Assembly (NCBI GenBank): GCA_000826855.1
Contig: JTLS01000028.1
Location: 1 to 41,495 of the forward strand
Length of the DNA stretch: 41,495 nucleotides
DNA from: Basidioascus undulatus
Lineage: Eukaryota
Reading direction: 5' to 3'
Positions 1 through 41,495 of the stretch are shown in pieces. A program made the position numbers and the translations under genes. The notes under the pieces are model-generated. The model did not search any database. It was not told the DNA's origin and was given only the letters and a program-made list of their open reading frames with translations. The first letter of the stretch is position 1. The number at the start of each line of letters is the position of its first letter.

Positions 1-1
1 A

Positions 2-2329
2 CGCCCGTCCGCCTCCCAACACACCGTCTCCTCCACCCTCCTCCCCTCCGCGCCCCTCAACCGCGTCACCATCTCCCCGCTCGAGACGCCCACCGTCGCG
101 CCCCTCGACGCCGAGCCCGCGACGCGCCGGACGCTCAGCAACCTCAGCCTCGCGAGCGAGATCGAGCGCGAGGAGGCGCGCGAGCGCGAGCAGGCCGCCG
201 CGTCCGGGGCGGTCGTGCCGCCTCTGACACCGGACAAGGCCGTCTGGGAAGCGGAGGATCGCGCGGCGGGATGGGGCGAAGTGCCCGGCAGCCCGGCGAC
301 GCCGAGGGCCGCGGAGGATGGAGAACAGGCCCCGCCCCAGCCGAGCTCGCCTATACAGACTGTGCGCGCGTCGAGCCTCGAGTCCAATAGGTCGCAGGCG
401 GCACCTTCCATCCGGGTGCGCAGCTTCTCTTACCTTGTTGTGTTCGGATCTTCACTGAACGAGCTGGACAACAGCGCCCTCCCCGCGAGCAAGACCCTTC
501 CGCGCCCTTCCAAATCACCGTCGGCGACCCCCAAAAAGTGGGCAACCCGACCTCCGCGCACATCGTCTACACCGTCCGCACCCGCGTGCGTCCCCCCCAC
601 CTTCCCCCACTCCCTTGTCATTGACGCGCCCGCCCGCAGACCTCCCTCCCCCAGTTCCGGCAGTCCTCCTTCTCCGTCCTCCGCCGGTACTCCGACTTCC
701 TCTGGCTCTACGAGGCGGTGTGCCGCAACAACCCCGGCGTGTTCGTGCCCCCTCCGCCCGAGAAGCAGGCCGTCGGTGCGTTGTCTCCTCCCCCCTCCCT
801 CGCCTCCCGAATGCTTGGCGCGCGAGGTGGTAGCTGAAATGCGAAGGAGGGTGGGGCAGGCCGCTTCCAGCACGAGTTCATCGAGTCGCGCCGGCTTGCG
901 CTCGAGCGCCAGATCCAGAAGACGGCGAACCACCCGCTGCTCGCGTCCGACCCGGATCTCAAGCTCTTCCTCGAGTCCGATACGTTCACTTATGATGTGC
1001 GTTTGACCTCTCACAGCGACCCCATCTCTCTCCTGTTCAGAAAGCTGATCGTGAAACCGGCCCTCCTGTAGGTGAAGCACCGCCAGGCTGAACGCCAGCA
1101 AGAGAGCAAGGGCATGTTTGCGTCGATCGGGAGCAGCTTGGTTGGGCCGCGGTTCTTCGAGACGGGTGCGTGTTCTCTGCGGTTCATGTCCTGCTTGGTA
1201 AACAGAATAAAGGACCTGATCAGGCGATCGCCGACACAGACGAATGGTACGACAACCAGCGGACCTACCTCGACGGGCTCGAAGCGCAGCTCAAAGCGCT
1301 CGTCAAAGCGCTGCACGCCGTCTCGGCCCAGCGGATCGGTGCGTCCTCTCCACCTCTCACCCTCCCTGTCCTCTCTCCGCTGACCGATTCATCCGGGTGC
1401 ACACAGAACTCGCATCGGCGTCCGCCGACCTCTCCGCGTCCCTCACGGAGCTCTCCACCCTCTCCGTATCCAAGAACCTCGCGCACGTCCTCGGCCTCCT
1501 CGCGAACGTGCAGCGTCGCGCGCGCGAGGGGCTCGACGAGCTCGCGCGCAGCGACGTCGTCACGCTGCTCAACACCGGTAAGCGTTGTCCCTCCTTCACT
1601 CTTCCGCTTCCTCCTACCTGCCCCTGCCCCTGCCCCCCTTCTCATTCCTCCGCACGAGCGACTCCTGCTGATTGTAGATGCGGGATGGGCGGGGCAGTTG
1701 ACGAGTACGTGCGCCAGATAGGCTCGATCCGCCTCGCGTTTGCGAGCCGCGTCAAGGCGCACGCGGCGTGGATGAGTGCCGAGAGCGCGCTTAAGAAGCG
1801 CCGCGCGCTGCACGAGAAGCAGAAGGCCCAGGGCCAGATCCATAACTTCAACATCGACCAAGCGCTGGCGGAGCTGACTGAGGTCCGTCTCCCCCCCCCT
1901 CCCCACTCTCTCTTTCCCCTCAGAGCGAAGAGACTAATGAACGGGTGGCTCCGAGGACAGGCCGAACGTAGAGTCCATGACGCCCGCGGGGAGTTCGACG
2001 ACGTCGGCAAGCTCGTCAAGGCCGAGATGGCGCGATTCAATGTCGAGCGCATCGAGGACGTGCGCAACGCACTTGATGACTTCCTGGAGAGCCTCATTGC
2101 GGGGCAGAAGGCGGTGCGTCCCTCCCCCACCCCTCCTCCCTCCTTTCCCCCCTTCACCGCCGTGTTGAGCACGGATTGACGTGGGGTACCGGGCGTCCAG
2201 ATCTTGGCGGCCTGGGAGGAGTACCACGAGGTGCTGTTGCGCCACGCGCCGAACGGCGCGGGGAAGAGGCCCCAGCAGCCACAGCAGCAGGCTGTTGTAG
2301 GGCCGAGCTCCCCGGGAGTGAGGGCTTGA
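2..2329 (+). CDS. VPS5: Sorting nexin Vps5/SNX1-like (PX + BAR), 5'-partial, ~9 exons
   Basis: Spliced exons give PX motifs FQITVGDPQKVG, HIVYTVRT, VLRRYSDFLWL, NPGVFVPPPPEKQ, FIESRRLALE, HPLLASDPDLKLFLES, then a BAR region (DEWYDNQRTYLDGLEAQLKAL, VKAEMARFNVERIED). GT-AG introns; stop TGA 2327-2329. Confidence 0.9.
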
Positions 2330-2949
2330 TGGCTTGAGGACCGGAGGGGAGTGGGGAGCGTTCGGAGCGATGTGCAAGGGAATGAGGGTTTTTTTTGGTT
2401 TCACTGATCTATCATAAGCGTTCACCGTACACCTGTGTCTTGTCCCCGACGGCTATTCAGTCCTTGCCCGTTCGACGGACACGACGCACGGTTAGCGGAG
2501 TTCGACGGACAGATTGACGTTCCAGCTGTCTTAGTAAAAACGCGAGTTGACCGCAAGAACACTACTGGTTGCCCAGCAATGGGCATTGGGCTGCATGCTG
2601 CAGCCGCGGGGATGCATGAGGACCCAGTAATGTTGCGGACACATTCGGCGGAAGCAGCGTAATCGTTTCGAACAGAGACAAATGTTCTCGCGACATTACA
2701 GATCTACCTTGATATCCTCTCTCCCGTCTTGCAACCACCCGTCTTCCCGCCAGCGCGCCTCGCCGTCCCACCAGTATAACCTTCAGCGCGACCTTTTCTC
2801 CTTCCCTTGCGGTCCTTGCGCCCTAAACCGGCGAAGCCTTCTCCTCCTCTCCGCCCGCAAACTCTTCCTAGCACACTCCAGACCCGCGCACCTTCCTCCC
2901 CAGGTCCTCGAACGCGCCTCGAAGGGGCGACCGGACTGCGTCTGCCCAC

Positions 2950-4214
2950 TCAGTCGCTCGCCGCTCCTGTCCCTCGTAGAACTTCTGCGAGCACCTCCTC
3001 GTCCGCGTCGTCCTCGTCCAGACCTTCGACCTCTCCGTCGTCGGCCACGCAAAAGCGTGTCAGTTGCGGGAGCGCGGGCGAGCAGTGCACCGGCGCGAGG
3101 CGGCCAACGACGCGGACGCGGCGAAGCGAGGGGATGCCAGAGATGAAGGAGGCGACGGCGTTCTAGGCAGTGATTTTTTTCCAGGGAATTCGTTTGCGGG
3201 AGATAGGTTAAGGCATGAAAGATGTGGTAAGGTCGGAACTACCGAGTTCGTGTCGTCCTCAACCTCAAGCAAGTCCCCTTGCACATCGAGCTCCTCGAGG
3301 CCCCCCAACAGCTCTGCAACTCTTTTCAGATCCCCGTCGTCTGGCTGGCCTTGAAGTTGCACACCAAGCGCTTGGAGCAGCTCGGGACTGGGCAGCGATC
3401 TCGAGTCGCTGGAGAAGCCCCTCACATGTGAAAGGTTCGTAAAGACGGAGGTTGCGGAACGAGGGACAATCGGCGAACGATGGCATTTCGGCGGAGCCCA
3501 ACAGCTCGAAAACCTGAGCGACGGGTGGTCGGCGAGAAAGGCTCGCCACCATGCATGCGGCGGGGTCGTTCGAAAAAGGTTGGAACCACAGTGGAGAGGG
3601 CAGGGCGGGAGCAGGGTGGAGAGGGTTAGAACCGACGGCCCCGAGAGGACCTTGAGCGCCTTGAGCGTCGGCCCTGCGGGGGCGACGAGGGGGGGCCAGA
3701 CCGTCATACTCTGTCTCTACTTCTTAGCCCGGCCTCGGCAACCGGATGACGAGGCGCTCGAGCCGAGCAGGGACGCGGGTGACGGACGCGATCCATCCGC
3801 CCCCGCTGAGGTCAAGGGAGACGAGTGAAGCGCAGTCGGCGATAGCGAGTGGCAGGGGAGGCTCCAGGAGGGCTCGGACGATGGCGGCGACGCAGTCGTC
3901 GAAAAGGGGATAGACGTCAGGAAGGGGAGAGGGGGCCTGCAAGTCGCCGCTCAGAGTGAGTCGTCTTTGAAAAAGCAGACCGTCAGTATGAGGCTTTAAA
4001 GACGGAAGATTTGGATCGGAACGCACCTGACAAACTTTGCGGCCTCCCATTCGAGCAGGATCGAGGTGTTGATGGAGCGCAGGACACGCGGCCGGGCAGA
4101 GGAAGAGATCGAACGAGAGACGAGCGAAAGTGACTTGAGCTCGTCGCGAGCGAGAAAGGGCCTGCAAAGGTCAAGGGCGAGCGCGGTCTTGTGAGGAGTA
4201 CTACCAGAAGACAT
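2950..4214 (-). pseudogene. Degenerate F-box/LRR-like gene
   Basis: ATG 4214 gives an F-box-like segment (LDLCRPFLARDELKSLSLVSRSISSSARPRVLRSI), an intron ~4028-3968, then LRR-like segments (LVSLDLSG, LERLVIRL, LEELDVQG). These are interrupted by TAA 3724-3726 and frame switches near 3515 and 3385. 3' end approximate. Confidence 0.55.
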
Positions 4215-5991
4215 AGCGGCGGCGGGAGCTTGGTCAGAGATGGACGATAGAAAGGTAGAAAGGGAATGGGAAAGCTCACGTTAGATTACATCAGGGGCAT
4301 GCAGATTGTGGTGCTTAAAGAAGACGCCGTGTTACATATGTAGCGCACACAGCCTCTGACCGCGACACGTTGCCACGTTGACCGCGGCGACGTCCTCCAA
4401 AGTCGCTCCAATCGGGGTAATAAATATAACACAAGATGGAAAAGTACATGCAGCGCTTGAACAGCAGGCCTTTTTATTTTCATGTTGCGCTGAACCGTTT
4501 GTCGTGGATGGCGCTCAAGCTGGCGGTTCATCACATCGGAATTGGTACTGGTGCCGCAGTTCATGTCGGGCAGGCTGACCAGACACTGTTCGATAACTGT
4601 TGGCTTCTGGCTTTGCTGGCTTGTATCCATCCATGGGCAATTTTAAGATATAGCACCCGCCCTGGTATAATAACAGCTACGGTGTTTCCGTAGTGCGTGT
4701 ATGGTTTCGACTTTCTGGTCCCCGATTTGCACTGCCCTTCTGAACCGTTCTCTGGGCGTTATGCACGCTTTTAGGCTTAGGCGTACAGGACAGATACGAG
4801 TGTCAAGTTATATAAAGAATCCTTTTGTATACGTTTCAGAATAAACATCTTGGATACACAAGCTTCAGCATTGCCTTGCGTGTGTGTGAGTTACTCTGTA
4901 CTCTCCTCTCCGCAAGTTAGGAATGATGATCACCTCTCACTGGCAGCCCGCACTGTGGAAAGTTCACAAAATAAAGAATACATAATGCATTCCCGTTTCT
5001 CTACCCAGCCTAGGCTTGGTTACCCTCCCTGATCCATCTCTGAAGCAGACCCTCTAAGCCTCCCTATTCCTCGGCGGCGGCTTACCATTTCTCACAGCCA
5101 CAGCGCCCGCGCTTGCACCACGTCGGTAATCAATAGGAGAACCGCCCCATTGACTACCTTCTCTCGCACACCTCCACCCCCTTCTATCAGCCGGTTTTTC
5201 CCTACTACCAATCCCAATTTCTTTTCCCCTCAGTACCCTGGCCCGCACCTGCGAGAGCCTTCTTATGGTGAAGTACGCGCCGTAAGGAATGTTCAGAAGC
5301 AGTGAGCACCCATTGTATTCCCAGGATACCTAAAAGTGAAACAAATAGTGTATCGCTGGCGGGTGTTTCCGTAGGCATCCTGCTGCTTGAGCCTCGGAAG
5401 ATTTGGTAACTATGCTTGCTGCTGCTTAGCTTTTCTTGTGGACAAGCGCGCTGCAATTGGCGGACACCTGGACTGAAGCAAATAAATTATAGTTATGAAT
5501 GTTCAGTGTCAGCGGCGCGGATATTTGCAGTCGCTCGCTGATGCAAATAATGCAGTAGGATGACGCTCTGAAGTCTGAATGATGTACCCAAGGGGAGATT
5601 GCTTGGGCTCTTTTATTTGTCAAAGCCATGACCCCCTGAAAAGCATCTCTGATTCAAGACACAGTCAGTGGCGAAAGCGAGGAGCGGCTGCGTGTGATCA
5701 TTGCGTGAGGGTGCACGGTTGTACCCAAGCGGAGCACAAGCGGCTGCCTTGTCGCTTGCTCGTGTGACCTCGTTCACATTAGATGAGTGGTGGGACAAAG
5801 GAGCACTTTTCAGCAAATATTAGATGGCCGATACCCACCCATGCAATCGTTGAAAAGGGATTCCGTCTCCCTTTGATCCAGCGGAAGGGTCGTTTGCTCA
5901 CACGGGCTGCCTTTTGAAAGCATTTGTTCTCAGACCTTTGAAACCCTCCTAGCCAGGGAATCGGCACCCAAATTGGCACAAACACGGCGAA

Positions 5992-6068
5992 AGGGGCTCA
6001 GAGGGGCTTTCAGAGCGGATCAGACCACGGGCTTGCCCGCTAGCGCAGGTGCCCGGACTGGGATATAA
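5992..6068 (+). promoter_or_regulatory. Candidate promoter: two AGGGG (STRE-like) elements and TATAA upstream of the orphan ORF
   Basis: AGGGG at 5992-5996 and 6002-6006; TATAA at 6064-6068, ~155 nt before ATG 6221. Confidence 0.25.
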
Positions 6069-6220
6069 GCAAAACAGACACACTCGATTGTTCGCTTTCA
6101 CCAACTCATCATTCCACTCGTTACCGTGCGTTTAACCACTCACAACGTTCTCTCCTTCATCACTTTCTAATATCGGAGCGACCCATAGTGCTCTCCTTCT
6201 CCAACGTCTCGACAGCCGAG

Positions 6221-6673
6221 ATGTTCGACAAGCTCCCCATCCCGCGCCGCAGCCGCACGACGTCGACGGACACCATTTCCTCGAGCTCCTCGAGCTTGCA
6301 CATGCCCTCCTTCCTCAACCAAAATGCCCACCCTTTGCACGACATCGAGCGGCACCACTCTCCCACTCGGCACTTGACCGTCTCCGAGTCACAGTGGGGC
6401 GATCCGCGCGGGACGTGGGTGGTGCATGTCGTGGACATCCATCGGCGTGGGCGCCTCGTCAAGAAGGTCATTGTGGAGCGGAAGAAGGATGGGCGGGAGA
6501 GCGTCGCGGTCGTGCGCTACGATGAGCGTGGGGAGGAGATCCGGGGCCATGAGCAGGTGTGGACTGGTGGGCAGCTGGGACTGGGGTGGGAGGCTTCGGC
6601 GGGGGTGAGGTGGGAGGACTGGATCGAGGATGAAGAGAAGCCAAGGAGACAGGGTACAAATTCATCACTCTGA
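6221..6673 (+). CDS. Intronless hypothetical protein (~150 aa)
   Basis: Open frame with GC-rich third positions like the neighbouring genes, an upstream TATA and pyrimidine-rich leader; Ser-rich N-terminus and Trp-rich C-terminus. No family recognised. Confidence 0.55.
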   Translation: MFDKLPIPRRSRTTSTDTISSSSSSLHMPSFLNQNAHPLHDIERHHSPTRHLTVSESQWGDPRGTWVVHVVDIHRRGRLVKKVIVERKKDGRESVAVVRYDERGEEIRGHEQVWTGGQLGLGWEASAGVRWEDWIEDEEKPRRQGTNSSL

Positions 6674-7156
6674 ATAGAATGAAGTTGCTTTTGTTTTACG
6701 GGATGCGTGCAAAGCCGTGCTTCTCTGCTTGCCTGGGTCGAGCTATCCGAGTGTCTGGAGGCCGGACAGACTTGAGAAACATGGCTGCATGTGACACCGC
6801 GAAATTTGAAGTATCATCTTCACGGATGGATTCAGTAGGAATGTCCCGACCAGAACGGAAGCCCAAGGCAGCGCTCAGGCTTGAACTACCCAGTCAGTGC
6901 GAACACTGCGCTTCACTCATCACGCCTCGACTGTCCTCTGCGAATGCGTCAGATGGCACTTGCAAAAGCAAACGCTGCGCGGACATTATTGATTCATCAA
7001 TGACTGTCTTACATTGCGCAGTGGAAGCTCGCGCGGATGCACCTAGTCGAAGGAACGCCAGCTCTCGTCGTCTACGGCTTTGCAGCCACAGCTGAGCGTT
7101 TGAACAGGCGACCTGCTAGTGCTAAGAGTCTCAAAGATGTGCCAAGTAAATTACAT

Positions 7157-8609
7157 TCATCCCAGGGGCCGGCACAAGTGGACCTCGTGATCCCACGAGC
7201 AAGTCGCGAGCACGCCCTCCTCGAACAAGCTCCAGCTGCACCCGACAACGAACTCCGTGTGCAAGTCGTGGATGTGCCGGAGGCTTGGCTGCCCAGGCGG
7301 CGCGGCGGTGTCCCATCTGTTCATTCGCCAAAGATCAGCCATCCGTCTTCGCAGATCACATGATGGGGAGTGGGACGACGTACACTCGGGCAGTCATGTC
7401 GTAGCTGGCACTGGCGAGGACGGATGGAGAGTGGGGAGACCACGCGACGCGCCGGACGGCGAACTCGTGCCCTAGGCAAGTCTGGATGCGCGGTGCGCCG
7501 AGCGCGAGCCCGGCGTCGGGAGAAGGGGCGGAGGACGCTTTGCGCACGTCCCAAACTTGGATGGTCCGGTCGACGGAGCCCGTCGCTATGGTGAAGGGTT
7601 GGTACTTGTTCCAGTCGAGAGACTGTGCTTGGCGGAAGGGTGAGCAAGAACAGGCGCACGTAGAGACGGGAAGGAAGACGGACGAGCACTTCGGTAGTTG
7701 AAGTTGGGACGGTCAAGGCTGGTGGTGCCGGACCGTTTTGAGAGGGCGCTATAGGAGTGCGGGTGTCCCAGATCTTGAGAGCTGATGCGGGACAGCATTA
7801 GACATAGCGTGAGCGGAAGTCGGACCGATCAAGGGACGCACTGCCGTCGCCGGAACAGGACGCAAGGACGGTCGGGTTGTGAGGAGAGAAGATAGCAGCG
7901 TAGACGCAGTGCGTGTGAGCGGGAATGGTGAGCAGTGATTGAGGTGCTTCGGGGGACCACTGTAAGCAGCATTTGGTAAGTCGTTGGCGTCGGCATCGGT
8001 GACATCCGGCAGCACCGACCAGCTTGATCGAACCGTCCCAGCTTGAGCTGTGCAAATGTAGGGCGTCCAGCATAACTCTGGGAGACAAGTGAGTCAGGGC
8101 AACTCACGTAGCAAACGTGTCCTTCTTGATGTTGTTCCAGTCCACCGAAAAGACCTCCCGCGAGTGCTCGTGCCAGGCGCGGATAGGGAACTCCTGCAAG
8201 GTCCGAGCAAGGGGTGAGGCCGAACTTCAGGCTAAGCATAGGATTACGACGAACATTGATCTCAGTATCCCATAACTTGACACTCCCGTCCCCACTCCCC
8301 GTCGCGAACTGATTCTCGTGCAGCTCGCTCCATGCGAGGTCGTACAGGCCGTCTTGGGTGTCCCAGCTGTCCACTCCCTCCGAATCAGACCCGGCCATCT
8401 TGCTCCTACTGCAAATGTTTTTATGCGCGCAATTTCTGTACCCCCAGTTGCCCTGGCTGCTGTGGTCCAAGAAGGAAGGCACGGCCATTGCCGACGAGGC
8501 CGTAGTGCTGCGCGGACGCGACGGCGAGGCGTCCTTCGAAGAACGGGGAGAAGGCGAGCGAGTAGCCTGCAAATGGCGCCGTCCGTATTCGCTGTGCGTG
8601 TGTCTCCAT
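7157..8609 (-). CDS. PEX7: Peroxisomal PTS2 receptor Pex7 (WD40), multi-exon
   Basis: RTAPFAGYSLAFSPFFEGRLAVASAQHYGLVGNGR, WDTQDGLYDLAWSELHENQ, SSWDGSIK, LGHEFAVRRVAWSPH, LASASYDMT, HDLHTEFVVGCSWSLFEEGVLATCSWD. Confidence 0.95.
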
Positions 8610-8867
8610 CGTTGCTGGAGTTCCTTGCTCGTTGATGATGAGGTGATGGAAGAGGCAAGGCGAGCAGCACAAGACACTCGGCTCTCGGGAGATGGAAGCC
8701 GGCCCGCACAGCAACCCGCGGACCCCAATGAGCTCCGTCCGCGGAACGACCCGGCACCGAAGCTTGAGTCGCAGCTCGTGGCGGTCGCCCCTTTGACTCG
8801 CACCAACACCATCCTCTCCTCCATTCCGCCTTTCTTTTCCTTCTAGCCTGATAAACACAGCGCAACG

Positions 8868-11119
8868 ATGTCGTCCCACTCTGGCGAGTCCGACCTCGAC
8901 GCGGACCTTCTCGACCTCGTCGACGACAAGCCGCGCAGCAAGAAGCCGAGCAAGAAGCGGAGAAAGATGGCCGCGTACGTTCCCGGCTGGCTGTCTGGGG
9001 CACCGGCGTACCCAGCTGACATTCAGGGCGATAAGGACGGTATCGGATTCGGATGCGGAGTTTGAGTCGGAAGACGACGTTGGGAGGGAAGGAGGAAAGG
9101 CGGAGGCGGCACGAGACGAGAACCCGTACCCGCTCGAGGGGAAGTACAAGGATGAGGAGGATAGGGAAAGGTTCGTCCCTTCCCTTTCAGCGTCCATGGA
9201 TCCAAGATGTGCATTGAAGGCCTGGCGTGCAGGCTCCTCGAGATGGGCGAGTTCGAGCGCGAAGAAATCCTTGCCAGTCGCAGCGAAGAGCTGCAACGCA
9301 TCCGCGACAGCTCCAACATCAGCAAGCTCCTCGCCTCCGCAAACAACGACCAGGCGGAGAATGTTTCCAGCGCAGCAAAGCGTGGGTCTCGGGCGTTGTC
9401 ATCCTGGCCGCGCCGAGGGTTGTGCTGATCAACCGCGTCACTCGCTCACAGGGCAACATACCGCCGTCGGAGCGTCGAAGGAGAAGAGCCGCAAGCTCAA
9501 CGAGCTCAAGCGGAAGCGCGAGGCGAAGGACAAGAAGGAGCGCCGCCATGTACGCTCGCCTGCCCTTTCCCTATCCTTCTCGTTGGTCTGATGAGGCGTG
9601 CGATGCGTGCAGCACGACGACGACTCCCCCGCCAAGCGACTGCGCGGCTCGTCCGACAGTGAAGCCGACTCGGAGGAGGGCGAGATCGACAAAGTCGAGG
9701 AGGAGGAGATGGACGAGAAGGCCGACCAGGCGATCACCATCCGCGACGTCAGCCGCGTCCAGCTCAGCCGGACTCAGCTCATCGAGTACATGCACACGCC
9801 GTGGTACGAGGACTTTGTCAAAGGTTCGTACCCATCGTGCGCCGTTCCTACTGTCTGTTGAACCTTCCTTGTCTGTCTCAGGCGCTTTCCTGCGGTATTG
9901 CGTCGGCGAGCGCGATGGTGCGCCGGAATATCGGTTGTGCGAGGTCATCGGTAAGTACGATGCCTCGGTGTGGCCACGGGCGTACGACGTACGGCTAAAG
10001 CTTTGACGTTAAATAGGACTCGGAGAGGACCTCGTCAAGCCCTACATCGTCGACAATGCGAAGCCGGACATGTTCACGGACCAGGTTCTCGTCTTGCGCC
10101 ACGGCAAGGACGACCGGAAGATGAAGATCCACAACGTCTCGAACTCGCAGGTTATGGAGGTGAGGCTTGCAGTCATCATCGACTGCCTGTTGCGTTGGCT
10201 GACGAATCTGGCTTTTCCCAAAGCGCGAGTTTAACCGCTTTATGTTGCAAGCGCAGGCGGACCGCATCAAGACGCCGTCGAGGCGCGCTCTGCAAAAGGT
10301 GCAGGACAAACTTGAAGAATTCAAGGCGCGGCCCTGGACGGATGTGCGTGACCCTCGTGACCAGCGCTATTTGTCCTCGTCCTGTGTGCTGACCGTTTAT
10401 GTCCTCGTCTTCACAGGAGGTCATTACGGAGAAGATGCGGAAGAAGAAGGCGCTCATCGCGCAAGCGAAAGGGCGCGGCACCGCGTCGGGGCGTCTTTCG
10501 TCGATCGTGCAGGAGCGCGCGAATCTGTTGACGGAGCGCGAGCTGGCGGTCAAGCGCCGGGACCGGGCGGCCGTTGCCCGCCTCGACCTCCGCCTCGACG
10601 AGCTCAACCAGGAGTCGGCCGAGCTCAAGCCGATGAGCAGCCCGAACCTCGACGCGCAGGACCGGCTCGCCAAGCTCAACGAGCGCAACCGGCGCGCGAA
10701 CCAGGAGGAGGTGCGTCGGGCCGAGCAGCGCGCGGCGGAGAGGAAAAAGCAGATGCAGAAGGAGGGGAGCTTCGACCCGAGCGCGCGCTTGAAGACGACC
10801 GTACGCACGCGAGAGTCGAGGTGCGTCTAACTCTGCGTCTTGGTCCCGTGGTCGCGAAGGCTGACGTTGCATGGGGAACAGGACGAATACGCCTACGCCC
10901 GGCACCTCGGTCCCCGGCTCGCCCGTCATCGTCCTCGATGGCGCAGACGACACCACGTCGACCCTCGGCGCGAACGGCACCGCCACCGCGCCGGCCAGCC
11001 CGCTGCCCACCAACGGCAGCTCGTCGACGCCAGCGCGGCCCGCGACCAAGCCTGGCTCGCGCTTCGAGGAGATGATCGTCAACAGCATCGACGTCGAAGT
11101 CGATTTGGGCGACTTCTAG
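8868..11119 (+). CDS. RTF1: Paf1 complex subunit Rtf1 (Plus3 domain), multi-exon
   Basis: ENPYPLEGKYKDEEDRE, LLEMGEFEREEILASR, Plus3 region (MHTPWYEDFVKG-AFLRYCVG...YRLCEV, LRHGKDDRKMKIHNVSN), LAKLNERNRRANQEEVRRAE, C-terminal IDVEVDLGDF. Confidence 0.93.
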
Positions 11120-11650
11120 TGGCTTGCTGTCGACGTTGTTCTCAGGAAAGAGGAAATGAGCTTGGGAAGACGCTGAGATGCTCGGGCTGTCAAGCTTTTC
11201 TGGAATCTCGTTTGATATGTGTACAGTCGATCCGCTCATGGTCAATTGCTTTGGGTTTCTCTTACCTTTATTGCCATCCAACTTCACGCGCTTTGTTACC
11301 AATCCCATCCATGCATTTATCCCGCCTCTGGCCCATAGAGCTGCATTGTTTTCCCGATCCTTCACAGTCTCCACCTCGTGCATTTGTATTTATTGCTAGC
11401 ATAGGTCATGTCGGATGCAATTTGTTGTCTCTCAACGGAGCTTGCTGTACATTCCCTTTCGTGTTGCAGAGTTGTTGGAGGTGACCTTCGGCCAGCTTTG
11501 ACGCTTCGCCAACATTTCGTTGCACGTGCCTCAGGCGATAACCTTGAACGCAGTGTTCGTTACTGACGTTCTACCTTCCACCACGACTTTCATATCCGAC
11601 ACTGCATTTTCACCCTTTATCTCTCAAGCAGAGACCTGCGGCACGGTGCA

Positions 11651-13944
11651 ATGTCTCTCCTCGGGGCGTCAGCGTCCACATCGGCGCCCGCCTCGTCCTC
11701 ATCTCTGTTCACCTTCGCGCGCTCCGACGGCGACCCAGAGCAGACGAGCATCAAGCAGCTCAACATGGACCCTACGCCGGACGCGAGCAAATTCGTCAAC
11801 TTTCACGTGCGCATCGCTGTCGGCAGCAAGCAGGACGAGGCGATGAGGGCTAAGATCGGGGCGGGCATCGCGGAGCTGATGGGGAAGGGGGACACGAGTG
11901 AGTCTGGACGACGCCTCGAACGAGGCGAGTTTGGAGGTTTGGTCCATATTGTAAGCTGGACTGTGTTGGAAGCACGCGTCTTTGTGCCGGAAACTGTGCA
12001 TACATCTTTTGATGACAGACTGTCGGTGCGACGCAAGGATGCCACTGACCTTCAATCTGCGCGCCGTTTCACGCAGAACGTACCAAGTACACGATTGCAA
12101 ATTGGCCGGAGGTCAGTCAGAGAGAGACTGGAAAAGGCTTTGTAATCTCTCTTACTGACGGCCGGAGGGTATCCCAGCACTACTTGTTTCTGGAGCACAA
12201 CAAAGGCACGCTTGGGAACGTCCGCAAGGATCGTTACATCTACGGTAGGCGCACATCCCCGTTTTCTGGGCTTCACTAGTAGCAATGCTGAAGTCAATAA
12301 AACAGGTTCGAAGAACGTCAAGCAGTTCCGCTCTGCTCTGGAAATCATTCCGCATCTATGCAACTCCCCTTGCACTCGCCCGCAGCCGCTGCATTCGCTT
12401 ACTCGACCGCACTGTTTCTTGCAGACTGGCTTCTCACCGACGAGAGCCTCCACCACGCTTCCAACTGCAAGTGTCAATACGCGGGCAAGTACTCTCGCGG
12501 CGGCAAGTCCAACACCGCAGCGAGCACCGCCGCGCCTTTCAAGAAGCGCAAGCGGCGCGCCTCCGGCTGCAGCGAGCCCGAGCAGGAGATCGCGCGTGGG
12601 CGGGACGGCGACGTCCGCCTTACGCGGCGGTATAGGGACGGCGAGGTCGTATGGGCCGCGGTCAAGCCTATACAAGGCGAAAACGGGCAGATCTATTTCT
12701 GGCCGGCACGAGTCCTGGGCACCGAGTTCAAGGTGCACACGACGCCCGCGACCGAGACCGAGCCGTTCATGACCGTCCAGCACTACGTCTACGACGTCAA
12801 GCTTCTCGCAACTGGATCAATAGCCAAGCGGCTTCAGACTGAGCTCATCCGTGCGTCGCGCATCCGCTCCGTCTCCATTTTTCGGTTCGGCTGACCGCTG
12901 CTCTTCGGGCAGCCACCCTTGCTTACAACCCATCCCCTGATCTGTTCGAGATTGTCCCTTTCTCCTTCCCCCGCGACCTCGTCATGCCACCCTACTTCGC
13001 ACCCTCCGCCCCTTCCACCGCGTTCCCTCAGCTGGACAGCCTCAGCCTCGAGGCGGCCATCACCCCGTACGCGTATGCGCTGCAGGTGTCCGCAACGCTG
13101 CAGCAGACCTGGACGCTGACGGACAAATACATTGTCGCCGGTGGCAAAGGCGACGGGTACCAGGGTGTCTGGCTCGGCGCCGAGCGCATCTGGGTCGGAG
13201 ACCTCGTCCGACTGAAACGCGGACGCGAAGCGCTCGCCCCAGGTGTCGACCTGCCCGCGCCGCGCCATGGGGCGGAGGCGCGCACGCTCTTTCTTAAGAT
13301 CGCGCGCATACTGCGCGTCGCGCTCAAGTCCGACTCGGGCAGCAATGCGGCTGTGGACGGCGCCGCAGAGGCGCAATGTCGCGTTCGCGGCGACCTGTAC
13401 GAGCTCGTCCCGTCCTCATCCGAAGTCGTCCCTCCCCCGCCCGCGCACGCCGGTGCTGCGCCTTTACCCCCACCTCCACCCGATCTCGCCTTCTCGCTCG
13501 TCAACAAGCCGGCCACGTCCGTCGAGTTCAACTTCCAGGAGGTCGCGGGCCGGTACTACCCCGGTCTGGTCGGTCACGTGGAGCTCGACAAGCCGATCTC
13601 GCCCGTGCTGCAGAGAGACGCTGAGGCGGACGCAGAGGCGAACGAGAAAGCCAGCCAGCATATGCACGCGCTGTGCGGGGTCGCGCCGGCGCACGACGGT
13701 GTGACCATGCAAGCCATTGAATGGTTCGGGGCGAGGTCGGCGGCGCTGGAGCACTCACAGGTGAGGTTTACTCTAGCTGTCGAGTCTTGCATAAGACGAA
13801 GGCTAATCAACCGGCTGGCATGGGGCTTGCACGGTGCAGTCGCAAGCCGGGGAGGCGATGCGCAATCTGTGGGCGAGCCACAAGGAGGCGTACGAGCTAG
13901 GTGATAATGCTGAAGACGAGAGCGTCGAGGCGCTGATTTTGTAA
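11651..13944 (+). CDS. Cryptic loci regulator 2 (Clr2)-like silencing protein, multi-exon
   Basis: FARSDGD; RKDRYIYG-SKNVKQFRSALEIIPHLYWLL...CKCQY (Clr2 N-terminal domain pattern); YRDGEVVW...FWPARV; YQGVWLGAERIWVGDLVRL and EVAGRYYP (Clr2 C-terminal pattern). Spliced frame stays open to TAA 13942-13944. Confidence 0.8.
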
Positions 13945-14110
13945 CGAAAGGGGTTCGCGAGAACATGCATTGATTGGCCCACATCTGGCGTTGTACTGCT
14001 CGTGGACCTTGGCCAGTGGTCGCTGTAGTCTGCCTTCCTGCCTGACAAACACTTGCAGCCTCGTAGATCTTGTTCATTATCCCTATGCACAGTACCCGCC
14101 CGCCTCTCCT

Positions 14111-15065
<955 letters not shown>

Positions 15066-15347
15066 CTATCGGAGGTGAACTCCCCGACGCAGCCCCCGAC
15101 TGCGAAGACGCTTTCAAGCAACTTTTGAGGCATGCACTCCATTTTCACGGTTGTGCACCAAGGAAATCATCAAGATATGGTTCGTGATTCAGGGCCAAAA
15201 AGGCCATTGTTCCAGCTACGTCATGTTCTGCTACAAGTCGTGTGAGCCGGGCTGCCGGCGTGGTGTCTCCAACAGCTGCGCTATCGAAACGAAACGGGAA
15301 ACGGAAGGAGAAAAAAATCGCCCGAAAACGTCGAGAAAAGGAGTCTA

Positions 15348-17643
15348 TCAATACTTTTCAAGAGGAGCAATGCCCTCAAGTCTGGCCTTGACCTGAAGTG
15401 CAAGACGCTTGCTGAAGAAGCGGCAGAGGGCCAAGTTGCTGCAGATGCGCAGTGTCAGTATCTTCTCTCCATCTCTTTGGAGCTTGCTCGCACTTACCCG
15501 CCCATCATCCACAAGTTCGGGTGCCCAGAAGGCCTCCACCTGTATGAAGAAGAACCGTAAGTGCCTGTCCCATTCCGTGAGGTATCTGCCCGCTTACATG
15601 GTCTTCAGCTCCCCCTCCGCATCGAGACCCCAGACCTCGTTCATACGAGACGCCTCAGGACCGAGGATGCGCTCGGCAGTCGTTTTCCTGTGTAGAAAGG
15701 AACAATAAGTCCGAATACCTCCTGCTATTGTTCATGTCCACTTGCATGTTCTTGTAGCCGGTTGCGAGGACAACGATGTCTGCCTTGATCTCCGTGCCAT
15801 CGGCGAAGACGATGGCGTCCTCCGTGAAGTGGTCTGAAGCAGACAGGATGTCAGAAAAGGGAATAAATATCTTTGTCGATTTGACCGGACGTACCAATCT
15901 CCTGGCCTTGCTTGACCTTGATGTGGCCGTCCGCGATGAGCTTCGAGGCGCCGACGTCGAGGTCTGTCCGAAGCTGTCAGCAACGAGCCACCACTAGGAA
16001 TGTAATGGTTAAAGCCCCCTACAGTAACCTCCACCGCGGTTGAAGTAGAGCATGAGGAAGCCACTGTCGTTGATGCCTGTACAGGTGTGTTAGAACATGC
16101 CCTTGTTGGTATGGCGAATTCGTTGCGGACTTACCGAAGGTGGTCTTGAAACCGGCTTTCGCCAGCCCGTTGAGGGTCTCCCTGTCGAGGTCGGCGATCG
16201 TCTTCGTGACATACTTGTGAAGGACCTCGTGGCAAGGGTTCGGGGTGCTCGAGAAGATAATGTCCGCATCCTGTTTGACAAAACCACAATCAGCATGAAC
16301 ACAAGCAAGCAGAAGCGACCTCTTCTCAAGCGCACCTCGGTCGGGGGACCACCCTCTTCATACAGCCCCTTGAACAGAACGCCGAGGCCGTTCTCGGACG
16401 ACCTGCGGGGAGAAGGAGTCACATCAGTAATGATATCAAGCTTCACACGCACTCAGCGAAAGTAGACTCACATCACATAGGTCGACGAGCGCTGGACGAT
16501 TGTAGTGTCGGCTCTTATGTCCCCAGCATGTTAGCTGCAAGCCCCACCAATACATGGCAGCACAATTGCTTACCCCTGTTCGACGAAGTCGTGGGCAATG
16601 TCATGGCCAGAGTTGCAGCCTGTACCACTTGACAATCAGCATCTGCCTTGTTCGCATGAGCGCAACAAGAGGGATGCAGAAACATACAGCCCACGACGAC
16701 CGCCCTAAAGAGAGTAACGCGTAAGCATGGGGTAAAGAGCTAGACATTGCCAGTGAATGTCAGAATGCTTACTTCTTGCCCTTGAACTCGCCGCCCGTCG
16801 TATGCTGGCTCGAGTGTACGAGTTTGCCCTTGAACTTCTCCTGGCCAGGGAAAGTTGGGATGTTGGGCTCGCCGGAGTGCCCAGTCGCCATGATAACATG
16901 CTTGGGCTTCACAGTGCGCTCCTCGCCGCCTGGACGGACGAGCGTGACGGTCCAGTGATACCCGCTGCAGGGTCGAAGTCTGGGCAATTTTGTGACGAGA
17001 GTCGCTCGTCAGTGGAAGCTGTGATGCGGAGAGCATACCTAGGACTCAGCGGTGGTTTCCATCCAGACGTTTAGCTCCATGGAGGCAGCCTTGGGGAAGG
17101 CATCCGTTTCAGCACACACACACACACACACACACCACCACTGTTTTCAGAAGAAAGTACCCACGTAAGCCTCAAACCAGTCGCCAAGCTTGTCCTCTGC
17201 GATACAGATAGGATAGAGTTAGGCACTTTCCGAAGGTTCAGATGAGATAACAGTGTCGTACCCGGCCGGTCAGTGAGGCGGGAAAGGGATGTACGGCAGG
17301 TGGTCGTACCATACGGGGTCGTGGAGGACAAAGAGCTCGTAGGGCTTGCGCCAGTTGTCGCCAAATCGCTCATTTTTGCTGTAATACGTAGATTGCAGAT
17401 AAGTTAGCGAGCGAATTCATACTGCAATTCGGAGTGACACACACTCAATGATCAGCGTGTCGACGTCAAGTTGCCCGAGACGAGCGCCCATAGTCAGTCC
17501 GCCCTGACCTGCCCCAATGACGAGGAACTAAGAAGGTGCCAAGAGCTCCTGTAAGCAACAGACTGTGCCTGATGTCACCTTGAACGGACCTCAGGCTCGG
17601 AGTCCAAGAAGTCCTGCTTGGCAGCACGCCGGGGTTTCCAGCT
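15348..17643 (-). pseudogene. Flavin-containing monooxygenase, C-terminal part (FAD/NADPH domains), degenerate
   Basis: FLVIGAGQGGL, GDNWRKPY...LHDPVWYDHLPY, HVIMATGHSGEP, FKGKLVHSSQH, VVVG-CNSGHDIA, VQRSSTYVM, DIVVLATGY, FFSKRLALQVKA. In-frame TGA 17272-17270 at the expected Trp of PFPxxWP; frame disruption near 16960-17040. The N-terminus is absent on this strand. Confidence 0.85.
17112..17136. repeat. (AC)n microsatellite inside an intron of the monooxygenase pseudogene
   Basis: gcacacacacacacacacacacacc. Confidence 0.9.
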
Positions 17644-17849
17644 CTGGCATGAAGCGACTGCGAGGAGCGACCCGAGCTTTCCCGGATGTAACAGATTGCG
17701 TCGCGAAGGAGGTTGCTCTAGAGATCAGATAAGAGGTATCCCTTGCGAGTGCCGGGCCAGAAGTTTCCGTCTGAACACAACCATCTTCTCCACGCACACA
17801 TCGAATGACCAATATATCGCTGTACCCATTAAATTCTTCCCTATACCAG

Positions 17850-18691
17850 CACGCGGCCTCACACCAGGCTCGTTCTGCACACTGCTGCTCCTCCTCACAC
17901 TCTTTCGGCGCCGCCGTCGCGTCCTACGACGCCAGCCACTCTCAACGCACCGTTCACACAACCATCACTTCAATTTGATCCTACACAATGCTCGGCAGTG
18001 GCTCTTAGGCTTCTCAGAGGCCTGGCTGCTGGCGACACCTTGCAAATCGGCAGCCTGTTCCTCGCCGACGGCTACTGGCGCGACTTGCTTTCGCTGTCTT
18101 GGGACCACTGCACCCTGCAGAACGCCTGTCAAGATCAAGGTCAGTCTTTCTTGATCACTTACCATGCTCATTTCCTCAAAACTCTTGCGCGTCTTTGGGT
18201 AGGCTTACCTCGATGAGGATGCTCGGCTGAAGCACGCTCAGATGTCGGCTGCGCTCGACGGCGACGCTGCCCTGGTCGAGGCTAACGAAGGCGAGTCAAC
18301 AGCTCTCCTCTAATACTGACAGAGATGCGACCGATTACTCACCTTTTCCTTTTGCACAGACTTTACCTGGGTTTAGTCTTTCTTCGTTTTCGAGACCGCA
18401 ATCGGCCGAGGCCGTGGCCTGTTCCGCCTGATGCAGACCAAAGACGGCTCCTGGAAGTGTTTGTAAGTCTTGCGAGGTTTTATTTTACCGTAGAAAGACT
18501 ACTGAAAGAAAAAAACCCTAAAAGCACAAACTTCACCGCCCTGGAGGAGCTCAAAGGCCATGAAGAGAAGCGTGGTGCGGTGCGTAGTCATGCGCTGGTG
18601 TACCGTTACGCTGAGTTCCCGGGGCTCACCAGAGTTATTTTTCGAGCAGGGTCGTCCTCTCGGCGTCAAGCACGAGCAAAACTACGATCCG
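17850..18691 (+). pseudogene. Flavin-containing monooxygenase, N-terminal part on the opposite strand, degenerate
   Basis: ARQWLLGFSEA / SLFLADGYWRDLLSLSWD / FFVFETAIGRGRGLFRL...DGSWK / FTALEELKGHEEKRG / RPLGVKH match the typical N-terminal extension of this fungal FMO family. In-frame TAG 18374-18376 and frameshifts near 17990, 18022 and 18121. Start approximate. Confidence 0.8.
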
Positions 18692-19821
18692 GTGCGACCG
18701 GGTAGTGCCCGTGATCAGCCCAACTAAGCTGAGAAGTAAGCTGCACTTCCGTTCCGAAGTGACCGTCAATCTGGGAGCCTATAGTATAACGGCGTTGGGG
18801 CAGCGGAAGTGCCACAAAACCGTGCCGAAGGCAGGCTGTCTTGCGGTCATGGAAGGAAACGCTGCACAGTTAGTCGTGACTTCACGGGTCGGGATGCCCA
18901 GTAGGAATACGTTGTCTTGAATGAACGTGGCCCGGTGAAAGGGACGGTGAAAAGGTATGGGGTCTGTCCAATTAGCTCCATTCTTACAGAAACCAGGAAG
19001 TATACAGGTCACGTCAGAATCACGCATACAGGCAGAAAACCCTGGCAAGCCGCTCGACGGTACTCTCCAAGTACTCTCACCAGCTTCGGCTGTAGCTCAT
19101 GTGGCTCTGCGAGCCGCTGCATGACTATTGACAGCGAGCGGAGATTACTTTCAATGCCCGCCAACCGCTGGCTTGCGCAGGACGAAAACACCAAGACATC
19201 ACGGTGGTGTGCGGGAGCCCGGTCCGGCCGCCGCCGCGCAGCTGCACAGTGAGTGCAGCGCAAAGAGGTCTGCGGTGTTCATTCGATGCCTCTCAACCCA
19301 AAAAAATGGGTGTTGTTCATCATTAAAAATGTTGGATATCAAAACGACGACGCATTGAAGGGACAAGCAGTCGAACATGACAGCGGGCGAGCCTTCAACC
19401 CCTTTGTTGTGTCAACGACAAAAGACACCTGCCAGTCTTTCTCCGCAGCTGGAGCACCTTTGTTTTTGCAGCTTCCGTCCTCAAGACGCAAGACAAAGAG
19501 ATGTCAGGCTTCCTTTTTTCTATAAGGAGAAAAAGGGAAAGGCTGTCTTACATAATCTTGACTACGCTGAGCGCCCGATGGTACTTAAAACCTCGTGCTG
19601 CTTCAGGCTCTTGAAAGTCCATCGCCCTCGTCTGTTTCCTTTCATCCCATCTCGTTTCTTACCCCTTCGCACCCGCTGGTCGTGCTTTCTTATTCTTATC
19701 TGTTCCACTTCAACCTGTCTCAAAATTGTATTATGCCCCTCTCTTACCCTTTGTCGATCCTTTCATTCTGTGTTCACGTGTGACTGTCGTCGCAGGCACA
19801 CAGTCTCTACGCCGCAACATA

Positions 19822-20694
19822 ATGCCTGCACCGGCCCCGCCCTCTGGAGGGATCCTCCCCACTTTCACTACCTCCCTCAGCAAGAACGCGTCTTTTCTCG
19901 ACCTGCACCCATCACCGCTGATCAGCCCGGTCCACGTCCCGCTCGCGTTCGAGCCCCGCTTTATCCACATGCTCGAGCTGGGCACCTCGCCGCCGACGTC
20001 CCCCCTTTCGCCTCTTCCTCTCAGCCCGCCCACACCCCACTTAGACTCCTCCCGAGCCCAGCGCCGCCGTCGCTCGTCCACGTCCGCCGCGACTCGTCGT
20101 CGTCCCATGCCGCACCAATGCAGCAAAGCCGATGAGCCGCCGCCGCCGCTCCCCAGGCTGCCGAAGCAGTTCCGCCCGCTTCCTTCTCAAGTGAAGCGGG
20201 ACGTGGACCTCTTCTTCGGTGCACTGGGCCGGCCGACCGTGGAATCGCAGACCGGCATGCGGACCGTCTTGAAGGGCGGAAACCCCGCGGGCAGGAAGTG
20301 GATGGATGCGGAGGAGGAGGAGGAGTTTACGTGGCTGCTGTCGAATTGCGTCAAGGACGAGTCCTACTCTGCGGTGATCGACGCTACTTCGCCGACGGTC
20401 CTCTCCCCCACCCTCCCCTATCTCCGCGCCTCGCCCGACCAACCCAAGAAGGTCCGGCCTCGCCCTCCTCCTCTCGACCTCAGCATTCAGCCCCGCCACT
20501 GTCCCCCGCTCCCCCTCGCCATCGCTGTCGAGACACCTCCCCCGTCGTGGTCTACCCTTTCCACCCCCGACTCTCTTGTCACCAACACTTCCTCGCCCAG
20601 CATCCGTACCGCGTCCAAGATCTCCGTCGCCCGCCTCTTCCAGTCCAAGGCTGTTCGGGCTGTTCTCAAGCCGCTCAAGATCGGCCAGCAGTGA
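19822..20694 (+). CDS. Intronless Pro/Ser-rich hypothetical protein (~290 aa)
   Basis: Long open frame with gene-like codon bias, preceded by a CT-rich leader and a TATAA near 19521. No domain recognised. Confidence 0.6.
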   Translation: MPAPAPPSGGILPTFTTSLSKNASFLDLHPSPLISPVHVPLAFEPRFIHMLELGTSPPTSPLSPLPLSPPTPHLDSSRAQRRRRSSTSAATRRRPMPHQCSKADEPPPPLPRLPKQFRPLPSQVKRDVDLFFGALGRPTVESQTGMRTVLKGGNPAGRKWMDAEEEEEFTWLLSNCVKDESYSAVIDATSPTVLSPTLPYLRASPDQPKKVRPRPPPLDLSIQPRHCPPLPLAIAVETPPPSWSTLSTPDSLVTNTSSPSIRTASKISVARLFQSKAVRAVLKPLKIGQQ

Positions 20695-21746
20695 CTTCGT
20701 CGTCGTTTGTTTGTTCAAATACTATAGCCATATTTAATTGCCATGTACATCGCCCCAAAGCACATGCTATGTTCGCCATGCCGCTGCGCTTGTGAGGAGG
20801 CTACACAAACGTGGGCGTACGTAGGAAAAATTACGACTGCCGAGTGCCATCCACACACTTGCTCCTGCGCCACTGACTGAAACTCGCTTTTGTAGACCGT
20901 TTCATTTGACATTCATGGCATTTATTAAGAACCCATCTTCTTTCTCTTTGCAGGTGGGCGTGTCTCGTCCAAGAGGCGGAGACGCCGAACTGGCAGTCTG
21001 TGACGCTGAAAGACGATCTGAGGAATGTCTGCCTCACGTAGCCAGCACCCTTAATAGACATGTAATGTTCTACCTGGAACTTTGAGATCTCAGTGACCAG
21101 GAAACACGAGGAGTCTGGAGTTGACCGTACTGCGCTGGCGGACATCTACCAAACCACGCCTTGAGTGCTGAGAGCGCCATAGGGCTTGTCACTTCTCGCT
21201 GCTTGAATTTAGGGGATCCGCTGCCCTGCTTCGCCAGGCAATGCGCCCCTTGGACAGGAGTTGAGCGCGTTCGCAGAGCCAGTCGAAGTGTGCTACGCAG
21301 GACAGATGCGCGATTCTTGTACTGGCAATCTGTCTGAAGGAAAAACCTTAGGATGAACACTTTTCATTCTCGGCCTGTTGCTTGCCCATGAATGTGCGTG
21401 TCAGGAAATAACAGGTCTATGATACGCCAGAACACACGTACGACTGGGAAGCCGATTGATTTCTGGCGCTCCGCTTGCCGCTTCAGTTGGTGACTGAAAC
21501 TAATCATGCCTCTTCAACTTAACCTCAACAATGATTAATAGCTTTATTTTACTCACCAGTTTTATCCGCGGGGCGTTCCCTGCCAACCGCAGGACTAGTT
21601 TGCCGACTGAACCGGGTCCTCGGCTTTAATGCTCAAACCTTTCGGCACGGGTGTATTCATAATTTGAGATTCGAACTCACGTGCAAAGTCGAAGAAGTTC
21701 GCGTCCTCAACTTGCTCACCACCATATCATCCTCAATTCGCTCACG

Positions 21747-23363
21747 ATGCAGTCCGACGACGTTATCTGGTACTGAAATATTGAATACAGCTGCATAGGT
21801 ATCTGCTGACGGCGGCCACTCCCAGGTCGCTCATCGGCCCCGCGAACTCGCACCAGTTCTGCTCGTACAAGGTCAAGTGCGTACACCTTCCACTTTTCTT
21901 GCAACTGGCTGTTCGCTTAACGCTGGCTCTTTCTGCAGGACCACCACCCAAAACTTCTGCCGGAACGAGTACAATGTTACTGGCTTGTGCAACCGCCAAT
22001 CCTGTCCCCTCGCCAACTCCCGTTATGCCACCGTCCGCGAGCACCAGGGTGCGTGGCTGTCGAACTCCGCCTTCCGCTGGAAGCGTTGCCGCAGACTGCA
22101 GTGGAACTGACGACTGTTCCCGCAGGCGTCCTGTACCTCTACATGAAAACCATCGAGCGAGCCCACACGCCCGCGAAGATGTGGGAGCGGATAAAGCTCT
22201 CGAACAACTACACCAAGGCGCTCGAGCAGGTGCGTGCCACCGCTTCCGTTCTGTCCTGCCGCTGCACAGCTCACTGATACGGGCGGGTAATGTGGCTCTG
22301 GTTATGGAACAGATCGACGCCAACCTCATCTACTGGCCCAACTTCATGATCCACAAATGCAAGCAGCGTGTGACGAAGATCACCCAGTACTTGATCAAGA
22401 TGCGGAGGTTGCGGAGCAAGGAGCAGTGAGTCCTTTCTCCCTATCGCTGCTAGATGTCAGAGAAGGGTCGTTGGAGCCGAGGGGTGGTTGGCTTGCACAC
22501 CTGATGTGCGGCGCATGCTGGACCATTCTGAGATTCCACTACCCCTCGCGCGGATGTTCCCTCGATCCCGGCTTTCTCGTCCCACCCATTTTTTGTCGCC
22601 ATCGCGTGCTCAACGTACCTTTCTTCCCATTTCATAGGGTCAAGCTGGTCGGCATCAAGAAGAAGCTCGACCGACGGGAGGCGACTCGCGAGCGCAAGGC
22701 GCTCTCGGCGGCGCACCTCGAGCGCTCGATCGAGGCCGAGCTCATCGCGCGTCTCAAGTCAAAAGCGTACGGAGACGCGCCGCTCAACGTCAACGAGGAC
22801 GTCTGGCGGAAGGTGCTCGAGGCCGAGCGGGAGGAGCTTGGCGAGGGTGTTGAGGAGGACATGACGGACGAGGACGAGGAGGACGAGGACGAGATTGAGG
22901 ACGAGGAGGAGGAGGAGGAGCGCGAGTTCGTGAGCGGGGAGAGCGACTTCGAGAGCGATGTGGAGGACTTGGAGGACTGGGAAGGCGGCGAGGTGAGTCC
23001 TGCTTTGGGGCTGTGTCGAGTCCAGGACTGGAGAGCTGAAGGCAGGGTTTGGATGGGACAGTTTGCGGAGGACGACTCTGATGCGGCATCAGAATCGGAG
23101 GTGTCGGAGGCCTCCGAGTCTTCTGCGTCGGAGGACGAGGACGCGCCAGGGCCTTCGAAGAAGCGGAAAGCGCCATCGAAGAAGGGTCCAAAGAAGCCTG
23201 CGAAGCGGAGTGCGTCCCCTAACTTCTTGTCTTATTCTCCCCCACTCGGTACGGACGACGTGACTGACTTACGAGAATCGATGTTGCAGGAGGTCCCCAC
23301 GTCGAGGTGGAGTACGAGCAGGAGACGGAGCCGCTTACCAAAGAGGCGCTCATGTCTTGGTGA
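21747..23363 (+). CDS. MAK16: Ribosome biogenesis protein Mak16, multi-exon
   Basis: [95 protein letters not shown], acidic tail, VEVEYEQE. Confidence 0.97.
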
Positions 23364-24280
23364 TGCATGGGATGAGGCTGTTGCCGTGGTCCCCATCTTA
23401 TCGCTTTTGCCGCATAGCCAAGCTGCCATGAGTCTGCTACGCGTTTGCTACCGCAACCTCCGCCCCTTTTTTCCCGCCGCCCACGCGTACTCACGGTGCT
23501 TCTTTCGGTTGATGTTGTGGCACACTATGCGATAGGCTGGATGAGCGTATCTTTCGATGTTCTCACTCATCAATCCGAACCGTCCTGACCAAGTCACCCA
23601 TCATCTCCTCGCCTCGAATCTCGTCTCAACCTGGTGTGGTTGCCCCCCTTTCGCTCGGCTTGACAGCCCTTCACAGCCACTCTGACCTCGTCTCACTGTC
23701 CAGCCGACTAATGTGTGAGTTCGGTAGCCAGTTGAACGTAAGCCTTTTCGAATAATGCATCATGAACTTGGTGGCTGGCGTGCCGGGGCGTTGTTGCATG
23801 TGCGAGTCGCTGACGGCCGGAAATCATTCCTCCCCTGGGATGTCTGGGCAAGAACGCTCTCATACTTAATCCCATAAAGGTAATGCAAGTAAGGGAACAC
23901 AGCGAGATTCGCAATCAACAAAGCAGCCACACAACCATGACAAATTGTGCCCGTCAGTGTCGCCGCCTCGCGACTTGCAGCCGCCAGTCCAAGTAGTGTC
24001 GGCCCAAGCCAACATACATCATAATCTGCCAAATCTGTTTTACTCTCGACTCGATAAAGGCTAAGGTGTTCGGCATAGCAGTGAGCGTAAGGAAGACCAC
24101 TCGGACGGCATCTTTCGGCGATTTGTACCGCTTGACCAAGTCTGCGCGGGCGGCGGAAGGCTTCTGATCCAGGCGCGCGTCGCTTCGAATCCCCCCTCTG
24201 TTCCCGCCCTCATCGCCCTCATCCCCGCTCGCTCGCCCTTACCAGACTTCACTCGAATCACCAACAAATCCCGGCTACAA

Positions 24281-26655
24281 ATGCCAGCTTGCCCTGCCTG
24301 TGGCGAGTCCACGATCGAGTACGACTCGGCCTCGGGCTCGTCATTCTGCGGCGGATGCGGTCTCGTCTTAGAGGAGAACAATATCGTCTCCGAGATCGCG
24401 TTCGGCGAGCTCAGCTCCGGCCAGGCGATCGTCCAGGGTACCTTCGTGTCCAATGATGCCAGTAAGACTCCTTCTTCACTCCGGGTTAGGTGGTTACTCA
24501 TGACGGATGGATGAACGCCATTGCAGCCAAGGCTAGCACGGGAGGGAGGCATGGAGGGAGCATGGAGTCTAGGGAGAGGACCATCGCTGAAGGTGAGCAT
24601 GCGTCAACCATCTGGTCTGGATTGCCAAAGCTCATGCGGAGGGGTTCTTAAGGTCGCCGCCGCATCCGCATGCTCGCCGCCGCGATGAAGCTGCCGGAGC
24701 GCATCGCCGAGTCGGCTCAGCGCTTCTTCAACCTCGCCATCTCGACCGACTTCATCCGCGGCCGGCGGTCGCAATACGTGATCGCGGCGTGCCTCTATGT
24801 GACGTGCAGGATAGAGAAGACGAGCCACATGCTTATCGACTTCTCGGACATGCTCCAGGTGAGTTCGTGTGCCTCTAGCATTTGCAAGGCGGAAAGTGGA
24901 TCACTCTCATGTGTCCATGAACTGGAGCCGCGGACATGTCACCAAAAAATGTTGCACATGCTGGCGTTCAGCGTCTGACGCGTCAGCCTCTTACAGGTCA
25001 ACGTCTTCGTTCTCGGCAACACGTACCTCAAGCTTGTCCGCGAGCTGAACCTCACCCTGCCCCTCATCGAGCCTTCCTTCTACATCTCCCGTTTCGCCGC
25101 GCTCCTCGAGTTCGGGGACGAGACGCACAAGGTCGCGACGGACGCGGTCCGCCTCGTCAAGCGCTTCAACCGCGACTGGATGGACGCCGGTCGCCGCCCA
25201 GCCGGCATCTGCGGCGCGTGCCTCCTGCTCGCGGCGCGCATGAACAACTTCCGGAGAAGCATCCAGGAAATTGTACAGGTCGTCAAGATCGCCGACGTGA
25301 CGCTCCAGAAGCGTCTGGACGAGTTCGCGCGGACGCCGAGCGGCGATCTGACGGTACAGGACTTCCGCACTGTCTGGCTCGAGCAGGGCGCCGACCCGCC
25401 GGCGTACACAGCCGGGTTGGCGCCGAAGAAGAAGAAGGGAATGGACGGGAAGAAGGGAAAGGGAAGGAGAAGGAAGGAAGACGCGGACGACGTGGAGAAG
25501 AGTGTCAAGACGGAGGCTGGCGGAGACGAGGACAAGGAGGACGAGGGCGAGGAAGACTTGCTGGGCGAGGACGAACAACCCGAGATGGACCAGCTATCCT
25601 CCCCGCCAATCTCGAACGGCAAAGGGAAGGGCCGCGCTCTACCGCTTCCCACCTCCGCCACGCCCGCGCCCACATCCTCCGTCGACGACCCTACCTCATC
25701 CGCCTCTGCCGACGCACCCGCACGAGCCCTAGCCACTCCCCTCTTCGGATCTCTCGACTTCACTACCCCTCAACAACATTCCTCCCCATCGACCTCGCTC
25801 GCCCCCGCCGCGGCCTCCGAAGCAGACGCGCTAGTCGACGCGTCCATCTCGGCCGAGGTCGAGTCTTTTCTGCAGAAGGACGCCGAGGCGGCGACGCTCA
25901 AGGACCAGCTCGACAGCGCCGAGACCGCGCGGCTGGCGGCTCTGCAGGAGCAGGAGGTGCAGGACGAGCTTGCGGGACTGGACGAGGACGAGCTGGACGC
26001 GATGATCTTGACCGAGAACGAGGTGCGCATCAAGGAGCGCGTGTGGGTCGAGTTCAACAAGGATTACTTGGAGAAGCTGGCTGGTAAGTCCTTCGTACGC
26101 ACGGGCTTCGCGCTGCTGGATGATGCTGACCGGATACTTTTCCCTGCAGCCAAGCACGCTGCGCAGGGCGACGACCCCAAGCCGGTCGAGCGGAAGAAAG
26201 TGCGTTTCTTGCAACGTCTTGTTCACACGCCTCCTTCGCTCACTTAGTCTTCCTTCACAGCGCAAGCGCAAGAACAAGGACGCCTCCGCCGGCCCATCGA
26301 CGACAGCCGCCGCGTCCGTGACGGCGATGGTGAAGCAGAAGAAGCTCTCGAAGAAGATCAACTACAACGTTATCGAGAACCTGTTCTCCGACGGCAAGAA
26401 GCGCGAGGGCAGCACCGCGGCCGGCAGCGGCGCGGAGGACAAGGATGACGAGGGCCCGGAGGTGGTCGACGTGGAGGACGACGGCCACGCTGCAAAGCGT
26501 GCCAGGTTGGACGACGATGACGATAAGGGTGAAGAGAAGGAGGACGAGGAAGACTACGGTACGTGTGCCGTATCCCTTTCGCGTCGCTTGTCTTTAGATG
26601 TTGGCTAATGTTCTGCGGTTCCTTCGCAGGCGAGGGCGATGACTACTGGGATTGA
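24281..26655 (+). CDS. BRF1: TFIIIB subunit Brf1, multi-exon
   Basis: Zn ribbon CPACG...CGGCGLVLEENNIVSEIAFGE; cyclin folds (FIRGRRSQYVIAACLYVTCR, DWMDAGRRPAGICGACLLLAARMNNFRRS); EVRIKERVWVEFNKDYL; KKLSKKINY. Confidence 0.97.
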
Positions 26656-27049
26656 TCCGCCTGCCCTTCTAGCTGGACTTTGACGCCATTTTCGGACTTG
26701 ACTTTGGTGACATGGGTGTTTGATTTGTATTACTTATACCTGTTGTTTTGCGCTTCACATCGATTATGTTCCTACCGTTCCCGTTCGTCCTGGAAATCTG
26801 GATGGATTAATGACGTGGCCTGAAGACCGCTGATGCTTTTTGCTACCTCAGAGAACTCACTGCCAGCAGAAAGCTGCTGAAACTTTTGCGGGCAGGGGTA
26901 CTCGAGCATCCCAAGGCGATGTGCTCATGCATCACACGTCTCGTGCTTGATCTGCTAAAAAGCAGCATCACAAATACTCCAGAACGCTGAACAAAACTAC
27001 AAGCAAAACAATGACGGTAGAAATGTGTTGAAGCGACAGATGACAAGCA

Positions 27050-27490
27050 GGAAAAAGGTGGCAGAATCAGATGCTGGACGGAAGCTCCCTGTCCCACTTC
27101 GCTTCGATGGCCTGGAATTTGGTCGATCGCGGTCAGACATGAGTGGCATACAGCATTGTGGTCCTTGCTTGAGCAAGCTATCTTTGTGCCTAGTCGCGCA
27201 CGCTGAAATGCTTGCCAGTGCAAAACACCATGCGTTGGTCGGCAATGAAGACGCCAACAAGGCTTTGGAACCACTGCTGGAAATTAACGGTGTCGTGACT
27301 GTGGGAGCCTTTTACCGCGGTGTCTTCTGTGGTGGAGGCTGAGCATCGAGCGCAAAACGGGAGACCCGGCCGAGAGAAGCACGCGATCGACGAAAAAAAC
27401 GGTGCCGTGGGAAGAACGCAGAGCCAAGTCGGTGTCCGCAGCGAAGATGGTAGAGACCGTAACTGTTACCACATCTGCCCGAGCTGTCAT
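27050..27490 (-). pseudogene. Degenerate BTB/POZ-domain gene
   Basis: DTDLALRSSHGTVFFVDRVLLSAGSPVLRSMLSL matches a BTB N-terminal half, but the frame stops at 27284 and the downstream sequence is fragmented across frames. 3' end approximate. Confidence 0.55.
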
Positions 27491-28231
27491 AGCGCGTGAT
27501 GGTGCGGGAACGCAATGTGAATTGGGTACTGCGGAAAGAGTGAGAAGTTTTCGAACGTCCTTTCGAAAGAGCTGGGTAATGCGGCGGATAGGAGGTATCA
27601 GTGGAGGAGGCAAAAGGGAAGCTCACAACACGAAAGGCAACACCAAGCGGGTTCATTCGGAACTGGCTGCGATTGTCTCGCTATTGGTTAGTGCGCGCCC
27701 CGAATACAAAGCAAGTACCGTGAGATACGAAGGCCATATCAGACAGCAAGACTTGTAAGCGCCAACAGTCAAGCGACAGCCGGCTCGCGCAGCCTTCTTA
27801 TGTAACACCTCTCCCCTTCCCCAATGGGGCAGGTTCGATCTTCCCAAACATATCACAGCCACTTCAGGTTTACTGATGCTTTTCAGCTGATAGCCCTCTG
27901 AGCATACCTCGAGTAGCGTCGTATCCACGTTGGCTACAGTCACGAAGCTCTTAACATCGGTTGGTTTATCAAAGTTTCACCAGCAATGCAATGTGCTTCT
28001 GAGGTGATACCGGCCTAATAAGGTTGGCACACTGGCTGTTCAGCGCCAATGCATTGCGTTCAAACTTATCAAGGATACAGGAAGCGAATCTCGGAAAGCC
28101 TGGTATTATGCGATGCGGTGCGAAGGCTCAAGTCGAGGTCCACGTATGAAATTGAAGATTCCTCTGCAAGAAATTCAGCAGCTGCAAGAAGGATATGTAT
28201 CTACCCATAAAATCACTCACCGTACTCGAGC

Positions 28232-28731
28232 TCACTCAACGGCGATGCGCTGCGCCGTCGGCGCCTGGATCTTCGGGTACGTAACGCGCAAGACGCCGTC
28301 CTCGAGCTTGGCCTTGATATCCTCCGACTTGAGGCCCTGGGGAACAGGCAAGCTACGCGAGAACGACCCGAAGCGGCGCTCACGGACGATGTGCCCGCCT
28401 TCGCTGGTCTCCTGCTCCGATTTGGTTTCGCCCGAGACGGTCAGACGTCCGCCGTCGAGGTTGATGTGGATGTCCTCCTTCTTGATGCCTGGAAGCTCGA
28501 GGGTGGCTGTGATGCTGTCCTTATCTTTGTGCACGTCGAGCCTGCGAAGAAGAAATAGGGTGTCAGCCGTTTGCAGAAGAGCCGGAGGGCGGAGACGTAC
28601 TTGGGGCGAAGGAGCGCCTTCGTGAGCGACTGCTCGTAGGTGTTGCGGGAAGCGCCACCAGAGCGCTGGGAGACGGCCTCGTCGAAGAAGCGCTGGAAAT
28701 CGGCGAAGGGGTCGGCGAAGATGAGGGACAT
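28232..28731 (-). CDS. Small heat-shock protein (HSP20/alpha-crystallin), 2 exons
   Basis: MSLIFADPFADFQRFFDEA...LRP | LDVHKDKDSITATLELPGIKKEDIHI...RERRFGSFSRSLPVP...IKAKLEDGVLRVTYPK; one GT-AG intron ~28599-28542. Confidence 0.95.
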
Positions 28732-28840
28732 TGTGGGTCGTTGAAAGTGATGTGTTGCAGCGGAATGCGAATGCGGCTGCGAGTACGAGAGCGAGTTGCG
28801 AATGCGAGTGGATTGTCCCTCACCAGGTGTGAACTCAGCC

Positions 28841-28941
28841 TTTTATATTCCCATTCTATGCATTATCCCGCCCATTGCCAGCAGCCGCAATGTGACGATG
28901 TGGAGCTAGGCGAGCGGAGAAGGGCTGAGAAAGCTCGAGAG
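28841..28941 (-). promoter_or_regulatory. HSP20 promoter: TATAAAA box and degenerate heat-shock element
   Basis: TATAAAA on the minus strand at 28847-28841; GAA units at 28919 and 28929 (10-nt spacing) followed by CTCnnGAG, an imperfect nGAAn array. Confidence 0.35.
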
Positions 28942-29304
28942 AGGTCGACGGCGTCGCGCCACGAACCGACCTGATTGTAATTGAGGTCGCGCTTTATCTT
29001 TATTTTTGTTAAGAATCAATAGAAGGTAAAAGGTTATTTTTGTGCCCTTCCCAGCTCGTGAGGACGATCACGAAGGATGTATTGTCTAGGAGCACGTTCG
29101 TCGTGACGATGCTCACTTGGCAACCCATCCTGCAAATACGTTTTTCTGCACAAGCAAGCTTGAGAAACATCTGAGGGCGGACATATCCTCTCGCCCAAAC
29201 AAACAATTCATCCAGGTATCTAAGCGTAACAAGCTGTAGATAAGAAAACGAAAGGGGGAAAGGAGGAGGTCCTTGACAGTGGTTGTACCGATCGCAATTC
29301 GCCC

Positions 29305-29770
29305 TCACAAGAGCCCTTTCTCGTCCGCCAGCCTCTCTAACTGTTTTGCGATACCCCAGAGCCTCTCCCTGTTCCACATCGACGGCGAGCTCTTACACGC
29401 CCTCGCGTACGCAAGCCAGGGGAACGCGCCAAAATCCTCGTCCTCGTCCCCGACCTCCCGGGCCCCTCGTGCACGAGCTGTGCGCACTTGAGCGTCCCAC
29501 CACCCGACCTCGGCCCGACCGTGCTCGCCATCGACGGCTTGGGGTAGCAGTTGAAGGTGGAAGGTTGCGAGGGGGAATCGGAGGGCGGTACACGTGCCGA
29601 GGAGGGCGAGGACGGACGGGAGGGGTAGGCGGGACGCAATGAGCAGGAGGACGTCGCCGGGGAGGCACGCGAGCCCGGCGCGGCGGACGGCGCTGGTGGA
29701 GGACGAGGACGTGCGGACGCCGACGGACGTGGGGACGAGCGGGCACGCGAACGCCTCAGCAATGGGGGAC
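29305..29770 (-). pseudogene. Orphaned last exon of an F-box-containing gene (5' part missing)
   Basis: LACLPGDVLLLIASRLPLPSVLALLGTCTALR (F-box) and FPWLAYARAC-SSPSMWNRERLWGI. It is preceded by an intron 3' end (GCTCAC...CAACAG) whose upstream sequence runs straight into the opposite-strand GNAT fragment. Confidence 0.6.
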
Positions 29771-29799
29771 CTGTTGCATATTTGGAGTGAGCTTAAACT

Positions 29800-30462
29800 T
29801 GCCGGCATCGACCGTGCCGGGTTCGAGGGGTACTTTGGCGGGGCGGATCTGTTTGTTGGGGTGCTGGAGGGGAGGGCGGGAAAGCTCTGGAGAGCGTGGG
29901 GAAGGCTGAGTGGGAGGAGGTCTTAGGCGGATTCTTCTATGTGAGTATTACTGTCTTTCCTTGCCTGGACGTTAGATTGACACATGCTCGATGTATGTGC
30001 AGATCAAGCCCAACTACCCCGGTCATTCATTACATGTTTGTTCCTGCTTGCCTTCCGTTAATCACTCCCTTCCACCGCTCACCCCTCGTGCGTTGCAGAT
30101 CTGCAATGGCGGCTTCATTGTCCCGCCCAACCGGCGCGGTTTGAAGCTGGGCAACCTCCTCGGCCAGTCGTACTTGCACTTCGCTCCTCAACTCGGGTAC
30201 AAGGCCTGTACGTCCTTTCATCCATCCCCATCTCCATTCCTCGTCCCTTCTGCCAACGACCTCCCTCTAACTCTGCTCACCTCCCCCCCACTCAGCTGTC
30301 TTCAACCTCGTGTACACGACCAACCTCGCCTCCATCGCAATTCGGGAGCGCCTCGGCTTCACCCGCGTGGGGTTCATCCCGCGCGCAGGGAGGCTTAAGA
30401 CGGTCGACGGGACCGGAGAAGAGTGGGCCGACATGGCGATTGTTTGGAAGGGCTTTGAGTGA
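29800..30462 (+). pseudogene. Mpr1/Spt10-type GNAT N-acetyltransferase, 5'-truncated and frameshifted
   Basis: DRAGFEGYFGGADLFVG, WEEVLGGFFY|IKPNYPGHSLH|ICNGGFIV...LGQSYLHFAPQLGYKA|VFNLVYTTNLAS...LGFTRVGFIPRAGRL. Frameshift near 29872; the family motif YPGRSSH is altered; no start region. Confidence 0.8.
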
Positions 30463-30910
30463 GGGGGCTACATGTAGAGACGTCGGCTGTGTTGGGATGG
30501 CGATTTCCAATTGGACTGTTTCTCTCGAGTAGAAATTTACAATGCTATAGTGCAAGAACTACCTGGTTTCTAGAGCTACCTGAATCTTTCTTTAAAAGGT
30601 CGTTATTTGCGAGACAGCTTGCTGGGCTGAACGATTCACGACACGTCGACAGCCAGGTTTCAACTCAACATCATTGAACGTCACAATGGCAGTTGTGATT
30701 TGGAAGCTGCAGGGGATGAGTAATTTTGAAATTTATTGTAGGTTTCGAAACGTAACTGCGGCAGCAACGAAAGGCCCAGGCTGCATGGCAGTTGGAAAGG
30801 CAAAGAACAGAGAAACTTCAAGGCGGCGTGCGGCGAACGCCTCTTCGTCCTTCCTTCCGTACTTCTTGCCTCCGCACCCAGGATCTCAATCGATCTCACC
30901 TCTGGCTAAC

Positions 30911-32257
30911 ATGAGTATCTTCAACCGACCTCTAATCGCTGTGAACTTCGGTACGAATCTCATTTTCGTTTGCCCATCGGGCCCGACATCGAACCCGGAC
31001 CCTGCTCTACCCAGACGATAGAGGTGCCGCTCGAGCCCGGTGGACGCATGTTGGGCCCAGGCACTCATGCGTACGTGGTAGTGCTTAGCAAGCAATTCAA
31101 GATGTCGAGGGACTGATGGGTTGCGCAGCTTCGAGTTCTTGTTTCGCATTCCACGCGACACTGCGACGCATCAGCGGTGTAGCTACGGGTCTGTGATACA
31201 TCAAGTTGAGGCCGTGGCCGCGTTCGAAAGCTGGCTTGTTGGGTCCGTTCAGGCAACTCATGTGCGTATAACGTGGTTCGTTACTACGTCTTTCTAAGGG
31301 TGCTAACTGTGATTCTTCGGCAGGATACGGCATTCGTGGTCTGCTGTTCGCCCACCGCCAGCACGCCGACGGATTCGGAGTATGTCTTTCCCCTTCTTCA
31401 ACCTTCACGGTATTACCCTAACATATCTCGTGTGTACTAGCTTCTCGCCATCTCTGGTCGCACTCCACATCTGACACTCGGCGGCCTGCTTCGCCTCTCG
31501 ATCAAGTTCCCGTCGCCCTCGCCGACCCTCACTCTTCGTTCCGTCGATGTGGCTCTCCTACAGAAGCCGTCGTTGCACCGATGGTCCAAGCCAGGTCATG
31601 CCGACGAGCTACCTGTCGAGCGGCTGCAGATTGTGCAGAGCTGCGACTCTGCTGGCGGGCAGGACTTGAGGCACGCTGGAGACGACGCGGGATGGGAGCG
31701 CGCGTGGATCCTACGAATACCAGAGGATGACCACGCTGGTGAGAACGTAATCCATGTCCTTGGAGCACAAGTCTGACTGCATGGTGCATGGCAGGCCCTC
31801 CTCGCAGCCTGAAAGCGACGACGCGATCCGATCACGCACGAACTGGAGGTCCGGCTCCGTTACACCCACGGCGTGTCGTTGGCGCGGCCCAAAAGGCTGG
31901 TAATAGTGTGGACGAATCCCATTAATATCCTTCATGTGGGTCAAATGACTTTTTACTATTCCGTAACACGACCGACTTACCTGGATCATTCTCCGTCAGT
32001 GCCTGAACGCGATCCCGAGCACTCTTCTCCCGCTCTACTCTTCGGACGACCCGCGCTCCGGCATGTCGCCGGTATACTCTCATCCTTCCCCGGCCTCGCA
32101 CGCCCAGGTGGGTGTCCTCTCTCGACCCTGCGCCTCCGTCGACATCTCATGCGTCTGTCCTCCGCAGTGTGCATGCGGCCAGCCGCTGAACGCGTTGCTG
32201 GCTGCGGACATATCGCTCGCGGGAACCCTGCCAGACTCTCAGTCGATCTCGAGCTAG
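30911..32257 (+). pseudogene. Degenerate arrestin-like adaptor gene
   Basis: LGPGTHA|FEFLFRIPRDTATHQRCSYGSVIHQVEAVA, TPHLTLGGLLRLSI, LRIPEDDH-RPSS...ITHELEVRLRY, LPLY (LPxY) and CACG tail. TAG 31019-31021 with a frame change, apparent internal deletion, frameshift near 31830. Confidence 0.6.
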
Positions 32258-32879
32258 GGGGCTTCCGCTGTCTGATGTTGTTGACGATGCGGAGAACGTA
32301 AGCACTGGATGGGGCAGCGGTGCAGCGATGCGGAGATCGGAAGTCTATGTAAGGCGCCATCAAGAAGTAGTTTACGGTCATCTAATACCGCAAAATGATG
32401 CTTGTGAGGGCCCACTTAGGTCGACGGGTGACCGCAACTAACCATGCGCTGCCCCGTTTCCGCGCTTCCACTACACAGTTTTCACGGCTCTTTGAGGTGA
32501 GCTAATCAGTTCTAAATATTTTCGTCTTAATATTTCCTTCCTATAGTCCTATAGCTGCCGTCTTTGAAAGGCTTGCAATTGCGCCCAGACCATATCCTTC
32601 TCCACTGGCCTGCCAGCAGGCACTCGCGCCGCGACGTGGCGGGTTTTGAGCCTGCGAAATCTAGACACATTCACTGATTTACAAAAGTTCTCTGTTTGAG
32701 GCTGTGGAGCCTGGCGGCTGCTGCAAGCGTTTGAGGTCCCAAATGACTACTGAAACTGCCCACAGCGAAGACCGCAGTTCCGCGCGAGCGCGTCGCGAGG
32801 CTCAAGCGGCAGCCGCGTTCTCCAGCTGTGCCACGAACCATCATCAGGTCGCAGCTTTCTGCCCCTCGGCCTTTCACTC

Positions 32880-34515
32880 ATGAGTGCATCAAAGTATGCC
32901 GGTCTCCCGGACATTGTGCGTAATGCTCACGCTTTCGCTTTAACTTCGAGCTCATCCATGCCCGCACGCAGGACACGGCGCCGGACGTGTACGAGACCCC
33001 CGACCCAGACCTCCTTCCATCTCCGTCAGTGAGTGGTTTTTCAGGTTAGCACTACACAGAACGAACTGACGCATTTCCATGCGAGATTGCAGTACTCCGA
33101 TAATGACGAGTCGGCGTCTCTGCCTAAGCAGAACGAGGCGATAGACGGAAGCGCCCTCCCTGCCTTGCGAGAAGCAGGCAAGCGGTTTCGTGGGAAGCGT
33201 GGGGGTGAACGCGGCGGTGGTGAGTCTGCATTTTCTCGGGCTTTGAGGTACTGAGTGAAGGAATATCTGACGGATGGCGGTACGCCTTGCGTAGACCCGC
33301 TGTCTTCCCACCTCCCCCCATCCTCCGAATACGCCCTCCTTCCTCGTGGCGGCCGCACTGCCCGTCCCACTCCTTCATTCCCGCGCTTCAGGGACCACTC
33401 CGATTCAGACGACGGCGAGCACGAGTCGCCGCTGGACCGATTGCGGCGACTGCGATTCGAGATCGGCGAGCTCGAGAAGGAGATTGGCGAGCTGCCGCCT
33501 GTTCCTGAGCGGCAGGCCGAGGCGGAGGAGACAGAGGAGGATGCGCGACGACGACGGAAGGCGCCTGGGCCGACGCCCGCGGATATGCTCAATCAGCTCG
33601 TCTCCCTGCGGACTGACCTCATCAGGCTGTCCACAACCGTCCTTTCGCCCACCGCCGAGGCGGCCCCGTCTGGGCCCGTTGCGCTCCTCGGCCGTTTGGG
33701 TGCTCTCCCCGGCGAGCTGCCCAACGGCGCTGCGTCTCATGAGCCTGCGGCTGTCCCGGATGGCGCCCCCGTAACCGACAACAAGCTCCTGGCGGAGGCT
33801 GATAGGCGGATCGGTGAGCTGGAGAAGGCTATTGGGGCGGGGGAGATTGCGCTGAACTCGGAGGTGAGTTTCTTTCCGTCTCTGTGGAGATGATCTGACG
33901 CAAGGCGGGCGCCTATGCTACCGGTACTGATGTCTAACGGGCTGCGTGTGACAGTCTGCAACGCCCTTCCCCACTCCCTTGCTCCCGACGCTCCTGAAGC
34001 TCGAGCACCAGCTCACGCTCCTCACCCAACCTCGCCACCTCGACGCCATCTCCCGCCGTCTGAAGCTGCTCAACAGCGAGCTGGAGCGCGCCAGCGAGTC
34101 GCGGCGCAAGCTCGGCCTCTCCCCCGCGGCCGCCCCCGCCATCGCATCCACCACCGCCCCCGCCGGCGGCGCTTCCTCCTCTGGGCTCTCAGCGCAAGTC
34201 GTCGGCCGTATCGACTCGCTATTCGAGCTCCTCCCGCGCCTCGACCCCCTCCTGCCGCTCGCGCCGCACCTTCTCGAGCGCCTGCGCAGTCTTGCGACGC
34301 TGCATGCGTCTGCGGCCGGGTTCGCAGGCACGCTGGCGGGCCTTGAGCGCGACCAGGCCAGCTTGGCGGATGGGCTGAGGGGGTTGGAGGTGGCTGTGAA
34401 GGGCGTGGAGGGCAGTTTGGCGGAGAACGAGGTGAGGGTGAAGAGCAACGTTGAGGGTCTTGCAGGTCGGGTCGAGGCGCTGGAGGGCCGGATGAAGGCG
34501 TTGGGAGGGCCGTAG
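32880..34515 (+). CDS. DCTN2: Dynactin subunit 2 (dynamitin/p50), multi-exon
   Basis: MSASKYAGLPDI|DTAPDVYET, ESPLDRLRRLRFEIGELE, ADRRIGELEKAIG, LEHQLTLLTQPRHLDAISRRLKLL, LPLAPHLLERLRSLATLHASA. Confidence 0.92.
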
Positions 34516-34803
34516 AGCATCTGCTTCGTGTCGCACATCATCGTATATCTTAGTCTACGTTTTTTTTCTGCCTGCTGATATTGTTATAAGCGGAAATGGT
34601 CTGCTCTTTCGTTCAGTCTCTGTTCTTTGGCATCGCGTCGGCCGTGTCTCCTGACATTTAGTCTCACGTGACCTGACCTGACTTCAGAGCGAGATGCGAC
34701 CCAGACGCGTCCTGCCTACCTCAACGTCGTTCTCATCAACCTCTGCATAGCCGTCCCTTCACACGACAGCATATCAAGTTACACGCGCGAAAAGGGTCAC
34801 TTT

Positions 34804-37800
34804 GATGCTCTCCTCCTCATCCACATCGCTGGCGGGCGCATGGGCGGGCGCGTTCGAGCACCTTAACCGCTCTCAGCCTGGCATCGAAGGCCTGCTGCGA
34901 TGCGCGGAGGTACGCTTGCCTCATCGTGGCTTCAAGTCGCCTGAAAGAACATCTAACGCTACTATAGGCTTGGAGAACAGCAACATCGTATCTCGAGCCC
35001 CGTCCGCTGAACGAGCAAGCTCAGATGGGTGCACTTATTCTCACCGTGCTGCACTGAGCACAGGAAGCTGAACATGCACGGAAGCAGGCGATATCCCTAC
35101 GTCCGCCTTTCAGCTGCTGGAGGAGGCGAAGTTGGAACGAGAGCTCTTGCGGTGGTATCTTGGTGCGTCCTTCTTACGGCCGCGGCAGGGTGAGAGCGCC
35201 GTTGATGGACAGTGTGATAGACGCTGTGCGGAGGCGCTTTAGCCTGATGGAGGAGGACCTGCGGAGAACGTTGGAGGAATGGGAGGTTCGTTTAGGAAAA
35301 CCTGTTCGATTGTTTCCAACTGACGAATGGTTCGATGCTGCAGGTTGCGCAGGACGCATCAGCTGTCCCGGACCTGCTCGGCCGCCTGCAGACGTACTTA
35401 CGGCAGTGGCAGCAGCCCCTCCAACTCTTCGCATCGTACGCTCACGTTTGGTTCAAATATCTCATGTAGGACTGTTCTGACCTCGAGCACCCGGCAGGCT
35501 CTCCCCCGTCCCCTCCTTTACCACGCTCTTCCACACCCTGCTCCTCAACGCCCTCCCGCTCAACTTCCCGACCTTCCTACGCTCCTACCTGATCACCCTC
35601 CCCACCGATCCCGCCCCGCCCCTCGCAGAGCTCGGGCTACAGAGCATGGGCGAGACGCTGTTAAGCGGGATCGTGCACAAGGAGATCCAGCGCCGGGTGG
35701 AGGAAGTGCGGCGGGAGTGGGCAGAGCATTGTCTGGGGGGGCTCCGCGCGTGGGTTGTGAACGAAGTCGGCTGGAGGGTCGGAGCGGTTTTGGGTGCCAG
35801 CGGTGGTGAGCCCTTGAGCAGTAGCTATCGCCAGTTGTCAGCTAACTTTTGCTCTTCGTGAGCAGACGACCAGACTTTCGAGGCGCTCGCCCGGCCATGG
35901 GTTCAACGATTCGACTACCACGTCTGCAAAACCTTATGCGAGCTGCGGTATGTCGCATTGTCCATGGCTACCGCGTTCCCTCTGACTACCTTTCTCTGTT
36001 GCAGCATGACCGAGCTTTTCGACATTATCGTTGACTACCCCGATTCGCTGCCGGCCCTGGAGGACCTGAAGGTACGTATTGGGTATGAGTCGCTCCACGC
36101 CCAAGAGAACGCTCATTCGGTTATCTTCAGGAATGCCTTGCCAAGCTGCACCATCGCGAGCCGCTCATCAACGCCCTCAAAGCTTCCAACTCGGCCCGCC
36201 TGCTGCATCCAGGCGCCTCGACGCAGCTCATACTCACGCAGTACATCAGCACGATCCGGTGTCTCCGACTGCTTGATCCGCCAGGCGTCCTTCTGTCGAA
36301 AGTGGCCGAGCCCATCCGCCGCTATCTCCGCGAGCGGCCGGACACGATCCGCTGCATCGTCGGCAGCCTCGTTGATGAGGAGAACGAGCTGCTCGAGGAG
36401 CTGAGGGACACTCCTGCAGACGCGGGCGTCATTCGGCCCGGCGAGGAGGACTATGACGATTGGGCGGACCCGGAGTGGGAGCCGGAGCCGATTGATGCAG
36501 GACCGAGTGGGTTGCCATGCGGGCGCGCAGAGGTGAGGATGGGGCGCTAACGAGTCGGGTATGTGTAGACTTCCGGACGAACACCTCGCGCGACATCATC
36601 TCCACGCTCGTTTCGATTTACGACACGAAGGATGTCTTCGTCAAGGAATTGCAGATCATGCTCGCGCAGCGTCTCCTCCTCATCAAGGACTACAACCTCG
36701 ACAAAGAGGTACGTTCTTCCGCCGTCATCGGGGCGTTCCTTCTATCAAATCACACTTGCCCGGCGCAGATTCGGAACGTCGAGATCCTCAAGCTTCGCTT
36801 TGGCGAGACGGCGCTGCAGCCTTGCCAGGTCATGCTCAAGGACGTCGCGCACTCGAAGCGCATCGACCAGCATATCACCGGGCAGATCCAGGTTACACCT
36901 CCGTGTATTCGTGTCCATATCTCTTTTATTGCTAACGCTACCCGTCACGCTCACCGCAGACGCCTGTCCACCCCACCGTCATCTCTCGTCTTTTCTGGCC
37001 GACGCTGCAGTCCGGCAGCCTCGAGCTCCCGGGTCAGCTGGCCACGTGCGCGTTTTCTATGCTGGCTTGCGTTTCCAATCGAGTGCTTATGTTGTTCAAT
37101 TCAGGTTCAAGAACGATTACGACACGGCGTATGCCGCCTTCAAGCCCGACAAGCGCCTTCGCTGGATGCCGCAGCTCGGCACCGTCACCATCGAGCTCGA
37201 GCTGCAGGACCGGACGCTGGAGCTCGAGGTCTCGCCTGTTCAGGCTTCCGTTATCGAGCTGTTCGGCGAGAACGGTGGGTAGCTATTGCTTTCTTGACCT
37301 CACAATGCAGGAGCTGACCTGCACGCACATGCAGACCGCTGGACGCTGGACGACCTCGCTATGAAGCTTGCGCTGCCCGACTCGCTCGCGACGCGCAGTG
37401 CGCTGTACTTCTGGGTCAACAAGGGCGTCGTCAAGGAGGAGAGACAGGGCGTGTTCCGCTTGCTCGAGGTTGCGGAGGAGGGTCCCGTGGATGCGCACAG
37501 CGGTACGTCCAACGGCGTTGCCATGACATGAAGGGTTTTACAGCGCTGACATCAGGTCGAACACAGTCGTTGAGGATGAGCAGCCGGCTATTCAAAGTAC
37601 GGAGGAGGCCGCCGCGGAGCAGGTCAAGATCTTCTGGCAGTTCATCCAGGTTCGTCTGTCTCCTTCGCAACATCTTCACTTCCCTTCCGCCTTCCTGCGC
37701 ACGGCTAAATTCCACGCGTATAATTCGTCAGGGCATGCTCACGAATCTGCATGCGATGCCGACGGAGCGCATACAGGCCATGCTGGCCTTCGCGCCTGGC

Positions 37801-37899
37801 TACGACCGCTCGGTAGAGGACCTCAAGGCGTTCCTCGAGGCGATGGCGCGGGAGGGCGCGCTCGATTTCCGAGATGGGATGTGGAGCTTGAGAAAGTGA
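34804..37899 (+). CDS. APC2: Anaphase-promoting complex subunit 2 (cullin-like), multi-exon
   Basis: ELFDIIVDYPDSLPALEDLK, RLLHPGAST...YISTIRCLRLLDPPGVLL, PIRRYLRERPDTIRCIV, WEPEPIDAGP, VEILKLRFGE...CQVMLKD, FWQFIQGMLTN; the spliced frame appears uninterrupted. Confidence 0.96.
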
Positions 37900-38499
37900 T
37901 GCAGACGATATGTTGCTCGTATTACATTACCTGTGGCAAATCGAAGCCAGCAGGTTGTGTCCGCGCTAAGAATGGGCGCAGCTGAGCGGTACGGCGATGT
38001 GCATTACCATCCACATCACTGTGCTTCAATGTTCAGATAAGCGAAACGTAAGATGGGCGTTCCAGGCCTTAATTCTTCTGAAGCGACGTCGGCAACCTCG
38101 ACCTCTTGGTTGTCTGGCTGGCAGACGGCAAATGCCCCTGCCCACTGAATAGAGTATTGTTTGCGTTACGTGGGTCAAGCTGCTCATAAAGAAGGAGATT
38201 CGCAGAGCACAGAAACTATGATGGAGCGGAGCGGTCGTGCAAAACAGGAAACGCACAAGGCCTCTGCGGCTTGCCCGCCCGCCATACGACTGGTTTTACA
38301 ACGGCTCCTGAAGAGCTGGGATGAGATTCTTGAAGAGTATCTAGGACAAGATGAACCTTCGCTATTTCAGTTACAGTATCGTCTTGGACGGTATAACGAC
38401 AGAGCTTCAGCGAAACCACAACTGCCCCTGCCACTCGCAACAATAGAGGCAGGCAAAAAAGCTTCAAAGCACTAATGCGTTATAATGAAGAGTTTTCTC

Positions 38500-39688
38500 A
38501 CATCAAGCTTTGCCTATGGCCCTCCCTCCTCCCCTCCGCCATCCCTACTCATCCAAGACGCAAACCCTTTTCCCCGCAGAGTCGAGGAGCGAAACATCAA
38601 GGTTTTGATGTCTGATGCTGAGTCCCTGGCGCCCACCCTACGAGTTCCATGTCTTCGGCGCCAATCCAGAGAAACTGTTTCTCCCTAAATCGCAGGCTGA
38701 CGGAGCTGAGATTTGGCGGACATGTATCGCAGATGCCACCCAAAAAAGCTCGGCGTCCTGGCGGTTACTCTCAGACCTTCGGTGCAACATCAGATTGAAA
38801 CGAGCGAGTGTCTGGGGAAGCGAGCGGATGAGGTCTGCCGTTGGCACTTCTGAACGGAAGTCGAGCGTGAGCTGATCGAGGTCGGTGCACAGCGGGAGGA
38901 CGGCTGGCAGGTTCGCCTCAATGTCAGTCCATGATGTGAAGGACGCGTGGATATTTGCCCTGGCCCGTCAAAAAATTGATAAGAGGCCGGGGAAGTTGCC
39001 TCTGAAGATCGTAGAGCCGCAGCTTCATGAGCACTGGGAATGTTGCCATGGAAAGCCAATGGCAGCCAGGGAGAATCACCATCGAGCGGTATAGCGAAAG
39101 CTCTTGAAGAGATTGAAAGCTGATGTTCGGGATATTGTTCCTATGAATGTCACAACACTAGCCTCCAAGGAAAGTGCCCGGAGGCGTTTGAAGCGATTGA
39201 CGAGTGATAAGCCCAAGTGAGCCTCGGTCGACAAGTCAACCTCTGCGTCAAGCTCGACGAGGCTATTTGCGCAGCTCCGCACAAGAGCGACCATTGTTTG
39301 CAGGCCAGCTGTGTGTCGAAACAGTGCGGGACAGACTCCTTGAGTGTTAAACGAAATCAGCCCGGTGGATAGACCGATGCACGGACATGCGGGCTGAGGG
39401 GTGACGCCCGAATATCAGCTTCGATGAGGCTGTGGTAAAGCTGGTTGATCGAACGCAGAGAGCGCAGCGTGATCGCTTCGACAAGGATGCGTTGGGCGAT
39501 AATCTGAAGCATCGTCCACCCCAATACAGACTGCATACCGTGAAAAATGGAACGTACGTGAAGGGCCTTGCAGACCAGCGGAAGAGCACGCTTTGTCGCC
39601 GCAGCCTTCTTTCCCGTGCCGGCAGTAGCAAAGCGAGGATGCGGGAAACGATTTCGACAGGGATGAGACGCAGCAGGCTGGCCTCCAT
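38500..39688 (-). pseudogene. Degenerate F-box/LRR-like gene
   Basis: LRLIPVEIVSRILALLL (F-box start) switches frame to ALPLVCKALH|IIAQRILVEAITL. In-frame stops at 39357 and 39076 fall among LRR-like segments (FKRLRALSLE, LDQLTLDF). 3' end approximate. Confidence 0.6.
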
Positions 39689-40512
39689 GCTGGAATATGA
39701 TATTTTCGAAGAGAGTTGAAAGTGGCGACGACAGAGGCGCGTGGCGGCACCAATAGCAAGGTGAGTGAGGTGAGGATCGTGGATGGTGGCGGTTCCCAGT
39801 CAAGGGTGCAAACGAGGGCGAGGGCTGCTCAGTTTGCTCAGCCTCCAGTCAAATAAACTTGTAAACGGCAGCACACATGCATTCTCCTTGACGACGGGTT
39901 GGATACCGAGTGCATGCCCTTACTAACCGCCCACTGCGCCGATCGCGCACCTCGATAATCGCCAGAATGTTAACGGCCGCCGCTCAGCTCCCCTGGGAGT
40001 GCAACGATCAGGAATTCTCAAGAACAAGGTTTTGCAGTGAGAAGCAAGTGCAAGTAGGCTACGCCTGCCGCGTAGCCTGCCGCACAGTCACATTGTCAGA
40101 CGGCATGAAGTTGCGTATTTTTCTCGCATTTGCATTATTGCGATGCGAGACAAGAGAATTCGGGGGATTTTTTTTTTGAACCCCGGTCACAGCAGAAGGC
40201 GTCAGACTTTGTCAAATCCAAACCCTACAGTTGGTAGTTTCAAATAGCTCGTTCAATTCTCGCAGGCACCGTCCAGCGCGAAGAAGTGCTATTGTCATTC
40301 GAGCAGCTGATAAGGCTGCAATATGATTGAAAGCATCATGGCCAGGTGAGGTTGGACTGGAGGAGCGATTGCGCGAGCGTAGGCAGACAGATTGGTAACC
40401 CGAGAATCGGAGGCCTTAAAAACGACGCACCTCTTCAACTTCCCCGCAAAAAGCCGGACATGGGTAGACAGCTCCTGCTTATGCAGTTCGATCTTATGGT
40501 CAAAATGATGCA

Positions 40513-41495
40513 TCACGACTCGGCTCCGTCCAAATGCCTGCCCAACCAGCCGCCCAGCCAAGTCAGCACCTCAACCCACACCAACCCCGCCTTCCTTAAC
40601 ACACGTACAGCCTGAGCCCCTCCAGCGCCCTTCCCAACGCGTCCGTCAGCTCCCTCTCCCTAGCCGGTACAGACGCCCCCTCCAGCTCCTCGCGCGCCTC
40701 GCGCACGCGGCGCTGCACCTCCGATCCCAAAGCCGGCGCCGAGTCGAGCGAGAGGGCAGCGAGGGCGTGCGCGCAATTGATGCGGACCTGCGTGGGACTG
40801 GGTGTATTAGAAGCTGGATGAAGACGTTGGGGCATAGGAGGGGGAAGAAAGACGGACCTTCAAGTTCCGAGAACTCTGGAGGAGGTCGAGCGCTGTCCGC
40901 GCGGCGCTCTCCGTTTCGGTCGGGTGCGCACGCCCGAGCGGGACACTGCCGAAAGCTACGCCTAGGGCGTGCGCTGCGTTCCATTGTGCCTGTGAGCGCA
41001 CGCGCAGCATGTCAGCGTATGAATTGCGATCGGAAGGATGCAGCTCAGCCTGCTCACTTTAAAGTTCGACCCGCCCCTGAGCTCTTCCCGCAGCGCCTCG
41101 AGCCCATCCTTTGCGAGCGGGGAGGGAAGAACCTCTGCAGGGGCGAGGCGGAGAACGCTCCCGAGTGCGCGAGACGCATGAACATGCAGCTGACATCCCA
41201 AATCCTCAACAAACTTTAGCGATCGTCTTCCTGCAGGACTGTCTCCCCTGTGCACCCACCTTCTCGTTATTCCCCTTCACAACCAGCACCGCCCTTGCCA
41301 GGCCCTCCCAGCGCGCAGGCTCCAGCGCTGTCGCAGAGCCCCGGCGGACATGCGCCTCAGCCAGGTCCGCGAGTGCGCAGGTTGCGCGGATGCGCACTGT
41401 GAGGGTTGACGAGGGCTGCGGGGAGGCTTGGGAGAGGATGGCGCGCTCGAGGGGGAGGAGGGCGGGGTCCTTTGTTGGGAAGGGGTGAGCAGGGC
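40513..41495 (-). CDS. HEAT-repeat protein, HEATR6-like, 3' part only
   Basis: NEK|LHVHASRALG, NFK|AQWNAAHALG, SRNLK|VRINCAHAL resemble the KVRWNA/NFKVRINA repeats of HEATR6. A last intron (GTACGT..GCTGAC..CAG) leads to HLDGAES* at 40513. Confidence 0.65.

Follow-up and report, generated by a model that had tools for sequence, protein, structure and literature searches.

A monooxygenase gene split between two strands

How does a single flavin monooxygenase (FMO) gene come to lie half on one strand and half on the other? We asked this of a window of 41,495 nucleotides, the complete Basidioascus undulatus contig JTLS01000028.1 (C1999; assembly of 32 Mb in 2,992 contigs). An earlier interpretation made from the letters alone (hereafter the sequence-only reading) had placed an FMO N-terminal half on the + strand and a C-terminal half on the - strand, and six-frame reading confirmed this arrangement. 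Exons of the N-terminal part occupy about 17866-18686 on the + strand and end in RPLGVKHEQNYD. On the - strand, SWKPRRAAKQDFLDSEPE begins at about 17643-17648 and is followed by an intron, by FLVIGAGQGGL and, at 15348, by the stop. Six homologous proteins aligned with tblastn were divided in the same way, their N-terminal residues matching + frames and the remainder - frames. The window is intron-rich and its best named protein matches are fungal; Pfam searches returned no family for two of the four short exon queries.

A search of the same genome identified a single close copy, which lies on contig C1510 (3,657 bp). This copy runs in one direction throughout, from an outer promoter (1552-1808) to a stretch at 1808-2884, which is the collinear counterpart of window 17645-18686/18687 at 71% identity, and on to 2888-3657, the counterpart of window 17648-16877. 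Because C1510 is collinear across both breaks, it is the window segment that is inverted, and homology fixes the ends of the inversion to a few bases. The two segments had been described as contiguous in fungal FMOs of this type. They are so in the C1510 paralogue, and the alignment runs straight over the break in all eight homologues tested out of 39 matches. Two separate paralogue fragments can be ruled out as the source of the halves, because these map, together with the split promoter, to non-overlapping stretches of a single paralogue. A distant family member on contig C1027 was likewise ruled out as the partner, with only about 24-48% amino-acid identity.

The possibility of misassembly at the junctions, already raised in the sequence-only reading, was examined in genomic runs from two studies (X1 and X2), which were compared with the window over 14000-20000 together with a third run (X3). 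All three consist of contigs, which drop rare variants and for which no strand is given. In both X1 and X2, one unbranched contig of 11,802 bp covers 16928-20000, including both junctions, with no differences and at single-copy depth. All records compared with the window, five in X1 and six in X2, are single collinear pieces without differences. None of these 11 records changes strand, so that a single orientation is seen at the level of contigs, from which rare variants have been dropped. The 1,043-bp inversion at 17645-18687 is real. To judge from the equal length of their contigs, X1 and X2 probably represent one strain and therefore speak to the existence of the inversion, not to its spread.

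The inverted segment (17645..18687, + strand) comes from a dead gene copy and comprises its core promoter, its 5' UTR, exons 1-5 and the beginning of exon 6. The outer upstream region of this copy (18690..19165, - strand) has kept its original orientation and aligns to C1510 1358-1808 at 65-79%. One break thus lies upstream, approximately 90 bp 5' of a TATA-like word, and the other within exon 6. An inversion of about 1.05 kb in one gene had been proposed, and both its size and its restriction to one gene were borne out; its right end lies at 18687 and not at about 18695. That the promoter and first exons were flipped is supported by the collinear counterpart of the whole segment on C1510.

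Inversion junctions

The best-scoring ends of the inversion range over 17645-17650 and 18682-18687. At the left junction (17645..17648), TGGC matches the C1510 promoter at 1808-1811 and, reversed, exon 6 at 2888-2891, giving a 4-bp overlap with a direct match on both sides. At the right junction (18687..18689), the overlap would be 3 bp, as ATC could serve the outer promoter as well as exon 6. It matches the C1510 promoter directly (1806-1808), and its exon side follows from the 99-nt exon length, with one of the three bases equal to that of the paralogue. Both junctions would be accounted for by a promoter break and an exon break, each joined via three shared bases. Chance alone can also produce microhomologies of 3-4 bp.

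When window 18650-18689(+) is joined to 17648-17590(-), it aligns gaplessly to exon 6 (99 nt) of the C1510 paralogue, in agreement with the earlier statement that the halves fit without gap or overlap. This 99-to-99 alignment counts ATC and GGC on both sides of the respective junctions. Turning the segment back in silico leaves exon 6 short by 6 nt. Re-inversion had been expected to join the halves in frame; it does keep the frame, but the product lacks two codons. Because bases were lost at the joins, the inversion represents a fixed change, as opposed to a reversible switch.

The junctions were searched for repeats. The longest inverted repeat within 60 nt is 6 nt, a length that 472 of 500 random pairs also reach. 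The junction flanks agree at 15 of 51 in-register positions. Among the 25 longest of 41 repeats, none is an inverted or direct repeat near the junctions.

The sequence-only reading had further proposed that a phase-0 GT at 18692 acts as a splice donor and CAG at 17646-17644 as the acceptor. Neither proposal holds. The GT belongs to the outer promoter, in a stretch with homology to C1510 1751-1808, and the CAG is a Gln codon inside the exon, CAA in the paralogue. Exon 6 of the paralogue reads HGQNFGRQSWK and has no intron at the break site. Since the break lies inside exon 6, GT and CAG are inherited non-splice sequence and not evolved splice sites.

A probable tandem pair collapsed in the assembly

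The - strand half contains a segment of 817 bp (16141..16957, exons 11b-16) that is near-identical in both copies and is collapsed in the assembly. In the genomic runs, this stretch forms a contig of its own, with a depth of 105 vs 48-52 in X1 and of 43-50 vs 14-18 in X2. The first 75 nt and the last 81 nt of C1510 are identical to the two ends of 16141-16957. A second shared tract, also on the - strand (15622..15735, 114 bp), matches C1510 476-589 exactly and is again a separate contig, with a depth of 107 in X1 and 55 in X2. The 2.5-3x repeat depth in X2 may be noise or may reflect a third copy. One base is known to differ in the shared tracts, at a silent Pro position (16856 in X3), where the X2 contig breaks.

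Just one linear path makes use of all parts of the repeat graph; it would lead from the 5' part of the window through the repeat to C1510, through the repeat again and into the 3' part of the window. Under this tandem path, the unit absent from the window measures 4,318 bp. The spacer of C1510 resembles the 3' flank of the window gene at 871-1058 (window 15312-15121, with weak scores) and at 1044-1099 (window 14481-14429), two of the three 3'-flank scores barely exceeding those of shuffled sequences. It then resembles the promoter at 1358-1808 (window 19165-18687). The spacer therefore passes from 3' flank to promoter, which fits the junction expected between tandem copies.

No read spans the 817-bp repeat, and record 13, a spliced contig of X3 described below, is itself assembled. 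The pairing of 5' and 3' parts follows from the graph logic together with the lesion pattern and the matching depth of the RNA contig. The window would accordingly be a chimera, in which the assembly wrongly joined the dead 5' part of one copy to the live 3' part of the other.

One dead and one live copy

Lesions are found in the 5' part of the window and the 3' part of C1510, and none were found in the C1510 5' part or the window 3' part. We aligned the dead copy exon by exon to the model of the live copy. In its N-terminal exons (17866..18686, + strand), the start codon ATG has become AGG (17866-68), the donor of intron 1 is deleted (about 17933), the acceptor of exon 2 has changed from AG to AC, exon 2 carries a -1 and then a +1 frameshift, and a TAG stop occurs at 18374-76 (codon 111). 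In exons 6b-11a (16958..17648, - strand), there is a TGA at 17272-70 (codon 255) with an adjoining 8-nt deletion, a TAG at 17041-39 (codon 288) and a net +1 frameshift at 16978-16958. Taken together, in the window 5' and C1510 3' parts the ATG has been lost, one donor is deleted and acceptors are broken, and the coding sequence contains frameshifts as well as three in-frame stops.

Stops and frameshifts had been reported for both halves. Within the window they are confined to 16958-18690, and 15348-16957, which belongs to the live copy or is shared, is free of them. The start codon and splice sites are broken and the three in-frame stops present in either orientation of the segment. With these lesions and no inverted repeats, a dead gene is indeed far likelier than a working switch, as the sequence-only reading had judged.

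The complementary combination, C1510 5' with window 3', yields a model of 22 exons and 1,812 nt that encodes 603 amino acids without internal stops. All 21 of its introns are GT-AG or GC-AG, and the model is 42-63% identical to all eight homologues tested. In the window, this copy is represented by exons 16b-22 and the stop codon (15348..16140, - strand), which contain no lesion and include a GC-AG intron at 15688-15745, and by the 3' UTR of the mRNA (15182..15347, - strand), where record 13 ends.

Although X3 bears the label 'DNA?', its contigs over 14000-20000 have their introns removed and thus represent spliced sequence. For these records, 15 of 21 joints are displayed and 21 pieces are undisplayed, so our statements concern the pieces listed. 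Record 13 (2,061 nt, depth 37, introns removed) combines C1510-type 5' letters with window-type 3' exons and shows no other letters over 15348-16140 among the pieces listed. With some piece ends assumed, it alone explains 17 of the 20 X3 depth bins checked. The live copy is intact and is expressed as a spliced transcript.

History of the gene pair

Outside the shared tracts, the copies differ with a dS of 0.54 and a dN of 0.087 over 362 codons. The resulting ratio of 0.16 suggests that selection acted on both copies for the greater part of the time since they separated, and that the upstream copy died later. The dN/dS of 0.24 in the inverted exons, vs 0.09-0.13 elsewhere, may merely reflect a more variable N-terminal domain.

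From these observations we propose the following history. In the distant past, an FMO-type monooxygenase gene would have undergone tandem duplication. The upstream copy would have remained functional for most of the time since and decayed later. One of its lesions would be a one-off inversion of 1,043 bp that broke the gene just ahead of the core promoter and again within exon 6. Either end joining or a double template switch may have connected the ends via microhomologies of about 3 bp, at a total loss of 6 nt. The downstream copy would have stayed intact and expressed. The shared tracts include introns, differ by one base and are bordered directly by lesions at their edges, which argues for recent gene conversion. 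The live copy was probably the donor, homogenising the 817 bp and 114 bp. Because these tracts are near-identical, the two copies were collapsed when the short reads were assembled, and contig C1510 would represent the missing unit of 4,318 bp. We therefore regard the locus as very probably the fixed scar of an inversion in a pseudogene that arose by tandem duplication, whose intact, expressed twin is concealed by the collapsed repeat next to it. It is an ordinary pseudogene scar and not a switch.

Microhomology-mediated end joining is known to yield microhomology junctions in one-off rearrangements. Such junctions are also a feature of the MMBIR model, for which the consulted portion of PMC2621351 gives overlaps of 2-5 bp near low-copy repeats in one-off rearrangements. 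Judged against that portion, the locus described here has probable overlaps of 3-4 bp and shares the adjacent low-copy repeat and the non-reciprocal character. It differs in being a simple inversion with two junctions, for which template switching and end joining leave indistinguishable sequences. Among the titles and abstract beginnings searched, we found no fungal precedent for such a case, which does not imply its absence from print.

The gene drawn in the window does not exist as such, and annotation would score the monooxygenase as dead. The division of an intact, expressed copy between two contigs is a caution for work with such assemblies. The twin copy also allows both junctions to be read at the level of single bases, as a tidy example of what is probably a microhomology inversion inside a gene. 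Nothing at this locus points to programmed inversion or trans-splicing in a fungus, and only a regulatory effect of the dead copy on the live one would give it larger significance.

Alternative explanations

Could the inversion nonetheless be an artefact of assembly? The assembly is fragmented into its 2,992 contigs, a true collapse lies 700 bp away, and X1 and X2 may both be the source of this DNA. Considering that both genomic runs, from two studies, have an unbranched contig of single-copy depth over the junctions, and that these lack any repeat able to cause a misjoin, we hold an artefact to be exceedingly improbable. It is highly improbable, too, that the window is correct as one locus and that C1510 with the repeat forms a separate locus or a circle. 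The assembly joins the window in this way and no read crosses the repeat, but both ends of C1510 enter the same 817-bp repeat and the spliced contig combines C1510 5' with window 3' sequence. With two separate loci, both copies would be half dead and the intact mRNA would be left without explanation. A reversible DNA switch would account for a segment that contains a promoter and first exons and that joins in frame when turned back. Its probability is vanishingly small given the missing inverted repeats (6 nt at best, with 15 of 51 in-register matches), the six lost bases, the single orientation in the X1 and X2 records (none of 11 in the second) and a start codon, splice sites and three in-frame stops that spoil both orientations. 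According to the excerpt of PMC10028968 available, bacterial intragenic invertons require inverted repeats and an invertase; they share with this locus the cut in the coding sequence and the flipped promoter, but here inverted repeats and a second orientation are lacking, bases were lost and the gene has decayed. There is likewise next to no chance that the halves are trans-spliced via the GT at 18692 and the CAG at 17646-17644. Both lie in phase 0, and the live gene does use donors of the GTGCG type, yet the collinear paralogue has an uninterrupted exon 6 at the break, with promoter DNA in place of the donor and a Gln codon in place of the acceptor. The product would, moreover, have lost its start and would contain frameshifts and stops.

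The remaining alternative gives the dead copy a function. In the snail Lymnaea, antiNOS pseudogenes derive from a duplicated NOS gene in which an internal inversion led to antisense RNA (PMC3537157, in the part of the article consulted). By analogy, transcription that follows the old gene strand would run through the inverted exons and yield antisense RNA, which could pair with the mRNA of the neighbouring live gene. The geometry fits this precedent, as here too a duplicate with an internal DNA inversion lies as a pseudogene near its working relative; exons 2-5 are 77-85% identical to the live mRNA, and traces of spliced RNA occur in X3, at a depth of 2.3 for the 3' end of the dead copy and of 2.57 for the outer promoter. 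As far as the consulted part of PMC3537157 allows the comparison, the present case differs in that the inversion carried off the core promoter and that only trace RNA is seen. The core promoter has been flipped away and its TATA-like word altered, the trace RNA amounts to about 1/15 of the live level, and the record from the outer promoter would fit splicing on the + strand, which is the wrong strand. The inverted segment has no exact match of 22 nt to C1510, making it poorly suited to silencing. An antiNOS-like role is thus very unlikely. We give an equally slim chance to the wider proposal that the inversion turned the dead duplicate into a cis-linked regulator of its neighbour, acting by antisense RNA or transcriptional interference, with gene conversion still homogenising part of the copies.

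Trace RNA from the dead copy

The X3 record with a depth of 2.3 has the C1510-type 3' letters expected of the 3' end of the dead copy, and one intron has been removed from it. The record with a depth of 2.57 covers 18804-18902 in the outer promoter. By depth arithmetic, its other 52 letters, on an undisplayed piece, would fall within 18623-18803, a placement that would fit a 68-nt + strand intron at 18736-18803. The simplest reading is that the flipped promoter fires weakly in both directions. Of all results, this trace RNA is the least comfortable for a plain reading of the copy as dead. X3 coverage has a gap at 17819-18220, over dead exons 1-2, to which we attach no evidential weight.

The enzyme encoded by the live copy

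Searches with single exons pointed to one solved structure, that of JsFMO (PDB 8ACS). It was the sole structural match of exon 2 (to 8ACS residues 39-72, E-value of 2e-4) and of the exon with the His-Asp pair, and the best of 33 for the exon with the FMO motif. In the live model, GAGQGG occurs at residue 196 of 603, leaving room for the N-terminal extension of about 160 residues that precedes the FAD-binding GxGxxG. The consulted part of PMC10028610 lists the catalytic His-216/Asp-217, Tyr-458 and the cofactor-associated Arg-363 in JsFMO. Their counterparts in the live model would be LHD at 237-239, GGGYYLDVG at about 475 and VQRSS, with positions matched by hand and a probable offset of 16 residues. 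Among solved structures, the exons thus match best a type II FMO with an N-terminal extension, a class for which Baeyer-Villiger or heteroatom oxidation with NADH or NADPH would be expected. With the type II enzymes named in that part of the article (JsFMO and FMO-E/F/G of Rhodococcus jostii RHA1; PMC10028610), it appears to share the His-Asp pair, the active-site Tyr and the Arg. It differs from them in being a fungal gene with 21 introns, of which the window shows the 5' part as a pseudogene. The FMO motif FxGxxxHxxx[YF][KR] is represented in the live model by FKGKLVHSSQHT, in which the core is present and the last two positions deviate. The 8ACS chain likewise has H at the aromatic position of this motif.

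Assembly of the tandem monooxygenase pair

The tandem monooxygenase pair is collapsed in the assembly at window positions 16141-16957, together with positions 1-3657 of C1510, a second contig of the same genome. Owing to this collapse, 4,318 bp are absent from the window, and the window contig and C1510 each hold part of the working gene. Across 15622-15735 and 16141-16957, read depth was 2.5-3x that of the flanks in genomic run X2 and 2.1x in genomic run X1. The higher repeat depth in X2 may represent noise or a further copy.

Within the live copy, a GC-AG intron at 15688-15745 (- strand) is supported by a spliced contig. The dead copy, the upstream pseudogene with the inversion, carries a mutation at this GC donor. 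The live gene also contains a 17-nt micro-exon at 16688-16704 (- strand). Intron 9 of the dead copy carries a CA/TG microsatellite (17106-17144), which is absent from the corresponding intron of the live copy.

Transcription and the downstream gene

Because introns are missing from its contigs at the joints listed, the third run, X3, behaves as an RNA run, despite its label 'DNA?'. A trace RNA record lies at 18684-18902. Depth arithmetic suggests that a 68-nt intron in the dead copy's old outer promoter is spliced from this RNA on the + strand, and the trace looks as it would if the flipped promoter were still firing weakly.

At 1044-1099, the C1510 spacer carries a short leftover of the next gene downstream, matching window positions 14481-14429. 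This remnant suggests that the duplicated unit once included that gene, most of which would since have been deleted. From its motif, we take the frame at 14286-14976 (- strand) to be a cytidine-deaminase-like gene. A few X3 bases fall between 14286 and 14428, and these fit a micro-exon of ~8 nt near 14360.

Related gene and genomic neighbourhood

A third, distant monooxygenase of the same family (L007; G000:C1027, 2000-5493) is collinear, with different intron positions. Reading frames presumably resembling MAK16 (21785-23535), the TFIIIB subunit Brf1 (24921-26608) and a small heat-shock protein (28232-28819) form what we assume to be ordinary housekeeping surroundings.
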